In this document: in pieces, positions 1 to 64,000 of the stretch
How the letters are laid out: each line of letters opens with the position of its first letter
Numbering within the stretch: position 1 is the stretch's first letter
Assembly: GCA_029262635.1 (NCBI GenBank)
Contig: JAJCZA010000005.1
Location: forward strand, 607,371 to 671,370
Origin: Vampirovibrionales bacterium
GTDB lineage: Bacteria > Cyanobacteriota > Vampirovibrionia > Vampirovibrionales > Vampirovibrionaceae
Length of the DNA: 64,000 nt
Direction: 5' to 3'
Position numbers and translations under genes: made by a program
The notes under the pieces: generated by a model
Told to the model about the DNA's origin: nothing
Database searches by the model: none
What the model saw: the letters and a program-made list of their open reading frames with translations, nothing else

Positions 1-529
1 GGGTTTTGGCATCGATAATGGTTCGATCCCGGACCCTGTGTTTAATTTCTTCCGGCGTGAGGTAAAAAAGCTGAATATTCTCTTCGTCATCGGTCGTGGT
101 TACGTCGCTGGCTTCGTGAAGTCCGGTGGCTTTATAGAGCCAGAGCTTTTCGTTGCAAAATCCGGGTGAAGTATAAATATAAGTAAGTTCCTCCCAGTTC
201 TTTGCCTGATAACCGGTTTCTTCAGCCAGCTCTCGTTGAATCGCAAACAACGGTGTTTCGTCGGGCTCCAGTTTACCGGCCGGTAGTTCTAGCAGAGGGT
301 GCCCCAAAGCGTATCGCCATTGCCGGACAAATACGACCCGTCCGTCATTTAGGATGGGCAAAGCAACCACGCCGCCAGGGTGTTTGATAAAGTCTCGTGG
401 CCGAACCTTTCCGTCCGGTAGTTCGGCCTCATCCTGATGGACTGTGACCACCCGACCTTCGTAAACCACTTGGGAGCGAACCGTTTTTTCGGTCAGTGCT
501 AAATCGGAATCAGAATCAAAAGGGTTCAC
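1..529 (-). CDS. NUDIX hydrolase, ADP-ribose pyrophosphatase-like (3' end runs off the window; not in the ORF track)
   Basis: Manual translation of the minus strand gives ...EKTVRSQVVYEGRVVTVHQDEAELPDGKVRPRDFIKHPGGVVALP...LELPAGKLEPDETPLFAIQRELAEETG..., which contains the Nudix box GX5EX7REUXEEXG. Probable GTG start at 529 overlaps the end of the upstream peptidase. Confidence 0.9.
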   Translation of the reverse strand, partial: MNPFDSDSDLALTEKTVRSQVVYEGRVVTVHQDEAELPDGKVRPRDFIKHPGGVVALPILNDGRVVFVRQWRYALGHPLLELPAGKLEPDETPLFAIQRELAEETGYQAKNWEELTYIYTSPGFCNEKLWLYKATGLHEASDVTTTDDEENIQLFYLTPEEIKHRVRDRTIIDAKT

Positions 530-1649
530 GGGCAAAACACTCCAATAAACTGGATACAAACTGACCACACCGGTTCATCTCGCTGACCAATACGCGTTCC
601 CGTAAGCTGTGTGGTTCCATAAAGCTGGCGCCCATGACAATGCCTTTCAGCCCCCGACGCATAAATACGTTGTTATCACTGCCGCCATTGGTTTTGGTGA
701 GCCTGGGTTCAATCTGGACCCGTTCCGCGGATTCCATGACCCGTCGCACACCGAGGCTGGCAGGATCAATATCATAACGATGAAACTCATAATGGTGATT
801 AAAATTGTAATCTACGCCGGGCATGTTGGCTTTTTCATCGTCCAGAATGCGTTGAATGGAAGCCAGTTGTTGATTGAGCATTTCTTCGCTATGACTGCGA
901 AGCTCGCCGCGAATGGTCGCTAAATCCGGTACGACGTTGGTTCCTTTGCCGCCGGTGATAAAGCCGATGTTGGCTGTAGTTTCTTCGTTGATTCGTCCCA
1001 AATTCATTCGGTCAATGACTTTTGAGGCAAAGACAATAGCGTTGACCCCTTTTTCTGGCATAATCCCGGCATGAACGCTCTTGCCCCGGCACTCAATGTT
1101 AAATTCCACATAACTGGGCGCCCGTTGAATAATCGTTCCTTGTCGTCCGGTGTGATCAAACGTCACCGCAAAGTCCGCATCCAGTGTTTTGTCCGTTAGA
1201 TCCTTCGCGCCGCCTAAAAATGTTTCTTCCCGGGTAGTAAAAATCAGGCGGGTTTTCGGGCGAGGCAAATTGTGCTGAATCGACAGACGAATAGCCTCTA
1301 AAATAGGGGCTAATGCCGCTTTGTCATCGGCACCTAAGACGGTGGTGTTATCGCTGACAACCAGTCGTTCGTCACCCTCACCCGAAACCGAGGGCTTAAT
1401 GCCATGGCACGGTGGAACCACGTCCATGTGGCCGGAAAAGACCAGGGTTGACCCATGGGTGCACTGATTGGCCGGTATTTCCACAATTAAATTACCACCC
1501 GAATCTATCGTGGAAGAAAGCCCTAAGTTGTTTACCTGCGATTGGAGCCAAGCACACATGGCTTCTTCTCCCCCGCTAGGGCTATCGATTTTGACCATGG
1601 TTAGAAAGGTATTTAAAATCGTTTCCGAATCTGGACTGATAACCCCCAT
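516..1649 (-). CDS. M20/M25/M40 family metallopeptidase (peptidase T-like)
   Basis: Metal-ligand motifs GHMDVV, LGADDKA, REE and C-terminal PHS. Start moved to ATG 1649, which follows a CAGGAGAG RBS. Confidence 0.85.
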   Translation of the reverse strand: MGVISPDSETILNTFLTMVKIDSPSGGEEAMCAWLQSQVNNLGLSSTIDSGGNLIVEIPANQCTHGSTLVFSGHMDVVPPCHGIKPSVSGEGDERLVVSDNTTVLGADDKAALAPILEAIRLSIQHNLPRPKTRLIFTTREETFLGGAKDLTDKTLDADFAVTFDHTGRQGTIIQRAPSYVEFNIECRGKSVHAGIMPEKGVNAIVFASKVIDRMNLGRINEETTANIGFITGGKGTNVVPDLATIRGELRSHSEEMLNQQLASIQRILDDEKANMPGVDYNFNHHYEFHRYDIDPASLGVRRVMESAERVQIEPRLTKTNGGSDNNVFMRRGLKGIVMGASFMEPHSLRERVLVSEMNRCGQFVSSLLECFAREPF

Positions 1650-1666
1650 GCTCTCTCCTGTTTTCT

Positions 1667-2206
1667 TTATTTTACAGACGGTAACGGATCCAAATAATCC
1701 CATAATAGTTTATCAAATCGAGCGTCGTCCAAAGCATTATGTGCGCCTTCTCCCTGCTGAGGCAAATAGGGTTTGCATTCGCCTTTGATACACTTGCCTT
1801 TCTCCGAGGCAAGCTGATAAAGCTCGTGGTACCACGTTTGTACATGAGCGGGCAGCGTGGCAAACCCGTCAAAGACATGGTTCATAAAGAGGAACCAATC
1901 CTGCGACCCATTTTTAGCCCAGAAAACCGCCATGTCTGATTCTGCCAAAATAAAGGCTTCAACCCCTTTGCGAATGTCAGCCAATGAACGCCGATTCTCC
2001 TTAGAGCCAAGCAAGGGAACCACGTGTTCTAACACCCAGGGGTTTAACAGGGTTTCGTTGAACTCATTGCTTTCGGCATAAAACTCTCGCCCGGTCTCAT
2101 CCACAATGCCAATGCTAATCAACTCATACCGGCCCTTGGGCATGGCGTTGAACTCCATATCCAAAAAATATTTCCGGCCGGCCGGCCGTTTTCCGGTTGT
2201 GCTCAT
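1667..2206 (-). CDS. DEDDh 3'-5' exoribonuclease (Rv2179c/RNase AS-like)
   Basis: Motifs YFLDMEF (ExoI), ELISIGIV, WVLEHVVPLL, QDW (ExoII) and HNALDDAR (ExoIII). Confidence 0.8.
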   Translation of the reverse strand: MSTTGKRPAGRKYFLDMEFNAMPKGRYELISIGIVDETGREFYAESNEFNETLLNPWVLEHVVPLLGSKENRRSLADIRKGVEAFILAESDMAVFWAKNGSQDWFLFMNHVFDGFATLPAHVQTWYHELYQLASEKGKCIKGECKPYLPQQGEGAHNALDDARFDKLLWDYLDPLPSVK

Positions 2207-2214
2207 GGGAGTCC

Positions 2215-2871
2215 TTAAACTTGTGATGCGTAAGTTAATTCTCGCTTAATGTTACCCACTATTCTATCAGCATTTGGAACCAACTTTAAAACAAAAGCAC
2301 GAACCTCAGGATAAGGCGAATCATAAAAACGGGTTAAAATCCCCATGCGTTCGTTATCATCTAACTTTTGGACAAGCGTCGTTCCGGCTTCCTGTGTCTC
2401 CTCATTCTCATCATTTACTTGTACATACCCATCGTTTAGCTGTTTTCGGATCTTCTGGAAATGTTCGGAATAAGGGCTCTTTTTTGCTGCGTTGAGTTCT
2501 GCCCTTAAGGCTTTTAAAGCATCATTATGAGTCGGTTTTATGACCATTTCAGCAATTCGTCGAGCCGCTCCGGGCTTCATCTGGATCCCTTGAGTGGAGG
2601 AGTTAAGCTGGAAAGCAAATCCGTTGGGCGATTCTGATGGCTTTTGGGCTGGCCGATGGTTGGCGATTATTTGAAGACCCAATAAAAATATCAAAAAGTA
2701 CGCCCCTCTCCGGATTGTCTTTAAAATTTTGGGGGGACGGTTTTGAGCCTCCAGGAGGCGCTGTGTTTCAAGTTGAGTAGGCATCTTGGGGGTGTTTTTT
2801 GTACCAAACATAGGCTGAACTTGAGGAAGCTGAGTCCTTGGGGTGAAGGGGGACAATGGTGATGTCTGCAT
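2215..2871 (-). CDS. Hypothetical protein with one transmembrane segment and a P/Q/T-rich N-terminus ending in ...QPMFG
   Basis: 218-aa ORF with a GGAGG RBS and one hydrophobic stretch (AYFLIFLLGLQIIA). No family recognised. Confidence 0.7.
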   Translation of the reverse strand: MQTSPLSPFTPRTQLPQVQPMFGTKNTPKMPTQLETQRLLEAQNRPPKILKTIRRGAYFLIFLLGLQIIANHRPAQKPSESPNGFAFQLNSSTQGIQMKPGAARRIAEMVIKPTHNDALKALRAELNAAKKSPYSEHFQKIRKQLNDGYVQVNDENEETQEAGTTLVQKLDDNERMGILTRFYDSPYPEVRAFVLKLVPNADRIVGNIKRELTYASQV

Positions 2872-2878
2872 CGAATAA

Positions 2879-2927
2879 GCCTCCGAAAGTTAGTGATTAA
2901 TAAGGTAACACAATCAAACCCGGAGGC
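2879..2927 (-). promoter_or_regulatory. 5' leader stem-loop that sequesters the GGAGG Shine-Dalgarno of the 2215-2871 gene
   Basis: On the minus strand GCCTCCGGG pairs with TTCGGAGGC, with an inner TGATT/AATCA stem. The stem ends 7 nt before the ATG. Confidence 0.45.
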
Positions 2928-3068
2928 GTCCTCTAATTGCTTTCTGTTTTCGTCCCTATTTTATTCCTGGCAAAACGAAAGAGAGTAGGCTCATTGTATC
3001 TCTGTCTCTGTCTGTGATAGCCTGGCTTTATATGAACGGCACTCAACGCTTTATTATTGGGTAATTAG

Positions 3069-4022
<954 letters not shown>

Positions 4023-4029
4023 ATTCTAT

Positions 4030-4065
4030 GTCCCTAGGTTCTCGAAAAGTCGAGGACCTAGGGAC
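4030..4065. terminator. 16-bp stem-loop immediately downstream of mdh (terminator or stabilising hairpin)
   Basis: GTCCCTAGGTTCTCGA-AAAG-TCGAGGACCTAGGGAC with one G:U pair, followed by a weak T-rich tail (TATTCCATTTCTTT). Confidence 0.7.
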
Positions 4066-4094
4066 TATTCCATTTCTTTAAGGAGAACTATAGT

Positions 4095-4513
4095 TTGTAT
4101 GAAATAAATTTCAGAGAAAAGTTACTGGATTCTTTTGGTGGAAGCGATTTTATGGGTTTTACATTGATATTAGAGTTAGCGATGTCGATCCACAAATTAA
4201 ACCAACTGAAGAATATAAATTTGCAAAAATAGAATTAACCGGCTCTTTAACCGGCCCTCTCAGACTTGATAAAAGTGCTCAAAATAAAATTGCCTATAAG
4301 TGGCTTCGGGATTACCTTTGGAATAATGGGAATAGTGAGAGAATCGAAAAACTACTTGAGTACGAAAGACAAGGCGAAAGTGCCACTCAAGGTTGGGATT
4401 TGAAATTAGAAATAAAGAGCAACGATAGAAAAACAGTAGAGCAATACGACCTTGATGCGATTATGCTGGATGAACCCATTAAGGTTGAAAGAACCAACAA
4501 AATAGGATTTTGA
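4095..4513 (+). pseudogene. AT-rich orphan gene with an apparent 1-nt frameshift (about 139 aa if repaired, ending ...VERTNKIGF)
   Basis: AAGGAG RBS plus TTG 4095 opens MYEINFREKLLDSFGGSDF. A second frame is open from about 4103 to TGA 4513 with no start codon in its 5' part. One extra T in the T4 run at 4148-4151 joins the two frames. Confidence 0.55.
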
Positions 4514-4523
4514 CTGCTTTTTT

Positions 4524-5573
4524 CTACTTCTGAAAATTCGCCGTTAAACGGCGGTGGGTTTCCTCGATGGGGTGGTGGTAGTCTTTTTCGGTTTGGGTCA
4601 GGATTTGAGGCTTTTTTGTCTCAAATTCCTGTTTCATTTCTTCGGCAAACTGGCCGGACGTAATTTCTGTCAGCACTTGTCGCATGGTTTCTTTCACATG
4701 GCCGTCAATCACTCGTTCACCCCGGCTCACATCCCCAAATAAAGCCGTCGAGCTAATACCATCCCGCATGCCAGAAATGCCTTTTTCATGAAGCAAATCG
4801 GCAATCAGTTTGACCTCGTACATACACTCAAAATAAGCGGCTTCCTGAGAAAATCCGGCTTCTACCAATACTTCGAAGGCGTTTTTAATCAGCGAGGTCA
4901 ATCCACCGCACAGGACGGCTTGTTCGGAAAATAGATCGCATTCGGTTTCCTCTTTAAATGTGGTGGGCAATACCCCGGCTCGTCCGCATCCAATGGCCTT
5001 GGCATACGCCTGAGCAATGGCGTTGGTGTCTCCTGAGGGATCCTGATGAACCGCATACAGACCGGGTACGCCAGAGCCCATCACGTATTTATTACGAACC
5101 CCTTTTCCCTGAGCTTTGGGCGCCACCATGAAGACATTGATTTCCGTGTTGGGCTTGACCCAGCCAGCGTGAATTACCAACCCATGCCCAAATCCAAGAT
5201 ATTGGCCTGATTTTAAATGAGGTGCCACTTCTTCTTCATAGACCCGAGCCATGACTTCATCCGGCAAAAGCATCATAACTACATCCGCCCACCGAACGCC
5301 TTCGGCAATGGACACAACGTGAAAGCCGTCCCTTTCCGCCCGACTTCGATTTTGACTTGTCTCACGAGCACCAATCTGAACCTGCATCCCTGAATCCTTT
5401 AGGTTAAGGGCTTGTGGACATCCCTGATTCCCGTAGCCTAGAATTAAAACCCGCTTTGAACGTAAGGGCTCTAACGATAATTCTGGATCTCGGAGAATCG
5501 GTTTGTGCTTTTGAGGCTCAATGGCGGGCTCTGTGGGTGATGGTTTCGTTTTTTGATTGACTAATGACGTCAT
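4524..5573 (-). CDS. ilvC: Ketol-acid reductoisomerase (class I)
   Basis: Motifs GYGNQG..QALNLKDSG, MLLPDE, FGHG, TTFKEETECDLFSEQAVLCGG and AYFECMYEVKLIADL. Confidence 0.93.
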   Translation of the reverse strand: MTSLVNQKTKPSPTEPAIEPQKHKPILRDPELSLEPLRSKRVLILGYGNQGCPQALNLKDSGMQVQIGARETSQNRSRAERDGFHVVSIAEGVRWADVVMMLLPDEVMARVYEEEVAPHLKSGQYLGFGHGLVIHAGWVKPNTEINVFMVAPKAQGKGVRNKYVMGSGVPGLYAVHQDPSGDTNAIAQAYAKAIGCGRAGVLPTTFKEETECDLFSEQAVLCGGLTSLIKNAFEVLVEAGFSQEAAYFECMYEVKLIADLLHEKGISGMRDGISSTALFGDVSRGERVIDGHVKETMRQVLTEITSGQFAEEMKQEFETKKPQILTQTEKDYHHPIEETHRRLTANFQK

Positions 5574-5669
5574 GGGAATGGCTCCAATACGACTTCAGAC
5601 TTTATCTTCATGCGGTGGTTATGGTAGTTTGGCATAAAAATGAACCCGAATAAAAAGGATCCGTTTCTC

Positions 5670-7190
5670 ATGACCAGCACCCCTTCGTCTCCGTCGTCTA
5701 CCCCGTCTGAAATTGAATCGTCATCCCAATTGGAAAAAATCCGGCAGCAACGGATTGAAAAGGCTCAGCAATGGCGCGAGCTTGGGATTGAACCGTACCC
5801 GTACAAATTTGAAAAAAGCCACAGTAATGCTGAACTTCAGACTAAGTATAGCGTTTTAGAAAACGGGCAGGAAACCGAAGACACGGTTCAGGTAGCCGGG
5901 CGTATTATGGCTATGCGTAATAGCGGTATGTTTATTGACCTTCAGGATCCCAGTGGAAAAATTCAGGTGTTTTGCCATAAAGAAAATTTATCACCGGAAC
6001 AAATGACCCAGGTTAAAATGCTGGACATTGGCGATATGATTGGCGCAACAGGCACTATTCGTCGTACCCCTCGCGGCGAACTTTCCGTTAAGACCCAGGG
6101 GTTTGACATTCTCTCTAAATCCATTTTACCGCTACCCGAAAAATTCCACGGCCTGACCGATACAGAAACCCGTTATCGGCAGCGGTATCTTGATCTCATT
6201 ATGAATGAGGACAGCCGAAACACCCTAAGAACCCGAAGTTTGATTTTATCCAGCATTCGAGAGCTTTTGACCGGAAAAGGGTTTATTGAAGTGGAAACCC
6301 CCATGCTTCAGCTTATTGCCGGTGGAGCGGCGGCAAAGCCCTTTATCACCCACCATAACACGCTGGACATGGATATGTTCCTTCGTATTGCGCCGGAGCT
6401 TTATCTGAAGCGGTTGGTTGTGGGTGGCCTTTCGGAAAAAGTGTTTGAAATGAACCGGAATTTCCGCAACGAAGGGATTTCCCCCCGTCATAACCCGGAA
6501 TTTACCATGATGGAACTGTATCAAGCTTATGCTGATTATCACGACATGATGGATATTACGGAAGAAATCATGATTACTGCCGCCCAAAACGTGTTGGGAA
6601 CGACCAAAATTACCTACGGCGACCATGAAATTGATTTGGCCGGGCCGTGGGAACGAAAATCCATGATGGACGCCGTGAAAGAAAAAACTGGTGTCGACTT
6701 TAACGCCATCGAAACCGACGAAGAAGCCCGCCAGGCGGCTAAAAGTCTGGGCGTGGATACGGAACCCAACGAAAGTTGGGGTTATGTGGTGGAAAAAGTC
6801 TTCGAGGTTAAAATTGAGGATCAACTGATTCAGCCCATCCATATCATTGATTATCCCCGTGACATCTCGCCTTTGGCTAAAGTTCATCGAGATAACCCCC
6901 GTCTTGTCGAGCGTTTTGAGACTCGAATCAATGGCTGGGAAGTTTCCAACGCTTTTTCCGAGCTGAGCGATCCGGTGGATCAGCGGGCGAGGTTTGAAGA
7001 TCAGCTTAAAAACCGAGAAGCCGGTGATGATGAAGCCCATTGCATGGATGAGGACTACGTTCGGGCACTGGAATACGGCATGCCCCCTGCAGGAGGCCTT
7101 GGCATCGGCATCGATCGGCTCGTCATGCTCCTCACCAACTCCCCCAACATCCGTGACGTCATCGCCTTCCCCACCCTAAAGGCTAAATAA
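5670..7190 (+). CDS. lysS: Lysine--tRNA ligase (class II)
   Basis: Motifs RYRQRYLDLI, EVETPML, LRIAPELYLKRLVVGG, FRNEGISPRHNPEFTM and EYGMPPAGGLGIGIDRL. Start is 5670 (after AAAGGA) or 5640. Confidence 0.97.
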   Translation: MTSTPSSPSSTPSEIESSSQLEKIRQQRIEKAQQWRELGIEPYPYKFEKSHSNAELQTKYSVLENGQETEDTVQVAGRIMAMRNSGMFIDLQDPSGKIQVFCHKENLSPEQMTQVKMLDIGDMIGATGTIRRTPRGELSVKTQGFDILSKSILPLPEKFHGLTDTETRYRQRYLDLIMNEDSRNTLRTRSLILSSIRELLTGKGFIEVETPMLQLIAGGAAAKPFITHHNTLDMDMFLRIAPELYLKRLVVGGLSEKVFEMNRNFRNEGISPRHNPEFTMMELYQAYADYHDMMDITEEIMITAAQNVLGTTKITYGDHEIDLAGPWERKSMMDAVKEKTGVDFNAIETDEEARQAAKSLGVDTEPNESWGYVVEKVFEVKIEDQLIQPIHIIDYPRDISPLAKVHRDNPRLVERFETRINGWEVSNAFSELSDPVDQRARFEDQLKNREAGDDEAHCMDEDYVRALEYGMPPAGGLGIGIDRLVMLLTNSPNIRDVIAFPTLKAK

Positions 7191-7267
7191 GTTTTTCATC
7201 CTTTGTGTTAACTTGCCGTAAATAACTTTTATGGCTGAGCTAGGGTTTATTAAATAAAAAAATTCCC

Positions 7268-7307
7268 AAAAAAAAGCCTCTTGCTGCACCAGGCGCACGC
7301 ATAAGGC
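7268..7307 (-). terminator. Rho-independent terminator-like hairpin with T8 tail on the minus strand
   Basis: Minus strand reads GCCTTATGCGTGCGCCTGGTGCAGCAAGAGGC followed by TTTTTTTT. The stem is imperfect. Confidence 0.5.
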
Positions 7308-7484
7308 ACAAAGGATAGAGAGTTAGAGTTTCAATTATTCTACATAGTTAATAGGAATCCGTCTCGATCTTTTTGCGATTGTGACATAATTTTTTACAAA
7401 CTAACGATCCGAAACCCGGATCGGATCACTGTTTTAGCGTATTAAAACCGTGCCAGGTAAGGGATCAGGCGGGTTTTTGTGTTT

Positions 7485-7781
7485 TTAGGCGGCTTGCTTC
7501 AAGGCAGACAGTAGTTGGTCTGCCGACACTTCCTTTAAGTGATCGTTACCGTGGCGTATCCGCTCTAGCGATCGGGAAACGTCGTCAGACAGATCGTACC
7601 AGCGATTATGTGGCGGCAAGACCCACTGATCCTTGGCGACTTCTCCCCAATGAAGATCCATGAATAAGGCAAACTCTTCCAGTACCATTTGTCGAACTTG
7701 CTGTGGCGCTAAACGCAGTAGTTTGAAGGCGAAGGCCAATCGAGGGTACGGATCATACCATCGGCAGGGACGATAACTCAT
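7485..7781 (-). CDS. Small hypothetical protein with two RWYD-containing repeats
   Basis: CRWYDPYPRLAFAFKLLR and NRWYDLSDDVSRSLERIR. Start ATG 7781 follows GAGG; the track start is 7868. Confidence 0.7.
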   Translation of the reverse strand: MSYRPCRWYDPYPRLAFAFKLLRLAPQQVRQMVLEEFALFMDLHWGEVAKDQWVLPPHNRWYDLSDDVSRSLERIRHGNDHLKEVSADQLLSALKQAA

Positions 7782-7943
7782 GGTTTGCCTCGTTTTACTC
7801 TCTACTCTTTGTACTTTAGGTACGGTTGGCTCTTTTAAAACTCTAGTCTCTTTATGCTTTGCGCCCATTCATCGGACAAGCCCCCTTATTATAGTGGTGA
7901 ATTTCAAGAAAGGGAAGAGAAAAGCCGGTGACATGAAGAGACA

Positions 7944-10157
7944 TTAAGGCACGGGTGGTAAATCGGGTGTTTCGTCTTTCCGTGGGTTTTGAGCCGAGAA
8001 AAGCGCCTTGGCCATTCGTCCAGTTAAATGTGCTGTATCAAAAATGGCAAACCCAGAAGCTCCAGCGGTTCGTGCGGACTCTACCTGATCCAGCGTGTGT
8101 TCCGCCGTATTGTTATTAAACGGGCCAAAAATTCCAGAAATAACAGGCACTTTTTCGTGGGTTCGCTGAACCACCCGCCGGGTATCCTCGCCCACCACTT
8201 TAATCGCACTGGTTAGGGTAATGGGTGCCAAGGCATCCAACCAGCCGGAAGCCGTCCATGTCGCCCAGTCTTGATGTTTTCGAATCAGGGAGTCTTCAAT
8301 TCCCGGAAAAATGACGGCTGTTAACATTACCTTCGGCTTCTTTTCCTGAATCCGTTCAGACACTTTCTGGACAAAGTGGTTGACCTGCTTTTCCTTGAAC
8401 GTGTTCCAGTCTTTCCAAAGACTCTGCTGATCCGCTGTTACACCGTTTTTTGTAAAATTTTTAGGATCAAACCCTTTTAATGCTTTAAACGTATCTCGAG
8501 CGATCCAAGAATAGCCCCATGTGCTTTTAAGGTAGCTATAACGATTTGGAGGAAAGCTTAGCGGATAACGAATGTAATCGAGTTGAAATCCATCGATATC
8601 ATATTGAGTCACTATTTCGTCGGTTAATGCTAAGAGAAATGTTTGTACTTTGGGGTTGGACGGATCCAGAAAGTACCCACCCGATTCCAGCGTCGAGGGC
8701 GTTGGCTTTCCATTGCGAGGCAAGGCTGAATATTGGACGTTTGCCCACTGGGGGTACTGATGAAGAATGGGGCCTTCTGGCGGCAGGGTTTTATCTGGGT
8801 ACGCTTTTTTGTTGCCTGCGTAAAACGATTGAAACCACACGTGGATTTTCATATCCCGACGGTGTGCTTCTTGAACCCAGTGTTTTAGCAAGTCTTTCGC
8901 CGGGATAAATTTAGGGTTCTGTTTGGGTAAATGATAATCAGCCATGACTTGAGAGGGATAGATGGTATAGCCATGGAAAAACGTTTCCAGAAACACGGTG
9001 TTAATGCCCGCTTCCTTTAAAAAATCAAGCGTCTGACCAATGTCACTCACCGAGGTTTCCACAGGACGATGCCAAATCCCTTTAATCGCTTCAGCAGGAA
9101 AGGCAGGATATTCATGCCAGAGACTTTTGTTTAGGTTCTCCAGCGCTGTTACCGCCACTTCCGCTGCTTGTTCCTTCTGTTCCTGCCGTTGTAATTGTTC
9201 AATCTGGTATTCTGCGTCGCTGACAGCCTGACACACTTCCACAGGAACAACGCACTGGGCATCCTCTGTTCGGCGAGCCAATTGATAGCGATACGTCCAA
9301 AGATCCACCTGGCTGGTCAGGTTTTTTTGAAGAGGATCCACATGAATTCGAGCCCCTAAAGGCGCGTTGGCAATGAGCCAATCCCGTGCCCGGCCATGGC
9401 CGCTAATGATAAAGCCGTTTTCTGGAATCTTAGAGTTGGCCCCTTCATGGGCGACCACCATGCCGTCAATCACCGTCACCTCAAATCCGAACTCGTTGGT
9501 CTCTGTATAGCTTCGTCCTGATTGTGGGTTATAAATGACTAGCTGATTGCCCCCTCGGCAACCGGGGAACCCACAGGACGCTCGGTTGTTTTCTACGTTG
9601 GGATTTACCACGTGAATGGCAATACCCTTGCTTTGAAACCATTGAGGCCGTAAGGCAAATGTATCATCTAAGCTTAACCGGTTTAAAAGCTCTTTTCGCT
9701 GATTACCACTGGCGGAGAGTACTAGACCGTTTTCCGGGACCGTCACATTGCCACAGGCCTTTAGGAACCCCTGCTTTTGGCAGTCCCACACGCTAAAAAT
9801 ATTGGTAACTCGATAGAGTCCTAATGACTTGTCTTCCAGAATAGCTACCACTTCTACGCCGTAGGGGTTTGTTCGGGTTCGAAGACCATAATCCGGTGTG
9901 TATAGTACCAGTGTGTTATCGGGGCGGGTACGGTTTTTTAGGTTAAACGTCAGAGGAGGGTGTGTATCAAGCGTGGCCTGTTGAGCTGAAGGTTCCAGTG
10001 TATAAGCGACTTGGGCGGCGCTACTTCCTGAACAAAGTGCGACCATCACCACGAAAATCACCCCAAGCCAATGGGTCTGCCAAGGTGTCCCATGATGAGC
10101 GGAAAAAAACAAGCCCACAAGTGTCTCTCCTCTACTTAAAAACAACGACTTATCCAT
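7944..10157 (-). CDS. GHL10/DUF187 (YddW-like) glycoside hydrolase with an N-terminal membrane anchor and two tandem beta modules
   Basis: Motifs IKGIWHRP, AGINTVFLETFFHGYTIYPS, EAHRRDMKIHVWF, FLDPSNPKVQ, YDIDGFQLDYIRYP and QDWATW. Start uncertain; the track gives 10262. Confidence 0.85.
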   Translation of the reverse strand: MDKSLFLSRGETLVGLFFSAHHGTPWQTHWLGVIFVVMVALCSGSSAAQVAYTLEPSAQQATLDTHPPLTFNLKNRTRPDNTLVLYTPDYGLRTRTNPYGVEVVAILEDKSLGLYRVTNIFSVWDCQKQGFLKACGNVTVPENGLVLSASGNQRKELLNRLSLDDTFALRPQWFQSKGIAIHVVNPNVENNRASCGFPGCRGGNQLVIYNPQSGRSYTETNEFGFEVTVIDGMVVAHEGANSKIPENGFIISGHGRARDWLIANAPLGARIHVDPLQKNLTSQVDLWTYRYQLARRTEDAQCVVPVEVCQAVSDAEYQIEQLQRQEQKEQAAEVAVTALENLNKSLWHEYPAFPAEAIKGIWHRPVETSVSDIGQTLDFLKEAGINTVFLETFFHGYTIYPSQVMADYHLPKQNPKFIPAKDLLKHWVQEAHRRDMKIHVWFQSFYAGNKKAYPDKTLPPEGPILHQYPQWANVQYSALPRNGKPTPSTLESGGYFLDPSNPKVQTFLLALTDEIVTQYDIDGFQLDYIRYPLSFPPNRYSYLKSTWGYSWIARDTFKALKGFDPKNFTKNGVTADQQSLWKDWNTFKEKQVNHFVQKVSERIQEKKPKVMLTAVIFPGIEDSLIRKHQDWATWTASGWLDALAPITLTSAIKVVGEDTRRVVQRTHEKVPVISGIFGPFNNNTAEHTLDQVESARTAGASGFAIFDTAHLTGRMAKALFSAQNPRKDETPDLPPVP

Positions 10158-10275
10158 ACTATAGCGAGAAAGCCTGAAAGAATCACGCTTTATCCTGTGG
10201 GAGGCAATCACTATCCACTCGTCCCGTCTTTGTAAATTGATGTTAAATCTGTCTATCTTCAAGATATGTTTCTTT

Positions 10276-10302
10276 TCAAGTTCCCCTTTCCTCCGCCGAT
10301 AG
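10276..10302 (+). promoter_or_regulatory. Sigma-28 (FliA/SigD)-type promoter
   Basis: TCAA(G)-N15-GCCGATAG, 39 nt upstream of the GTG at 10342. The consensus is TAAA/TCAA-N15-GCCGATAA. Confidence 0.7.
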
Positions 10303-10341
10303 GTTTATTACGAGGCACGTTTTAAGCGTTGGAGATCGGTT

Positions 10342-11718
10342 GTGGCTATTGGCAGTATCAATATTAATCGCTTTCAGGGGGCTACCCAGCGGTATTTGCA
10401 AAATACCCAGCAACAGAATATGAACCTATATTCTGTTAGTGGTAACAGTTTGACTGCCAACACCACGGGACGAAATAGTCTGAATGCTAATTCATCTTTT
10501 ACCATCCCTCAAACCGATTTTAGTGCTTCTTATGCGGTTAATCAGCAGCCGACGGAGGCCAACTTATTCCAGCGAGGCAATTATCTTAATATTCGGGCTG
10601 ATCAGCGCTTCCTACGGAACTCGGCCCCCGTCGAAGCTCGGAACATCAATGAAGCTAATAACTTTCAGCGCCCTTTAAATCTAAACTTTACGGGGGATAG
10701 TAAATTTCGCCCTGGGTTTGATAATAAGGTCCCACTGCAAGCGCCTCTCACACCAACGCGAGCTGATTTCCAGGACCGCATTAAACATTATGAACTCTCT
10801 GATGCTCATTTCAATACCTTAAAAAACGGGCCGGATTTTCTCATTCCCAGAAATGGACCTCTTGGGTTTAAGGTGCTTACCGATGGTGCGGGAAATATTA
10901 CCGGTATTGAAACCGATACAGCCCGATTTGCGAACCAGTTTGACGGAACTCGAAACAATGAAGGGCTTCTGGCTAACCGTTATGAGATCACCCAAGGTGC
11001 TCAGTTTACTGCCAACCCTATTGCCGCCCGAAATATTGCCATTCAGCCACCGGGCGCCCCCAATCCGAAAGGCCCCATTAACGCACAAGATCTGCTTTTA
11101 CAAGAACTGACCAACAATCAGAATTTCAATGCTTTGAAACTTAATCCAGACCTTTTTAATGTGAATCTGGGACCAGCTCAAAATATTAACCCTTTTCTCC
11201 GCGGTCCTTTATCCAACCCATTTGCTGAACGACTGGCTCAGCTCCAACCACAAGAACAAGGCATCGCCGTCTTTGGCAGTGAATCGGAGATTGGGGTGGA
11301 AACCGCTCTCCAGATGGCCGCCTCAAAAGCAAAATTAAACCTGAATCTTGGCGAAGACTTTGCTAAAAACCTTCACGGCCTGCAGAATGCGGCTCTTCAA
11401 CAAGGGTTGGTTTACTCCCCTGCTAAACATGCCGCTGAAATGAGTGGGATGATCCCGATGGTTGCTACGCTCCCGGCTCCGACCAAGAACGCGGGTGAAG
11501 TGGGTCTGATTAGTTTATCGCAAGACCTTGGAACCAGTTTTATGGCCGATACACTGGAAAAAAAGGGCGGTGGAGGAACTTACATGTCGTTTCGCAATGA
11601 AGGGCAAGGGGCAGGTGGTCAGGGCGAGCCGTCAGGACAAAACCAGCAGGGCTTTGGTGGGAATTCACAAAAACAGCAACAGCAACATCAGCAACGTCGT
11701 TTTTCTTACAATGCCTAA
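10342..11718 (+). CDS. Q/N-rich low-complexity hypothetical protein (candidate flagellar/T3-exported, FliK-like tail)
   Basis: 458-aa ORF with a GGAG RBS, no signal peptide and no Cys or Trp. It ends in a G/Q-rich tail ...QKQQQQHQQRRFSYNA. Confidence 0.7.
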   Translation: MAIGSININRFQGATQRYLQNTQQQNMNLYSVSGNSLTANTTGRNSLNANSSFTIPQTDFSASYAVNQQPTEANLFQRGNYLNIRADQRFLRNSAPVEARNINEANNFQRPLNLNFTGDSKFRPGFDNKVPLQAPLTPTRADFQDRIKHYELSDAHFNTLKNGPDFLIPRNGPLGFKVLTDGAGNITGIETDTARFANQFDGTRNNEGLLANRYEITQGAQFTANPIAARNIAIQPPGAPNPKGPINAQDLLLQELTNNQNFNALKLNPDLFNVNLGPAQNINPFLRGPLSNPFAERLAQLQPQEQGIAVFGSESEIGVETALQMAASKAKLNLNLGEDFAKNLHGLQNAALQQGLVYSPAKHAAEMSGMIPMVATLPAPTKNAGEVGLISLSQDLGTSFMADTLEKKGGGGTYMSFRNEGQGAGGQGEPSGQNQQGFGGNSQKQQQQHQQRRFSYNA

Positions 11719-12371
11719 GCCAGCCCAGCCCCACCGCCGGTTTGTTCTATCCAGCCCATAACCCATTGGAACAGGGTGATGCAAATAACCCCGGTTAGGG
11801 TAAGTACGCCCATAACCACAACGGTCAGCGTGGCGTAGAAGAGGTTAATCAAAAACTCGCAGACAGGCAACGCCATAACCACCAGCAGGGTGGTTAACCA
11901 GCGTTCGACGGAAATGGGTTGATGAGAGACGGTTAATCGTCCATCTCGATCCCAACTGGTTTGTCCGGTCCGTTTCAAAAAGAAAAAGGCGTAGATTAAT
12001 GTGACGACATTGATTAGAGGCAGTCCCAGCGCCAGTGCCCGGAACCAAACATCGCCGGACCGTTTTAACGCTTGGGAATACGATAGTTTCTCGCCCGTCT
12101 CATGACGAAGCTGCACTCGAAGCATCCACTTTCCTGGCGTGGTTCCCCACCAGGACAGCATAATGGCCTCAATAAAAATAGCGAGAAAAAAGACGACCAT
12201 CATGACGATTAAATAAATGGGTGTAAAAAACAATCCCCACCCCGCGCCTGTTATCAGTGGAAAAAGAACCAACAAGGTTATCAGATAGTACAGGGCAAAA
12301 TCAAACGAGCGAGCCCAATAACGCACCCATGGTCTTGTCTGGTTTTGATTATCGATTAAACTTTTGGCCAT
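11715..12371 (-). CDS. RDD family membrane protein
   Basis: Motifs RPWVRYWARSFD, GTTPGKWMLRVQL, ALKRS and TSWD, with several TM segments. Confidence 0.85.
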   Translation of the reverse strand: MAKSLIDNQNQTRPWVRYWARSFDFALYYLITLLVLFPLITGAGWGLFFTPIYLIVMMVVFFLAIFIEAIMLSWWGTTPGKWMLRVQLRHETGEKLSYSQALKRSGDVWFRALALGLPLINVVTLIYAFFFLKRTGQTSWDRDGRLTVSHQPISVERWLTTLLVVMALPVCEFLINLFYATLTVVVMGVLTLTGVICITLFQWVMGWIEQTGGGAGLA

Positions 12372-13151
12372 TTACCGTACCTGAACCATCTTATGAGTTT
12401 GAGGAATGACCCGAACCTCTTTAAACCAGCGGGCGAGCTGATCTTGAACTCGTAAAATGTGGGCAGGTTCCAAATGTATGCGGTGATCGGCCAGAGAGGT
12501 AACCGGTTGCAGAATAATGGGCAGGGTTTGATCCAAGATGGTCTCTCGTACCTGTGCCAGTTCCTCATCGGTGGTGTTTTTCCCAAACACGAGTTTAATA
12601 AAGACCTCGACTTCGGGCCGAGTGGCGGCCATGGCCAAAAAGGCCTGATGTTCGTTAAACAAGGCTCGTTCTCCGGTGGTGGAGGGGAGTTTGATATCCA
12701 TGGCAATCACATCCGTCCAGGGCAAAACTTCAGACAAAAACGCCGCCTGTGTTCCACTGGTTTCTAAATAGGTTTGAATGTCGGGATGGTTTTTTTTGAA
12801 TTCTTCAAGCAATGTTTTTAAAAATCGGTGATACAACAGAGGTTCTCCACCGGTGAAACTGACGCTGTGGTGCCGACCCTGAGCAAGTAGGTTGTCGATT
12901 GCCTGTAAAAGTGTTTCGGTAGAAACTGGGTTGTCGTAAGCCTGAGTTTGGGGTGAACCGGGTGAAAGCTCAGCATAAAAGCGACCGTCTTCAGTGGTCA
13001 TCGCCGTATCACAGTAAGCGCATTTTAAATGGCAGTGAGCAAATCGAACAAACACCTGCCGATGCCCAACGTAAACCCCCTCCCCCTGAACGGAAGAAAA
13101 GACCTCCTGTATGGGGGCGGCATTCTGGGTTTTTGGTAGGGTTATTTCCAT
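12372..13151 (-). CDS. queE: 7-carboxy-7-deazaguanine synthase (radical SAM)
   Basis: Motifs EVFSSVQGEG, FVRFAHCHLKCAYCDT (CX3CX2C), SFTGGEPLL, YLETSG and VRVIPQTHK. Confidence 0.9.
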   Translation of the reverse strand: MEITLPKTQNAAPIQEVFSSVQGEGVYVGHRQVFVRFAHCHLKCAYCDTAMTTEDGRFYAELSPGSPQTQAYDNPVSTETLLQAIDNLLAQGRHHSVSFTGGEPLLYHRFLKTLLEEFKKNHPDIQTYLETSGTQAAFLSEVLPWTDVIAMDIKLPSTTGERALFNEHQAFLAMAATRPEVEVFIKLVFGKNTTDEELAQVRETILDQTLPIILQPVTSLADHRIHLEPAHILRVQDQLARWFKEVRVIPQTHKMVQVR

Positions 13152-13624
13152 GATTCCAGAAGGGAGGTTTTACCTGTTGCGTCCTTCCAAGCCTTACCCC
13201 ATTCTTGGCCATGCAATACGATATAAAGCGCACCGCCAAAGAAAAAGCCTAAAATTAATCCTTCTACCGTTTTTGAAGCGAGTTTTCCTATTTTGTCTGC
13301 AACTGTCTTTGTTTCTTGCTTTGCCCCTCTCAGAACGAGGTCTAACCCTTGTATCAACAAAAGATAAGCCCCTCCCAGCAATGCGCCATACCCCGAGCTG
13401 TTACCGTAGTTATTACGGTGTTGAGTCAGTTGATGTACAGCTTGTGTTTGCTTAGTGTATGCATGCCGTCGTTCTTCTAGGGAGTCATACCTGGAGCCTC
13501 CTTGGGGATTAGGCGTATAGCGTCCCCGATGAACAAGTGGCGGTTCGGTAGAAAGGGAGATGGGCAATTGGGAATGGGCTATGTTCATTTTAGGAACCTC
13601 AAGACTAGAAGGAATTAAAGCCAT
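13142..13624 (-). CDS. Hypothetical protein with two Gly-containing hydrophobic helices
   Basis: 160-aa ORF with segments GYGALLGGAYLLLIQG and GLILGFFFGGALYIVL. Its stop overlaps the queE start. Confidence 0.6.
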   Translation of the reverse strand: MALIPSSLEVPKMNIAHSQLPISLSTEPPLVHRGRYTPNPQGGSRYDSLEERRHAYTKQTQAVHQLTQHRNNYGNSSGYGALLGGAYLLLIQGLDLVLRGAKQETKTVADKIGKLASKTVEGLILGFFFGGALYIVLHGQEWGKAWKDATGKTSLLESWK

Positions 13625-13779
13625 GAATTAAACGGGTAATTGTCAATTTTATCAAATCACCGGGCTATAAAAAAGTGCGAATTACTTAAAATCAAAAGGA
13701 AAGGTCAGGAATATCAAATTAATGACACACCTAACCTGAGAACAACACTCTGCAACAGGGCAGTTAGAAAGAAAGCTAG

Positions 13780-14079
13780 CTAGTTCTTCGAGAGGGATTC
13801 CAGATACTCTTGGTTCACCGAGATAAAGACGAATCGCTTTTCAACCAGCGTCTCATCATCCATGTGATCTACCACACGATTGACGAAGTCTTCATTCTGA
13901 ACCAGAGACTCTTTGCCAAATTCGTCGCGAATAGCCTCGGCGGCGGCTGTATACTTTTTATCTTGCACAAACGCCTGAAAGCTTTTTTCAAAGCGTTGTT
14001 TGATGTCCTCAAAGTTGGGAATTGCCTGAACATCAATGGGGGCGTTTAACTTTTCAGGTTCTAAAATTTCATTTGTCAT
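13780..14079 (-). CDS. Small acidic hypothetical protein
   Basis: About 99-aa ORF with GAGG upstream of ATG 14079 (track start 14103). It fills an otherwise empty gap. Confidence 0.65.
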   Translation of the reverse strand: MTNEILEPEKLNAPIDVQAIPNFEDIKQRFEKSFQAFVQDKKYTAAAEAIRDEFGKESLVQNEDFVNRVVDHMDDETLVEKRFVFISVNQEYLESLSKN

Positions 14080-14392
14080 ATTTTGTGATTTCCTCATCAC
14101 CAACGTTACACAGGATAGATAACCAAACGTTCTAGTGTCTATTATTACGGTTCTTTTAGATTATGACCGATTTAAATTGGGGGGAGACGATCTGTTTTTG
14201 TGTGTCTATTTTATCCATCTGAGCATATTAAAGACATCCAGTTGATTTGATGCTAGTGAATCCTCAAAAACAGCAGAATTGGTTACAAATCTTAACAGAA
14301 ATAAAGCTAAATGACCAAATGTACTGAAAATCTTTCATGGTAAATGGGTTCTGTAAGCGTTCTTTGCATGAGTCCGAGTCTTTAAGAGGCCG

Positions 14393-15370
14393 CTAAGCTA
14401 ACGTTTCTTGAATGGCTCCGATTTGACGAAATTTTTCGTATCGCTGTTCCATTAGTGTGTCTCCGTCAAGATTTTTCAGCGTTTCAAGGGCTTGTAATAA
14501 CGTTTTTTGAATCGCCTTTCCGGCTTTTTCCGGATCTTTGTGGGCACCGCCTTCAGGCTCTTTTACAATTCCCTCAATCATGCCAAACCCCAGTAGGTCT
14601 TTCGCTCCAATTTTAAGGGCTTCAGCTGCCTGAGCGGCGTAGTCGGCACTTCGCCAAAGAATGGACGCGCAACCTTCGGGAGAAATGACAGTGTAAAGCG
14701 CATATTCCATCATATAGATATGGTTAGCAACACCAATGCCCAACGCACCACCAGAGCTGGCCTCACCAATTACCAACGAAACTACCGGGATACGTAAACG
14801 GGCCATTTCTCGAATATTAAAGGCAATGGCTTGGCCAATCCCGTGCTGTTCGCCATCCATACCAGGATAAGCCCCTGGGGTATCAATCACTGTAATAACC
14901 GGTATTTTAAACTTTTCCGCATGTTGAAAAAGACGCAATGCCTTACGGTAACCTTCCGGGTTTGCCATACCGAAGTTATGGTGAAGGTTTTCCTTCATTC
15001 CTCGACCCTTTTGGGTCCCCACAATCATGGCAGGTTGGCCGTTTAGCTCGATAAGCCCACCAATAATGGCTCGATCATCGTAACCCGCTCGATCCCCATG
15101 GAACTCAATCCAGGTATCCGGCGAAATCATTTTGACGATTTCCAAAAAATTAGGCCGTTGCGGATGGCGGGCAATCTGAAGCCGTTCGGCGGCGGATAGG
15201 TTTGTGTAGAGCTTTTTCTTTACCCCTTTCGCCTGCGCGCGCAACCGTTTTACTTCATCGTCGAGATCCACATTCATTGTTTTACTCATGGTCACCAATT
15301 CTTCAATCTTACTTTCCATGGCCAATAACGGCTTTTCAAATTCCAAAGGTTGTATGTCGGATTTTGCCAT
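14393..15370 (-). CDS. accA: Acetyl-CoA carboxylase carboxyltransferase alpha subunit
   Basis: Motifs LEFEKPL, QIARHPQRP, HGDRAGYDD, NFGMANPEGYRKALR, DTPGAYPG and VISPEGCASILW. Confidence 0.96.
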   Translation of the reverse strand: MAKSDIQPLEFEKPLLAMESKIEELVTMSKTMNVDLDDEVKRLRAQAKGVKKKLYTNLSAAERLQIARHPQRPNFLEIVKMISPDTWIEFHGDRAGYDDRAIIGGLIELNGQPAMIVGTQKGRGMKENLHHNFGMANPEGYRKALRLFQHAEKFKIPVITVIDTPGAYPGMDGEQHGIGQAIAFNIREMARLRIPVVSLVIGEASSGGALGIGVANHIYMMEYALYTVISPEGCASILWRSADYAAQAAEALKIGAKDLLGFGMIEGIVKEPEGGAHKDPEKAGKAIQKTLLQALETLKNLDGDTLMEQRYEKFRQIGAIQETLA

Positions 15371-15375
15371 TTGCT

Positions 15376-16338
15376 TTATACCAATGCCTTGCCTGAAGGT
15401 GAAGAACCATTCCCCTGCTTCTTCCCTTTTTCAGGAGCTAAAGGGGTTGGCTCCATGCCGGATGCTACCCGGTGCAGACGAATCAAATCAATGAGCATGG
15501 AGCGTAACGCCGAACGCTCTATCACTTGGTCCACCTGACCGTATTTCAACAAATAATTGGCAGTCTGAAAATCAGCGGGTAATTTTTGGCGAATGGTCTG
15601 TTCGATTACCCGTCGCCCAGCAAAGCCAATTCGTGACCCTTTTTCGGCGATAATAATATCGCCCAGCATGCCATAACTAGCTGTTACCCCGCCAAACGTG
15701 GGTTCGGTCAATATAGAAATATAAAGAAGCCCCGCTTCGTGAAGCTTGCCCAGAACCGAGCCGGTTTTCACCATTTGCATGAGAGAAAAGGTTCCCTCTT
15801 GCATTCTCGCCCCACCGCTTGCGGAGAAGAGAACCAAGGGGAGTCGATCGGTCAGTGCCCGCTCAGTTAGCCGGGTGATTTTTTCGCCGACAACACTTCC
15901 CATGCTACCGCCCATATAAGAAAAATCCATAATCGCTAGTGCCAGCGATTCACCGCCGATAGAGGCTACTCCGGTTACAATGGCATCCTTTAACCCGGAC
16001 TTTTTATCGGCTTCTTTCTTTCGGTCAGTGTATTTTTGGGTATCTTCAAAGTCCAATGGATTGGCAGAGGTCATGGTCTCATCGATTTCAGAAAACCAGT
16101 CGGTGTCATCTGCCAGCAAATGTTCCAGGCGATCAGAAACGCCGATTCGAAAATGGAAATTACATTTTGGGCAGACCCGTAGGTTTGTTCGCCACTCTTT
16201 CTTCGTAATGTTCACGCCGCAACTGAAGCAATGAATCCAAAGTTCGCCCAGTTCTTTATCAGTCAGCTTACTGTTGACCGCATCCGCATCCAGCTTTTTA
16301 ATGTTTCTTTTTTCAGCAAACCAGTCTCGAAGTGACAT
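15376..16338 (-). CDS. accD: Acetyl-CoA carboxylase carboxyltransferase beta subunit
   Basis: N-terminal C4 zinc finger plus motifs MGGSMGSVVGEKI, SGGARMQEG, PTFGGVTASY and IGFAGRRVIEQT. Confidence 0.96.
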   Translation of the reverse strand: MSLRDWFAEKRNIKKLDADAVNSKLTDKELGELWIHCFSCGVNITKKEWRTNLRVCPKCNFHFRIGVSDRLEHLLADDTDWFSEIDETMTSANPLDFEDTQKYTDRKKEADKKSGLKDAIVTGVASIGGESLALAIMDFSYMGGSMGSVVGEKITRLTERALTDRLPLVLFSASGGARMQEGTFSLMQMVKTGSVLGKLHEAGLLYISILTEPTFGGVTASYGMLGDIIIAEKGSRIGFAGRRVIEQTIRQKLPADFQTANYLLKYGQVDQVIERSALRSMLIDLIRLHRVASGMEPTPLAPEKGKKQGNGSSPSGKALV

Positions 16339-16380
16339 GAGGTGGTTTTATCCTTCCACGCTTAAAATTTAAAATTGATG

Positions 16381-18420
16381 CTATCGGGCCTTCCCGCCAT
16401 TCATCATGCCAACATCCTGGACGGTACCCATATTATCCATCATGGTACTCGCTGCCGGATTCGACCGACCACCGTAATTGATGGGCTGGTGAATTTTCAT
16501 CGTGTCATAATGAATGGTCTTACGTCGATTTCCAGGGATATAGTTTATCCCAAAAAAGGAGCGCTGGCGAACAAAATCGTACGCAAGATTCAACTTTACG
16601 TCTTCCGGTCCAACCAGTAGAAACAGGGAGCTACCTGTAAACAAGGCTCCTTTCGAGTTATCCCGGCTCAAGCTCATTCGGCTTCGCAACCCCACCGTCA
16701 CGTATTTGTTGATTCGATATTGATTAACCGATAAGGCACTGTTTCGGCCCCGATAATACGTATCGAAAACAAAGGGGGTTTCACCGGCGGTAGCGGCGTA
16801 AAAATAACGGTTATATGAGGTAAATCGATCGCCCCACTTGAGGAGCACATTGGGACCTGCTCGCATAACACCCACAAAATCACCGGTGGTATACCCGGCT
16901 AAGGCCATTTGGCCTGAGGCACCGACGCGGACGTAGCGATCGTCATTTCCAAATTTCAACAAAGGTTTGATGTTCTGAATCTGTGTCTGAAGCTGAACTC
17001 GTCCCGCCGTAATTGGTTCAGAATCAGGGGTCTCAACGAAAAAATCTTCATCATTGGTCGGGAAAAATTCATCATGAGCCACGCCCAAACTTGCAAAGCT
17101 CTTGATCAGCATATGTTCGTTATGAACTAAATTCCGCTCATCGGCAATTTGGGCAATGTATTTGGGTCGTTCCCAGCCGAGAAAACCTTGGTTATAATCT
17201 TCATTGGCGGCGGCAATTAGTCGTGTTTTACCCGCAAACAGTTTTTTCCGCATAAATAAATTAGGCGTCCCAATTTTATGGTTATAACCGGCCCGAATCT
17301 TCGTGTCATGAGACACATAGTTTAATAAAGCCCCATAACCTAAACCCGACGTATCTTCAATCTCCTGACCGCCTCGACGGCGGCGAGCGCCGGTTCCGTA
17401 GCTCATAATGGGGGAGAAACGAACGGTTCCTTTGCCCAGACGAAAATCCCACCCAGGGCCAAAGTATAAACCACCGTAATCTGGGTCGACTCCGATGTCC
17501 GGGCCTTGGTATTCAATATCTCCGGTGGCCGTATCATGAGATAAATCCATTTGATGCAGGCGGGCCAAAGTAAATTTCCCAAATTTGAATTTGGGATTCA
17601 CCAAGTTAATATCGTCGTAGCCATCTTCGTTTCGTCGAACCTGAACCTCTTTGGCATGCAAGCGAAACTTACTTCGCCAGCCCGTGCCTTCTTTATCCCA
17701 ATCCATATCCAACTCTTGAGATACCACCTGGTTTTCATACTGTTGGTCTTTTAAAAGCGGGTTATTCATGGCCAGGCTGGCTAAATCGTCCTCACCAAAA
17801 TCTTCAGGTGTGTACTGTTTTTTTTGGACCACGCCCTTGGGCGGAATGACGAGCTTTCCGTTTTCTAGCTGGATATAATCTGGATCCACAAAAGCCTGCT
17901 TGGCTTTTACTCGAATTTCATCCAATGAGGTAATGGGGTCGTTAATTAATGCTGATTTTCGAGTTAAGTCAATCTTGGCGTACGTCCCATAGGTTCGCTC
18001 GCCCTTATTATCGATGACCACATTGCCTTCGGCTTCCATGAGTTCGGTTGCCGGGTCGTAAATAACCTTGTCGGCTACCAGTTCTGTACCTTGATCCGAC
18101 ACAATAACGTGCACTTCGCCGGTTGCTGTGTAGAGATTTTTATCCGTATCGTATTCCAGCGTATGGCTTACGATATCTACCACCACGGCTTTGGCTTCCA
18201 AAGGTTCCATGGTGTTTTCTGAGTCCCATCGTTTCTCCAGAGACTGGATCTCTTCAATTTCCAGCGATGGGACGATGGGTTGTCGAAACGACTCCTGCCC
18301 TTTAATGTCCACTTTCTTTTCAGGAACGCTTTCAGGGCCTGCCCAAGATGACAAGCCTGCCAAGCTGAGGCAAACATAGCTTAGGAAGGTGAGGGGAAGG
18401 ATAAAACGCTTTAAAAACAA
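16381..18420 (-). CDS. LptD/OstA-like outer-membrane LPS assembly protein
   Basis: Signal peptide, OstA-type beta-jellyroll repeats (TLEYDTDKNLYTATGEVHV, ADKVIYDPATELMEAEGNVVI) and a C-terminal region of alternating beta strands. Confidence 0.65.
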   Translation of the reverse strand: MFLKRFILPLTFLSYVCLSLAGLSSWAGPESVPEKKVDIKGQESFRQPIVPSLEIEEIQSLEKRWDSENTMEPLEAKAVVVDIVSHTLEYDTDKNLYTATGEVHVIVSDQGTELVADKVIYDPATELMEAEGNVVIDNKGERTYGTYAKIDLTRKSALINDPITSLDEIRVKAKQAFVDPDYIQLENGKLVIPPKGVVQKKQYTPEDFGEDDLASLAMNNPLLKDQQYENQVVSQELDMDWDKEGTGWRSKFRLHAKEVQVRRNEDGYDDINLVNPKFKFGKFTLARLHQMDLSHDTATGDIEYQGPDIGVDPDYGGLYFGPGWDFRLGKGTVRFSPIMSYGTGARRRRGGQEIEDTSGLGYGALLNYVSHDTKIRAGYNHKIGTPNLFMRKKLFAGKTRLIAAANEDYNQGFLGWERPKYIAQIADERNLVHNEHMLIKSFASLGVAHDEFFPTNDEDFFVETPDSEPITAGRVQLQTQIQNIKPLLKFGNDDRYVRVGASGQMALAGYTTGDFVGVMRAGPNVLLKWGDRFTSYNRYFYAATAGETPFVFDTYYRGRNSALSVNQYRINKYVTVGLRSRMSLSRDNSKGALFTGSSLFLLVGPEDVKLNLAYDFVRQRSFFGINYIPGNRRKTIHYDTMKIHQPINYGGRSNPAASTMMDNMGTVQDVGMMNGGKAR

Positions 18421-18528
18421 GTGCGAAGGCTCCGGTTAGTTTTTCGTTTTTGTATTCTTTATAATTTCTTTATGACTTCATCGTATTGTAACAAAAGCAA
18501 ACGGCAAAGACAGCATTTTACTAATTAA

Positions 18529-19779
18529 TTATCTTAAATACGACTGTGGATTGACCGGTTTTCCGTTGAGTCGAACTTCAAAATGGAGGTGACATCCGGT
18601 CGAGTTGCCGGTGGTGCCTATCCGGCCTACCACTTGTCCTTGGCTGACCGTTTGGCCTGTTTTAACCGACTGGCTGGATAAATGCGCGTACAAGGTCGAG
18701 TGGTTCTTCCCTCCCCGGCTACCGTGGTTAATCACCACCACTTTACCGTAGCCGCCTCGCCACTTGACCTGAATGACCTTGCCCCCATCGGCGGCCTTAA
18801 CTGGAACACCACAACCTTTAGCAATGTCAAGCCCGGTATGCATTCGACGACGTCTTGCAATAGGATGGCGGCGCATACCAAAGCCTGAAGAGATACGCCC
18901 CTTTACTGGCCAGCTATAATGACCTGTTACACCGGAAATCTTGATCTTTGCCTTTCGATCTTTTTTCGTGAGTTTCATGATCTCGGATTCCAGTTTCTTT
19001 GACTGTTTTAGCAGTTCTTTTTCCGACTGTTCGTAATACTTGGCGTCTTTTAAAAGTTTTTGCTTCCATAGCTTGTTGCGGGCGATTTGATCCTTTAGAG
19101 AAAATTCTAGTTTTTGTTTGTTCTTAAAATTTTCTTCGACGTAAACTTTTTGTCGAGAAAGTGCTTCTCGCTGTTGGCGCAGTTCTTTCTCTTTCCAGGA
19201 TAACGCTTCCAAAACGCGTTTATCATGAGCCACCAGTCGTTGTTTATAATACAACCGATCCAGAAAGGTGGAAATGTCATCCGCGCCCATCAGAACCTGA
19301 AGCATGTTGACTCGCCCACCCATGTATAGGGTGCGAACTCGTTGCCGGGCCTCTTGGTACAGGCGGGTCCGTTCGCCAACAGCTTTGTCAATATCTTCTG
19401 TCAACGTGGTTAGCCGCATTCGGGCGTTTCTCAATTGCCATTGCTGACTCCGTAATTTGGAGCGAGTCTGATCCAGATTGCGCTCAACAGCAACAATCTT
19501 GGAGTTAACCTGCCGAGCTTCCCGTATTTTAGCGTTTTTCTGGGCTCTCAAGGCTCGAAGCTTGGTATTAACCGAGTGAGTCTGAGCTTCCAGCTTCTCT
19601 CGAACCTCTTTTTCTTTATCCTTCGTTGATTTTTTCTCTTGTGCCTGTGCCGGAATTCCAGCCCACTCAAGGGTAGGAGTAAAGATACTAGCAAAGAACC
19701 CCAAAGCTAGTAAGAGCCCCAAAGAAAGACTTCGACGGCAACGCCTTGAAACCCAATTATCCAACGGTTTAAGAGCCAC
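18529..19779 (-). CDS. Coiled-coil plus M23 peptidase (EnvC/murein hydrolase activator-like, catalytic ligands retained)
   Basis: Signal peptide, long coiled coil, and motifs WPVKGRISSGFG, MHTGLDIA, TLYAHLS and STGCHLHFEVR. Confidence 0.9.
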   Translation of the reverse strand: MALKPLDNWVSRRCRRSLSLGLLLALGFFASIFTPTLEWAGIPAQAQEKKSTKDKEKEVREKLEAQTHSVNTKLRALRAQKNAKIREARQVNSKIVAVERNLDQTRSKLRSQQWQLRNARMRLTTLTEDIDKAVGERTRLYQEARQRVRTLYMGGRVNMLQVLMGADDISTFLDRLYYKQRLVAHDKRVLEALSWKEKELRQQREALSRQKVYVEENFKNKQKLEFSLKDQIARNKLWKQKLLKDAKYYEQSEKELLKQSKKLESEIMKLTKKDRKAKIKISGVTGHYSWPVKGRISSGFGMRRHPIARRRRMHTGLDIAKGCGVPVKAADGGKVIQVKWRGGYGKVVVINHGSRGGKNHSTLYAHLSSQSVKTGQTVSQGQVVGRIGTTGNSTGCHLHFEVRLNGKPVNPQSYLR

Positions 19780-19891
19780 CTAGAAGCACCGCCATAACAG
19801 ACTGGAAGACGAGGGGCATAAAGAATATTCCAGCGGCTATAAGCGAAAATAAAGCGATCCATCGGGCGTTATCCCGGAAAAAACCCATCAT
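19769..19891 (-). CDS. 40-aa single-TM small protein (below the ORF-track cutoff)
   Basis: MMGFFRDNARWIALFSLIAAGIFFMPLVFQSVMAVLLGGS, with an AAAGGA RBS. Its stop overlaps the GTG start of the M23 gene. Confidence 0.6.
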   Translation of the reverse strand: MMGFFRDNARWIALFSLIAAGIFFMPLVFQSVMAVLLGGS

Positions 19892-20052
19892 GGTGATTAT
19901 CCTTTTCAAGCAAATCTTTAAAACAGGTCAAAGCCTGACGCTCCTTGATTTTACATTATTACCGGTTGAAAGCAAAGTCAAAATCGGTCAACTTCCTGGA
20001 AATACAGGGGATTCTTAATATTAATTTATTTGAAGGGTCTTTGTCATTTTTT

Positions 20053-20079
20053 TAAAGTTCTTTGGCTTCAAGTCGATAC
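20053..20079 (+). promoter_or_regulatory. Sigma-28-type promoter
   Basis: TAAA-N15-GTCGATAC, 56 nt upstream of a small ORF. Confidence 0.6.
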
Positions 20080-20135
20080 TCAAATCATCACCAACCCCAT
20101 GTTTTAAAGAGAGTCAGAACGGAGACCTGTATAGA

Positions 20136-20315
20136 ATGAGAATGAACACCGCCCTTTTGGACACCCCTGTTCAGCGAACCGCTTGTAAAAATACATCATT
20201 CTCAATCCATTTTGTGATTAAAGGTGCAGAAAAGCGGCGCCAACTGGCCTATAGTCGAGCCAAGGCTCTTCAGCGAGAATTAGGCGTGATCCCTACTTTA
20301 ACGTGTGTCAAGTAA
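20136..20315 (+). CDS. 59-aa basic small protein (below the ORF-track cutoff)
   Basis: MRMNTALLDTPVQRTACKNTSFSIHFVIKGAEKRRQLAYSRAKALQRELGVIPTLTCVK, with GGAG upstream. It is flanked by a sigma-28-like promoter and a terminator-like hairpin. Confidence 0.6.
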   Translation: MRMNTALLDTPVQRTACKNTSFSIHFVIKGAEKRRQLAYSRAKALQRELGVIPTLTCVK

Positions 20316-20380
20316 CCCACTAGCGACATGTTTCATTAAAGCATCCCCTACTCTTTAAAGAGCTTTTGCTCAATATTTTG

Positions 20381-20413
20381 CCGGGCCTTCAACATCAAAC
20401 AGGCTCGGTTTTT
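20381..20413 (+). terminator. Putative intrinsic terminator after the 59-aa ORF
   Basis: CCGGGCCT-N12-AGGCTCGG followed by TTTTT. Confidence 0.5.
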
Positions 20414-20452
20414 GGCGAGGTTGTTTTTCTTTTTTATGGGATAATCCTATCC

Positions 20453-21694
20453 ATGACGACGATAACGCCTTTTTCAACCTCGACGATTCAGGATGCGGAA
20501 GTGGCTTTAGCTAGCCATTGGCAGGTTCTTGATACGATTTCAAGCCAGGTGTTTGAACGTGTTCTGGAAGGCTTTATCCAATATCGTGTTGGTGAGGAAC
20601 ACTTCTTATCAGTTACTGGCTATGGTCATGATGATTTAGGGCGACAGACAACCGATCAGGTTTTTGCTTACGCGCTTCAAGCGGAAAGGGCATTGGTCCG
20701 GCTTCAAATGGTTTCAGGCACCCATGCTTTGTCGGTCGCCTTAAACGGGACTCTCAAAGCTGGAGATACCATGTTGTCCTTAACAGGCTGTCCTTACGAC
20801 ACGCTGGAAGAAGTGATTGGTTTGCGGGCTAACAACCCTCAGTCGCTCATCGCCAAAGGGGTCGAATATGACAGTATCGATCCCTTTCACAACAACCGCT
20901 TTCATCTTCCTCAATCCCCTGAAGCCGATGAAAAAGTTCGCCGCGCTACCATGGTTTATATTCAACGTTCCCGTGGCTATGCGTCTCGACAAACGTTAAC
21001 GATTAAAAATATTCAAGCCCTCTGCCAGTGGGTACGTCAGTTAAATTCCCATGTCATCATTATGGTGGATAATTGTTATGGCGAATTTGTGGAAGCACAG
21101 GAGCCCACCGCTGTGGGTGCCGATCTGATGGCCGGTTCTCTGATCAAAAATCCGGGTGGAGGCATCGTTCCCACGGGAGGCTATATTGCTGGCAAAAAAG
21201 AGTTAGTAGAACAGTGTGCTTACGCTTTGACGGCTCCAGGCATTGGCGCTGAGGGCGGATATACGTTTGATTTAAATCGCTTGATTCTTCAAGGGCTTTT
21301 TCTCGCACCGGGTATGGTTCTGGACGCCTTGAAAGGAGCGACACTTGCTTCTTACCTGTTTGAACAAAAAGGCTATACGGTTTTTCCACACTGGCAAGAC
21401 CTTCGGGGCGATATTATTCAGCTTGTTGAGCTAGGCAGTCCAGAAAAACTGATTCAATTTTGCCGGTGCGTGCAGGCAAACAGTCCCGTCAGCGCAAATG
21501 TCCGCCCGGAACCTTCCGTTGTTCCCGGCTATGGCGATAAAGTGGTTATGGCGGGTGGAACCTTTATCCAAGGGGCAACGCTGGAACTTTCTGCTGATGG
21601 CCCTTTACGGGAACCTTACGCTGTTTTCCTTCAGGGCGGGCTGGTTTATGCGCATAGCCGACTCATTATTAGTAAATTAATGGAAATACTGTAA
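20453..21694 (+). CDS. Methionine gamma-lyase family / aluminium-resistance protein (YnbB-like, PLP-dependent)
   Basis: Motifs TGYGHDDLGR, VSGTHAL, YIQRSRGY, VDNCYGEFVE, GSLIKNPGGG and MAGGTFIQGATLELSADGP. Start moved to ATG 20453. Confidence 0.9.
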   Translation: MTTITPFSTSTIQDAEVALASHWQVLDTISSQVFERVLEGFIQYRVGEEHFLSVTGYGHDDLGRQTTDQVFAYALQAERALVRLQMVSGTHALSVALNGTLKAGDTMLSLTGCPYDTLEEVIGLRANNPQSLIAKGVEYDSIDPFHNNRFHLPQSPEADEKVRRATMVYIQRSRGYASRQTLTIKNIQALCQWVRQLNSHVIIMVDNCYGEFVEAQEPTAVGADLMAGSLIKNPGGGIVPTGGYIAGKKELVEQCAYALTAPGIGAEGGYTFDLNRLILQGLFLAPGMVLDALKGATLASYLFEQKGYTVFPHWQDLRGDIIQLVELGSPEKLIQFCRCVQANSPVSANVRPEPSVVPGYGDKVVMAGGTFIQGATLELSADGPLREPYAVFLQGGLVYAHSRLIISKLMEIL

Positions 21695-21706
21695 GCCTTA
21701 CAACGT

Positions 21707-23128
21707 TTACAAGCTCTTGATGCGGGCAGTTAGCTCTTTAACCTGCTGGGCGAGTACCGGATGTTCCTGCATGATGGCGTTTATCTTCTCATAGGAGTAT
21801 AAAATCGTCGTGTGTTTTCGTCCGCCTAGTAGCTTGCCAATTTTAGGAAAGCTGGCATCGGTCAGGGTGCGAATCATATAGATGGCGACTTGCCGGGCAA
21901 AGGAAATATCCTTAGAGCGGGATGAGCTTTTTAGATCTTCAACCCGTAAATGATAATATTCCGAAACGGTTTCCAAAATGCGATCCAAAGAGAGGCGGGC
22001 TGGATCCATTTGGACACCTAGTATCCGTTGCGCGGTTTGAAGATTCATGGGGGTTTTTGTTGCGGTCAGCAGGGTGTAGGCCACCACTTTATTCAGCGCC
22101 CCTTCCAGCTCTCGAATGTTATTTGGATAGGATTCTGCCAAATATGTGAGCACCTCTTTCGGGAGATCCACCCCTTTCTCTTCGGCTTTGGCGTAGAGAA
22201 TGGCCAAACGGGTTTCCACATCCGGTGGCTGGATGTCCGCCATTAATCCCCATTCAAAACGGCTTCGGAGCCGTTCTTCCAAATCTGGCAAGTGTTTGGG
22301 TGGACGGTCACTGGACAGAATAATTTGTTTTCCCGACTCATGCAGGGCATTAAATGTGTGAAACAGTTCTTTTTGGGTGCGGTCTTTTCCGCCAAAAAAC
22401 TGCACGTCGTCAATAATTAGTACATCAATATTTCGATAACGATCCCGAAATTTATTCCAGTCCTTTTTACCTAAAGCTGAAATCAGTTCGTTGGTAAACT
22501 GTTCCGAAGTAATGTACTTGACTTTTTTCTCAGGGAAATTCATGAGAGTAAAGTTGCCAATGGCTTGAATTAGGTGGGTTTTTCCCAGCCCAACGCCGCC
22601 ATAGATAAAGAAGGGGTTATAACTCTGGGCCGGATTTTCTGCAACGGCCAGCGCTGCTGCATGGCAGAACTGATTTTGCTCGCCCACGACAAACTTATCA
22701 AACGTATACTTTGCGTTAAGACTACTGTTGTTGGTTCGTGGTGTCCATGGCCGGAAGGGTAACTCACTCTCTTCCGCAGGGAGTCTTGGACCAGAAGGTG
22801 TTGATGAGGCTGGGGCTTCCGGTGATTTCTCTCGGACAACCACTGAAATGTCGGAAATATCCCGACTAACAACCTCACCAAAAGCTTCTCGAAGTTGCTG
22901 GCGGTAGTTTTTAAGAACCCAGTCCCGTTTAAAGCTACTATCTGTTCCCAATGTAACGGATTCATGTTCGACAGCATCCACGACTAGTGGGCCAATCCAT
23001 GTTTCAAAACTGGGTTCACTCATCTGGGAGCGGAGTAACTCTTTAACGGCCTGCCATACAGGCTGAAGATCCTGAACCCAATGTTTTGATGCGTTAATCG
23101 CACCATCTGCCGAAGTCGATGTTGTCAT
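21707..23128 (-). CDS. dnaA: Chromosomal replication initiator DnaA
   Basis: Motifs SFETWI, LNAKYTFDKFVVG, YNPFFIYGGVGLGKTHL, IIDDVQF, RLRSRFEWGL and NIRELEGAL, plus domain IV. Confidence 0.98.
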   Translation of the reverse strand: MTTSTSADGAINASKHWVQDLQPVWQAVKELLRSQMSEPSFETWIGPLVVDAVEHESVTLGTDSSFKRDWVLKNYRQQLREAFGEVVSRDISDISVVVREKSPEAPASSTPSGPRLPAEESELPFRPWTPRTNNSSLNAKYTFDKFVVGEQNQFCHAAALAVAENPAQSYNPFFIYGGVGLGKTHLIQAIGNFTLMNFPEKKVKYITSEQFTNELISALGKKDWNKFRDRYRNIDVLIIDDVQFFGGKDRTQKELFHTFNALHESGKQIILSSDRPPKHLPDLEERLRSRFEWGLMADIQPPDVETRLAILYAKAEEKGVDLPKEVLTYLAESYPNNIRELEGALNKVVAYTLLTATKTPMNLQTAQRILGVQMDPARLSLDRILETVSEYYHLRVEDLKSSSRSKDISFARQVAIYMIRTLTDASFPKIGKLLGGRKHTTILYSYEKINAIMQEHPVLAQQVKELTARIKSL

Positions 23129-23520
23129 TCCTGCGAGTGTCTCTCTTCCTTAACGTAGACTTTTTTACTGATTTAGGGGTGCTAGACGTTACTCTTGCCT
23201 AACAAACAGATGTTAACTAACCACTAATTCTAACAAAATCCTTCACTATCTTTTTTCTTGGAATCCACCCGTTTAAATGCTGACCAACCAACGGCGCTCC
23301 CTCGATACTCTTATTCTGGGTGATCAAAAAATAAGATAAGGTTTTATAAGTTCCCTGTTAAAGTATCACAGATCGATGGCGTGACATCCATCGCATTGCA
23401 AAGCGTTTACATTAAATTTCGTGTCGTTTTTTTGCTTTTCGTGAAGTTTTTTTGTATAAGGTAGAAAGACGTTTTTTGAACAGTAAGTACGTATTTAAAA
23501 CATTCTGGAGATCTCCGACG

Positions 23521-23655
23521 ATGAAACGGACCCTTGAAGGCACCAATCGAAAGCGACGACGCGTTAGCGGATTCCGAGCCCGTATGCAAACGCCGGGAGG
23601 CCGTCGTACTTTGAGCCGCCGCCGAGCTAAAGGCCGACATAAAATTGCCATTTAA
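23521..23655 (+). CDS. rpmH: 50S ribosomal protein L34
   Basis: [44 protein letters not shown] with a GGAG RBS, divergent from dnaA. Confidence 0.96.
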
Positions 23656-23693
23656 GCTTTTATTTTGCTGGATTTCCCTCCTCCTTTTATTCA

Positions 23694-24086
23694 ATGTCCA
23701 TGCTTAAAAAGTCCCTCCGCCTTAAATCTTCTCGGCAATTTTCTCAAACGCTCCGTAATCGACAACGTTATGTTGATCGTTGCTTTGCTGTTTATGCTTT
23801 GAGACGACCTGAACAAGCGGCAACAGCGGTTTCTTTCCTCCCGCGGTTTGGGTTAATTGTTAGCAAGAAGACCGAAAAACGGGCTGTTCGACGTAACCGA
23901 ATAAAGCGTCAATTTCGGGAGATCCTGCGAACCCAGATTATCCCGGAGTATTCTGCTCGTTTAAGCCACTGGCAAACGGTGGTGATTATTATCCGTCCTC
24001 AGGCCCTGAATACGCCGTTCGATCAGTTGAAACTAAAACTGAAACAATGCTTTACGAATCTTCCGATTTCGTCCTTAAATAAATAA
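23694..24086 (+). CDS. rnpA: Ribonuclease P protein component
   Basis: Motifs RLKSSRQF and RFGLIVSKKTEKRAVRRNRIKRQFRE (RNR motif), located after rpmH. Confidence 0.93.
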   Translation: MSMLKKSLRLKSSRQFSQTLRNRQRYVDRCFAVYALRRPEQAATAVSFLPRFGLIVSKKTEKRAVRRNRIKRQFREILRTQIIPEYSARLSHWQTVVIIIRPQALNTPFDQLKLKLKQCFTNLPISSLNK

Positions 24087-24100
24087 GGTATGTAAAAGAG

Positions 24101-24334
24101 ATGAACATTTCGATGCTGAAACCGCTTGTTCTTGGTTTAATTAAGCTGTATCAAAAGCTCACTTGGTTTTTGCCCCACGTGTGTCGATATTATCCGAGCT
24201 GTTCCAACTTTATGCTGGAATCCATTCAAACTCATGGCCTGATTACCGGAGGCTGGCTCGGAACGAAACGTATTTGTCGGTGTCATCCCTTTTCGGAGGG
24301 TGGTATGGACCCGGTTCCTCCCAAATGTTCCTGA
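24101..24334 (+). CDS. yidD: Membrane protein insertion efficiency factor
   Basis: Motifs CRYYPSCS and KRICRCHPFSEGGMDPVP. Confidence 0.93.
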   Translation: MNISMLKPLVLGLIKLYQKLTWFLPHVCRYYPSCSNFMLESIQTHGLITGGWLGTKRICRCHPFSEGGMDPVPPKCS

Positions 24335-24362
24335 CTTTTATTTAACACTGGAGACCCCTGCT

Positions 24363-25511
24363 GTGGATATTATCAACGATTTTATGTTTTATCTGTTGAA
24401 CCTGATTAAAGGAGGGCTGGATAGCTTTCATATCGGCGGTGGATACGCGCTGGCGATTATCTTGCTTACAGCTGGACTCCGCCTTCTACTTTGGCCGTTG
24501 AACTCACAGCAGACCCGCTCCATGAAAAAAATGCAAGAGCTTCAACCTAAAATTAAAGAACTTCAGGATCGCCATAAAGAGAATCCACAAAAAATGCAGG
24601 AGGCCATGATGAAGTTCTACACGGAGAACAAGTTTAATCCGCTGGCCGGGTGTCTGCCTATGCTGGTTCAACTGCCTATTTTCATTGGCTTGTACGGGAT
24701 GTTGATTAGCCCCAATTTTCTCGCTATGGCGGGCGGGGATTCGTTTCTTTTTATTGAAAATCTGGGTCAAACCCTGCGGAGCCATGCAGGAAAAACGCTG
24801 GACGGTACGTTTAACGTCAAAGCTGACGACAAATTTATAACGGCAAAAACCATTGAATTTGACTTTAAAACCGGTAAAACGTCTTCTTTTAAGGTAAAAG
24901 ATAATCGAAAAGTCCTTCAAGTCGAGCCTCAGCCGTTAATTCCTGGAACGCCAGTTGAGTTAAGCTTGAAGCCTGAGCTTATTGGGGAGACCCCACTTAC
25001 CGAAACCTTTATGAAAGCGGTTAAGTCAGCGCACTTAACGGTTGTCAATGATTCTACCAAAGAGGTGGAAAAGCTGACGTTTATTCCAACAGAAGTCTCC
25101 TTAACCAACGTGGACCCCACAACTCAGGAAGGGATGTCGGCCATGCCATGGAAATTATCAGCCAGTATTCCTAGTGTGGAGGGCGAAGACCAATTTCATT
25201 TAAGTGTACTGTGGCTGATTCTTATCTACACGCTAGCGACCGTACTTTATCAGAGGCTTATGACAAAGGATACTCCTAAAACACCGGATGCTGGTCCACA
25301 AGCCCAGATGATGAAATTCATGCCCTTTATGTTTGTTGGCTTCCTGGTCTTTTTCCCAATCCCGGCCGGTGTTATTCTTTACTTGGTGGTGACCATGTTG
25401 CTTATGTTTGTTCAAACCGCCTACATTCGCCTTGTAGATAAAAAGCCGTCTAAAGAGACACCTGCCAATAATATTCCCAAGCAACAGATTGTCGATATTA
25501 AAGCCGATTAA
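24363..25511 (+). CDS. yidC: Membrane protein insertase YidC
   Basis: Motifs YALAIILLTAGLRLLLWPL, MKKMQELQPKIKELQ, NPLAGCLPMLVQLPIF and PAGVILY. GTG start 24363 follows GGAG. Confidence 0.93.
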   Translation: MDIINDFMFYLLNLIKGGLDSFHIGGGYALAIILLTAGLRLLLWPLNSQQTRSMKKMQELQPKIKELQDRHKENPQKMQEAMMKFYTENKFNPLAGCLPMLVQLPIFIGLYGMLISPNFLAMAGGDSFLFIENLGQTLRSHAGKTLDGTFNVKADDKFITAKTIEFDFKTGKTSSFKVKDNRKVLQVEPQPLIPGTPVELSLKPELIGETPLTETFMKAVKSAHLTVVNDSTKEVEKLTFIPTEVSLTNVDPTTQEGMSAMPWKLSASIPSVEGEDQFHLSVLWLILIYTLATVLYQRLMTKDTPKTPDAGPQAQMMKFMPFMFVGFLVFFPIPAGVILYLVVTMLLMFVQTAYIRLVDKKPSKETPANNIPKQQIVDIKAD

Positions 25512-26872
25512 CTGGCTTTTTGGAACACGGCCCAGAAAAATCCATCGCCGGTTTCAGTAATGTGGTGTTGAACAAGGGAATCCAGTTGGGTTGTCGGGTA
25601 AGCGCTTATAAAGCGTTGGATCACTTGCTGGTTTTCTCGATTATCCAGACTGCATGTTGAATAAACCAATATACCACCGGGCTTTAATAAATTGAAGCCG
25701 ATTTCAAGCAGGTCATACTGTATGTTAGGGAGTTTTTCAAAGGCTGATTCCGCTAGTTGTAGAAAGATTTCAGGATGCTGACGTACCGTTCCCAAACCTG
25801 AACAGGGAGCATCCACTAACACCCGATCCGCAAGCTTTCCTTCAGGCAACTGAAAATCCGCTGCCATACTTAAAACAGGTTGAACACAGGTGATGTTCAG
25901 GCGTTGGAGGTTTTCTTTCAAAACCTCCAACCTTTTTTTTACCGGTTCTACGGCCCAAATGGTTCCCATATTTTCCATTAACGCTGCCATATGGGTCGTT
26001 TTAGAGCCAGGCGCGGCACAAAGATCCACGATGGTCTCTCCGGCTTTTGGCGAAAGGACCCGGCTTACTTGAGCTGAGCGCAAATCCTGCACATAAAACA
26101 ATCCTTCGCAATAGCCGGGAAGAGATCGAGGGGAGCCATAAAAGCCGTTTAGAGTGAGTATTTCCGGAAGTGTTTCGTCGGGGCAAGCAAATGTTATCTC
26201 GGCCGCTTTTAGCCGGCCTTTATAAGCCGCTACTGAATTTTTTAGCGTATTGACCCGAAGGGTTAACGGGGGTGGCGTTGTGATCACTTCGGCCATGGCC
26301 TTGACGTCGTCTGGTGAAAACTGGGCCAATAGTTGCCTTGAAAACCATAGGGGTAGGCCACAACAAGCTTGTAAATAAGCTTCCGGCTCTTCTGCCCATA
26401 TAGGCGCCTGCAAGCTCCCTTTTTCATCCCGTCGCAGGTATTCTCGTAAAATTCCATTGATAAACGACACGGTCTTGGGCGATAGTTTTTGCTGTTTCGC
26501 TAACTCAACCGTGCTATTAACGGCCGCATAGGGGGGGATTTGATCCATAAATCGCAGTTGCAATAATCCTAATCGTAAAAGGGTCTTTGCCTTAGGCTGG
26601 ATTTTTGCCACAGGAAAACGGCTGAGCTGTTCAATTGAATACTCTAAGGCTAGCCATCGGCGTAAAACGCCATAAGTGAGCGCCGTTAACAAGCCTCGAT
26701 CGGCTGGCGTCCACGTACGACCTTCTGGGCTGTTCAAAACCTCGTGAATTAGGTTTTCTGCTTTTAGAGGTGTTTTCGGGGCTGATTTTTTTTTAAAGGC
26801 ATTCTCAAAGCGGGATAGAATCCGAAAGGCTCCGGCGCGAGGCGATAAAGCCAACGGTTGGACCGCTGTCAT
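25508..26872 (-). CDS. rsmB: 16S rRNA m5C967 methyltransferase (NusB-like domain plus methyltransferase)
   Basis: Motifs LTYGVLRR, PPYAAVNSTVELAK, DLCAAPGSKTTH, VLVDAPCSGLG and LVYSTCS. ATGA overlap with fmt. Confidence 0.92.
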   Translation of the reverse strand: MTAVQPLALSPRAGAFRILSRFENAFKKKSAPKTPLKAENLIHEVLNSPEGRTWTPADRGLLTALTYGVLRRWLALEYSIEQLSRFPVAKIQPKAKTLLRLGLLQLRFMDQIPPYAAVNSTVELAKQQKLSPKTVSFINGILREYLRRDEKGSLQAPIWAEEPEAYLQACCGLPLWFSRQLLAQFSPDDVKAMAEVITTPPPLTLRVNTLKNSVAAYKGRLKAAEITFACPDETLPEILTLNGFYGSPRSLPGYCEGLFYVQDLRSAQVSRVLSPKAGETIVDLCAAPGSKTTHMAALMENMGTIWAVEPVKKRLEVLKENLQRLNITCVQPVLSMAADFQLPEGKLADRVLVDAPCSGLGTVRQHPEIFLQLAESAFEKLPNIQYDLLEIGFNLLKPGGILVYSTCSLDNRENQQVIQRFISAYPTTQLDSLVQHHITETGDGFFWAVFQKAS

Positions 26873-27870
26873 GATGGTAAACTCGCAGAACAATCCATTG
26901 TAAATCGAGGGCGCTCTTCCGGTGCTAGATTCAGCCGTCCTTTAATGCCGTTAAACCAGTCTTTTGCCAACATGGGTTTTTTTCCGGGGGCTTGAATCTT
27001 ATGGAATTCCAGTATTCCGCTACCGGTTTGAACTTTTAGCCCGCCTTGGGGGGAAACCCCTGTAATCTCTCCTGGCTTAGCGTTTTCATCAGGTTCAAAA
27101 TCGGAGACGGGTCCCTGACTTTGGCTAATTTTAAGTGTTTGTCCGAAAAATTGACCTGTGGCCCCGGGCCAAGGTTGTTGGCCTCGAATCTTATTGTGTA
27201 GTTGAATGGCTGACTGACGCCAGTCTAGTTCGGCATCTTCCTTGCGGGCTTTAGGCGCATGGGTGGCCTTATCATGATTCTGAGGTTCCGGCTTTAAAGT
27301 ACCGTCTTTCAGCCCTCGTAGTGATCGAAGAAGTAAATCAGCACCGGCTTCTGATAATCGGTCATGCAGGTCAACCGCCGTATCCAACGATTTAATGGGT
27401 ACTGTGATTTTTAAGACCATATCGCCCGTATCCACGCCAATATCGGTTAACATGGTGGTTAAGCCTGTTTCAGCCCGACCGTCCACAATAGCGTTCTGAA
27501 TAGGGTTGGCTCCTCGGTATTCGGGTAATAAAGAAGCGTGGACATTGACGGTACCTAAACGTGGAATATCCAGAACCTTCTGAGACAGAATTTGTCCAAA
27601 AGCGATGGTCACCAGAAAATCTGGCTCTATTTTTATGAGCCAATCCAGTAAAACCGTATCCCCCCGTAGAGACTTGGGCTGAAAAATTTTCAATCCTGCC
27701 GCCTCTGCCACTTGCTTTACTGGTGGTGACGTCAGTTTCTGCCCTCGCCCAGAAGGGCGATCGGGCTGGGTAATTACTCCCAGCACCTCTACATCTTCCG
27801 CCCCGAGTAGTCCTTTTAGTGTGGGTACGGAAAAATCAGGTGTTCCTAAAAAAACAAGTCGAATGGTCAT
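26869..27870 (-). CDS. fmt: Methionyl-tRNA formyltransferase
   Basis: Motifs FLGTPDFS, TQPDRPSGRGQKL, NVHASLLPEYRGANPIQ and VDTGDM. Confidence 0.95.
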   Translation of the reverse strand: MTIRLVFLGTPDFSVPTLKGLLGAEDVEVLGVITQPDRPSGRGQKLTSPPVKQVAEAAGLKIFQPKSLRGDTVLLDWLIKIEPDFLVTIAFGQILSQKVLDIPRLGTVNVHASLLPEYRGANPIQNAIVDGRAETGLTTMLTDIGVDTGDMVLKITVPIKSLDTAVDLHDRLSEAGADLLLRSLRGLKDGTLKPEPQNHDKATHAPKARKEDAELDWRQSAIQLHNKIRGQQPWPGATGQFFGQTLKISQSQGPVSDFEPDENAKPGEITGVSPQGGLKVQTGSGILEFHKIQAPGKKPMLAKDWFNGIKGRLNLAPEERPRFTMDCSASLPS

Positions 27871-27889
27871 GGTGGAAGTATTATAGCGT

Positions 27890-28462
27890 CTAAGACTCCA
27901 TCGGCTCAACCAAAATCTGATCCAATTCCGGTTCTTCTAATATTTTGGCTGGATCAATCGGGGGGAGTTCGTGTTCTTTTAACTGCTCGTCGGTTCCAAA
28001 GCGGTCTATCACGTGGTCTACAAACAGCACCCCGTTCAGGTGATCCATCTCATGTTGAATCGCACGACAGAGTAGGCTTCCATCATCGACGGTCATTTCA
28101 CGACGCTTGCCGCTGAGATCCATATAGCGTACGGTAATTTCCTGGTAGCGCTTAACATCTGTGTAGACACCAGGAAAGCTTAGGCAACCTTCCTTGCTTA
28201 GGGTTGCCCCTTTTTTTCGGACAATGGTCGGATTAATAAACACCATTTGGGGTAAATCCGTGCCATCGGCTGAGCAATCGAGTACAAAAATCTTTTTTGA
28301 GACCCCCACTTGTGGTGCGGCCAAGCCCACACCATTTTCCGCATACATGGTATCGAACATGTCGGCAACCAGCTTTTTAATTTTTGCCGAAACTTTATGT
28401 ACTTTTTCCGTTTCTTTGCGTAAAACCGGATCACCGTATTGAACAACGTTGAGTATGGCCAT
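27890..28462 (-). CDS. def: Peptide deformylase
   Basis: Motifs GVGLAAPQVG, EGCLS and QHEMDHLNG. Confidence 0.96.
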   Translation of the reverse strand: MAILNVVQYGDPVLRKETEKVHKVSAKIKKLVADMFDTMYAENGVGLAAPQVGVSKKIFVLDCSADGTDLPQMVFINPTIVRKKGATLSKEGCLSFPGVYTDVKRYQEITVRYMDLSGKRREMTVDDGSLLCRAIQHEMDHLNGVLFVDHVIDRFGTDEQLKEHELPPIDPAKILEEPELDQILVEPMES

Positions 28463-28560
28463 GGTGCTGTTTCTCTTTTATTCTTCCTTTTTACTGCTTC
28501 ACTGCTGATTTTTCTGAAACGTTTGTTTCAGATTGTTCTATACTGGCATTATAGCCTATT

Positions 28561-29364
28561 TTGAGAGAGATTTTTACCTCCATGTCGTCAAATGGTTCTA
28601 CTCGCTTGACTCACGGCCTTGTCGACATCCACGATGCCATGGATGAAGTTCGTCGCATGGGAGAGCTCCAATCGGAAGAGACTAGCTCCTTTATTGATGG
28701 GCTTCCTCCGGAGCTCCGAAATGGTATCAAGGCTCTTTTTGATACCATTCACTCTATTCAGGAAGCTGTCTCCCACTTCCTGAAAAATCTGTTTCCTGAA
28801 ATGAACCTGGGGGAGGGAACCGATCCCACCGTTATTCAGGGGCTGGTTCATTATCTAACGTTGGGGTTCTTGGTTATTCTGGCCGGATTCATTAGTTATT
28901 TTCTCTTGCGGCAATTGAAAAAGCTGTGGACACAAAGAGAACCTCGCCCTAAACCGGTGATTTTGCGTGAGGTGGATGGATCGTTACTGGCTTCGGCCCG
29001 GTCTCATATGAAAAGCGCTCAGGCGTTTGCCGATAAAGGTCAATATGAAGAAGGTGTCCGGCAGCTGTATCTTGCCATGCTCTGCCTGCTCGATGAAACC
29101 CATCTCGTTCCTTTTGAAGCCAACCGAACCAATTGGGAGTATCTCCGGCGTATTCAGACCTTGTCACCGGACACCCCCCAGTCCGAAGGGTTTCAGGAGA
29201 ATTTGAAACAATGGTTTACCGTAGTAGCTCAAACGTTTGAACGTACTCGGTACGGCCATAAGCCTGTGGATTTAGCATGCTATAAAGCCTGTTGGGAAAA
29301 AATAGATAGCCTGTTTAGTACGTTAAAGCCAATCGTCTCCAAGCAAGAGGCGCAAAAGTCATGA
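28561..29364 (+). CDS. DUF4129 domain membrane protein
   Basis: A TM segment followed by GQYEEGVRQLYLAML...RTNWEYLR...FERTRYG. Start is TTG 28561 or ATG 28582. Confidence 0.75.
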   Translation: MREIFTSMSSNGSTRLTHGLVDIHDAMDEVRRMGELQSEETSSFIDGLPPELRNGIKALFDTIHSIQEAVSHFLKNLFPEMNLGEGTDPTVIQGLVHYLTLGFLVILAGFISYFLLRQLKKLWTQREPRPKPVILREVDGSLLASARSHMKSAQAFADKGQYEEGVRQLYLAMLCLLDETHLVPFEANRTNWEYLRRIQTLSPDTPQSEGFQENLKQWFTVVAQTFERTRYGHKPVDLACYKACWEKIDSLFSTLKPIVSKQEAQKS

Positions 29365-30657
29365 GCGACAAGAAATTCTCTCTTATTCTTGTCGGGCTTT
29401 TGAGTTTGTTCGCGGTTTTCAGTTCTTTTAGCCTGATGTTGAAACGGCAGGAACCCGCGACGGAAAAAACCTTAAACGCTTCGATTTACAATAATAAAAT
29501 TTCCGGCTACCGGGGTTGGCACAAAACGATCGAACTGGCTCATATTGAGAATCAGGTTTGGCAACAAGGGTTTGAACATCTGGATAAAATTGAAAAACCT
29601 TCCACAATGGTGATTATTCAGCCTAAAATGTACATTTCAAAGCCGGGTGAAGGGTATCAAAAAACCCTGCCCAAGGAAACGCTGGACAAACTGCTTCAGT
29701 GGGTTGCTAAGGGTGGGCATACGCTGGTTTTCATGGATAGTTTTGATGATGGGTCTGGCTATGAGCTGTTGAAAAAACTTCAATCTGGTAACGTTTGGAA
29801 AAAGAATCAGGATCCCGGTATTCGCCCTCAATACACCTTGGAAGTCCCTGCTCGTTATTCTTCTCGCCTAAAACGGCATATCACCAAGCCTATCATTACT
29901 CATACTCTAAGCCGCATTGAAACTCTTTCTAGAAGGTCTAAAGCCCCTTCAGGGCTTCTCGTGCCTTCTTCTTCCCAAACGTTGCTCAGCGATGCGAGTA
30001 AAGCGTCCCTGATCGAAAAATACAGACTGGGGAAAGGCGTGGTTATCATTGGTACCGTTGCTGATATGGCGAGTAATCGTTTTCTGCTGGACACGGGCAA
30101 TGATAATCTTCAGTTTTTTACTAATCTGCTTTTGTTGGAGCGTAAGCCCTTGATCATTAACGAGTTTGTTCACGGTTATCTACAGACGCCGGATTTGTTT
30201 TCTTATTACATGAAAACCCCGTTAACACCTATGTTGTACCAAGTGATTTTTCTGTTTTTCCTTCTGTTATGGTTCAGCTTTAAGCCATGGCGGCCGCCTT
30301 ATCCCGCATCGAAAGATATCAACGATATGAATATCAAGAAATTTGTCCAGTCCATGTCAGGCATTTATCTTAAAACCAATGCATCTTCTCTGGCGTTGGG
30401 CCCTCAGCTGGTTGTTATTGAACAAACCCTGCGACGGCGATACTGTATTAAAGCACCCGGATTCACCACCGTTGCGGAAGCCGATAAAAAACTTCAGCAC
30501 TTGCTTGAAAGGCTGAGTCCCGACTATAGTAATAAACAAACCTTTTTCCAAGCCCTTCAGGAGGCCCGACAAATTGTTAATTGGCAACAAAGTGTCTCTC
30601 CTAAAAAGCTGGTCTACCTTTCCCAAATGCTCACGTTAATACAGGAACGACTCCACC

Positions 30658-31626
<969 letters not shown>

Positions 31627-31655
31627 TCTTTAACCCCTGCCCGGATTCTTTTACC

Positions 31656-32534
31656 ATGCCCTTCTCCAGCCAGCAGCCCCATAAAAAAAACTTAAAAGAC
31701 CACACTTGCCAAGTGATGGCTAATCAAAATGTGGGTAATCAGCTTTATATCCTAACGCTGAAAACAAACGATCCTGATGGGTTTTATTGCCGGGCAGGTC
31801 AGTTTGTTATGATTGACATGCCCACGCCTGTGTTCTATTTTCGTCGTCCCATGAGCGTTTTAGCCGTTCATGATGACGGTCGGTTCGACGTCTTCTATAA
31901 AGTCCATGGTCAGGGTACCCAGATAATGGCTCAATGGCAGCCAGGTATCGAAATTCAGGTTCTAGGCCCTTTGGGTAATACCTTTACTCCCCCAACTGAA
32001 CCGGAAACCGCACTGCTTATTGGTGGCGGTATTGGTATCGCGCCACTTTACATGTTGGGACAAGAGATTAAAAATAGAACCGAAAATAGAACACCCAACT
32101 GTTACTATGGTGTTCGCTCTCATCAGGAGGTTGGACTTAAGGATTCTCTGGAGGCACAGTTTGGCTCGAAGTGTCTTCATCTGTCATCCGATGATGGTTC
32201 GGTGGGCTTTCATGGCAATGTGGGAGACCTTTTGAAACAAAACAGGGAAAGGGTTCAGGCGGCAAAAGAAGCCTATATCTGTGGCCCCACCGTGATGATG
32301 GAAGCCTGTTTTCAACTTCTTCGAGAGATGAACCCGGCCATTCGGGTTGAGGTTTCCCTTGAAGAGCGGATGCCTTGTGGTACTGGAGCCTGTACCGGAT
32401 GTGTGGTTTTTCGTTCGGATCAGCCACTCCCTTCAAAAGTCTGTGTCGAAGGCCCTGTGTTTGATGCCACAACCTTAATTTGGAGGCCGTCAGCGCCGTT
32501 AAGTCCCGAGGAGAACATCGTATGCTCTCGGTAA
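31656..32534 (+). CDS. pyrK: Dihydroorotate dehydrogenase electron transfer subunit
   Basis: Motifs GQFVMI, RRPMS, GPLGN, GGGIGIAPL, CGPTVMM and EERMPCGTGACTGC..VCVEGPVF (2Fe-2S). Confidence 0.9.
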   Translation: MPFSSQQPHKKNLKDHTCQVMANQNVGNQLYILTLKTNDPDGFYCRAGQFVMIDMPTPVFYFRRPMSVLAVHDDGRFDVFYKVHGQGTQIMAQWQPGIEIQVLGPLGNTFTPPTEPETALLIGGGIGIAPLYMLGQEIKNRTENRTPNCYYGVRSHQEVGLKDSLEAQFGSKCLHLSSDDGSVGFHGNVGDLLKQNRERVQAAKEAYICGPTVMMEACFQLLREMNPAIRVEVSLEERMPCGTGACTGCVVFRSDQPLPSKVCVEGPVFDATTLIWRPSAPLSPEENIVCSR

Positions 32535-33472
32535 AGCTGAATGATATAACGTTCTCAAGCCCACTGCTAAACGCATCAGGCTGTTTTAACCCTGAGCTGT
32601 TTAATACCATGGCCCCTTTAAACGAGTCCATGGGGGGTGTGGTCACCAAAACCGTCACGCAGGAGCCACGCCCAGGTAATCTACAACAACGCACTGTGGA
32701 GTTACCCGGCATTGGCATGTTGAATAGCATTGGTTTGCAAAATCCCGGACTCAATTATTTTCTGGAAACCGAAGTCTTGATGCTCGCCCAATACGGGGTT
32801 AAAATTATTTTGAGTCTTTCCGCTACCTCCATCGAAGGCTTTGGTACTATGGTCGAGATAGTGACAAACCACCCCAACGGGCATTGGGTCGATGCTATTG
32901 AAATTAATTTGTCCTGCCCTAACGTGGCCAAGGGAGGGGTGGATTTTGGCATCTCGCCTGGACGGGTAAAAGCTTGTACAGAAGCGACGGTTCAGGCTTC
33001 AAAGTGCCCTGTCTTCGCGAAGCTTACCCCGAATATTACTTCCATTCTTCCGGTCGCTGAGGCGGCCATCGAAGGGGGGGCCTCGGCCATTAGTGCCATT
33101 AATACCGTTGTCGGCTGTTCCATCGATATTAAAAACAAAAAACCTTATTTAAATCGGATTTCAGGGGGGTACAGCGGCCCTGGCATCAAACCCATTGCCC
33201 TTCATGCCATTTGGCAGATCCACCATCATTTTCCTGAAACCCCCATTATAGGCATTGGCGGTATTTCTTCCGCTAACGACGTGTTAGAATTTATGATGGC
33301 TGGCGCTTCACTGGTACAAATAGGTACCCAAAGTTTTAGGAACCCGATGATTTTCAGTAAGATTCATCAAGATCTGATGGCTTATGGCCAGAGCGAAGGC
33401 CTACAACACTTAACCGACTTAACCGGTTGTGCGCATTCACAAAAAATGAAACGGCAATCCTTGATACAATAG
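32522..33472 (+). CDS. pyrD: Dihydroorotate dehydrogenase class 1B, catalytic subunit
   Basis: Motifs NASGCF, MLNSIGLQNPG, EINLSCPN, AKLTPN and GGYSGPGIKPIAL. ATG 32522 follows GAGGAG. Confidence 0.93.
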   Translation: MLSVKLNDITFSSPLLNASGCFNPELFNTMAPLNESMGGVVTKTVTQEPRPGNLQQRTVELPGIGMLNSIGLQNPGLNYFLETEVLMLAQYGVKIILSLSATSIEGFGTMVEIVTNHPNGHWVDAIEINLSCPNVAKGGVDFGISPGRVKACTEATVQASKCPVFAKLTPNITSILPVAEAAIEGGASAISAINTVVGCSIDIKNKKPYLNRISGGYSGPGIKPIALHAIWQIHHHFPETPIIGIGGISSANDVLEFMMAGASLVQIGTQSFRNPMIFSKIHQDLMAYGQSEGLQHLTDLTGCAHSQKMKRQSLIQ

Positions 33473-33527
33473 GATAAGCAATGCAGAAGATATAGTTTTC
33501 GACCGTTTGAAAAGGAGCTTTAGACCC

Positions 33528-34073
33528 ATGATCGCCAATAAACCTTTAACCATTCTGTTCACATTTTTTATCGGTGTAATGGCTTTTGCTGTGTTAGGTA
33601 TGGGTTGTGGAGGTGGAAGTAAACAAGCCGCTCAAGAAGATGAAACGGTAAAAGATAAGCTTGAAATCACTACTGAGAAAACCATACTTCTAACAAAAAT
33701 TGGTTATACTTCAAGCCCAGGGGGATACTATGCGCTTACTCGGGTTAATTTGGCCAACAAAACCAAGTCCGAACTCTCGGTGACTCTCACTGACTTTTCC
33801 CTTAAGGAAAAAAAACAGGCTAAAGAGCCGGATGCCTATAGCGTCCCACCTGAAGCTATTCCTGGATATGTTTATACAGAAGAGTTTGGGCGAGGCACGG
33901 AACAAAATGTATTGGTGGGCACGGTCGCTGTAAAGCCCGGTTTTGAATTTTCGAAAGATCTCTTTTTTAATCTGCCCAATAGCGCAGACATTACGGATTA
34001 TGAACTTTTTTACGCACCTGATGAGTTGAAATTTGATATGGAAGACTCTCTTCTTGATGATCGGCGCTCTTAA
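33528..34073 (+). CDS. Putative lipoprotein (DUF4352-like Ig fold)
   Basis: Signal peptide with a lipobox-like LGMG-C, a beta-rich body and an AAGGAG RBS. Confidence 0.6.
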   Translation: MIANKPLTILFTFFIGVMAFAVLGMGCGGGSKQAAQEDETVKDKLEITTEKTILLTKIGYTSSPGGYYALTRVNLANKTKSELSVTLTDFSLKEKKQAKEPDAYSVPPEAIPGYVYTEEFGRGTEQNVLVGTVAVKPGFEFSKDLFFNLPNSADITDYELFYAPDELKFDMEDSLLDDRRS

Positions 34074-34078
34074 CTATA

Positions 34079-35569
34079 ATGATGGCTTCATTTAAACCTC
34101 AAAATCGAGCAAAAATTATTGCGACCCTTGGTCCGGCATCGGCAACAGATGACATATTGGCTTCGCTTATTAAAGCGGGTGCCAGTGTGATTCGTCTTAA
34201 CATGTCTCATGGAACTCAGGAGATTCATTACGAAAATATCCAGCGGATTCGTCGGGTTTCTCGACAGTTGGATCAAAGCATTGGAATTCTTGCCGATTTA
34301 CAAGGCCCTAAATTACGCACGGGCTTGTTGGTTGATAATAAACCGGTTGATCTTTTGCGTGATGCTGAACTTATTCTGAAAGCTTCGCTTGAGGCGGGTA
34401 CCGCTGAGGTGGTTACCACGCCTTCAATAGAGTTGATCGAAGCCATTGGGTTGGATACCGTGATTCTGCTGGATGATGGTCGCCTTCGCTTTAAGGTGAT
34501 TGAACGTTTGAGTCCGACAGAGCTGCGGTGTCAGGTGGTGCAAGGCGGGAAACTTTCCGAGCGTAAAGGCATTAATGTTCCGAATACGCCATTGTCGTTT
34601 CAGGCTTTAACAGAAAAAGACAAAGCGGATGCCTTGTTCGCTGTTAAAAACGAGGTGGATTATCTGGCACTTTCCTTTGTGCGACATGTGGACGATATTA
34701 TTCAGCTTCAAGATTTTATTCGGGAAAGTGGCCTTTTGGCGAAAGAAGAGGAACTTCCGCCGATTATTTCGAAAATTGAAAAACCGGAAGCCCTTGAACA
34801 CATTGATGCGATTATTAATGCTTCCTTTGGCATCATGGTGGCTCGGGGAGATTTAGGGGTCGAATTACCGCCTCAGAAAGTCCCTACGGTCCAAAAACAA
34901 TTGATTCGCCGATGTCGAGAGTTGGAAAAGCCAGTTATTGTTGCAACCCAAATGCTGGAATCCATGATGACTTCCGCTCATCCATCCCGGGCTGAGGTTA
35001 GTGATATTGCCAATGCTGTTTTTGATGGGACGGATGTCTTGATGCTCTCAGGTGAAAGTGCCGCCGGTGAAAACCCTGTTGCTTCGGTTCAAATGATGAG
35101 TCAGATTATCTCTGAAGCTGAGGACCATTACACCGCATTACAAAGCCGTCCCCATGAAAAAAGCACCCTTCAATCTCCTCATTTTCATCATACCATTGCC
35201 CATGCTGCGAGCTATGCGGCAATTAAGGCTAATGTTGAAGCGTTGGTTGTTCTGTCGAGCTCAGGGCAAATGGCTCAACGAATCTCAAAGTTGAAGCCCC
35301 ATCGGCGTATTATCGCTCTCACGGAAGACGATAAGACTTGTCGCCGTATGACGTTGCTTTGGGGGGTTTTGCCTCTGAAAATTAAATACGGCGAAACCAC
35401 CGAAGAAATCATCAACAATGGTGAAGAGGTGATTCTCAAGCGTAAATTGTTGACCAGTGGCGATAGTATTTTATTTTGCGCAGGTAACACACCTATTATT
35501 GGAGCCACCAACATGCTTAAGCTCTTTAAAATTGGCGAAGCCATTCGTTCTGCTATTGGTATTTTGTAA
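34079..35569 (+). CDS. pyk: Pyruvate kinase
   Basis: Motifs KIIATLGPAS, RLNMSHG, DLQGPKLR, MVARGDLGVE, ATQMLESM and MLSGESA. Confidence 0.96.
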   Translation: MMASFKPQNRAKIIATLGPASATDDILASLIKAGASVIRLNMSHGTQEIHYENIQRIRRVSRQLDQSIGILADLQGPKLRTGLLVDNKPVDLLRDAELILKASLEAGTAEVVTTPSIELIEAIGLDTVILLDDGRLRFKVIERLSPTELRCQVVQGGKLSERKGINVPNTPLSFQALTEKDKADALFAVKNEVDYLALSFVRHVDDIIQLQDFIRESGLLAKEEELPPIISKIEKPEALEHIDAIINASFGIMVARGDLGVELPPQKVPTVQKQLIRRCRELEKPVIVATQMLESMMTSAHPSRAEVSDIANAVFDGTDVLMLSGESAAGENPVASVQMMSQIISEAEDHYTALQSRPHEKSTLQSPHFHHTIAHAASYAAIKANVEALVVLSSSGQMAQRISKLKPHRRIIALTEDDKTCRRMTLLWGVLPLKIKYGETTEEIINNGEEVILKRKLLTSGDSILFCAGNTPIIGATNMLKLFKIGEAIRSAIGIL

Positions 35570-37331
35570 TCGGGTTTAAAGCCATCTCATCACATAGTTG
35601 AGCGATCACCGCAAGGAGATCATCCACGCCTTCGCCCGTGGTTGCCGAGATGGCCGCCCAGTCTTTGTCCGAGTTCGAAAACAGGGGTTCCAGCGATTGA
35701 AGTTCCCGTGCTTTATTCTTCAGTCGATCGACCTTGTTGCAAACCGTTACGACAGGAACATCCGAAATACCTAATTCACATAGGGTTTCTTCTACGGCGT
35801 GCCAGTGAGCCAAACGGCTTGGATGACTCACGTCCCATACGTGGAGAAGGATGTCGGCTTCGCTCACTTCTTCAAGGGTACTTTGAAAGGCTTTAACCAA
35901 AAACGTGGGCAATTTCTGGATAAATCCTACCGTATCCGAAAGTAAGGTTTCTCTGCCTGTTGGCAAATACAGGCGACGAATGGTTGGATCTAGGGTGGCA
36001 AATAGTTTATCTTCTACCAGTATATTGGCTTGCGTTAAGCGGTGCATTAATGTTGATTTTCCAGCATTCGTATAGCCGACCAGAGTAATCAGCGGTACGT
36101 CGGTTTGTTGTCGTTGTCGGCGTTGACGTTGACGATGCTGAACCACGGCTTTGGCTTCTTGTTCCAAGTGCGCTACCCGCTTTTTTAATACTCGCCTATC
36201 TGTTTCCAACTGGGTTTCTCCCGGTCCTCTTGTCGCAATACCGGCCTTGGCGCCCACCGCCGTTTGTTGGCTAAACATTCGTCCTCGACCCATCAGGCGA
36301 GGAAGCAGGTAACTCAACTGAGCCAACGCCACCTGAATTTTACCCTCCCGGCTATGGGCCCGCTGGGCGAAGATATCTAAAATCACTTCGGTTCGATCAA
36401 TGACTTTAACACGCAAGATTTTTTCCAGTGTCCGTTGTTGAGCCGGGCTCAGTTCATCATCGGCAATCACCACTTGAGCCTGATTTTGCTGAATTTCCAA
36501 TGCAAGTGCTTGCGCTTTTCCCTTGCCGATATAGGTGGTGGAATCCGGTTGTTTTCGGGACTGAATCATCTGACCGACTACCTGAGCCCCGGCAGTTTCT
36601 GCCAATAGGCGCAATTCACCCATGGAATCCTCAATATCCAGTCGAGTTCCTGTTTTGTATGTCTCGTGCTTGGTGGTGATGTCCACCCCAATTAAGAGAG
36701 CCCGCTCTTTGCCGTGTGCCTGTGAAGTTGTTTTTTTTGAGCGTTGGGGTGAGAATACCTCCTTGCCCCAATCGATCCACTTTTCAAGTGACTCAGCCTC
36801 TAGCTGATGGGCGACCATTGGCGGCTCAACCTCGCAAGCCATTGATTCCTCAGGGGTTGTTGATGTTGTTGGGTGCAGCAGAAACACGGCATCACAGAAG
36901 TGAGGACTTTCTCCCCGTTGGCGGCTAAATGCTTTTTGTGTTCCGGCGATTAACACGCCCATTATTGGTAAGTGGTATTGGAGAACCGTCACTTGATCCG
37001 GTAAGCTCATTTCGGGCTGGGAAAAGTCGCACCAGCCTAGATGGGTTCTAAAACAATAAAAGTCAGAAAGTCCAGCTTCCGGTTCTGGGGGTTTCAGCTC
37101 CAAAATCTGCTCGAGATGACTTTCTACTCCAACCGCCACATGCTGCAAACGGCCTCGCTGGTCCAGTAACACGGTAATATCTCGACGCATGGCGATGGCA
37201 CAATCGCACAGCTCTTCTGCGAGGTCATAGGAAAATAGACTTTCTGCCGACACCTTTCGACGGTACAGTCGCTCTAAACGACTGATCATGTTCTTTTTCA
37301 AGCCTTTTGTGTGTCCAAAAACCGGTGGAAT
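35553..37331 (-). CDS. hflX: GTPase HflX, long form (probable ATT start at 37331)
   Basis: Motifs IGKGKA, ELSPAQQR, ILDIFAQRAHSREGKIQV, GPGETQLETDRR, GYTNAGKST, LFATLDPT, DTVGFI and NKVD. The track start is TTG 37301; see findings. Confidence 0.93.
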   Translation of the reverse strand: MPPVFGHTKGLKKNMISRLERLYRRKVSAESLFSYDLAEELCDCAIAMRRDITVLLDQRGRLQHVAVGVESHLEQILELKPPEPEAGLSDFYCFRTHLGWCDFSQPEMSLPDQVTVLQYHLPIMGVLIAGTQKAFSRQRGESPHFCDAVFLLHPTTSTTPEESMACEVEPPMVAHQLEAESLEKWIDWGKEVFSPQRSKKTTSQAHGKERALLIGVDITTKHETYKTGTRLDIEDSMGELRLLAETAGAQVVGQMIQSRKQPDSTTYIGKGKAQALALEIQQNQAQVVIADDELSPAQQRTLEKILRVKVIDRTEVILDIFAQRAHSREGKIQVALAQLSYLLPRLMGRGRMFSQQTAVGAKAGIATRGPGETQLETDRRVLKKRVAHLEQEAKAVVQHRQRQRRQRQQTDVPLITLVGYTNAGKSTLMHRLTQANILVEDKLFATLDPTIRRLYLPTGRETLLSDTVGFIQKLPTFLVKAFQSTLEEVSEADILLHVWDVSHPSRLAHWHAVEETLCELGISDVPVVTVCNKVDRLKNKARELQSLEPLFSNSDKDWAAISATTGEGVDDLLAVIAQLCDEMALNPITKYQ

Positions 37332-37447
37332 AACGGCACCTCGCTAAATGTTCATCGTAATCAACAGCCTGATGAAGGGTTTCTTTAATTATAGATCACC
37401 CGTCTCTAAAAACGGATATAAGTCAGGGTTGTTCTCCACTCGAAAAT

Positions 37448-38485
37448 TTAGTTGAGCCCGTTTAACTTTGGAATATGGTGGCAGTAGCCGATATGGCCGG
37501 GGAAATACTCGATGGCTTCCGGGACTCTCTCGCGGCATAAATCTGTGACATGAGGGCAACGTGTATGAAAACGACAGCCTTTAGGCGGGTTCGCCGGACT
37601 TGGCAAGTCACCTTCCAGGAAAAAGCGATTACTACGGTCCGCATCCGGGTCTGGTACGGGGATGGCTGATAGTAAGGCTTGGGTGTAAGGGTGTAGGGGT
37701 TTTTCGTAGAGTTGTCGAGCGGGAGCCACTTCAGCCAGCTTGCCCAGGTACATGACCACCACCCGATCGCTAATGTATTCAACCACACTCAGGTTATGGG
37801 CAATAAATAAATAAGTGAGGTTAAATTCTTTTTTCAGGTCATCCAGCAGATTCAAGACTTGCGCCTGAACGGATACGTCCAGCGCGCTTACCGGTTCATC
37901 CGCAACGATAAACTTGGGTTTTAACGCTAATGCCCGTGCAATACCTACCCGTTGCCGTTGACCGCCGGAAAATTCGTGGGGGTACCGGTAAAACGCGTCT
38001 TTGGGTAAGCCGACCATGTCTAGTAATTGATAGACTTCCTGTGTTAAAGCGTTACCCGAAGCCAACTGATGGATTTTTATCGGTTCGCTTAGAATGGCGC
38101 CAATGGTCATTCTGGGATTCAAGCTGGAATATGGGTTTTGGAATACAATTTGCATATCCCGACGGAGTGGGCGAAGGGCATGGTTAGAGAGCTGGGTCAG
38201 TTCTTGTCCCTCTAAGAAAACCTTACCTGAAGTGGGGCGCAGTAGTTGTAAGATGCAACGACCAACCGTGGATTTGCCACAACCGGACTCACCAACTAGC
38301 CCAACAGTTTCGCCCGGATAAATCGTGAGATCCACATCGGTTACCGCCTGAACTTCACCAACCTTTCGGTTAAAAAAGCCCTTGTGAATGGGAAAATGCT
38401 TGGTCAGTCCTTTTAACTCGATTAAAGGAGACTCAGCATTTGAGGCGGGAGGATGGTCTTGGGTTAAATGGCTTGATCGGGTCAT
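37448..38485 (-). CDS. oppF: Oligopeptide/dipeptide ABC transporter ATP-binding subunit (OppF/DppF type)
   Basis: Motifs GESGCGKST, QIVFQNPYSSLNPR, RYPHEFSGGQRQR, DEPVSALD, HPYTQALLS and PPKGCRFHTRC. Confidence 0.88.
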   Translation of the reverse strand: MTRSSHLTQDHPPASNAESPLIELKGLTKHFPIHKGFFNRKVGEVQAVTDVDLTIYPGETVGLVGESGCGKSTVGRCILQLLRPTSGKVFLEGQELTQLSNHALRPLRRDMQIVFQNPYSSLNPRMTIGAILSEPIKIHQLASGNALTQEVYQLLDMVGLPKDAFYRYPHEFSGGQRQRVGIARALALKPKFIVADEPVSALDVSVQAQVLNLLDDLKKEFNLTYLFIAHNLSVVEYISDRVVVMYLGKLAEVAPARQLYEKPLHPYTQALLSAIPVPDPDADRSNRFFLEGDLPSPANPPKGCRFHTRCPHVTDLCRERVPEAIEYFPGHIGYCHHIPKLNGLN

Positions 38486-38552
38486 ACCCCTATTCTATCG
38501 CATTTATTTCTATTTACTTTACCTTGCTATATTTTTAAATCAAATGCGTTGA

Positions 38553-38640
38553 CTGATTACCCCATCAAGACTGTAAGTAGCACAATGGGGGTTTGAGGAG
38601 GAAACGTTCCCCCAATAAATGGCGTTGATGGGGTAATTAG
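38553..38640. repeat. 88-bp palindromic element with 16-bp terminal inverted repeats (REP/MITE-like or structured RNA)
   Basis: CTGATTACCCCATCAA ... TTGATGGGGTAATTAG (15/16 match), with an inner TGGGGG...CCCCCA stem. Confidence 0.6.
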
Positions 38641-38751
38641 AAATGTGCTGACTGTTTATGAGAGTCTGCTTATTTTAAAATAGATACTGATATATAATAT
38701 ACCTTAGTTGTTCGGAGAGAATGACAGAGAGAGATAGGGAGGCCCATTATT

Positions 38752-40542
38752 ATGACCCATGTCACATCGTCTGAAACACACTCTTTTGAAACCATCGTCA
38801 AGCCACCCCTTGAAAAATGGGCGATTCCTCCCAATATGGCAAATTACGACGCCATGTGCGATGACTTTTCTTGGAAGCAAATTGAAAACCAGCTGAAACT
38901 GCCCCGAACTAACGGCGTCAATCAGGCTTCTGTTTGTATTGATGGGCACCCGCCCGAGGTGATGAAGCGTAACGCCTTAATCTGGATTAGAAAAGATTCA
39001 ACAACAGGTCAATTTAAAGATGAAACATACACGTTTGAGGATTTGAAAAGAGAAACCAACCGTTTTGCTAATGTGCTTGTTCAGGCTGGTATCGAGAAAG
39101 GCGATCGGGTTTTCACCTTCTTAGAGCGGATTCCAGAAAATTATATTAGTATTTTTGGCGCTTTGAAAACCGGTGCCGTTGTAGGGCCCTTGTTTTCCGC
39201 CTTCGGTCCTGAAGCCATTAAGGATCGGCTTCAGGATAGTCAGGCTCGGCTTGTCGTAACCAGCCCAGCGTTGAAACCCCGTTTGGATAGTATTCGTGGT
39301 GATTTGCCCCATCTCGAAAAAGTGATTGTTGTGGATAGAGACAACACGCAAACAGACTCGCTGCAAGCCCATGAGTTGGATTATGCTGCCGCCATGGCTG
39401 AAGCCTCGGATACCTTTGAGGTTGTCCATACGGATCCTGACGATTATTCTATTATGCACTATACCTCGGGTACGACGGGTAAACCGAAAGGTGTGGTTCT
39501 TTGTCATGGTGCCTTGGTTTCTCAAAGCGCGACAGCGCAGTATGTTCTGGATTTAAAGCCGGATCGTGACATTTACTGGTGTAGTGCGGATCCTGGCTGG
39601 GTCACAGGAACCTCTTATGGCATGTTTGGTCCATGGTCTTTGGGCGCAACCCAAATTGTTTACGAAGGCGGTTTTAAAGCGGAAGACTGGTACCGGCTCA
39701 TGCAGGATTACAAGGTTACCGTCTGGTACACCGCCCCTACCGCCATTCGGATGTTAATGAAGTCCGGTGAGGCATTGGTCGAGCAATATGATTTATCCTC
39801 TCTTCGCCATTTGTGTAGTGTGGGTGAGCCTCTGAATCCAGAGGCCATTATTTGGGGACAGGATGTGTTTGGTAAGATCTTCCACGATACTTGGTGGCAA
39901 ACGGAAACGGGCTGTATGCATATTTGTAATTACCCGTGCCTGGATGTGAAGCCCGGTTCTATGGGGAAACCGGTTCCTGGGATTACGGCGGGTATTCTGG
40001 ATGAAGATTGGAATCCGGTTCCGGTTGGCGAAGAGGGCCATCTGGCCTTAAGACCTAATGCACCGTCGGTTTTAAAAACTTATTGGCATCGTGATGAGGT
40101 GTATCAGTCTAAATTTAAAAACGGCTGGTACATCACAGGCGACCGGGCTAAAGTTGATGATGAGGGTTATTTCTGGTTTATTGGGCGGGATGATGACGTC
40201 ATCAATACGGCAGGCCATCTCGTTGGACCTTTTGAGGTGGAAAGTGCTCTGATTGAACACCCGGCTGTGGCAGAAGCGGCGGTTATTGGCAAGCCGGACA
40301 AAGAGCGGATGGAAATTATCAAGGCCTTTGTCTCTCTGAAAACCGGCTTTACGGAAAGTGACGAGTTAATTCAAGAGATTCGTACCTTTGTCCGACATCG
40401 GCTAGCGGCCCATGCATATCCTCGAGAAATCGCTGTTCTCCCCGATCTGCCCAAAACCCGAAGCGGGAAAATTATGCGACGTTTGTTAAAGGCCCGAGAA
40501 TTGGGCTTGCCTGAGGGCGATACGTCGACGCTAGAAGAATAA
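38752..40542 (+). CDS. acs: Acetate--CoA ligase
   Basis: Motifs YTSGTTGKPKG, WCSADPGWVTG, SVGEPLNPEA, DTWWQTETG, GRDDDVI and LPKTRSGKIMRR. Confidence 0.92.
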   Translation: MTHVTSSETHSFETIVKPPLEKWAIPPNMANYDAMCDDFSWKQIENQLKLPRTNGVNQASVCIDGHPPEVMKRNALIWIRKDSTTGQFKDETYTFEDLKRETNRFANVLVQAGIEKGDRVFTFLERIPENYISIFGALKTGAVVGPLFSAFGPEAIKDRLQDSQARLVVTSPALKPRLDSIRGDLPHLEKVIVVDRDNTQTDSLQAHELDYAAAMAEASDTFEVVHTDPDDYSIMHYTSGTTGKPKGVVLCHGALVSQSATAQYVLDLKPDRDIYWCSADPGWVTGTSYGMFGPWSLGATQIVYEGGFKAEDWYRLMQDYKVTVWYTAPTAIRMLMKSGEALVEQYDLSSLRHLCSVGEPLNPEAIIWGQDVFGKIFHDTWWQTETGCMHICNYPCLDVKPGSMGKPVPGITAGILDEDWNPVPVGEEGHLALRPNAPSVLKTYWHRDEVYQSKFKNGWYITGDRAKVDDEGYFWFIGRDDDVINTAGHLVGPFEVESALIEHPAVAEAAVIGKPDKERMEIIKAFVSLKTGFTESDELIQEIRTFVRHRLAAHAYPREIAVLPDLPKTRSGKIMRRLLKARELGLPEGDTSTLEE

Positions 40543-40570
40543 GCGAGAAAAATGACGAATTAGAACCCAC

Positions 40571-41395
40571 TTAAAAGCTGTTACTCTGGGTTTCGAGCTG
40601 ATGCAGGTGATCTTGATGGCCAAAGTACAGAGTGGTTAATAGCTCTGGGGTTTCAGCCATGGTGTCGGATAAATCCAGACGGTTTTTAAAGTAAATGCGA
40701 AAATCATTCTCTAGCGTGTTCTGAGCATCCTTAAACAGTCTTTTTTTTCTTACCAGATAATGGTGGAGGGTATCAAACTCTTCTGGTGTTAAGTGTTTGG
40801 AAAGGTTTAAAAGAAACGGTTCTGTTGCTTCCAGCTCAGGGCGGTCAATGGGCACATGCCATTTTTTACTGACCGGTATCCGCCCAATTTTCTGGTTGTT
40901 AATTACAAGGGTTGAGGCGATAAAGTCTCCGAACCGTTTTTCCCGTCGGGAAAACATCATGGGCAACAGGCCAACGGCTGATCCCCAAACATCGATAATG
41001 CGGAACAGGTTCCGGCCAAAGGCTTCCCAAAATCCGATGGGTTCGCCCTGATTACGCACGACTCGGATGTTGAGCAGGTATTTCCCAACGGTTTGACCGT
41101 TCCAAAGCCATTCCTGAAGGAACTGCACGCCAAACATGGTAAAAAACGAACCTAAGTAAAACACGGTTTGTCCAATTTCGGCTAATATTTTGCCTTGACG
41201 ACTGAGAAATAGCATCACAACAAGCACGATCACCCATAAAATGCCCATTAAAAACAGGTCGATGAGCATGGCAAAAATGCGGTTGCCCACCCCGGCCAAT
41301 TCAATCTCTACAAAGGAATGTTCGGCGGTTTCAATGGTGTGGAGTGAGCGAATATCCATTAACTCACGAGATGAAGTGAGGGTGTTTGTTGTCAT
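40571..41395 (-). CDS. RDD family protein (MoxR/SpoIIM-associated type)
   Basis: Motifs IETAEH..ELAGVGNRIFAMLID, WNGQTVGK, RNLFRIID and KRFGDFIAST. Confidence 0.87.
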   Translation of the reverse strand: MTTNTLTSSRELMDIRSLHTIETAEHSFVEIELAGVGNRIFAMLIDLFLMGILWVIVLVVMLFLSRQGKILAEIGQTVFYLGSFFTMFGVQFLQEWLWNGQTVGKYLLNIRVVRNQGEPIGFWEAFGRNLFRIIDVWGSAVGLLPMMFSRREKRFGDFIASTLVINNQKIGRIPVSKKWHVPIDRPELEATEPFLLNLSKHLTPEEFDTLHHYLVRKKRLFKDAQNTLENDFRIYFKNRLDLSDTMAETPELLTTLYFGHQDHLHQLETQSNSF

Positions 41396-41501
41396 TGGCT
41401 TTTATGGGGTTCTCCGGCATAATAAAAGAGCGTTATGATGCTTTTCCATTTAATTGATCATACCCTACTTACTAAGATATTGAAGACAGGATTCTGAGGC
41501 A

Positions 41502-42470
41502 ATGAACCTGAAACGCTGGGTTTTAAATCGAGAAAAAGAATGGATACGTTTGGAGCAGTTGTTGGAGTTGTCAGAAAACAATATTCAACGCTTGTCTCCC
41601 GAGGAAATTCGAGACCTGGGATTTATGTATCGCAGTGCAATCCAGGATTTGTCCCGGGTTCGTTCTTCCCGTGAGTATCAGCATTTGGTTCCTTATTTAA
41701 ACAATCTGGTCCAGCGGGTTCATGCCAAGGTTTACGAGAAACCGCCCACCCGCCTGCGTGACATCGTGACGTTTTTCTTCGTCAGTTTTCCTCAGTGTGT
41801 CCGAAAAAATGGTGGGATCATTTTTTTAGCCTTTCTCACCTTTGCTCTGGGCTCGGCTTTGTCTATGACAACAATTCACCTGGATCCGTCCACGTCTTCC
41901 TTTTTTTTGCCGCCTGCGGTGATTGATCAAGTGGCTGAAGGCAAGTTATGGATGGACAACATTGAAGCGGGGACATCCAAGTCGAGTATGCTAATGACCA
42001 ATAACGTTCAGGTGGCTTTTAAGGCCTATGTTGGCGGCCTCTTGTTCGGCATAGGTTCGCTGTTTGTTCTGTTTTTTAATGGGCTTTTCGCCTTTGGCGG
42101 CCCTTTACAAATTTGTATCCAGTACGGCATGGGCGAAAAGCTCTTGCTCTTTATGCTACCCCATGGGGTTATCGAGCTAACCACGATCTTTATTTCGGGG
42201 GGCGCCGGGATGGTCATTGGTCTGGCCATGTTATTTCCGGGAGATAAACCCCGTTGGCAAAATGTACGAGAAAAAGCCCGCGAATCTTTTATTTTAATTG
42301 CAGGCTGTGTGTTTTTATTGGTGATTGCCGGCATTATTGAAGGCATGGTGTCCCTCAATAAAGACGTTCCCGATCTGATCCGAATTGTGGTTTCGGCCAC
42401 ATCGGCGGTTTTATTATTTAGTTATCTCTTTTTGTCGGGCCGTCATGTTGCTGAGTCTCTTCCGGAATAA
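41502..42470 (+). CDS. Stage II sporulation protein M (DUF95) family membrane protein
   Basis: Motifs YRSAIQDLSR, YLNNLV, MTNNVQVAF, LPHGVIELTTI and LVIAGIIEG. Confidence 0.88.
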   Translation: MNLKRWVLNREKEWIRLEQLLELSENNIQRLSPEEIRDLGFMYRSAIQDLSRVRSSREYQHLVPYLNNLVQRVHAKVYEKPPTRLRDIVTFFFVSFPQCVRKNGGIIFLAFLTFALGSALSMTTIHLDPSTSSFFLPPAVIDQVAEGKLWMDNIEAGTSKSSMLMTNNVQVAFKAYVGGLLFGIGSLFVLFFNGLFAFGGPLQICIQYGMGEKLLLFMLPHGVIELTTIFISGGAGMVIGLAMLFPGDKPRWQNVREKARESFILIAGCVFLLVIAGIIEGMVSLNKDVPDLIRIVVSATSAVLLFSYLFLSGRHVAESLPE

Positions 42471-43311
42471 AATCAAATACGGCGATTTCAGGCTCGGCGT
42501 TATATCGAAAACGAGGGAAAGCCCGTTTGTAGGATAAAAAATTCATATAAAAAGCGGCGGCCCCTAATCCGCTGGTGACATAGAGCTTTATTTTGTTTTT
42601 TTCATAAAACCCGTAACGATACTTCATCTTGAAGACATAGCGATAAATGGGTTTTAAGAAAGGCAGGTAAAAGTGTCCAGCATGGGTGTGGCCGGATAAA
42701 ACTAAATCAACAGGTGAGTCAGCCTGCTGTGTCACCACATCAAAATGAAGGGGGTTGTGGGCCAGCATGATCACGGGTGCCTTTTTTTTTGTTTGAGAGA
42801 GGGGAGGAAGTCCTGAAAGGGCTTTTGTTAGATCCGGTTTGCCATATTTATAGTCATCCAGTCCAACAAGCCAGAGTTTTGTGTCCGATTGCCCATGGCG
42901 GGGCTCAAGGCCGATGTGGTTATTGACCAATAAATGATAGCCGGATGACTCGAGCATTTGTCGAATGGCTTGACTTCGTTTTCCATCGGCGTAATCGTGG
43001 TTTCCGAGTACGGCATATTTGCCGTAAGGCGCACTAAGCAAGGATAAGAATTCTCCTGCCTGCTCGATATAGTCGCTTCCATAGTGGATAAGATCGCCGG
43101 TGGAGACAATGAGGTGAGGGGCCCACTTCTGAATTTCATCCAACACCCTTTGGTAGTAGTGACTCTCGGTGTATTCATAAAAATGGAGGTCCGAAACCTG
43201 TACTAAACGAAATGAGGATTCTCCCGGTGGCACGAAAGAGGGGGAAAGTCCTGATAGTGGAATCACATGGCGCGAGACTTTTAAATCGTTATGGGTTAAA
43301 AAGGAAAACAT
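42418..43311 (-). CDS. Metallophosphoesterase (YkuE/YaeI-like)
   Basis: Motifs SDLH, TGDL, GNHD, AHNP and SGHTHAG. Confidence 0.9.
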   Translation of the reverse strand: MFSFLTHNDLKVSRHVIPLSGLSPSFVPPGESSFRLVQVSDLHFYEYTESHYYQRVLDEIQKWAPHLIVSTGDLIHYGSDYIEQAGEFLSLLSAPYGKYAVLGNHDYADGKRSQAIRQMLESSGYHLLVNNHIGLEPRHGQSDTKLWLVGLDDYKYGKPDLTKALSGLPPLSQTKKKAPVIMLAHNPLHFDVVTQQADSPVDLVLSGHTHAGHFYLPFLKPIYRYVFKMKYRYGFYEKNKIKLYVTSGLGAAAFYMNFLSYKRAFPRFRYNAEPEIAVFDFIPEETQQHDGPTKRDN

Positions 43312-43351
43312 CTTAGCCTTATTGTACCCGACTCAAAACCTTTGGTTCTAT

Positions 43352-44326
43352 TTACTTCCCTCCAAAAAAGGTGCCCATCGCAGTAATGACCATTGGCCCC
43401 ATCAACACGATAAACAGAGGCGGGAAAATAAATAGAACCAAAGGAAAGGTCATTTTGATGCTGGCTTTGGAGGCCAGCTCTTCGGCCGCTTGTCGTCGTC
43501 GGGTTCTGACATCATCGGCATAAATACGTAACGCCTCTGCGATACTTGTTCCCAATTTATCGGCTTGGACAATCATGTTGCACAATGAGTTTAGTTCGTC
43601 GACACCTGCTCGGGTCCCCAGGTTACTAAAGGCTTCGGATCGACTAATTCCAGCGTTTAGCTCTTTTGTGACACGCTGAAATTCAAGTGAAATATCGGGT
43701 GCCATTCTTTTGGTTTCTTCTCCAACGCGCTGAATTGTGGAATCCAGTCCAAGACCGGCTTCCACACAAACGACCATTAAGTCCAGTGTGTCGGGCAATG
43801 TATATCGAATTTCAGTTTTTCGCTTGCCTGCTTCCAGCTTCAAACCGAGAGGTGGGATATAACGACCCACAACGACACCGCCAAATAGACCAACAAAACC
43901 CCATATTAAAGCCTGAGCAAAGCCCATGGTTGTTAGGCTCAGAAGAAAAGCAATACCTGCCAGTACGATGCCGATGACGAGGCCGGTTGCGATTTGAATT
44001 GCTAAAAAGCGCCACACGGCTTTATCAGAGTCGCTTTTTCCAGCTTCGGTTAATAGGGCTTTAATTTGTATTTGGTGTGAATAATTGTTTGAATAAAAGG
44101 AGCGAGAAATTGGTTCGACTAGTTTAATCAGTGTCTCTAGTATCAGGTCACGATCTTTTGCCCCGCCAATTTCGTCTCTCGATTTTAAGGCTCGTAAACG
44201 GGCATGTACGGGATTCTCTTCGGGCACGATTACAGAGAGCAAGCCCAATACCAAAACAAAAGCTGCAACAGCGAGTAAGCCTGCGGCCATAAAAATCATA
44301 AGGGTTTGGGTGTTATCGTTATCCAA
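43352..44326 (-). CDS. tadC: Tad pilus inner-membrane platform protein TadC
   Basis: Motifs LPDTLDLMVVCVEAGLGLD, QADKLGTSIAEALR and KMTFPLVLFIFP. Confidence 0.92.
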   Translation of the reverse strand: MDNDNTQTLMIFMAAGLLAVAAFVLVLGLLSVIVPEENPVHARLRALKSRDEIGGAKDRDLILETLIKLVEPISRSFYSNNYSHQIQIKALLTEAGKSDSDKAVWRFLAIQIATGLVIGIVLAGIAFLLSLTTMGFAQALIWGFVGLFGGVVVGRYIPPLGLKLEAGKRKTEIRYTLPDTLDLMVVCVEAGLGLDSTIQRVGEETKRMAPDISLEFQRVTKELNAGISRSEAFSNLGTRAGVDELNSLCNMIVQADKLGTSIAEALRIYADDVRTRRRQAAEELASKASIKMTFPLVLFIFPPLFIVLMGPMVITAMGTFFGGK

Positions 44327-44350
44327 TTTTGAATACCTGTTTTTGCTTTC

Positions 44351-45361
44351 TTATACTCGAATTTCAATGACTTTTTTCATAATAAAAAACCCAATACATT
44401 GCATGATGCCAGCCACAACAAGCATAATATGGCCAATCTCATTTTCGATTAAGGGAGCAACATAATCCGGCATAAATAAGGACAAGAAACCGAATAGGGC
44501 TACAGGCGCTCCACCTAAAACGTATCCAGTCATTCGGGATTGTCCGGTCAGTGCCGAGATTTGGCCTTTTAGTTTGAACCGTTCTCGAATGGTATAGCCG
44601 AGCTTGTCAAGGACTTCGGCCAAGTTACCGCCAGCCTCCCGTTGAATCAAAACGGCTGTTGTGAGCATACGGACATCAGGCAGGTCAACACTTTCAACCA
44701 TTCGTCCCATGGCTTCTTTAACAGGGATTCCCATATTGATATCATTCACCATCGCCAGAAATTCGCTTGCGATGGGATCTTTCATTTCATAGCCGACGAC
44801 GCCGATGGCGGCTTGAAACGAATGGCCAGCCCGAAGAGAACTGGTTACGAGGCTTAATGCTTCGGGGAGTTGTTTTGTAAATGTGGCCAGTCGTTGATTT
44901 TTTCGAAAACTGAGTGCAAAAATAGACAGTACAGGGATGCTAAGAGACATCAGAAGAAAAATAAAACTTTTACTGACCAGAAATAGGATAAACCCAATGC
45001 CAAAAGGACCGGCCATAAAATAAATGATAAACTTATCCACGGGCATTAAGAGTCCAGCTTGTAACAAATTCTTTTTAAGTGTGCTGGTAAAACTGTATTT
45101 TTCGAGTAGCTTTCCGAGTGCGGCATTATCATAGGTTTTATCCCGAAACATATCACCTAAATGCCTTTCTTTTAATTCACTCCGCCGGAGCTGTTCTTCA
45201 TTGTGTTGCACTTTGATTTTAGAAAGACGTTGTTGCATAAACGTGGGCTCAGGGCTTAAAAAGGCTTGCAGAAAGTACAGTGCGGCTCCGATTAAAAGAG
45301 CCAATAGGCCAAAAACAACGACAATGGCGACAAACATGAGCAATGTTGATGAATCTGCCAT
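44351..45361 (-). CDS. tadB: Tad pilus inner-membrane platform protein TadB
   Basis: Motifs QLPEALSLVTSSLRAGHSF and IQREAGGNLAEVLDKL..TIRER. Confidence 0.92.
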   Translation of the reverse strand: MADSSTLLMFVAIVVVFGLLALLIGAALYFLQAFLSPEPTFMQQRLSKIKVQHNEEQLRRSELKERHLGDMFRDKTYDNAALGKLLEKYSFTSTLKKNLLQAGLLMPVDKFIIYFMAGPFGIGFILFLVSKSFIFLLMSLSIPVLSIFALSFRKNQRLATFTKQLPEALSLVTSSLRAGHSFQAAIGVVGYEMKDPIASEFLAMVNDINMGIPVKEAMGRMVESVDLPDVRMLTTAVLIQREAGGNLAEVLDKLGYTIRERFKLKGQISALTGQSRMTGYVLGGAPVALFGFLSLFMPDYVAPLIENEIGHIMLVVAGIMQCIGFFIMKKVIEIRV

Positions 45362-45433
45362 GATGCTAAGTCCTTACTTTGTATGCCATTGTTTTACACA
45401 CTCACTTCTGTTTTGAAAAAATTTTAGCAAAAG

Positions 45434-47032
45434 TTACATTGAATCTCGACGCTTTAGAATATCCCGAAGACTCTCTCCATTCGAGGGAATTTTGGGGGCA
45501 GGACGACTACTAACCTCTGTAGTTTTTAATTCTTCATCCGGTTGTGTCTCGGGTTCTTTTGATAAAGGCTCATCGATAGCTATTCCCAAAACATCGCGAG
45601 CCGACTGCTTTTCAAAATATTCTAACGGTAAATCAATATTTTTTATTTTGCACAGTTCGGCGAACCGGGGCCGAACCCCGGTTGCGACGTGGGCCCCAAT
45701 AATTTTCCCATCACTATCCAGTCCAATTTGTTCATATTTAAAAATTTCCTGCATGGTAATCATGTCCCCTTCCATGCCAATAACTTCAGCGATGCTGGTG
45801 GTTTTACGAGAGCCATCCATGAGACGGCTCACCTGAACAATCAGATGAACGGCAGAAGCAATTTGTTGTTTAATGGCTTTTTCAGGTAAAGGGTTATCAT
45901 TCATTAAACACATGGTCTGGATACGGGAAATAGCGTCTCGAGGTGTATTGGCGTGAAGTGTTGTTAGGGAACCATCGTGGCCTGTGTTCATGGCTTGAAG
46001 CATGTCTAGCGTTTCCCCACCACGACACTCACCGACAATAATACGATCGGGGCGCATCCGCAACGAGTTAATCAAGAGTTTCCGAATCGGGATGGCTCCT
46101 TCGCCTTCAATGTTGGCAGGGCGAGATTCCAAACGGACTACATGCTCTTGTTGGAGCTGAAGTTCTGCCGCGTCTTCCATGGTGACAATACGCTCATCAT
46201 TAGCAATTAATGCGGATAAGCTATTGAGCATGGTTGTTTTACCTGACCCCGTACCTCCAGAAATAACAACATTTAAATGAACCTTAACGGCGGCAATCAA
46301 TGTCTCGGCCATGGCCTTGGTCATAGACCCCCAACCCAGCAATTTATCGAGTGTTCCTGCATCGGCTTTAAATTTTCGGATGGTCACCGCTGCTCCATCA
46401 ATGGAGAGTGGTGGAATAATCGCATTAAAACGGGAACCATCGTATGGCTGACCGTCTGCTTTAATTCGTGCATCAACCAAAGGCGTTCGTTCATCGACCC
46501 GACGACCAACAGAGGAAACAATCCGCTCAATGACATGCATGAGGTGGTCGTTATCTTTAAATCGGATACTGGTCAACTCTAGTTTGCCGTTTTTTTCCAC
46601 AAATACTTTATTGGGGCCATTGATCATAATCTCGGAAATAATTGGGTCGTGGAGTAAGCACTCAATGGGGCCATGGCCCATAATTTCTTCAACCAGCTCC
46701 CGAACCAGCACTTCGCGCTCAGGGCGGCTCATTGGAATTTTATCGATTTGTAAAAACTGCTCTAAAAATTGATGAGCTGCTGTCGTAATTTCGCTGGCAT
46801 CCAGATTGTCATCTGGACCAATATTCATGTTATCCACTAATTTGCTGTGGATTTTTGATTTCAGGTCCTCAAACCGTTCACTCTTTGTGGTGACCTTATT
46901 TTCGTCTTGTTCGTTCATCAAGGGAGAGGGACTTCCGGAAGACACCAATCCGCTAGGCTCGTTCGTGGGTTCAGAAGGAAGACCTGTCCGTTGACTTTTA
47001 TTCGCTTGATTGAGTCGATCCCGAAGTGACAT
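45434..47032 (-). CDS. tadA: Tad pilus assembly ATPase TadA/CpaF
   Basis: Motifs [37 protein letters not shown] and AMNTGHDGS. Confidence 0.95.
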
Positions 47033-47058
47033 AAAATGATAACCTTTTTATTGACCCT

Positions 47059-48276
47059 TTATTTGCCAAACATGGAGAATAGGTTTTTTTTGCCCGCTTT
47101 TAGCGAAGAGGCATTGGTTGGTATCTTTGTGCTTCCTTGAATTAACCCGGTTATTTGACGAGAAAAATCGAGGAAATTTTGATAAACGGTTTTTCCATTT
47201 TCTAGCGAATTAATGGGAACCCCTCGGTTAATAGCGGTCATAATTGAAAAATAATTGTTTGGAATTTTCCAAAAGACATCATGTTCCAGTGTCTGTTCTA
47301 CATCATCAATAGTAATCTCTTCGTCCGGGACATAGCGGTTTACAATGAGTTTCACTTTTTCCTTGTCATAGCCGAGTCGTTCAAATAGCGTTAAAACTCT
47401 TTGACTGCTACGGATACAAGGTAAATTGACCATGGAAACCAGAAGGATATTATCCGCTAAATCTAATGCAGTTAGGGTTTTTGAGTCAAATGAGGTGGTG
47501 GTGTCGATCACCACGTATTCAAACGTTGCTTTTAACACGGTTAAAACCGTATTAATTTGGTCTGCCGTTACTTCTTCGGCTTCTTCCACATGAAGCGGAT
47601 CGGCTAAAATGTATAAATTGGATTGATCATAACGAAAGTTGGCCAATGAGGTTTCCAAGTAAGTGGCATCGACCCGTCCAATATTCTTGGCGATATCCAC
47701 AATAGTTTGCTTGGGAATCACGTCAAGAAAGGTGGTAATGTCCCCTAGCTGAAGGTTTAAATCAACCAGAGCCACGGGCTTATCTGTAATTTCAGAGAGT
47801 GCCAATGCGGTATTTACCGCGATGGTTGTTTTCCCTAAGCCACCTTTGTTGCTGAATACGGTTAGAATACGGCCGCTTGTATCCCCTCCGACATCAACAC
47901 TCAACGAACGTCGGTGTTTGACGACTAACTCTTCCAGTGCTTCTAGGGTAAAGGGGCGTTGCAAAAACTCTCGGGCTCCGGCTTGCATACACTCCATAAT
48001 CGTCTGCATATCCATTTGATCACCGGAGGTCACCACCATGATCTCTTTAAAATAAGTCGAAATTCGTGTCATAATCTCCAGGCTTTTGGTCTGATCTTCC
48101 CGGAGATCCACAAATACCATGTCGGGTCGGTTTTGCCGAACCAGTTCATAGCCATAAATTAAACTATCTGTTTCAGCTAGAATTTCAACAATGCCGAGTT
48201 CATTATAGGCGTCTCGGATGGCGGCTCTTGCTTCCGGATCGTGTTCAATAATAATGGCTGTAAAGATTTTACCCAT
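47059..48276 (-). CDS. cpaE: CpaE/TadZ (receiver-like domain plus MinD/ParA domain)
   Basis: N-terminal REC-like domain (QAGAREFL), plus KGGLGKTT and VDLNLQLGD. Sits between the secretin and tadA. Confidence 0.88.
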   Translation of the reverse strand: MGKIFTAIIIEHDPEARAAIRDAYNELGIVEILAETDSLIYGYELVRQNRPDMVFVDLREDQTKSLEIMTRISTYFKEIMVVTSGDQMDMQTIMECMQAGAREFLQRPFTLEALEELVVKHRRSLSVDVGGDTSGRILTVFSNKGGLGKTTIAVNTALALSEITDKPVALVDLNLQLGDITTFLDVIPKQTIVDIAKNIGRVDATYLETSLANFRYDQSNLYILADPLHVEEAEEVTADQINTVLTVLKATFEYVVIDTTTSFDSKTLTALDLADNILLVSMVNLPCIRSSQRVLTLFERLGYDKEKVKLIVNRYVPDEEITIDDVEQTLEHDVFWKIPNNYFSIMTAINRGVPINSLENGKTVYQNFLDFSRQITGLIQGSTKIPTNASSLKAGKKNLFSMFGK

Positions 48277-48315
48277 TGATTTTAGTTCCTGTTAACTGTT
48301 TTTCGAATGATTCGA

Positions 48316-49881
48316 CTATGGTTTTTCAAAATATTTTCCAAAATCTGACTTGTCCAACACATGAGGGGTCACCAGAATGACCAGCTCCGTATTTAATTTT
48401 CGGTAAGCTCCGTTTTTAAAGAATTTACCCAAAATCGGTAAATCGCCAATGAACGGGACGGACTCAAATGTGTTGTTTTCTTCTCGGGTCAAAATGCCGC
48501 CCAGCATGAGGGTTTCTCCATCATGCAACTGAACGGTTGAGTCCGCTGTCCGCTTCAACAATCCGCAGACCTGAGCCCCCCCGGCACCTGGCACACAGTT
48601 GGCAGTATCAATACTGCTAACTTCCGGTGCGATTCGGAGTTCAATTAAACCGGTCCGAATGTTGACCCAAGGGGTAAATTCAAGTCCTACACCGAACTCC
48701 CGGAACGAGATAATGGGGCTCCCGTTTTGGTCTGTTCCAGAGGTGAAGGGGAACTCCCCCCCGGAGAGGAAGGAAGCCGTTCGTCCATGGGTGGCAACGA
48801 GTTTGGGTTCCGCTAGAATGGAAACTTTTCCATTGGTTTGCAGAAAGTCAAAGGCCGCATCCAAAGAGTTGCCAAATCCCATGACACCTGTTAGTCCACC
48901 GACGTTATTCGCTTGTTGTAAAAATCGAACTGATCGATCTACATTTAAAGCGGCACCTGCCAGAGCCGTTCCGATATTGGTTCCAGGTGAAAGAGTTGAG
49001 CTTGCGCCTAGGGCCAATGCAGTCACATAGGTGGGGTCCAGAGCGGATTGAAGACGGGTTACGGTAAAGTCTTGTCCCTGGGTGGCAAAGGATGTTCTTA
49101 AGTCTCGAGCGGTGCTTTTATTCATTTGAACAATTTTGACTTCAAGTACGACCTGAGGGATCGGTGTTTCGGTCAAGTCCACGAAGTTTTCAGCCCGATA
49201 CCCATAAGCACCAGCTGTTCGGCGGATTTCATCCAGAATTACGGAACTGGAGACTTGACCTGAAATTAAAAACGAATCATCCGTAATGCGAACATCAATG
49301 TTTTCTCTTGGGGCGATGGCGTTAATCGTTGCCATGAGTTCGGTGGTGTCATTTTGGACATGGAGATCGAAAATGCCTTCTTGTCCGTTTTCATCCCAGA
49401 CGATTAAACTGGTAACGCCCCTTTGGCGACCGTTGATCATTAATTGATCCGGTGACAGTGGGATAATATCCGCTAATTGTGGATTGGCAATGGATAAGCG
49501 CATAATGGGCTGAGCAAATTTGACGATTTGAGAGCGCCCTCGGGTCACGGTAAGTGAAGTGACATTTCCTCGAAGAATAGGAGTCTCTTCACTTTTGTTT
49601 TCCGCTTGGCCACTGGGGGTATGATCCTCTTCTAACTCTTGTAACGCAAACCCTGAGCTTGGTAATGATGAGGGTGTGCTGTTGGCGATGGTATTGATGT
49701 CTTTTGGCGCATTTTTTGAGAGTTCTTTTATGATGCCGTTACCGTAAGGCTGGATCAAATGGTTTTGTCTCTCAAGGGCGTGTAATGGAGAAAATCCGCC
49801 TGTGACCCAAAGTGTTCCAACAACCAATGTTGTTGCTATCCATGGTTTCAATGGATTTAGATTAATAAACCCCGTTCTCAT
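48316..49881 (-). CDS. cpaC: Tad secretin CpaC/RcpA
   Basis: Pil_N domain (RLSIANPQLAD, GVTSLIVWD), QVVLEVKI, LAEPKL..ASFLSGGEFP and PFIGDLPILGKFF..ELVILVTP. Confidence 0.92.
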   Translation of the reverse strand: MRTGFINLNPLKPWIATTLVVGTLWVTGGFSPLHALERQNHLIQPYGNGIIKELSKNAPKDINTIANSTPSSLPSSGFALQELEEDHTPSGQAENKSEETPILRGNVTSLTVTRGRSQIVKFAQPIMRLSIANPQLADIIPLSPDQLMINGRQRGVTSLIVWDENGQEGIFDLHVQNDTTELMATINAIAPRENIDVRITDDSFLISGQVSSSVILDEIRRTAGAYGYRAENFVDLTETPIPQVVLEVKIVQMNKSTARDLRTSFATQGQDFTVTRLQSALDPTYVTALALGASSTLSPGTNIGTALAGAALNVDRSVRFLQQANNVGGLTGVMGFGNSLDAAFDFLQTNGKVSILAEPKLVATHGRTASFLSGGEFPFTSGTDQNGSPIISFREFGVGLEFTPWVNIRTGLIELRIAPEVSSIDTANCVPGAGGAQVCGLLKRTADSTVQLHDGETLMLGGILTREENNTFESVPFIGDLPILGKFFKNGAYRKLNTELVILVTPHVLDKSDFGKYFEKP

Positions 49882-49936
49882 CGTGTTTCTTCCTCTTTTG
49901 TCTCTCTAGCCGGTGTTAGCCAATATCATATGGAGA

Positions 49937-50980
49937 TTAGTACTGCCATTGAAAATTTTTGGATTCGCTGTTGGCCCCTTTATAGATTTCCATTTGAAAA
50001 GTTTGATTTTCGGGTTCGGGTACTGCGGGTTCTGGTAAGGCTTCTGGATTTTCTGAATAATTGACTGGAATATCATTGGGTAGATTGGGAACATTGTGTT
50101 CAGAAAAACCGACCTGCTTTAGATCAGCCGGGCTCAGACCATTGATGAGTTGCCCTATGTCAGAACCATAGAGGGTGGTTTCCTTTTTATCGCCAAAACC
50201 ACGGAGAGCCAAGTGGAATTCGGCGACCTTATTAGCCAAAGCAAGTGTTTCAGCTTGAGCTGGAGTGACCTCCAGAGTGACGGCTCCTTTTGAACTCTTT
50301 TGAGCTGTACTTGCGGGAGGTTTTCCTCCACTGGGCGATGAGGAGGGGGCCTCACCCGAGCTAATAACACGAACATTTTGAAGCAGTGTTTTAGCCATTT
50401 CCGATTTGGGGAATGTGGCCATAACATCAACAAACATTCCTGATGCGATGGCACCATCCACCGAGGCGATGTCGTTTACTTTGATGCTGACGGCTCGCAT
50501 GCCCTTTGTTACTGGAACCATGCCTTTGGTATCGAGTAGTTTTGTTCGGGTTATGATCTCGCCGGGCAATAAATCCATGGACGAAATTTTTCCAACCACA
50601 TTGGATACTCTGGAAAAGCTTTCCATAGAAGGCCGGTGACCGGGTTGCAATTCGACTTCTTTTAACATGCTTTCTTCAAGCCGGGTTCCTAAAGGGACTT
50701 TTACGGCTAGTTGAACCTCGGTGTATTTTTTAGTTCCTGAAGAATGGCCAGAACCCTGTTTTTGCAGTTGTTCCACTTGTTTCTCGAGTAGAGCCATCTT
50801 CTTTTCTTTTTTCTTTAGTTCTTCTTGATGCTGTTGTTGAGCTATTTCGTTATTGGCCGTGATGCCTGTAAACAAAAGAAAGAGCAAGGCGAGGCCGATT
50901 CCGCCGACGACAAGAGCAATGACGGTTGCCACAGCGAATTGTACAAATGCTTTTTTAGGTTTTTTGGGACTGGCCATCAT
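49937..50980 (-). CDS. cpaB: Flp pilus assembly protein CpaB/RcpC
   Basis: N-terminal TM, SAF-like region, and motifs GMRAVSIKV, GMFVDV, KTLLQNVRVI and VTLEVTPAQAETLAL. Confidence 0.9.
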   Translation of the reverse strand: MMASPKKPKKAFVQFAVATVIALVVGGIGLALLFLLFTGITANNEIAQQQHQEELKKKEKKMALLEKQVEQLQKQGSGHSSGTKKYTEVQLAVKVPLGTRLEESMLKEVELQPGHRPSMESFSRVSNVVGKISSMDLLPGEIITRTKLLDTKGMVPVTKGMRAVSIKVNDIASVDGAIASGMFVDVMATFPKSEMAKTLLQNVRVISSGEAPSSSPSGGKPPASTAQKSSKGAVTLEVTPAQAETLALANKVAEFHLALRGFGDKKETTLYGSDIGQLINGLSPADLKQVGFSEHNVPNLPNDIPVNYSENPEALPEPAVPEPENQTFQMEIYKGANSESKNFQWQY

Positions 50981-51204
50981 CGACTACCTTAATGCTTCCA
51001 ACGGGCTGTTTTTATGACGAGATTTTGTTTTTCATTTCTTGTTTTTTGAAGAAAAACTCTAATCCCATTCAAGCATACCAATGGATCGACCTATCCTGAA
51101 CCTCTAAATCAATGAAATCAACCCAATACTTTAGTTAAGCTCCTCTAAAAAGAGGACGTTTTAGGCTGGTTGGTCTTAATTTATTTTAAAAGGGCAGGAA
51201 TGAA

Positions 51205-52527
51205 TTAAGGCGTTAGCCGTTCCATGAGGCGTGGAAATGGAATGGTTTCCCTGACATGATGAATCCCACAAATCCAGGCCACGGTTCGCTCAACACCCAG
51301 TCCAAATCCGGAATGAGGGAAACTACCGTAGCGGCGTAAATCCAGATACCAGCCAAAGGCGGTTTCGGGTAGCTCGTGTTCTTTTATCTTTTTCAGTAGC
51401 ACGTTCAAATCATCCTCCCGCTGGCCACCGCCAATAATTTCGCCGTAGCCTTCCGGTGCGATCATGTCGACATTCAGTGATAATTCAGGGTTCTCTGGGT
51501 CTGGCTTCATGTAAAATGCCTTAATGGCCGATGGATACCGATGAATGAGCACGGGTCGATCAAAATGATTAGAGATAATGGTTTCGTCTTCTGCTCCAAA
51601 GTCATCGCCGTACTCAAACGCGTGGCCTTCCTGTTTTAAAATTTTAGTGGCTTCGTCGTAAGTAATTCGAGGAAAAGGTTTTTGTACGGCTTCCAATTTT
51701 GAAACGTCTCGTTCTAGTAGGGTCAGTTCAGCGCGTCGGTTTTCTAGTACGGCCCGGACAATAAAAGCAACAAAATCCTCGGCTAGATCCATATCCCCTG
51801 CCAGATCCAGAAAAGCCACTTCCGGTTCCACCATCCAAAATTCAGTCAGGTGGCGTCGGGTTTTGGATTTCTCTGCCCGAAACGTGGGGCCAAAACAATA
51901 AGCCTTGCCAAAGGCCGCTGCTGCCGCTTCCATGTACAGTTGGCCGCTTTGGGTTAAATAAGCTTTGTCATCAAAGTAGTCGGTTTCAAACAGGTTGGTC
52001 GTACCTTCACAGGCGTTGGGTGTAAAAATGGGTGCGTCCACCAAGGTAAATCCCCGTTCGTCAAAAAATGTTCGAATGGCACGAATGATTTCCGCACGGA
52101 TTCGAGTGATGGCATGTTGACGAGATGAACGCAACCATAAATGACGGTGGTCCATTAAAAAGGCCACGCCATGTTCTTTGGGGGTAATGGGATAATCCAC
52201 AGATTCATGTAAAATTTCAAAATCGGTTACCCCAATTTCAAACCCTAGGGTGGATCGCTTATCCTCTTTGACGGTACCTCGTACCCGAACCGAGGATTCT
52301 TGGGTTACCCGGTTTCCTGCTTCAAACATCTCAGGCGGCACATCGCCTTTAAATAGGACACACTGAATCGTCCCGGTACCATCGCGAAGTTGTAAAAAAT
52401 GGAGTTTGCCGCTTGAGCGTTTATTGTAAAGCCATCCATGGAGCGTAACGTCTTGACCTAAATAGGCTGTGCCATTTTGAGCTAAATCCTCAATGTATAC
52501 GTTTGGCGTGGTGGTGGTCATGGTCAT
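51205..52527 (-). CDS. asnS: Asparagine--tRNA ligase
   Basis: Motifs [48 protein letters not shown] and [11 protein letters not shown]. Confidence 0.96.
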
Positions 52528-52630
52528 GCGGGCATACTCCCTCTCAAAAGATTCTAACGAGTTTTGATTCTTTTATTATCCCACCAAAATTAGTGAGAAA
52601 AAAGGAGAGGAATCTAGCGGTTTAGCTTTC

Positions 52631-53035
52631 CTATGGTTTGGGTTGTTTTGCAATTAGATCGATAATATCCAGCGTGCTGACAATCCCTACCGGCTTGTTG
52701 TCTTTTGGTTTCACAATAACAATCCGGTGCATTCGGTGCTGACTCATAATCTTGGCTAGTTGAATAACAGGTGTCTCCAGATGGCCGACTTCCTGAATCG
52801 GACTCATGTAATCAGAAACATAGCCACCACTGGCCTCTGATGAGAAGGATGCGTTTTGCTCATAGATGAGTAAGTCCATGATACTAATGACCCCCACGAG
52901 TTGACCGGCACTACCGATCACGGGTGCGCCCGTAATTTTTTTTGAGAGCAGAAGTTCTCGGACTTCTTCACAACGCATTAAGTGATCCACACAAATAGGG
53001 TTTTGGGTCATGACTTGGTTTGCGACCGGTTCCAC
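52631..53035 (-). CDS. CBS-pair protein
   Basis: Motifs VMTQNPICV, ITGAPV..LVGVIS, VSDYMS and MHRIVIV..PVGIVSTLD. Confidence 0.85.
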   Translation of the reverse strand: MEPVANQVMTQNPICVDHLMRCEEVRELLLSKKITGAPVIGSAGQLVGVISIMDLLIYEQNASFSSEASGGYVSDYMSPIQEVGHLETPVIQLAKIMSQHRMHRIVIVKPKDNKPVGIVSTLDIIDLIAKQPKP

Positions 53036-53111
53036 AGAGCTGTCCTTTTCGCTAATTCTATAGGCTGTTTTACGGTATTTTTTATTATGGCACGTAAAGC
53101 GTTAAAAAAGA

Positions 53112-53151
53112 GAAAAGCCCCATTGATTTCATTTAATTGATGGGGCTTTTC
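53112..53151 (-). terminator. Rho-independent terminator after the aldehyde dehydrogenase gene
   Basis: GAAAAGCCCCAT...ATGGGGCTTTTC followed on the minus strand by TCTTTTTT. Confidence 0.8.
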
Positions 53152-53179
53152 GTGTTTATCTTTTGGAAAGAGAAACCGG

Positions 53180-54703
53180 TTAGTCGTCGATTTGAGCTTT
53201 CTGAAGGGAGTCGCTGTAGTCGACAAAACAGGATTTCCACTCACAGAAGGTATCCAGTGCCGTTTGACCGGCATCCCGGTGACCATTCCCTGTGTTTTTC
53301 ATCCCGCCAAACGGCAGGTGCACTTCGGCGCCAATGGTTGGGGCATTGACATAGGTCAGGCCGGACTCCAGATCACGCAAAGCCGTAAACGCCTGATTCA
53401 CATCCTTGGTGTAGATCGCTGTTGACAAGCCAAAGTCAATCGCATTGGCGACCTGAATGGCTTCTTTTAACCCATCGACAGGGATTAATGCCGTGACTGG
53501 GCCAAAAATCTCTTCTTGTGCAATGCGCATGGTGGATTTTACATTGTCAAATAGGGTAGGCTGAACAAACCAGCCGGAGCCAGCTGTTGTTTCCCGGCTT
53601 CCACCGGCCAACATGTCAGCGCCTTCGGCTTTACCAATTTCAATGTACTCCAGAATTTTATTCATGGCAGCTTCGTTAACAACAGGGCCAATATTAACGC
53701 CGTCATTCAGGCCATAGCCCAATTTCAAGGTTTTCATTTTGGTGAGAATTAATTCTCGAACCTTGGCATGGACCTTTCGATCCACAATCACTCGGCTGGT
53801 AGCGGTGCATCGTTGGCCAGATGTACCAAAGGCGCCCCAAACAACGCCCTCAACAGCCAGTTCTAGATTAGCGTCATCCATGATGATGCAGGCGTTTTTA
53901 CCGCCCATCTCCAGCGTAACATGGCGAAAATCAGGTGCACAGGTTTCGTTAACGATACGGCCCACTTCACACGAACCGGTAAAGGAAATCAGTTTGACGT
54001 TCTCACTTTTCATGAGTGGCATGCCGGCTTCTGAGCCCGAGCCACAAACCAGATTAATAACACCGGGCGGTACACCGGCTTCTTCAAAAATCTGAACCAG
54101 TAAAATCGATGATAACGGCGTATCGCTGGCGGGCTTTAGCACCATGGTGTTGCCGCAAATTAGTGCCGGGGCGATTTTCCAGCTTGGAATGGCCATCGGG
54201 AAATTCCAAGGGGTAATCAGTCCCACCACGCCCAAGGGCTGACGAACGGTCATGCAGAACTTATTAACCAGTTCTGAGGGAGTGGTTTCACCAAACAGTC
54301 GACGTCCTTCGCCAGCCGCGTAAAACACCATATCAATGGCTTCCTGAACATCTCCTCGGGTTTCGGCAACCACTTTACCCATTTCACGGGTCATGGCTCG
54401 TGCTAATTCTTCTTTACGTTCAATTAGCAGGTTGCCTGCTTTAAACATAATTTCGCCTCGTTTGGGTGCTGGCACGAGTCGCCATTGTTCAAACGCTTTT
54501 TTGGCCGCTAAAATGGCTTCCTGAATATCCGCTTCGCCGGAGGCGGGAAACGTGCCAACCATATCAGAAGGATCTGCCGGGTTGACGTTTTTAAAGGTCT
54601 TGCCGGATTTGGCTGGAACCCATTTTCCGCCAATATAGTTCAAATAGTCCTGAGAACCGGTCACGGCACAGGATAAGTTTTGGGGTGCTGTCTGGGTCGT
54701 CAT
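53180..54703 (-). CDS. NAD(P)-dependent aldehyde dehydrogenase
   Basis: Motifs ITPWNFP, KPASDTP, FTGS, LEMGGKN, GQRCTA, EEIFGP and [17 protein letters not shown] suggests an ALDH7/DhaS-like enzyme. Confidence 0.93.
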
Positions 54704-54810
54704 AACAACCTCTCCTTTTACTTAAATAAAAGCGCTGATAACAAAGTGTCTTGCGATTATATCGGAAAAGCCTCTTTTTCGCTACAACCTTACTTTCCTC
54801 TTTGGGTGCT

Positions 54811-55680
54811 TTAGCCGAGTTTTAAACCACATTGGCGTTCTAAAAAGTCTCGAAGAGAATTTATGTTGAGCACCCTTCCCCGTTTGCAGTCTCCGTTTAG
54901 ATTGCCTTCGATTAAAATGCCGATTAAATCACCTTCTTTATTATAAACAGGACTTCCGGAGTCTCCGTTTTTAATTTTTCCACTCATATATTCTAGATTG
55001 AAGTCCGAACCGATATCGGCTTGTTCTAAGAGGGTTGTTATCTCAACCTTATCTATAAACCCTTGTTGTCTTGAAGAGCAAACAATCGCTGGTTCGCCTT
55101 GACGAAGGTTGAGTCCCAGGAAACTGGACGGTGCTAATTGAGGGGGATGAGACACGAGTCGGCCATGGCCTTGGGTGGGCTCTAGTAACATGAGGTCATT
55201 GTAATACATGATATCCGGGTAGAGTTCGTCAAGCCAGTCCTTTTTATCGTATTGCTGAACAATTTTGGCTAGGCCGGAAACATTCTGTTGTTTTTTGGGG
55301 TCTCTTGAGCCAAAAAAGAACTCGGCCATTCCGTGTAACTCCATCGTGTTGGCCTCAAACAAATGGCGGCAGGTTAAAATGTAGTAGGTTCCTGTTTTTA
55401 TGTCGCGAATCCACACACCTGAACCATTAAAGGAATAGTTATTACTACGGAGGCTTACGGTATTTGGCCGGAGAGACTCGGCAACGTCATCTAATGGTTT
55501 AATCGGTTTAAACCATGAACGCCACCACCCTACAACCCTTGTAGGCGTTTCGGGTAATTCCAGTTGCCCTGGCGGTGAACAGTTCCCTTTGAAACTTAAA
55601 GAAAAAGTTGAAAGGCTGTGTTGAAATGGCTGATTCATCGAAGGGGATGGGAAGGGTCTCGAAACAGCTTGTAATTTCAT
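54811..55680 (-). CDS. Trypsin-like (S1) serine protease with a signal-less N-terminal extension ending in SFKG
   Basis: Motifs GSGVWI, ILTCRH (His), NDLMLL (Asp) and NGDSGSPVYNKEGDLIGI (Ser). Confidence 0.8.
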   Translation of the reverse strand: MKLQAVSRPFPSPSMNQPFQHSLSTFSLSFKGNCSPPGQLELPETPTRVVGWWRSWFKPIKPLDDVAESLRPNTVSLRSNNYSFNGSGVWIRDIKTGTYYILTCRHLFEANTMELHGMAEFFFGSRDPKKQQNVSGLAKIVQQYDKKDWLDELYPDIMYYNDLMLLEPTQGHGRLVSHPPQLAPSSFLGLNLRQGEPAIVCSSRQQGFIDKVEITTLLEQADIGSDFNLEYMSGKIKNGDSGSPVYNKEGDLIGILIEGNLNGDCKRGRVLNINSLRDFLERQCGLKLG

Positions 55681-55691
55681 GAGATGCTTTC

Positions 55692-55729
55692 TGTTTGAAA
55701 CACGTGTTTAACTTGTCGTGTTTCAAACA
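55692..55729. promoter_or_regulatory. Perfect 13-bp inverted repeat just upstream of the protease start
   Basis: TGTTTGAAACACG-N12-CGTGTTTCAAACA, 11 nt from the ATG at 55680. Confidence 0.55.
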
Positions 55730-55935
55730 AAACCTCTCGATCCTAAGAAGTGCTTTAAAAACAGCTTTGTTTTTAGGCGTTCTTTCGAAAATAAAGTTTA
55801 TTTTTCTCCCGACTCTTCTCGGGGACATTTATCAAAACATTGCGGGATGTTGCGAGGCTCTCCTTCCTTGCGAGAGATTCCCTTATAATTAGAGAGTCAA
55901 ATACGTGTATTCTTTCAAATTAAAGGCTTTTTACT

Positions 55936-57300
55936 ATGGATTTCTTCATCAAAGTCATTATGGCCATGGTTTTTGGCGTCAAGCGTCATTGGCAAATTCT
56001 TATTGCGATCCTGCTTGGTTTTCTTGTGGGCCTGATTTTTTACAAGTACCATTGGGCTCAGACGGAGCAAGGCCAATTCTCCCTGGCCCTTTTTGACTTT
56101 GTGGGTAAGGTCTTTATCCGGCTGATCACCATGATTGTGATTCCCCTTGTGGTGAGTTCACTGATTGTTGGTGTGTCTTCTCTCAAGGATGTTCATCAGT
56201 TAGGGCGTATGGGCGGAAAAGTGTTTAGTTTTTTCCTTCTTTTTATGGTGATTTCAACAATTATTGGCGGTACCTTGGCCTATGTTATTCCTTCAGGAGA
56301 AAATATGCGTCCGGTTATCGAGCATATTAATGAAGAACGGGCGCAATCGTCTCATTATGAGGAGACGATGAGTGAACTAAAAACGTTGATTGTTCAACCG
56401 AAGGACTTTAAAGTTATTTTGTTGGAGATGATACCTGAGAACCCAATTCAGGCTTTGTCTACAGGGAATATGGTCCCGGTTATTATTTTTACCATTCTTC
56501 TGGGCTTTGCTCTGGCTTTTATTGGCCCGGCTGGTAAACCAATGATCTCCTTTTTTGAATCTCTTTTTACCGCAACCATGAAACTGACGGACTGGTGCAT
56601 GACGCTGGCGGTTCCGGGTGTCTTTGCCTTGGCGTTTGTTGCGGTGGCCTCTAGCGGAACGGAAATGCTGTTGAAGCTCCTTCCTTATGCTTTGCTGGTT
56701 ATTTCTGGTCTGCTTTTACAGATTGTGGTGGTTTTCCCCACTTTACTGTATCTGTTTGCTCGGGTGGATGCCCTGAATTTGTACCGTGCCATCTCGGAAG
56801 CCATTCTTGTTGCTTTTGGGACCGCTAGCAGTTCAGCCACCTTGCCGATCACTATTGCCAACTGCGAATTGCGAGCGGGTATTTCCAACCGTATTGCTAG
56901 TTTTGTTATTCCAACGGGCGCCTCCATTAATAAAACGGGCACCACCATGTTTGAGGTGATTGCCGTTTTGTTTCTGGCACAGGCTTATAATATTCCGATT
57001 GATCCGGTGACGGTTAGTATGATTGCCGTATTGGCTATTATCGCTTCGGTGGCCGCTGCCGGGGTTCCTAGTGCGGGTTTGATTACCATGAGTGTTATTA
57101 TCACCAGTATGGGTTATAATATGACGTTACTTGCCAGCGGGATTGCCCTTCTTTGGTCCATTGACCGCATATTGGACATGTGCCGGACCGTTACCAATGT
57201 GATGAGCAGTGTTACGGTTGCCACTATTGTTGCGGCCAGCGAAGGTGAGTTAAAACGGGATCTGCTGAACGATCCCACGACTTGGAAAGAAACCTTGTAG
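55936..57300 (+). CDS. Dicarboxylate/amino acid:cation symporter (DAACS, GltP-like)
   Basis: Motifs FIRLITMIVIPLVVSSL, AFGTASSSATLP, FVIPTGASINKTGT, AAGVPSAG and DRILDMCRT. Confidence 0.92.
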   Translation: MDFFIKVIMAMVFGVKRHWQILIAILLGFLVGLIFYKYHWAQTEQGQFSLALFDFVGKVFIRLITMIVIPLVVSSLIVGVSSLKDVHQLGRMGGKVFSFFLLFMVISTIIGGTLAYVIPSGENMRPVIEHINEERAQSSHYEETMSELKTLIVQPKDFKVILLEMIPENPIQALSTGNMVPVIIFTILLGFALAFIGPAGKPMISFFESLFTATMKLTDWCMTLAVPGVFALAFVAVASSGTEMLLKLLPYALLVISGLLLQIVVVFPTLLYLFARVDALNLYRAISEAILVAFGTASSSATLPITIANCELRAGISNRIASFVIPTGASINKTGTTMFEVIAVLFLAQAYNIPIDPVTVSMIAVLAIIASVAAAGVPSAGLITMSVIITSMGYNMTLLASGIALLWSIDRILDMCRTVTNVMSSVTVATIVAASEGELKRDLLNDPTTWKETL

Positions 57301-57316
57301 GAGCTTTTAACCCTTA

Positions 57317-58159
57317 ATGAACATTCGTTTCCTGACACGAGTACTTGTCCTAAGCCTCCTTCTTCTCAGTCTCTTTGGGCTGGGAGTAACGGCTTTAGCC
57401 AAAAAAAAAGAGCCTATTCCTGAAAAAGAAGCTGAAATAGCTCAACCCAAAACACCCGCCCCTCGCCAAAAGGATCCGATAGCTATTTATAATAGAGGGG
57501 TTCAATCCTTCCAAGTTGGGCAAGATCAAGCGGAGAAAGGGAACACGAACGGTCAAAAAGACCTGTTAAAGCAGGCCATTAAAAACTTTGAAGAAGCACT
57601 TGCTTTGGATCCGACTTTGACTGAAGCGCAAAGCAACATCGGGTTTGCTTACCTCACCCTGAACGATCGTAAAAAAGCCATTAAAGCTTTTCTGAAAGCT
57701 AAAGAGATTAATCCGAATCACTTGAATACGCTCAATGGTCTTTCCACCGCTTATGCCTTGAACAACAACATTGAGGATGCCCTGAACACCTTTGATACAC
57801 TGACACGGTTGGATCCGGGAAACCCTCAGTATTTTTTTAACAAAGGCAGTGTCCTTCAAAAGGCGAAACGTTACGATGAAGCGCTAAAGGCGTATCAAGC
57901 CTGTCTTGATCTAGAGCCCAATGATCAACGTAGTTTGTTTAATATTGCCACCCTGTTGGAAAACCTGGGAAAACTTGAAGAAGCCATTCCCTTCTACACC
58001 AAGGCCAAGGATGTGAACATCTCCAACCCGATTGGACTGGAGTCCGTCCACCGTCTGAATACACTTCTGTCGAATCAGGCGAAACAGCAAAAAGAAGAGG
58101 GTGGGAAGCCGCCCGCCGAAAAGCCGTCTGTAGATGATAACGATCGCAAGGAGTCCTAA
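57317..58159 (+). CDS. Exported tetratricopeptide repeat protein
   Basis: Signal peptide followed by about five TPR units (AQSNIGFAY, FFNKGSVL, LFNIATLL). Confidence 0.85.
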   Translation: MNIRFLTRVLVLSLLLLSLFGLGVTALAKKKEPIPEKEAEIAQPKTPAPRQKDPIAIYNRGVQSFQVGQDQAEKGNTNGQKDLLKQAIKNFEEALALDPTLTEAQSNIGFAYLTLNDRKKAIKAFLKAKEINPNHLNTLNGLSTAYALNNNIEDALNTFDTLTRLDPGNPQYFFNKGSVLQKAKRYDEALKAYQACLDLEPNDQRSLFNIATLLENLGKLEEAIPFYTKAKDVNISNPIGLESVHRLNTLLSNQAKQQKEEGGKPPAEKPSVDDNDRKES

Positions 58160-58165
58160 GGGCTT

Positions 58166-59341
58166 ATGCTCCATGGCAACATTAAAAAGACTTTGCGCCT
58201 TAACCGAACCATCGGACTGTCGTTTCTTTTCTACGGGCTACTGACCTATGGTGCTCATTTGGGCAATCGTTCTTCTTTTTGGCCGGAGTGGCAGGTGTTG
58301 ATCTGGAGCTTGTTTGCTTTAGGCTTTATTTTTGCCAACGAAATTGGGCGAGCCAGCCTGAAACAATTTTCAGAAACGGAAGAGGCGATTCCGCTGGAAA
58401 AAATCAGCGTGTTTTTACCGATTGTCCTTCTGGCGTACTGTGAATTTACCTATTTAATTTCGGGTCAACTCTGGATCATCCTGTTTAGTGTGTTTCCAAT
58501 TCTCCAGGCCCAGTTGTTTGGTCACTATCAGCTTTCTCGAGGCTTGCTTTTGACCGGTGTTATCGTTGCGGCGATCCTCACCCCCTTTGGCTATCCTACG
58601 GTAACGCTTATGAAGACCATCCCCCTGACCGTACTAATTATTCCGTTTATTCTGTCCCTGTTTCATTACGGGGCTTTTATCGCCGCTTTGGTTCGTGTTT
58701 CGACGACTCAGGTTTCCCACCTTCAGTCGCTAGCCACAACAGATGCACTGACCGGGTTGGTCAATCGGCGGCAGTTTAATCACCGACTTCAGTCAGAAAT
58801 TGCTCGGGCACGTCGGCACCATTCACCCCTAACACTGGCTCTTTTTGACATTGATGACTTCAAGAAAATAAATGATTTCTATGGTCACCCGGTGGGTGAT
58901 CGTATTTTGAAAGAATTAGGTGCTGTGATTAGCGAGAACCTTCGAGAATGTGATATTTCCGCTCGATATGGTGGCGAGGAATTTGCCTTGATCCTGCCTG
59001 AAACTCGTCAGGTAGAAGCTTACGAACTCCTTGAACGTCTCCGAAGTCTGGTCGAACGGAATGTATTCTGTTTGCCAGATAACCCACTTACTATCACCAT
59101 CAGTGTGGGAGTGGCTCAAATGGATCTAGAACATCATACCGCTTTCGAACTGGTAGAACAGGCGGATGCAGCCCTCTATGAAGCTAAGCATCAAGGAAAA
59201 AACCGGGTGATCTATGGGGTTATTCCTACTCCGAAAATAACCATTAACAAGCCTTACGCTTCGGTGACCTTAACGCCGTTGAGAGATGAGCAAGAAAAAG
59301 GTGAACAAAAACCTTCGCTCGATTCACCCTTGCATTCGTGA
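58166..59341 (+). CDS. Membrane-bound diguanylate cyclase (GGEEF)
   Basis: About six TM segments, TDALTGLVNRR, DIDDFKKINDFYGHPVGD, RECD I-site and RYGGEEF. Confidence 0.92.
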   Translation: MLHGNIKKTLRLNRTIGLSFLFYGLLTYGAHLGNRSSFWPEWQVLIWSLFALGFIFANEIGRASLKQFSETEEAIPLEKISVFLPIVLLAYCEFTYLISGQLWIILFSVFPILQAQLFGHYQLSRGLLLTGVIVAAILTPFGYPTVTLMKTIPLTVLIIPFILSLFHYGAFIAALVRVSTTQVSHLQSLATTDALTGLVNRRQFNHRLQSEIARARRHHSPLTLALFDIDDFKKINDFYGHPVGDRILKELGAVISENLRECDISARYGGEEFALILPETRQVEAYELLERLRSLVERNVFCLPDNPLTITISVGVAQMDLEHHTAFELVEQADAALYEAKHQGKNRVIYGVIPTPKITINKPYASVTLTPLRDEQEKGEQKPSLDSPLHS

Positions 59342-59353
59342 TAAAACTGCTTT

Positions 59354-60124
59354 ATGACTTTGTCTTCCCCTCCATCGACCCATGACTCTCAAGAAACGCC
59401 CCCGATGCCTGCGACTCAGGGGGGGCATCGAGCACAGGCTGTTTCGGGCATGTTTAACCGGATTGCCTCAACCTATGATGTATTGAACGATGTGATGACG
59501 CTGGGCCTTCATCGGCATTGGAAGGTTCAGGCTGTCCAGAAGCTTCAGCTTACTTCGGGGCAAAGCGTACTGGACGTTTGTACGGGTACGGGCGACTTCG
59601 CCCGAAACCTGATCCCGCTTGTCGGTGAACAGGGACAGATAACCGGTGTCGATTTCTCCTCAGAAATGCTGGCGATTGCCGAAAAACGTTTTGGATATCT
59701 CGCTAACGTTTGTTTTGAGCAAGGTGATGCGTTAGCGCTTCCCTTTGAAGACAATCGGTTCGATGGAGCCATTATTGGGTTTGGCTTAAGAAACGTGGAA
59801 AGCATTCCTCGCTGTATCTCGGAGATGGCTCGTGTGGTTAAGCCTGGCGGCTGGGTTGTTAATCTGGACACCTCACCCAAAACTAAAATTCCCGGATTTT
59901 GGCCGCTTTTCTCGATGGTCATGCCGGTTATTGGCCATTTAGTATCCAATGATGCCAAGGCTTACCGCTATTTAGGACAATCCACCCTTGATTTTCCTCC
60001 ACCTGAGATCATCGCTGAAACCTTCTTCAAAGCGGGCTTGACTCAAGTTAAGGTCAGCTCGATGGCCTTTGGTACGGTGGCGATTCAGGCGGGTCAAGTT
60101 CCCGGTTCATATAAATCAGGCTAA
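59354..60124 (+). CDS. menG: Ubiquinone/menaquinone biosynthesis C-methyltransferase (UbiE/MenG)
   Basis: Motifs MFNRIASTYDVLNDVMTLGLHRHWK, LDVCTGTGD, GDALALPF, FGLRNV and AYRYL. Confidence 0.9.
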   Translation: MTLSSPPSTHDSQETPPMPATQGGHRAQAVSGMFNRIASTYDVLNDVMTLGLHRHWKVQAVQKLQLTSGQSVLDVCTGTGDFARNLIPLVGEQGQITGVDFSSEMLAIAEKRFGYLANVCFEQGDALALPFEDNRFDGAIIGFGLRNVESIPRCISEMARVVKPGGWVVNLDTSPKTKIPGFWPLFSMVMPVIGHLVSNDAKAYRYLGQSTLDFPPPEIIAETFFKAGLTQVKVSSMAFGTVAIQAGQVPGSYKSG

Positions 60125-60307
60125 ATAGCTCTTGGTGGATTTTTTGACTTGTGTGCTTTCTTCTGTTTCTCTCATTTGCCGAAACAGCACATTCTGGCGG
60201 CGAAGTTGTTCTTTTTCGTCACCCGTTTTCTTCTCGTCCTTGTCTTTGCCCAATGCCGAAGCAGCGGCGGAAATCATATTCGCGGTCTGAATGGGATTCA
60301 TTTCCAT
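60116..60307 (-). CDS. 63-aa hypothetical protein ending ...KSYLA
   Basis: GAGG RBS before ATG 60307, and its own sigma-70-like promoter upstream. Confidence 0.6.
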   Translation of the reverse strand: MEMNPIQTANMISAAASALGKDKDEKKTGDEKEQLRRQNVLFRQMRETEESTQVKKSTKSYLA

Positions 60308-60378
60308 AAGTCCATACCTCACAAGGTTGGGTTCGGTGGAATGGGGCTGACGGGTGCCATTAAACTAGTATTGTTACA

Positions 60379-60408
60379 ATTATAACATAAAATAACACTA
60401 TTTTACAA
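60379..60408 (-). promoter_or_regulatory. Sigma-70-like promoter with extended -10, overlapped by a TGTTA-N6-TAACA palindrome
   Basis: Minus strand TTGTAA-N18-TATAAT, with TG-n-TATAAT inside TGTTATAATTGTAACA. Confidence 0.5.
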
Positions 60409-60493
60409 TATACAAGGATTTTTACTCCTAGACCGGTCTAATATCGAGTCAATCTTTTTTGTATACTAGGGCTTCATCAATCCGCTTTTTAAT

Positions 60494-61363
60494 TTAAAAT
60501 GCGGATTGCAAGGGCTTGGCATAGGCGAGAATAGCGTAAGCGGACTGAAGGGCCTGATAGAGTGTGTGAAAATTAGTGGCTTCGTACTGGATTTGGGTGC
60601 CGCTCAGCCTTTGCCAGCCTGGAGCCATTATGGCTGTGTCGGCACAAAGGCTATTGATAAATGTTAGTTGCAATGTATACGGAGAGTCCAGAGTTAATAG
60701 ATTCTCGTGCCAAGAGGTTTGTCCTTTTTTGGAAAAAAGAGCTTCTGTTTGGGCTTGGTAATTGGATAACACGGTTTCTTCCGGGTGGTTTAAAGATGCC
60801 GAAAACCCCAGAGCAGACTTGGTACACACTGTTTTTAAATCGGGAATCAGCTCGGTGATTTCTCGGCAAAACGCGTCATCTCCGCTTGCCAGAATTACGG
60901 GTACCTGATGGACGAGACTCGCATACAGGGCGTTAATGCCGCCTTCACCATATGATTTACCGTTAATGGACACATCGTATAAAAGGGAGTGAAACGTGTG
61001 GCATAAAACGGCTTTTTCTGTTCCTGCTTTGGCGTGATAGCCAATGTACATGGCGCCGTCGAAACTGGCATCCAGTCCAGCGGACATGGCTACTGGCTTC
61101 GGTTTACCAGAAAGCAAAGCAACTTGAGGAGCCACATGATCCAGCGAGAGGTTGGTCATACTCATGTGTGAATCGTTAATAACCACCTGTTCTACACCGG
61201 CTTCTAGTGCTGTTGTCGTTACCAAGCGTACCTCTAGCGCCATCTGATCCACCGCTGCTTCATAGGCAACTAGGTGAAGGGGGTGAGGACTACACTGAAA
61301 CGGTGAGACCACACCGTTAATGCCTTCAATATCGGCGGAAATATAGAGTTTTTTTGCCGTCAT
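60494..61363 (-). CDS. dppA: M55 D-aminopeptidase (DppA family)
   Basis: Motifs LYISADIEGING, NDSH, IGYHAKAG..LCHT, GEGGIN and ASGDD. Confidence 0.9.
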   Translation of the reverse strand: MTAKKLYISADIEGINGVVSPFQCSPHPLHLVAYEAAVDQMALEVRLVTTTALEAGVEQVVINDSHMSMTNLSLDHVAPQVALLSGKPKPVAMSAGLDASFDGAMYIGYHAKAGTEKAVLCHTFHSLLYDVSINGKSYGEGGINALYASLVHQVPVILASGDDAFCREITELIPDLKTVCTKSALGFSASLNHPEETVLSNYQAQTEALFSKKGQTSWHENLLTLDSPYTLQLTFINSLCADTAIMAPGWQRLSGTQIQYEATNFHTLYQALQSAYAILAYAKPLQSAF

Positions 61364-61373
61364 AGACTGAGGT

Positions 61374-61703
61374 CTAAGCTTTACTGGGTGCTTTGTTATC
61401 GCTTAAGCTCTGGCGACCCTTTTCCTCCAGTTCTTCGGACAAGGCACAGGCTTTTTCTTTTAGGGCGGTCGCAGAATCTTTGAGCTGATGCCCCATTTCA
61501 CCGGCTTTTTCTTTTAAAGCGCCTACTTTCTCGTCCACGGCTTCTCGAACGGCTTCGGTCGAGGCCGTACAGCGTTCTTCCATATCTTCACGAATCATGT
61601 TGCGGGTCTCTTTACCACTGCGGGGTGCAAACAGCATTCCTGCAAAAGCACCCATTGCACCACCGACAACCGCACCGAATAAAAATTTTCCAAAAGATGA
61701 CAT
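61374..61703 (-). CDS. YtxH domain protein
   Basis: FLFGAVVGGAMGAFAGMLFAPRSGKETR followed by an amphipathic helix. Confidence 0.88.
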   Translation of the reverse strand: MSSFGKFLFGAVVGGAMGAFAGMLFAPRSGKETRNMIREDMEERCTASTEAVREAVDEKVGALKEKAGEMGHQLKDSATALKEKACALSEELEEKGRQSLSDNKAPSKA

Positions 61704-61743
61704 GCGTTCACGCTCCTATTCTGTTATTTATGCATTTTGCTAT

Positions 61744-62115
61744 TTATTTTTTATCTCGTCGGGCCCAAACTGCTTCCCACATGGCTTTTAAAAAAGTGCC
61801 AGCGACACCGCCAAAATTACTCGAGAAGCCTTCAGAAAAACCTTTTAGTTTTTCGATGCCTTGTCCTGCGGCTACGGCGCCTTTTTCGAGTGTTTCCACA
61901 CCGGTAACGGCCTTTTCACTTAAAATTTCTGCCCGGCTAGCCACTTGACGTAAGTCTTTTAGGGTTGGATACAATTCATACCGGGCCACGGTCCAAAATT
62001 CGGACACACCATGCAGGATAAACGCCAGCTTGAACAGAACGATAACCAACAGCACGCCGACGGGCATCAATAAAACCCAACTAACGGTGGTTAAGATTTC
62101 CAACTGAGATTCCAT
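61744..62115 (-). CDS. DUF948/YoxC-like membrane-anchored helical protein
   Basis: N-terminal TM followed by ELYPTLKDLRQVAS.. helix. Lies between two YtxH genes. Confidence 0.6.
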   Translation of the reverse strand: MESQLEILTTVSWVLLMPVGVLLVIVLFKLAFILHGVSEFWTVARYELYPTLKDLRQVASRAEILSEKAVTGVETLEKGAVAAGQGIEKLKGFSEGFSSNFGGVAGTFLKAMWEAVWARRDKK

Positions 62116-62143
62116 GATACGCTCTCTTTCCTACTTCTATCTG

Positions 62144-62476
62144 CTACGGATTGTAGTCATTGCCAAGGGCCACCTGTTCTCGCCGACGTGCCTGCGTTAG
62201 TCGGCGGGATTTTTTATCTTTTTCCGCTTTTTCCATCTGGCTTTCAATATTAATGCGGGTCCGATCAATAAATTTCCGGGTGCTACTGTGGGGTTCCATC
62301 TCATCACCCAGTTTTTCCGGCAATGTTTTGACAAAAACTTTGATCTCTTCCCGGAAAGCAGACCCTTTTTGAGGCGTACATAAGAGTCCGGCAATACCAC
62401 CCGCAACACCGCCAAGCAACATGCCTAATATAAAGGCAAACAGTCCATCATCATTTCCTTTGCTCTCTTGGGCCAT
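62144..62476 (-). CDS. YtxH domain protein
   Basis: FILGMLLGGVAGGIAGLLCTPQKGSAFRE. ATG 62476 follows GGGAG. Confidence 0.8.
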   Translation of the reverse strand: MAQESKGNDDGLFAFILGMLLGGVAGGIAGLLCTPQKGSAFREEIKVFVKTLPEKLGDEMEPHSSTRKFIDRTRINIESQMEKAEKDKKSRRLTQARRREQVALGNDYNP

Positions 62477-62587
62477 GGGCTTTCTCCCTTTTTCCTGACT
62501 TATTTTTAAAGCGTATTCAAAACACACATTCAGGTTTCACGCCTAGCTTAGGGCAAACGGAAGGTAACTTCAAGAGCGCTTCCACTT

Positions 62588-62875
62588 TCAATCCAATGGG
62601 GATTTAACAATCTGGTTGAACACAAACAAAGCTAATCGACTTCGCCAGCCACCGGCCTGAGCGAGCTGATCGGACTGAGCATCCATTTTTTCCAGTTGAT
62701 GGCGTAAGTTCCGCATCTGAAGGCGGTACTTTTGAATTGCTGGGGTTGCTTCTACCCGCCAGCCTTCAAACTGTTCTTCAACCCAAAGTAATCTTAGAAA
62801 CAGCCAAATCAGACCGCCGACGAGAAGACTCTCGGCCAAAATAATAACCATCCAGAACCATAGTGTATCGATCAT
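62588..62875 (-). CDS. Hypothetical TM plus coiled-coil protein
   Basis: 95-aa ORF with a hydrophobic N-terminus and a heptad-like middle. Confidence 0.6.
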   Translation of the reverse strand: MIDTLWFWMVIILAESLLVGGLIWLFLRLLWVEEQFEGWRVEATPAIQKYRLQMRNLRHQLEKMDAQSDQLAQAGGWRSRLALFVFNQIVKSPLD

Positions 62876-62941
62876 AGGTTTTATTTAATCACATTTTGTC
62901 CTGGTTTTAAAGATCTTGTAAAATAGGAAGGGGCGGACGTG

Positions 62942-63406
62942 TCACTTTCCTTTTTTAGTTAAGGGAGGGCCTGCAAATAGTGCAGGATCAAGTCCTCGCT
63001 CTGCGTTTTTCTTTAATCTTGGATCGTCCAGAGGCGTTAGATTGGGCGATGATGCGTCCGGCGGTGTTAGAGGCTGAGGGCGCTGAATTTGAGCATGCTT
63101 TAGGTATTTATATTCTTGATCTCGAAATTTTTGAGTGCATTTATTGTATTTTCGTTTTAACAAACCAATCCGTGGCCGGTAAAAGGGGTGAATGACCTTA
63201 TTTTTCTGGTTAAGTTTCACGATTTTTAGCCGAATGGGGTCACACTCTTTTTCCATAGTATCTTCCGCCGGAGGGGTAAAATCTTCCGATTGATCGCTAA
63301 CCAGCCACCCAAAAGGCCAAAAGGCATAAGCCGCCACAGGGGGAAGGAAAACGAGTAGCCCTAAAGCACTGACCAACACACTCAATCGTAACGTATTTTT
63401 GTTCAT
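62942..63406 (-). CDS. Hypothetical exported protein
   Basis: Sec signal (..AAYA-FWPF), two Cys and a Pro-rich tail. Confidence 0.65.
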   Translation of the reverse strand: MNKNTLRLSVLVSALGLLVFLPPVAAYAFWPFGWLVSDQSEDFTPPAEDTMEKECDPIRLKIVKLNQKNKVIHPFYRPRIGLLKRKYNKCTQKFRDQEYKYLKHAQIQRPQPLTPPDASSPNLTPLDDPRLKKNAERGLDPALFAGPPLTKKGK

Positions 63407-63410
63407 ATGC

Positions 63411-64000
63411 TTATTCTACCTGAAAGTGAAGGGTTTTGACTTCATAAGGTGCGAATCGTAACGGTGAATTTTTCAGATCCAGCGATTCACCGGATTGAAT
63501 GGTTTCCATAAAATCGGTTTCAACCACATGGGTGTAGTCAAATCCAACCTGAATTCGGGCGGGTTGAGGTTGAGCGGAAATATTAACCAGCCGGACAATG
63601 AGTCCGTGAGAGTCATTATCTGGACACTTAAGGGCGTGACTCACAATATCCCGATTATCCCATTGGATGAGTGAGTAGGACTGACTCGTTAGTACTGGTT
63701 TCTGACAAGGCAATTTTCCAGAAAACCCAGAGAGGGGTTGATAAAACCGTTGAGCCATTTCATAGGCAAAGGCTTCGGTGGATTGGCCCGTTTCTCTGGA
63801 CGATAAGGGTGCCCACGCGAACTCGGCCTCTATTTTTCGATGCGTAAGCATGCCTTCAGGCGTCTTAAAGGGAGGTCCGGCTTGAGCGCCTCGAACACCG
63901 GTTTGATCACTGGACAATTCTGAAAAAGAACGGAATACCGTCACGCCCAATCGGTGGTTTATGACCTCGTACTCGGTCAATCCTTTGGTGAGCCAAAGTT
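63411..64000 (-). CDS. GH38 alpha-mannosidase/mannosylglycerate hydrolase, C-terminal part (5' end off the window)
   Basis: Frame is open to the window edge. Motifs KGLTEYEV, GVTVFRS..RGAQAGPPFKTPEG, ALKCPD..LIVRLVN, ETDFME and FAPYEVKTL. Confidence 0.8.
   Translation of the reverse strand, partial: LWLTKGLTEYEVINHRLGVTVFRSFSELSSDQTGVRGAQAGPPFKTPEGMLTHRKIEAEFAWAPLSSRETGQSTEAFAYEMAQRFYQPLSGFSGKLPCQKPVLTSQSYSLIQWDNRDIVSHALKCPDNDSHGLIVRLVNISAQPQPARIQVGFDYTHVVETDFMETIQSGESLDLKNSPLRFAPYEVKTLHFQVE

Follow-up and report, generated by a model that had tools for sequence, protein, structure and literature searches.

The product of a stand-alone gene in the window (the whole 64,000-nucleotide stretch of Vampirovibrionales DNA analysed here) belongs to an undescribed family of proteins which, by sequence searches, is confined as far as we searched to the Vampirovibrionia (Melainabacteria), the non-photosynthetic relatives of cyanobacteria. 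Control of the gene and of its family by FliA (sigma-28) is well supported at the level of upstream sequence, because a sigma-28-type promoter precedes 33−38 of 44 family loci, where about three would be expected. We tentatively read the protein as a late-class substrate of a flagellar-type type III export apparatus, a reading suggested by its sequence features that we consider quite possible but short of probable. The features of the gene and its product are collected in table 1.

Table 1. Positions in the window of the gene, its control elements and the regions of its product.
Feature	Position	Strand	Description
Sigma-28 (FliA)-type promoter	10276..10302	+	−35 box TCAA at 10276−10279, N15 spacer, −10 box GCCGATAG at 10295−10302
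Shine-Dalgarno GGAG	10331..10334	+	7 nt 5' of the GTG start
CDS	10342..11718	+	GTG start; 458 aa and stop; member of a class-restricted, predicted mostly disordered family
N-terminal extension	10342..11208	+	Residues 1−289; mostly limited to long Vampirovibrionales forms
Core	11209..11616	+	Residues 290−425; common to short and medium forms of 165−290 aa; based on hhalign, conservation and short-form occupancy
G/Q-rich low-complexity linker	11596..11694	+	Residues 419−451; length and sequence differ between relatives
C-terminal tip RRFSYNA	11695..11715	+	Family consensus R-[RK]-P-[LFMI]-x-[FYL]-x-A at the C-terminus

The gene and its surroundings

The GTG start of the open reading frame is backed by two relatives, P0001 and P0002, both of which open with MAIG. 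As originally predicted, the gene stands alone: the GHL10-family gene upstream is divergent, while the RDD-family gene downstream is convergent, with overlapping stop codons. At Vampirovibrionales loci, a QueE-like radical-SAM gene adjoins the family member in 17 of 27 cases and a GHL10 gene in 14 of 27 (counts that include duplicate genomes). The short-form genes of gut species adjoin ABC-transporter (solute-binding) and uncharacterised genes. No flagellar gene lies beside the family at any locus examined, Vampirovibrionales or gut, an observation that speaks against export, and the neighbourhood provided no functional lead.

The sequence features listed in the original prediction were all recovered from the translated reading frame. 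The protein is N/Q-rich (11.6% N and 9.4% Q, compared with 4.4% and 4.5% for the long reading frames of the genome), contains neither Cys nor Trp, carries GNYLNIRA at residues 79−86 and ends in the G/Q-rich linker and RRFSYNA. Its highest 19-residue Kyte-Doolittle mean is only 0.81, so there is no transmembrane segment or signal-peptide-like core. Pfam (E ≤ 1) and NCBIfam (E ≤ 10) yielded no match to the 458-residue protein, Flg_hook included, and the Flagellin_N/C and Flg_bb_rod terminal domains were likewise not found in it (Pfam, E ≤ 1). PDB sequence and profile searches gave nothing, or noise at E of about 0.8; a protein Atlas search gave no usable match, and no paralogue was found in the gene's own genome.

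The sigma-28-type promoter is kept with the family

The near-consensus sigma-28 promoter, TCAA-N15-GCCGATA(G), sits 40 nt before the start codon, and its identification has stood up well. The pattern TMAA-N15-GCCGATA has one match in the window against 0.06 expected, with at least one match in 6 of 100 shuffles; genome-wide, T[ACG]AA-N15-GCCGATA has 21 matches compared with two for a backwards-read control. No sigma-70-like site was found in the spacer at 10263−10341. The promoter is also conserved upstream of orthologues. After de-duplication we surveyed 44 loci of the family (16 long, 26 short and 2 medium forms) and found the strict pattern T[ACG]AA-N15-17-CCGA[TA]A upstream of 22, a mid pattern ending in CCGA upstream of 33 and a relaxed sigma-28-type pattern upstream of 38, with backgrounds of 0.014, 0.059 and 0.071, respectively, per equal-sized window. 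Both fliA and flhA are encoded in the source genome (G000), where FliA scores 265.5 bits with TIGR02479 against a curated cut-off of 189.6 (G000:C2:211721-212395), alongside FliK, a FlgM-like protein and two FlhA; on this point the original prediction passes the test it had set itself.

Elsewhere in G000, this motif lies ahead of genes for a flagellin, for a YvyF-like protein of the flagellar region and for proteins of the GGDEF and HD-GYP types; a TPR protein (G000:C12:18511-19887) is also linked to sigma-28. In G000, as in the gut genomes that lack flagellin, sigma-28-type sites are mostly followed by uncharacterised or non-flagellar genes (GGDEF, HD-GYP, LysM-repeat and no-Pfam reading frames). 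A precedent exists in the attack phase of Bdellovibrio, where FliA-type promoters account for 92 of 140 promoters and many of the genes are non-flagellar, as outlined in PMC3627812; a sigma-28 promoter alone does not, therefore, imply flagellar export.

Family members and their distribution

The protein was originally taken for an orphan, a label that did not survive orthologue, profile and class-wide searches, all of which found relatives. Orthologues are present in 18 of 40 Vampirovibrionales relatives, and a profile search of 1.84 billion representatives yielded 84 protein clusters, for which the sole name is 'hypothetical protein'. Against genome contigs, the single 458-residue protein found no locus as query and a profile from closer relatives found eight. 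Members range from 165 to 530 residues, and short forms of 165−200 residues are found in 87 of the 99 genomes of one gut Melainabacteria family. Profile-profile comparison joins the long and short forms (hhalign 96.9%, E 1.4e-10), with residues 305−419 aligning to short-form residues 48−149.

The class-wide search detected the family in 109 of 301 genomes, all of which fall in genome families with FHIPEP in every genome searched (f1, 24/24; f2, 5/5; f3, 19/19; f4, 2/2; f7, 99/99). Genome family f5, which has neither FliA nor FHIPEP, gave no match in 96 genomes, and none was found in 149 other cyanobacterial genomes. Several genome families with both FliA and FHIPEP also gave no or few matches (f6, 0/30; f8, 0/9; f9, 0/12; f3, only 1/19), which could reflect true absence or fast divergence of the sequence. 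That the family goes undetected in several such genome families is a second observation that weighs against export. We found no account in the literature searched of the family or of a Melainabacteria sigma-28 regulon; the flagellar gene lists that supplement PMC4040986 and PMC4451040 might include the reduced gene sets.

Predicted disorder and a conserved C-terminal tip

A conservation profile along the protein was built from 64 long forms. The N-terminal extension contains conserved blocks at residues 47−71, 146−198 (FLIPRNGPLGFKVLTDGAGNITGIE) and 209−224 (NRYEITQGAQF), the last of which is found in medium forms too; L160, F166, G175, T180, D181 and G184 are invariant among 17 aligned long-form sequences. 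The core comprises NPFAERLAQLQPQE, a helical AxQxAAxxAxLxLxL segment, a (D/S)G-x-IPM motif and KKGGGGTYMSF (KKGSGGYIPF in relatives). At the tip, the last residue is A in 57 and G in 6 of the 64 long members, preceded by R/K at −7 in 49, R/K at −6 in 49, P at −5 in 35, L/F/M/I at −4 in 56 and F/Y/L/I/W at −2 in 51. AlphaFold2 models were of low confidence, too low for a fold search, with a mean pLDDT of 42.6 and pTM of 0.15 from the long-form alignment (residues 1−77 below pLDDT 50) and a pLDDT of 54.7, pTM of 0.19 and three helices from the short-form alignment. These models point to a chain that is for the most part disordered and has a few amphipathic helices, short conserved motifs and a conserved tip.

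Linker-plus-tip docking modules are familiar from FtsZ, SSB, CheZ and the NWETF peptide of chemoreceptors. Cytoplasmic docking motifs, too, are typically conserved C-terminal peptides borne on flexible linkers, a point that counts against the export reading.

Persistence in flagellin-less gut genomes

The gut genomes G080, G155, G094 and G128 (99% complete) have the short form and its promoter together with FliA, two FHIPEP proteins, a FliF-like gene and rod-like reading frames; searches of these four found no Flagellin_N, FliW or CsrA. Among gut carrier genomes, a large hook-type reading frame was seen only in the flagellated G248, and Pfam FlgM was found in none of five flagellin-less genomes carrying the family and FliA. 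Two GGA motifs in short-form leaders had led us to suspect CsrA/FliW control, but CsrA and FliW turned up in just one of the five gut genomes with the short form, and we rejected the idea.

'Leftover' flagellar genes in gut Melainabacteria were already noted in 2014, as outlined in PMC4040986. In human and animal gut Melainabacteria, the family and its promoter have outlasted flagellin, FliW and CsrA, while FliA and a reduced set of export-apparatus genes are kept. This suggests that the 'leftover' genes still function as a system and have sigma-28-timed clients of their own. Promoter and protein have been retained together across two orders. The family has no Pfam, NCBIfam, PDB or source annotation, while the sigma-28 promoter itself is textbook. 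With its short conserved C-terminal peptide and a small form of 165 residues, the family provides a handle on the reduced apparatus.

Candidate functions

The original prediction combined two ideas, a substrate and a ruler of the flagellar export apparatus. The first is compatible with the evidence (no Sec signal, no Cys, and an export gate in the carrier families); the second is not. The features that would be expected of an export substrate are present, namely the lack of a Sec/Tat signal, a low-confidence N-terminus and the absence of Cys, and these are permissive rather than specific. An unfolded, Cys-free chain rich in N, Q, G and S and without a Sec signal would resemble flagellar export substrates. 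Before export, the C-terminal tip on its flexible linker would bind a partner in the cytoplasm, for example an export chaperone or the C-terminal platform of FlhA. Gut genomes without flagellin, FliW and CsrA keep the family along with FliA, two FlhA-like gates, a FliF-like ring and small rod-like genes. The role of the family would therefore lie with this residual or second apparatus, or with FliA, rather than with the filament.

A bolder proposal, which we regard as improbable, is that Vampirovibrionia possess a second, divergent flagellum-derived type III export system (FlhA paralogue, FliF-like ring and small rod-like proteins) that would be FliA-controlled, independent of flagellin and retained in 'non-flagellated' gut species. 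The disordered family would be its dedicated sigma-28-timed substrate or gatekeeper, with the tip docking to the gate or a chaperone. If true, the cyanobacterial phylum would supply a new example of a flagellar apparatus turned to protein secretion.

Alternatively, the protein could be a disordered cytoplasmic regulator or adaptor in the sigma-28 circuit, its tip docking to FliA, a protease or unfoldase, a TPR protein or a switch component, and feeding back on late genes or the motor. We consider this credible if somewhat unlikely. The tip is strongly conserved behind a variable linker, the conserved predicted helices look like segments that might fold on binding, and the family is retained with FliA in the flagellin-less genomes, where Pfam FlgM was found in none of five. 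The gene is under sigma-28 and would in this respect be analogous to flgM, which is sigma-28-autoregulated. However, G000 and 19 of 24 other relatives searched encode a separate FlgM-like protein, to which the family profile bears no likeness (0.2% and 0.1%), and the Cys-free, N/Q/G-rich make-up is more typical of exported flagellar proteins. If the protein does prove to be an ordinary cytoplasmic regulator, it would be only a modest addition to FliA regulons.

A third explanation, to our minds unlikely, is an enlarged non-flagellar sigma-28 regulon, for example for the dispersal or attack phase of a predatory or host-associated bacterium, in which the Q/N-rich protein would provide material that is surface-located, adhesive or self-assembling, or would have some other role with no link to type III export. 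The mostly uncharacterised or non-flagellar genes behind sigma-28-type sites in G000 and the flagellin-less gut genomes are in keeping with such a regulon, as are the Bdellovibrio precedent (as outlined in PMC3627812), the Q/N richness and the predicted disorder. A TDGxGxxD block in the N-terminal extension also resembles FG-GAP/Ca-loop motifs, on the basis of weak profile matches to P0080 only. Yet neither a signal peptide nor any other export signal that would take the protein to the surface can be recognised in it, the family is limited to genome families with FHIPEP-type gates, and the N-terminal extension is wholly missing from the short forms.

A FliK-like hook-length ruler, which the tail had originally suggested, is very improbable and effectively refuted. 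Length, low complexity, Q richness and a hydrophobic-x-A end speak for it, but the protein has no Flg_hook match in Pfam (E ≤ 1) and no NCBIfam match (E ≤ 10), and profile-profile comparison with the C-terminal domain of the lineage's own FliK (12 relatives) gave 0.1% for the long and 0.4% for the short members. All 15 genomes searched, G000 among them (57 bits, 666-residue reading frame), have a canonical FliK with Flg_hook, and there is a second, weak FliK-like reading frame. The short members have only about 165 residues, and the family is kept in gut genomes among which a large hook-type reading frame was seen only in G248. Homology to FlgM was rejected as well, with no PF04316 match for the 458-residue protein or 28 short forms (E ≤ 1) and hhalign values of 0.1−0.2% against the lineage's FlgM-like family. 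The separate FlgM-like protein of G000 and other relatives has 119 residues, and 15 of 16 aligned copies match Pfam FlgM.

Comparison with known systems

Class 3, or late, flagellar promoters, read by FliA in E. coli and Salmonella or by SigD in B. subtilis, have the consensus TAAA-N15-GCCGATAA. The family resembles class 3 genes in its two promoter boxes and their spacing, in the presence of an encoded FliA and in the retention of the promoter over two orders; it differs in that the product lacks a known late flagellar homologue and that gene and promoter persist without flagellin. FlgM, the anti-sigma-28 factor, is intrinsically disordered, sigma-28-dependent and exported by the flagellar type III system. 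Predicted disorder with a few helices, a sigma-28 promoter and the lack of a Sec signal are points in common, whereas there is no Pfam or profile similarity and FlgM has about 100 residues compared with 165−530 for the family. To our knowledge, FlgM has no conserved extreme C-terminal tip such as that seen here. FliK and other type III rulers with Flg_hook are likewise long, low-complexity, Q-rich and Cys-free, but their defining C-terminal domain is missing from our protein and the genome already has a canonical FliK.

The FliA attack-phase regulon of Bdellovibrio bacteriovorus, as outlined in PMC3627812, is similar in that it belongs to a predator whose sigma-28-type motif, TTAAG-N16-CCGATA, precedes many non-flagellar or uncharacterised genes. 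Bdellovibrio is, however, from an unrelated phylum, and the Melainabacteria family occurs also in non-predatory gut species. The hag-type CsrA-FliW control of B. subtilis offers no parallel, with FliW and CsrA together in just one of the five short-form gut genomes. The Campylobacter proteins Fed, FspA and Cia are sigma-28-dependent non-flagellar proteins that are exported through the flagellum and encoded away from flagellar clusters. Although the Melainabacteria family has no sequence relation to them and its export is only putative, it too is lineage-specific, of no known fold, sigma-28-controlled and located away from flagellar clusters, and these proteins provide the closest functional analogy for the putative export substrate.

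Distribution of the family

The window protein had been called an orphan, which proved wrong. Searching with the protein alone turned up orthologues in 18 of 40 relatives: 14 of the 24 from its own genome family, plus 2 of 5 and 2 of 11 from a pair of sister families. Among 1.84 billion representatives, a profile of 17 orthologues recovered 84 clusters with E ≤ 1e-3, and for 58 of these E was ≤ 1e-30; the 18 clusters scanned held no convincing Pfam domain. The weakest matches were proteins of 170–290 aa that retain the same motifs. A second profile, built from these, matched in 109 genomes out of a class-wide sample of 301, namely 16/24 in genome family f1, 2/5 in f2, 1/19 in f3, 2/2 in f4 and 87/99 in the gut family f7, with no matches in f5 (0/96), f6 (0/30), f8 (0/9), f9 (0/12), f10 (0/3) or f11 (0/1), nor in 149 genomes outside the class from a phylum-wide sample. 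Comparison of the long-form alignment with 28 short forms using hhalign gave a probability of 96.9% (E 1.4e-10), pairing window residues 305–419 with short-form residues 48–149. We conclude that the gene represents an undescribed family, and these alignments indicate that its product is the long, Vampirovibrionales form of a family that spans the class, with an N-terminal extension of approximately 290 aa, carrying its own conserved blocks, and the common core.

Gene context and promoter

Both flanking genes lie on the opposite strand (table), so the gene is monocistronic, in line with its description as stand-alone. The closest two relatives in the database both open MAIG... (74% and 50% identity), which confirms the start of the window gene. 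Radical-SAM and GHL10 genes adjoin the family member in most Vampirovibrionales loci. No terminator-like hairpin was found, and no sigma-70-like site in the spacer upstream of the gene.

Coordinates of features in the window, the window protein, its genome (G000; C, contig) and gut genomes (L, locus)
Feature	Position	Strand	Details
GHL10-family glycosyl-hydrolase-like protein	7944-10262	-	772 aa; upstream, divergent
Promoter TCAA-N15-GCCGATAG	10276-10302	+	40 nt 5' of window gene start
GGAG (Shine-Dalgarno)			7 nt 5' of GTG start
Window CDS	10342..11718	+	GTG start, 458 aa
RDD-family membrane protein	11715-12371	-	downstream, convergent; stop overlaps window gene's stop
QueE-like radical-SAM protein	12372-13151	-	neighbour
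Conserved block 1	residues 47-71		from conservation profile
Conserved block 2	residues 146-198		six invariant residues around FxIP..G.G..V.TDG.G
Conserved block 3	residues 209-224		NRxEIT.GA
Conserved block 4	residues 290-351		NP..ERL.QLQP.E.G..V.G, then helical ARQxAAxxAxLxV segment
Conserved block 5	residues 365-391		DGxIPM
Conserved block 6	residues 399-425		KKGSGGYxPF
Conserved block 7	last 19 residues		
FlhA-type genes, G000	C22:85580-87553 (L012); C5:421187-423163 (L011)		
FlgM-like gene, G000	C23:176405-176764 (L106:1360-1719)		119 aa, stand-alone
Weak FlgM-model ORFs, gut	L117 G155:C3:243830; L118 G128:C1:9857; L119 G080:C5:121612; L120 G094:C8:96387		478-494 aa
Sites before flagellin genes, G000	C22:16227; C22:17807; C5:533544		sigma-28-like
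YvyF-like ORF, G000	C5:184870-185640 (L062)	-	256 aa; 45 nt after TCAATTTT...GCCGATA
Second Q/N-rich ORF, G000	C2:135235-136299 (L054)	-	354 aa; 57 nt after TCAAGTCC...GCCGATA
>480-aa no-Pfam protein, gut	L134:2-1444; L136:1-1446; L139:1-1449; L153:1572-3026	-; -; -; +	
109-111-aa paralogues, G000	C31:1987; C2:421011; C2:94944; C12:32959; C18:32026	-; +; +; +; +	

The predicted sigma-28 promoter held up. TMAA-N15-GCCGATA occurs once in the 64-kb window against 0.06 expected from shuffles, and T[ACG]AA-N15-GCCGATA 21 times in the whole genome (2.99 Mb, 31 contigs) against 2 for the backwards-read pattern. We surveyed positions −200 to +170 of the called start in a de-duplicated set of 44 family loci (16 long forms, 26 short and 2 medium), taking the rest of the same loci, per equal-sized window, as background and leaving out L030 (contig end 22 nt upstream), L081 and L104 (duplicates of L020 and L023) and L039–L045 (repeat genomes already included). 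The strict pattern T[ACG]AA-N15-17-CCGA[TA]A was present at 22 loci (background 0.014), T[ACG]AA-N15-17-CCGA at 33 (0.059) and a relaxed version also allowing [CAT]CGATA at 38 (0.071). Six loci (L019, L020, L028, L033, L077 and L099) matched no pattern, of which L019 and L099 carry, by eye, degenerate versions at the homologous place. Gut short forms carry the classical sigma-28 consensus, TAAAGTTT-N11-GCCGATA, approximately 40 nt 5' of the ATG. A FliA-type promoter is conserved together with this class-restricted family and, as a FliA scoring above the curated cut-off is present in the genome, transcription of the window gene is very probably FliA-dependent, a well-supported prediction from these motifs.

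Most gut short-form leaders (L078–L105) carry two GGA motifs, AAGGAAA ... AAAGGGAUA, between promoter and ATG, resembling CsrA sites; of five of these genomes, only one yielded CsrA.

Protein architecture

Scans of the window protein confirmed the composition originally described: it contains no Cys or Trp, is rich in N (11.6%) and Q (9.4%), about twice the genome values, and reaches a maximum Kyte-Doolittle 19-residue mean of 0.81, and therefore lacks a TM segment or signal-peptide core. The GNYLNIRA segment, G/Q linker and RRFSYNA end are all present. AlphaFold2 on the family alignment yielded a mean pLDDT of 42.6 and pTM of 0.15, while a short form (mean pLDDT 54.7) was modelled as three helices with the remaining chain unstructured. 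Conservation centres on short blocks (table). Of 64 long members, 57 end in Ala and 6 in Gly; the preceding positions carry F/Y/L/I/W at −2 (51/64), L/F/M/I at −4 (56/64), Pro at −5 (35/64) and R/K at −6 and −7 (49/64 each), and the tip follows a G/Q/S-rich linker whose length varies. Short forms end comparably in hydrophobic-(F/I/L)-small, such as SIFA or NIFA, after a K/E-rich linker. Overall, the window protein is predicted to be a largely disordered chain that bears linear motifs and ends in a conserved tip. The N-termini (MAIGSININ..., MALNV.NQN..., MSLGITLNTN...) look faintly similar by eye to the way the genome's flagellins begin, M-x-[LI]-x-[IV]-N-T-N.

Flagellar gene sets

FliA was detected above cut-off in 197 of the 301 class genomes and FHIPEP, the FlhA-type export gate model, in 202, mostly in two to three copies; it is missing essentially only from f5 (found in 1/96) and f10 (0/3). 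Each of the 109 genomes with a family member belongs to a genome family in which FHIPEP turned up in all genomes searched, although close kinship among them reduces these 109 cases to a few independent events. The flhA sought in the window genome is represented by two genes with FHIPEP scores of 862 and 684 bits, which fit FlhA (824 and 641 bits) better than SctV.

Five f7 gut genomes with the short form, each 99% complete, were examined. Four (G080, G155, G094 and G128) yielded no Flagellin_N, FliW or CsrA; they retain FliA, two divergent FHIPEP genes (~730 bits), two or three small rod-like ORFs and one FliF-like gene (~111–126 bits) each, and the only MotA/ExbB-family protein found has 216–227 aa. 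The fifth, G248, has this reduced set plus a canonical one (3 FHIPEP, 2 FliF, 8 Flagellin_N matches, FliW and CsrA). Because the reduced set persists without flagellin and coexists with a canonical set in G248, its genomic pattern suggests that the divergent FHIPEP pair, FliF-like and small rod-like genes form a second flagellum-derived system, not mere remnants.

Identity with FlgM was ruled out, as profile comparison showed no similarity (0.2% and 0.1%) between the family and the separate FlgM-like protein of the window genome. That gene, below Pfam and NCBIfam cut-offs and with no obvious sigma-28 site upstream, is kept in 19 of the 24 further relatives that were searched; of 16 copies aligned, 15 match Pfam FlgM (PF04316). 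In the four gut genomes without recognisable FlgM, the best model matches are very weak (12.6–15 bits) and fall in ORFs that may be orthologous, with a FlgM-like stretch. A tie to CsrA/FliW was also rejected, both being found in only one of the five gut genomes; the window genome has FliW.

Other sigma-28-type sites

In the window genome the motif stands before one flagellin gene, whose leader measures 207 nt, and ~360–400 nt upstream of two more; sites some 200–400 nt before these three genes imply unusually long leaders. It also precedes GGDEF and HD-GYP-type proteins, a YvyF-like flagellar-region protein (TIGR03826, E 3.8e-6, below cut-off) and several no-Pfam ORFs. In B. subtilis, yvyF is part of the sigma-D-dependent flgM operon. 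The second Q/N-rich ORF matches nothing in Pfam or NCBIfam and shows no similarity to the window protein, which has no paralogue in its own genome.

TAAAG-N14-16-CCGATA occurs 10, 10, 17 and 17 times in the four flagellin-less genomes (reversed control 5, 3, 3 and 2), preceding the short form, a LysM-repeat protein, other unknown ORFs and, in all four, a no-Pfam protein of >480 aa starting MG[LM]AASQARLLSITSR... Its 36-aa N-terminus recurs in five paralogues in the window genome, the one on C31 being the only one with a sigma-28-like site.

Possible functions

We tentatively prefer the reading that the window protein would be exported late, as a substrate of a flagellar-type apparatus. Flagellar export substrates are Cys-free, N/Q/G/S-rich and unfolded, a character this chain shares; it lacks a Sec signal, and the family is confined to genomes with FHIPEP gates and outlasts flagellin loss along with FliA, FlhA-like, FliF-like and rod-like genes. 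Against this, no flagellar neighbours were seen at family loci, and the family went undetected in three FliA- and FHIPEP-positive families (f6, f8 and f9). The linker and conserved tip have the architecture of a tethered docking peptide. The main rival, somewhat doubtful, is a cytoplasmic regulator or adaptor whose tip docks on a partner. It seems unlikely, despite a precedent, that the gene has a role outside the flagellum within a broadened sigma-28 programme like that of Bdellovibrio, where the promoter data in PMC3627812 place a FliA motif at 92 of 140 attack-phase promoters, many driving non-flagellar genes. The FliK-like ruler originally proposed from the tail is ruled out to near certainty, since the protein has no Flg_hook or other Pfam match at E ≤ 1 (nor any NCBIfam match at E ≤ 10), profile–profile comparison with FliK C-terminal domains of 12 relatives gave 0.1% for long and 0.4% for short forms, and canonical FliK is encoded elsewhere in 15 of 15 genomes searched, including this one (57 bits, 666-aa ORF), which also has a second, weak FliK-like ORF.

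What stands out most about the family is its retention, together with its sigma-28 promoter, by genomes that lack flagellin and still have a reduced flagellar-type apparatus. Our gut-genome counts are consistent with the gene sets described by Soo et al. 2014 (PMC4040986), where only three of nine Gastranaerophilales genomes have complete flagellar sets and the remainder 'only a subset of genes'.

Follow-up and report, generated by a model that had tools for sequence, protein, structure and literature searches.

An HtrA/MarP-like serine protease with an N-terminal Phe-Gly leader shared by many, mostly orphan, proteins of a Vampirovibrionales bacterium

Background

Where does a trypsin-like protease act when nothing in its sequence seems to send it out of the cytoplasm? 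The question is raised by a gene of a Vampirovibrionales bacterium, lying on the reverse strand of a stretch of 64,000 nucleotides that we call the window. An initial annotation, made from the letters alone, noted that the first residues of the protein end in a short Phe-Lys-Gly motif, and proposed that they form a lineage-wide export signal, associated with a flagellar type III or Tad system and carried by diverse cargo. Two problems are thus to be solved: what the protein is, and whether its N-terminus belongs to a class that can be recognized elsewhere in the genome.

Results

A free-standing protease

The gene occupies positions 54811..55680 of the reverse strand, with its stop codon at 54811-54813, and encodes 289 amino acids; it is supported by the list of open reading frames, by a match to the Pfam family Trypsin_2, and by an N-terminus common to a homologue of 70% identity, P0001. 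It is flanked by genes for an aldehyde dehydrogenase and an SDF symporter. The Trypsin_2 match (PF13365) covers residues 86-255 with 33.2 bits, for a cut-off of 27.6, and a search of the whole genome with the same family recovers the protease too, at 34.5 bits. The catalytic residues are His106 (55363..55365), Asp162 (55195..55197) and Ser241, in the motif GDSGS (54958..54960), all invariant in alignment A1 and nearly so in alignment A2.

The AlphaFold2 model (pTM of 0.67, pLDDT of 70-89 across most of residues 61-289) has a helix at residues 63-73, two beta-barrels and a C-terminal helix. Together with Foldseek, it delimits a chymotrypsin-fold domain at residues 61-289 (54814..55500). The best structural matches are Rv3671c/MarP, DegS, DegP and Deg5, with E-values around 1e-9 and TM scores, normalized on the target, of 0.70-0.77, at a sequence identity to solved chains of 14-20%. 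At least 500 PDB chains match at E ≤ 0.001 and, among the matches listed, all are chains of S1C/HtrA-type proteases. The profile, the His-Asp-Ser order and the two-barrel fold that serve to recognize the PA clan are all present.

The protease shares the chymotrypsin double-barrel and the triad with the S1C proteases MarP, DegS, DegP, DegQ and plant Deg5. As in MarP and Deg5, there is no PDZ domain: the Pfam search finds no PDZ family in the protein, even at E-values up to 10, and the chain stops 5 residues past the C-terminal helix of the protease domain. In contrast, DegP, DegQ and DegS are expected to have both a C-terminal PDZ domain and a signal peptide or anchor, and the protease has neither. 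The hallmark of the MarP family is a set of four N-terminal membrane helices; here there is none, and the score against the MarP model (NCBIfam NF033740) is 12 bits, for a cut-off of 250.

The classical export signals are defined by a hydrophobic core for Sec, by a twin arginine for Tat, by a lipobox cysteine after such a core for lipoproteins, and by G-FTLIE or G-xxxxEY after a short leader for prepilins. The protease has none of them. No hydrophobic stretch is found in residues 1-150, scanned in windows of 19 residues for a mean hydropathy of at least 1.6; inspection of the N-terminus yields neither RR nor a prepilin-type motif; and C34, which follows FKGN, has no hydrophobic core before it and is replaced by Tyr in P0001. 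The initial reading of an intact triad with neither a PDZ domain nor a hydrophobic signal peptide thus agrees with the open reading frame, Pfam, the alignments and the hydropathy scan.

The start at M1 is supported, because P0001 begins with the same MKLQA and lacks a Met at position 15. The genome record has its own call, P0002, of 177 amino acids beginning at M113, which is too short because His106 is cut off: gene callers truncate genes of this kind. On sequence and model, the protein is an active-looking, free-standing HtrA/MarP-like serine endopeptidase, in which fold and triad are observed and activity is predicted.

The protease is real but very rare. An exhaustive search of 1.84 billion representative sequences yields just four proteins that match it at E ≤ 0.001, and a word-index search yields 2; a profile search returns generic HtrA/DegP proteins, and a scan of genome contigs, one unrelated fragment of 37% identity in a Faecalicatena record. 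With the protease itself as query, no paralogue is found in its own genome. The homologue in genome G015 has different neighbour genes, with no synteny to the protease locus.

A Phe-Gly leader at many N-termini

Residues 1-57 of the protease (55510..55680) form a disordered leader, with pLDDT below 50. As had been read initially, its first 32 residues are rich in S, P and Q (8, 4 and 3, respectively) and terminate in LSFKG. Position 3 is a leucine, 8 serines are found among the first 50 residues, and the first acidic residue is E41. The motif F30-K31-G32 lies at 55585..55593, in the context SLSTFSLS-FKG-NCSP.

The initial annotation stated that N-termini of the form M-x(15-30)-F-(K/T)-G are common among orphan proteins of the Melainabacteria. 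In this genome, F-[KT]-G itself is not enriched at N-termini. Of 2595 proteins, 19 have FKG in residues 1-38, versus 26, 13 and 12 in later windows; for FTG the counts are 17, versus 14, 20 and 15. The tripeptides that do stand out in residues 2-35 are FSG (z = 7.4) and QFG (z = 6.3), the top non-hydrophobic ones, and they are part of a broader leader: an acid-poor, S/T/P/Q-rich stretch that terminates in [P/V/I]-x-[R/H/Q]-F-(S)-G.

This leader was counted with two models, both trained on contigs other than those on which they were evaluated, and with gene calls and starts that come from a simple, unvalidated caller. A hidden Markov model trained on half the contigs, with a threshold of 4 bits, retains 39/1347 and 59/1248 of the N-termini in the two test halves. 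Internal windows give 5/1202, 2/1000 and 1/830 for the first half, and 7/1107, 2/915 and 2/737 for the second; reversed N-termini give 3 and 9, and shuffled ones, 6 and 5. The second model, a scoring matrix derived by EM and anchored solely on F-x(0,1)-G, retains 50/1347 and 54/1248 N-termini, and from 2/928 to 10/825 internal windows. The cross-validated count is thus 104 of 2595 proteins, about 4%, or one in twenty-five, versus about 0.6% of internal windows.

We define the leader class by two properties: an F-x(0,1)-G in the first 70 residues that reaches at least 4 bits when the matrix is trained on other contigs, and, between residue 2 and this motif, an acid-poor, disordered stretch rich in S, T, P and Q in which position 3 or 4 is aliphatic. 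The preferred forms of the motif are F-G and F-S-G; a middle K or T scores negatively. A protein can have two or three copies, and the position of the motif ranges from residue 5 to about residue 60. The positives are diverse: 184 proteins fall in 161 sequence clusters, and a Pfam scan leaves 50/85 with no family. Those with a family include ClpP-like, Lon-like, Trypsin_2, S8 and M17 proteins, two PrkA proteins, a DEAD/DSHCT helicase, an adenosine deaminase and ankyrin proteins, with true N-terminal extensions. The core of the initial proposal, one N-terminal leader on many kinds of cargo, is therefore borne out: an N-terminal Phe-Gly leader is shared by many unrelated, mostly orphan proteins of this genome, far above the controls.

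One of them is the orphan of 218 amino acids at 2215..2871, on the reverse strand of the window, for which the initial annotation claimed the same design as for the protease. Its protein has no Pfam family, starts with MQTSPL and reaches QPMFG, with F22-G23 at 2803-2808. Its score is 5.0 bits when the matrix is genome-wide, and 5.24 bits when contig C5, which carries both genes, is left out of the training, so that, as far as the leader is concerned, the claim stands.

Does the protease itself belong to the class? Both properties are present. The site at F30 scores 7.3 bits with the genome-wide matrix, and 5.09 bits with the matrix trained without C5. Since the middle K contributes -0.45, most of this score comes from the S/L-rich flank, and P0001 falls to -1.3 because it reads FFKG. 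These numbers, the absence of N-terminal enrichment of FKG, and a predicted structure in which residues 1-57 are neither folded nor docked would be natural if the match were due to chance, the N-terminus being a disordered pro-region or linker with an FKG devoid of function. We consider this quite improbable. A level of 5.09 bits or more with the independent matrix is reached by 7/4375 internal windows (0.16%), versus 37/1347 N-termini (2.75%). Moreover, the Phe column is present in 9/10 members of the protease family in alignment A2, the motif recurs across the wider family, and a Gly stands within two residues of that Phe in the query (FKG) and in P0003 (FSG), with a related FFKG in P0001, at residues 24-32, despite the divergence of the rest of the leader.

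Leaders with and without a membrane helix

The other Trypsin_2 proteins of the genome all have a Sec-type signal, a membrane helix or a hydrophobic N-terminus (7/7, assessed partly by a hydropathy scan and partly by eye), and the query is alone among the eight in having none. Five of the Trypsin_2 proteases bear the leader and, in four of these, it precedes a Sec-type signal or a membrane helix. The order of parts is the same in relatives of the protease from genomes G003, G010 and G016: a leader with repeated motifs, a K/R-rich stretch, and a hydrophobic helix. The orphan at 2215-2871 also has a K/R-rich stretch and then a membrane helix after its leader, and differs in this from the protease. 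The place of the helix is taken, in the protease, by an aromatic-basic segment, VVGWWRSWFK, at residues 49-58 (55507..55536), which alignment A2 sets against the membrane helix of the relatives. Similar stretches of W/F and K/R are found in P0001 and P0003, and the segment may be in contact with the membrane.

Such an arrangement suggests that the leader could be an extension of Sec-type signals that tunes or localizes Sec export, and that the protease, a derived copy, has lost the hydrophobic core and is no longer routed by its leader. Signals of this type exist: the ESPR of autotransporters and the YSIRK-G/S of Gram-positive surface proteins are conserved motifs in the N-region of Sec signals. 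As in these, the Phe-Gly motif is N-terminal to a hydrophobic core in the four proteases, in the orphan, and in 12 of the 86 strongest positives; unlike these, most leader-bearing proteins are coreless, and the sequence motif is unrelated. Indeed, the motif is followed within 70 residues by a hydrophobic signal or anchor in 12/86 of the strongest positives, without enrichment or depletion relative to the control (227/1990), so that there is no Sec signal for most leaders to extend. The form without a helix is also kept, with an intact triad, in both P0001 (70% identity) and P0003 (42% identity), which is unlike decay. An extension of Sec signals is thus an improbable function for the leader.

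Position, cargo and relatives

The class is confined to N-termini. In the 1684 proteins of at least 220 amino acids, the motif is found 95 times at the N-terminus, 11 times in residues 71-140, 10 times in the middle, and 5 times at the C-terminus. The very first residues are also unusual, as can be seen in the 100 positives whose Phe is at residue 22 or later, for which residues 2-12 lie outside the matrix window: D and E make up 3.5% of these residues, versus 10.0%; 69/100 have no acidic residue there, versus 614/1869; and 18/100 have Ile at position 3, versus 140/1869.

The signal is strong in this genome; in two others of its family it is weaker, and in samples of 400-716 kb from three other families it is not evident. 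Orthologues of the ClpP-like protein keep one to three copies of F-(x)-G in N-terminal extensions whose spacers have otherwise diverged, both in family f1 (G010, G018, G016 and G015) and in a second family, f2 (G027). The initial description of the leader as lineage-wide thus holds only in part.

One to three copies in a fast-evolving disordered stretch, of which orthologues keep only F-(x)-G, are what one would expect of a cytoplasmic short linear motif, binding a hub protein so as to tether the tagged proteins, recruit them or mark them for turnover, with additional copies adding avidity. The protease would then work intracellularly or on the inner side of the membrane, where its W/F-plus-K/R segment might retain it. 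The K/R-rich residues between the motif and any membrane helix imply that the leader should face the cytoplasm, and much of the cargo is usually cytoplasmic (ClpP-like, Lon-like, PrkA, DEAD/DSHCT helicase, M17 aminopeptidase). Weak PADLOC matches link the protease to intracellular defence proteases: LmuA, with 1e-7 for residues 68-124 only and 48/425 profile positions, and RT-Protease_XI, with 1.6e-5 for the protease part only. However, these matches are partial and neither an LmuB-like nor a reverse-transcriptase gene is adjacent, and we rejected a role as defence-system protease. A docking motif should also appear in loops and at C-termini, contrary to the counts given above; the Ile at position 3 and the lack of acidic residues from residue 2 onward implicate the very N-terminus; and the structural relatives of the protease are extracytoplasmic. 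On balance, a cytoplasmic docking motif is possible, though we would not bet on it.

The upstream hairpin

A perfect 13-bp inverted repeat with a 12-nt loop lies at 55692..55729 of the reverse strand, with arms at 55692-55704 and 55717-55729, and ends 11 nt 5' of the ATG, exactly where the initial annotation placed it. It belongs to the divergent intergenic region that the protease shares with the SDF symporter gene (55936-57300, forward strand). As RNA, the region folds with -27.2 kcal/mol (z = -4.0), and none of 200 shuffled sequences is equally stable. The 13-mer has one exact copy elsewhere in the genome and four sites with one mismatch, and is not a repeat family.

The hairpin had been presented as part of a design common to the protease and the orphan, and this part of the claim is not supported: in the 80 nt upstream of the orphan, the best perfect stem has 5 bp, for loops of up to 16 nt. 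There is no counterpart upstream of the homologue of 42% identity, at locus L002. As a general companion of the leader, the hairpin was rejected: stems of at least 10 bp within 80 nt upstream are found for 5 of the 184 positives, versus 0.8% of 2401 other genes.

Discussion

The tag matches no described signal, when set against those of Sec, Tat, lipoproteins, prepilins, double-glycine leaders, the Prp-type processing of L27, and type III motifs. A full-text literature search on secretion, signal peptides and N-terminal motifs of Vampirovibrio, Melainabacteria and Vampirovibrionia returned listings and abstract openings that describe no such motif, and neither "signal peptide" nor "N-terminal" occurs in the text of PMC4451040.

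Several candidates were discarded on specific grounds. Inspection of the leaders against the usual definitions yields no match to Tat, lipobox, prepilin/Flp or double-glycine leaders. Prp-type N-terminal processing acts on ribosomal protein L27 of Firmicutes; here, L27 begins with MAHKKG, without an extension, and its gene is adjacent to that of L21. For type IV secretion, the VirB4 family CagE_TrbE_VirB has no match in the three genomes G000, G001 and G009, and has matches in 6/61 genomes only. The Tad cluster of the window, at 43355-50980, has no link to the protease gene. Finally, the flagellar gate-recognition motif FxxxΦ needs a hydrophobic residue at F+4, and the matrix of the Phe-Gly leaders shows no such preference.

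The leader resembles the signals of type III substrates in composition only: it is disordered and found strictly at the N-terminus, is poor in acidic residues and rich in Ser and Pro, and has an aliphatic position 3. Effectors of Pseudomonas syringae follow the "Hop rules": Ser makes up more than 10% of the first 50 residues, position 3 or 4 is aliphatic or Pro, and none of the first 12 residues is acidic; early flagellar subunits have a two-part export signal. To our knowledge, a conserved Phe-Gly motif is absent from type III signals, which have no repeats and never stand ahead of Sec signals.

Which scenario, then, best accounts for the protease? We lean, tentatively and at less than even odds, towards a protease whose N-terminal recognition leader, common to a wider class of proteins, would hand it over to a non-Sec export route. 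Its ancestors would have been membrane-anchored proteases, a family of Vampirovibrio-like bacteria. The protease would have lost the helix and kept the disordered N-terminal tail, with one copy of the motif [P/V/I]-x-[R/H/Q]-F-(S)-G, which in this case reads SLS-FKG. In this genome, about 100 proteins, mostly orphans, bear the motif, at their N-termini only. The leader would most likely serve for recognition, on the cytoplasmic side, by a putative lineage-specific factor. Our best guess for the consequence is export outside Sec, and the leading candidate would be one of two flagellar-type type III export gates: the genome has two paralogous sets of FliP/Q/R, FlhB, FlhA and FliF. On the export reading, the protease would work outside the cell or in prey, among other tagged hydrolases.

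Some observations speak for export. MarP, DegS, DegP and Deg5, the relatives of the protease by fold, are enzymes of extracytoplasmic compartments, and the query is the lone Trypsin_2 protein of the eight with no Sec-type signal, helix or hydrophobic N-terminus. Other observations speak against it. Leaders that come before Sec-type signals or anchors are unexplained by a stand-alone export signal; in the four proteases concerned, the leader should stay cytoplasmic, and a second route is needless. The PrkA, Lon-like and DEAD helicase cargo belongs to normally cytoplasmic families that require ATP, and the multiplicity of the motif and its range of positions are unlike known type III signals. 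Two copies of FlhA are found in 19/19 genomes of family f3, yet a 400-kb sample of genome G026 has no leader signal.

A bolder version of export makes of the Phe-Gly leader a signal for injection by an epibiotic predator: some 100 effectors, this protease among them, would pass into prey through the second, order-wide flagellar-type type III set, an injectisome that would have evolved independently of that of proteobacteria. We regard it as a long shot. If it were true, the tagged PrkA, Lon-like and helicase enzymes could work only inside another cell. Plastid transit peptides carry FGLK motifs, and the F-G leaders, poor in acidic residues and rich in Ser and Pro, resemble them; in a variant bolder still, these leaders would steer effectors onward inside algal prey.

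Conclusions

Whichever way the leader is read, the class offers a way into dozens of orphan genes. Were it an address label, the tag would at once define the secreted or injected proteins of a predatory relative of the cyanobacteria, and would imply a protein that reads it. Were it a docking motif of the cytoplasm, it would be a rare case, in bacteria, of a short linear motif that is used across the proteome but restricted to N-termini.

The protease and its start codon

On the minus strand, window 54811-55680 holds an open reading frame of 289 codons. A Pfam scan of its product finds a Trypsin_2 match at residues 86-255 (33.2 bits, against a curated cut-off of 27.6) and no PDZ family, even with E up to 10; in an NCBIfam scan, protease matches stay below threshold. 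The catalytic residues His106, Asp162 and Ser241 are invariant in the query and two close homologues, and nearly invariant in an alignment of ten sequences of the family. The AlphaFold2 model built from this alignment (pTM 0.67) has a helix at residues 63-73, two beta-barrels and a C-terminal helix, with pLDDT below 50 over residues 1-57. Its top structural matches are Rv3671c (MarP) of M. tuberculosis and the protease domains of DegS, DegP, DegQ and plant Deg5, at E of about 1e-9 and 14-20% identity: judged by this model, the protein is a serine protease of the HtrA/MarP type without PDZ. The initial annotation had described an intact triad, no PDZ domain and no hydrophobic signal peptide, and all three descriptions hold, the protein being without any hydrophobic segment.

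The genome record starts the gene at Met113 (P0002, 177 aa, window 54811-55344, minus strand), which would remove His106 and the first barrel; this call is thus too short. Our home-made gene caller prefers Met15. The homologue P0001, at 70% identity, keeps the N-terminus MKLQAL and has no methionine at the counterpart of position 15, which makes M1 the best-supported start and upholds the leader as part of the translated protein, against a true start further downstream. No clear Shine-Dalgarno sequence stands ahead of M1 or M15. Automatic callers may be truncating leader-bearing genes systematically.

The perfect 13-bp hairpin reported 11 nt upstream of the ATG is confirmed: its arms, TGTTTGAAACACG, lie at window 55692-55704 and 55717-55729 around a 12-nt loop, and the RNA fold of the 101-nt region reaches -27.2 kcal/mol (z = -4.0). 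It occupies the divergent intergenic region common to the protease and an SDF-family symporter gene, no T-run follows it, and it could act as an mRNA leader stem or as an operator. The genome holds one exact copy of the 13-mer beyond the two arms, so that the hairpin is no interspersed element; nothing comparable is found at the locus of P0003, a homologue with 42% identity.

A word-index search of 5.8 billion proteins returns two matches, P0001 and the shortened call P0002, and an exhaustive search of 1.84 billion representatives returns four proteins at E of 0.001 or better, among which only P0003 spans the whole protease. Among 60 relatives, matches at this level occur in 4 of the 24 genomes of the same family and in 0 of the 36 others. 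Weaker matches in three genomes (G003, G010 and G016) come from trypsin-like protease genes in tandem, in which an N-terminal tail with repeated h-x-F-(x)-G motifs is followed by a K/R-rich stretch, a membrane helix, a linker and the protease. One of the three tandem membrane-anchored copies in G010 (L005:2309-3295, plus strand) has lost its catalytic His and Ser (GNGSWGG), and is probably a pseudo-protease. The query's own genome, G000, encodes eight Trypsin_2 proteins, five of them with a leader-type tail; in four of these five, the tail is followed by a Sec-type signal or membrane helix, and of all eight the query alone lacks a hydrophobic segment.

A motif concentrated at N-termini

The genes of G000 were called using hexamer log-odds and overlap resolution, with starts chosen by coding score, Shine-Dalgarno and start-codon weights. 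This yields 3163 genes, 2595 of them of 80 aa or more, with imperfect starts, as in the protease gene itself. The N-terminal enrichment of F-[KT]-G that had been expected does not appear in this set: FKG occurs in residues 1-38 of 19 of 2595 proteins, against 26/2595, 13/2330 and 12/2054 in the next three windows, and FTG occurs 17 times, against 14, 20 and 15. The counts at N-termini and in later windows are 57 against 17, 16 and 9 for P-x-F-G, 103 against 54, 35 and 39 for [RQKH]-F-G, and 60 against 35, 21 and 20 for FSG. In an unbiased count of N-terminal tripeptides, FSG (55 observed, 21 expected) and QFG (28 observed, 9 expected) rank highest among those that are not hydrophobic.

An HMM was trained on one half of the contigs and scored on the other; at 4 bits or more, it retains 39/1347 and 59/1248 N-termini in the two test halves. 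Internal windows give 5/1202, 2/1000 and 1/830 in the first half and 7/1107, 2/915 and 2/737 in the second; reversed N-termini give 3 and 9, shuffled ones 6 and 5. A scoring matrix refined by EM, with F-x(0,1)-G as its sole anchor and no other prior, brings 50/1347 and 54/1248 N-termini to threshold, and from 2/928 to 10/825 internal windows. In total, 104 of the 2595 proteins (4.0%) have an N-terminal hit, and the background rate is about 0.6%. The matrix prefers P, V or I at -2 and R, H or Q at -1; between F and G, S is best, then Q, with K at -0.45 and T at -1.65. Applied to the 1684 proteins with a length of at least 220 aa, this partly compositional matrix places 95 hits at the N-terminus, 11 in residues 71-140, 10 in mid-protein and 5 at the C-terminus; its false hits include several housekeeping enzymes in which the domain begins near residue 10-35. 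A clear false positive is the gene at window 23694-24083 (plus strand), just upstream of the YidC gene and assigned as RNase P protein-like from its N-terminal sequence, whose 6.4 bits stem from the F-G-L motif conserved in this protein, at residue 52.

The F30 site of the protease scores 7.3 bits with the full matrix, rank 46 of 2595. With a matrix trained without contig C5, the protease scores 5.09 bits and the leader-bearing orphan at window 2215-2871 (minus strand) 5.24 bits; 7 of 4375 internal windows score at least as high as the protease, against 37 of 1347 N-termini. Since K is unfavoured in the matrix, the score derives mostly from the flanks of the site; P0003 scores 7.8 bits at QFSG, and P0001, which reads FFKG, -1.3 bits. 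On these scores, the protease very probably belongs to the leader class.

Properties and cargo of the leader class

The self-trained matrix retains 184 proteins at 4 bits or more, a count inflated with respect to the cross-validated 104. The position of their leader Phe varies between residue 6 and about residue 70, two or more sites occur in 25 of them, and their cargo parts form 161 BLAST clusters. In the 100 positives with Phe at residue 22 or later, which keeps residues 2-12 outside the matrix window, D and E make up 3.5% of these residues against 10.0% in controls; the stretch is acid-free in 69/100 against 614/1869, and position 3 is Ile in 18/100 against 140/1869. A hydrophobic segment at most 70 residues after the leader is neither enriched nor depleted (12/86 strongest positives, 227/1990 controls).

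The median length of positives is 234 aa, against 324 aa for controls. No Pfam family is found at E of 1e-4 or better for 50 of the 85 positives scanned, those within the 20 densest 20-kb stretches; the control is 13 of 55 non-positive window genes at the stricter E of 1e-10, so that the true difference can only be as large or larger. Cargo that bears the leader as an extension includes ClpP-like, Lon_C and two PrkA proteins, a DEAD/DSHCT helicase, an adenosine deaminase, an M17 aminopeptidase, an S8 subtilase, another Trypsin_2 protease and an ankyrin protein. At C2:31747-42305, about 10 kb from the second FlhB gene, leader genes form a cluster that encodes two PrkA-family proteins (941 and 777 aa), a small orphan and a ClpP-like protein whose N-terminal extension is 117 residues long; seven successive leader-positive genes at C2:440135-446312 are all without Pfam family, and similar small tandem groups occur at C24:97044-99653 and C2:514606-516291.

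By eye, a subset of small leader proteins (for example C5:163465-163809, C2:158142-158803, C24:22911-23186 and C5:278421-279002) passes from F-G directly into an alternating hydrophobic strand and has, 30-60 residues further, a motif like Y-[YLI]-[AVL]-T-G-[DNK]-[DE]; these shared features suggest one very divergent family, unclustered by BLAST. In a 491-aa protein (C2:559145-560620), the first 70 residues consist of successive FG/FSG/FGG repeats with Q/N/P-rich surroundings, and recall FG-repeat low-complexity domains.

Distribution among relatives

The same caller and matrix, with the threshold of 4 bits, were applied to samples of 400-716 kb from other genomes, a comparison that is descriptive, the samples being small and the genomes related. 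A size-matched 400 kb of G000 has 37/367 N-termini at 4 bits or more. The 400-kb samples of G009 and G001, both of the same family (f1), have 4/348 and 4/323, those of G026 (family f3) and G053 (f8) have 4/378 and 5/358, and 716 kb of G050 (f5) have 6/649; internal windows reach the threshold 0-4 times per sample. Since the matrix is tuned to the composition of G000, we added a matrix-free count of [RQKH]-F-G within residues 1-40: 10/348 in G009 against 7, 4 and 2 in later windows, 12/323 in G001 against 10, 3 and 4, and 3/378 in G026 against 5, 8 and 5. Clear leaders, by eye, number roughly ten in G001 and six in G009.

The ClpP-like orthologues of four other f1 genera and one f2 genome provide the best evidence for constraint on the motif: their N-terminal extension has diverged almost wholly, but F-(x)-G survives in it in one to three copies. 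The leader, initially annotated as lineage-wide, is thus strong in G000, weaker in G001 and G009 of the same family, and kept in ClpP-like orthologues of f1 and of one f2 genome; by eye, the f3, f5 and f8 samples have almost none. No description of the motif was found in the literature searched.

Candidate readers of the leader

A type IV system has been proposed for V. chlorellavorus (PMC4451040). The VirB4 family has no match in G000 (95.9% complete), G001 or G009, so that such a system cannot be the reader here. A family scan of the window genes finds a Tad/Flp pilus cluster at 43355-50980 (minus strand), with two T2SSF genes (TadB/C-like), a T2SSE ATPase, a receiver-plus-AAA_31 gene (CpaE-like), a secretin with pilus N-domain and RcpC/CpaB. 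Three unrelated genes separate it from the protease, and the leader contains no Flp-type motif.

In G000, FliP, FliQ, FliR, FlhB, FlhA and FliF are all duplicated, with 26-42% identity between paralogues and the copies spread over several loci (C5:417736-423223, C5:478705-480759, C2:52341-53447, C22:76784-87604 and C20:31363-37645), so that the genome has two flagellar-type type III export sets; there are also two rod-protein clusters. With two such sets, a type III route for the leader proteins is possible. FHIPEP (FlhA) is present in two copies in nearly all complete f1-f3 genomes, and was not found in the two f5 genomes; however, the duplication thus extends to f3, where no leaders were seen in the 400-kb sample of G026, and the combination of leader and Sec signal is at odds with a type III signal that acts by itself.

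The leader might also be a cytoplasmic docking or turnover motif, a reading that we rate only a little below export. We read it, from sequence comparison, as a functional recognition tag specific to N-termini, with the protease in the tagged set; the likeliest consequence of this tag, tentatively, would be export.
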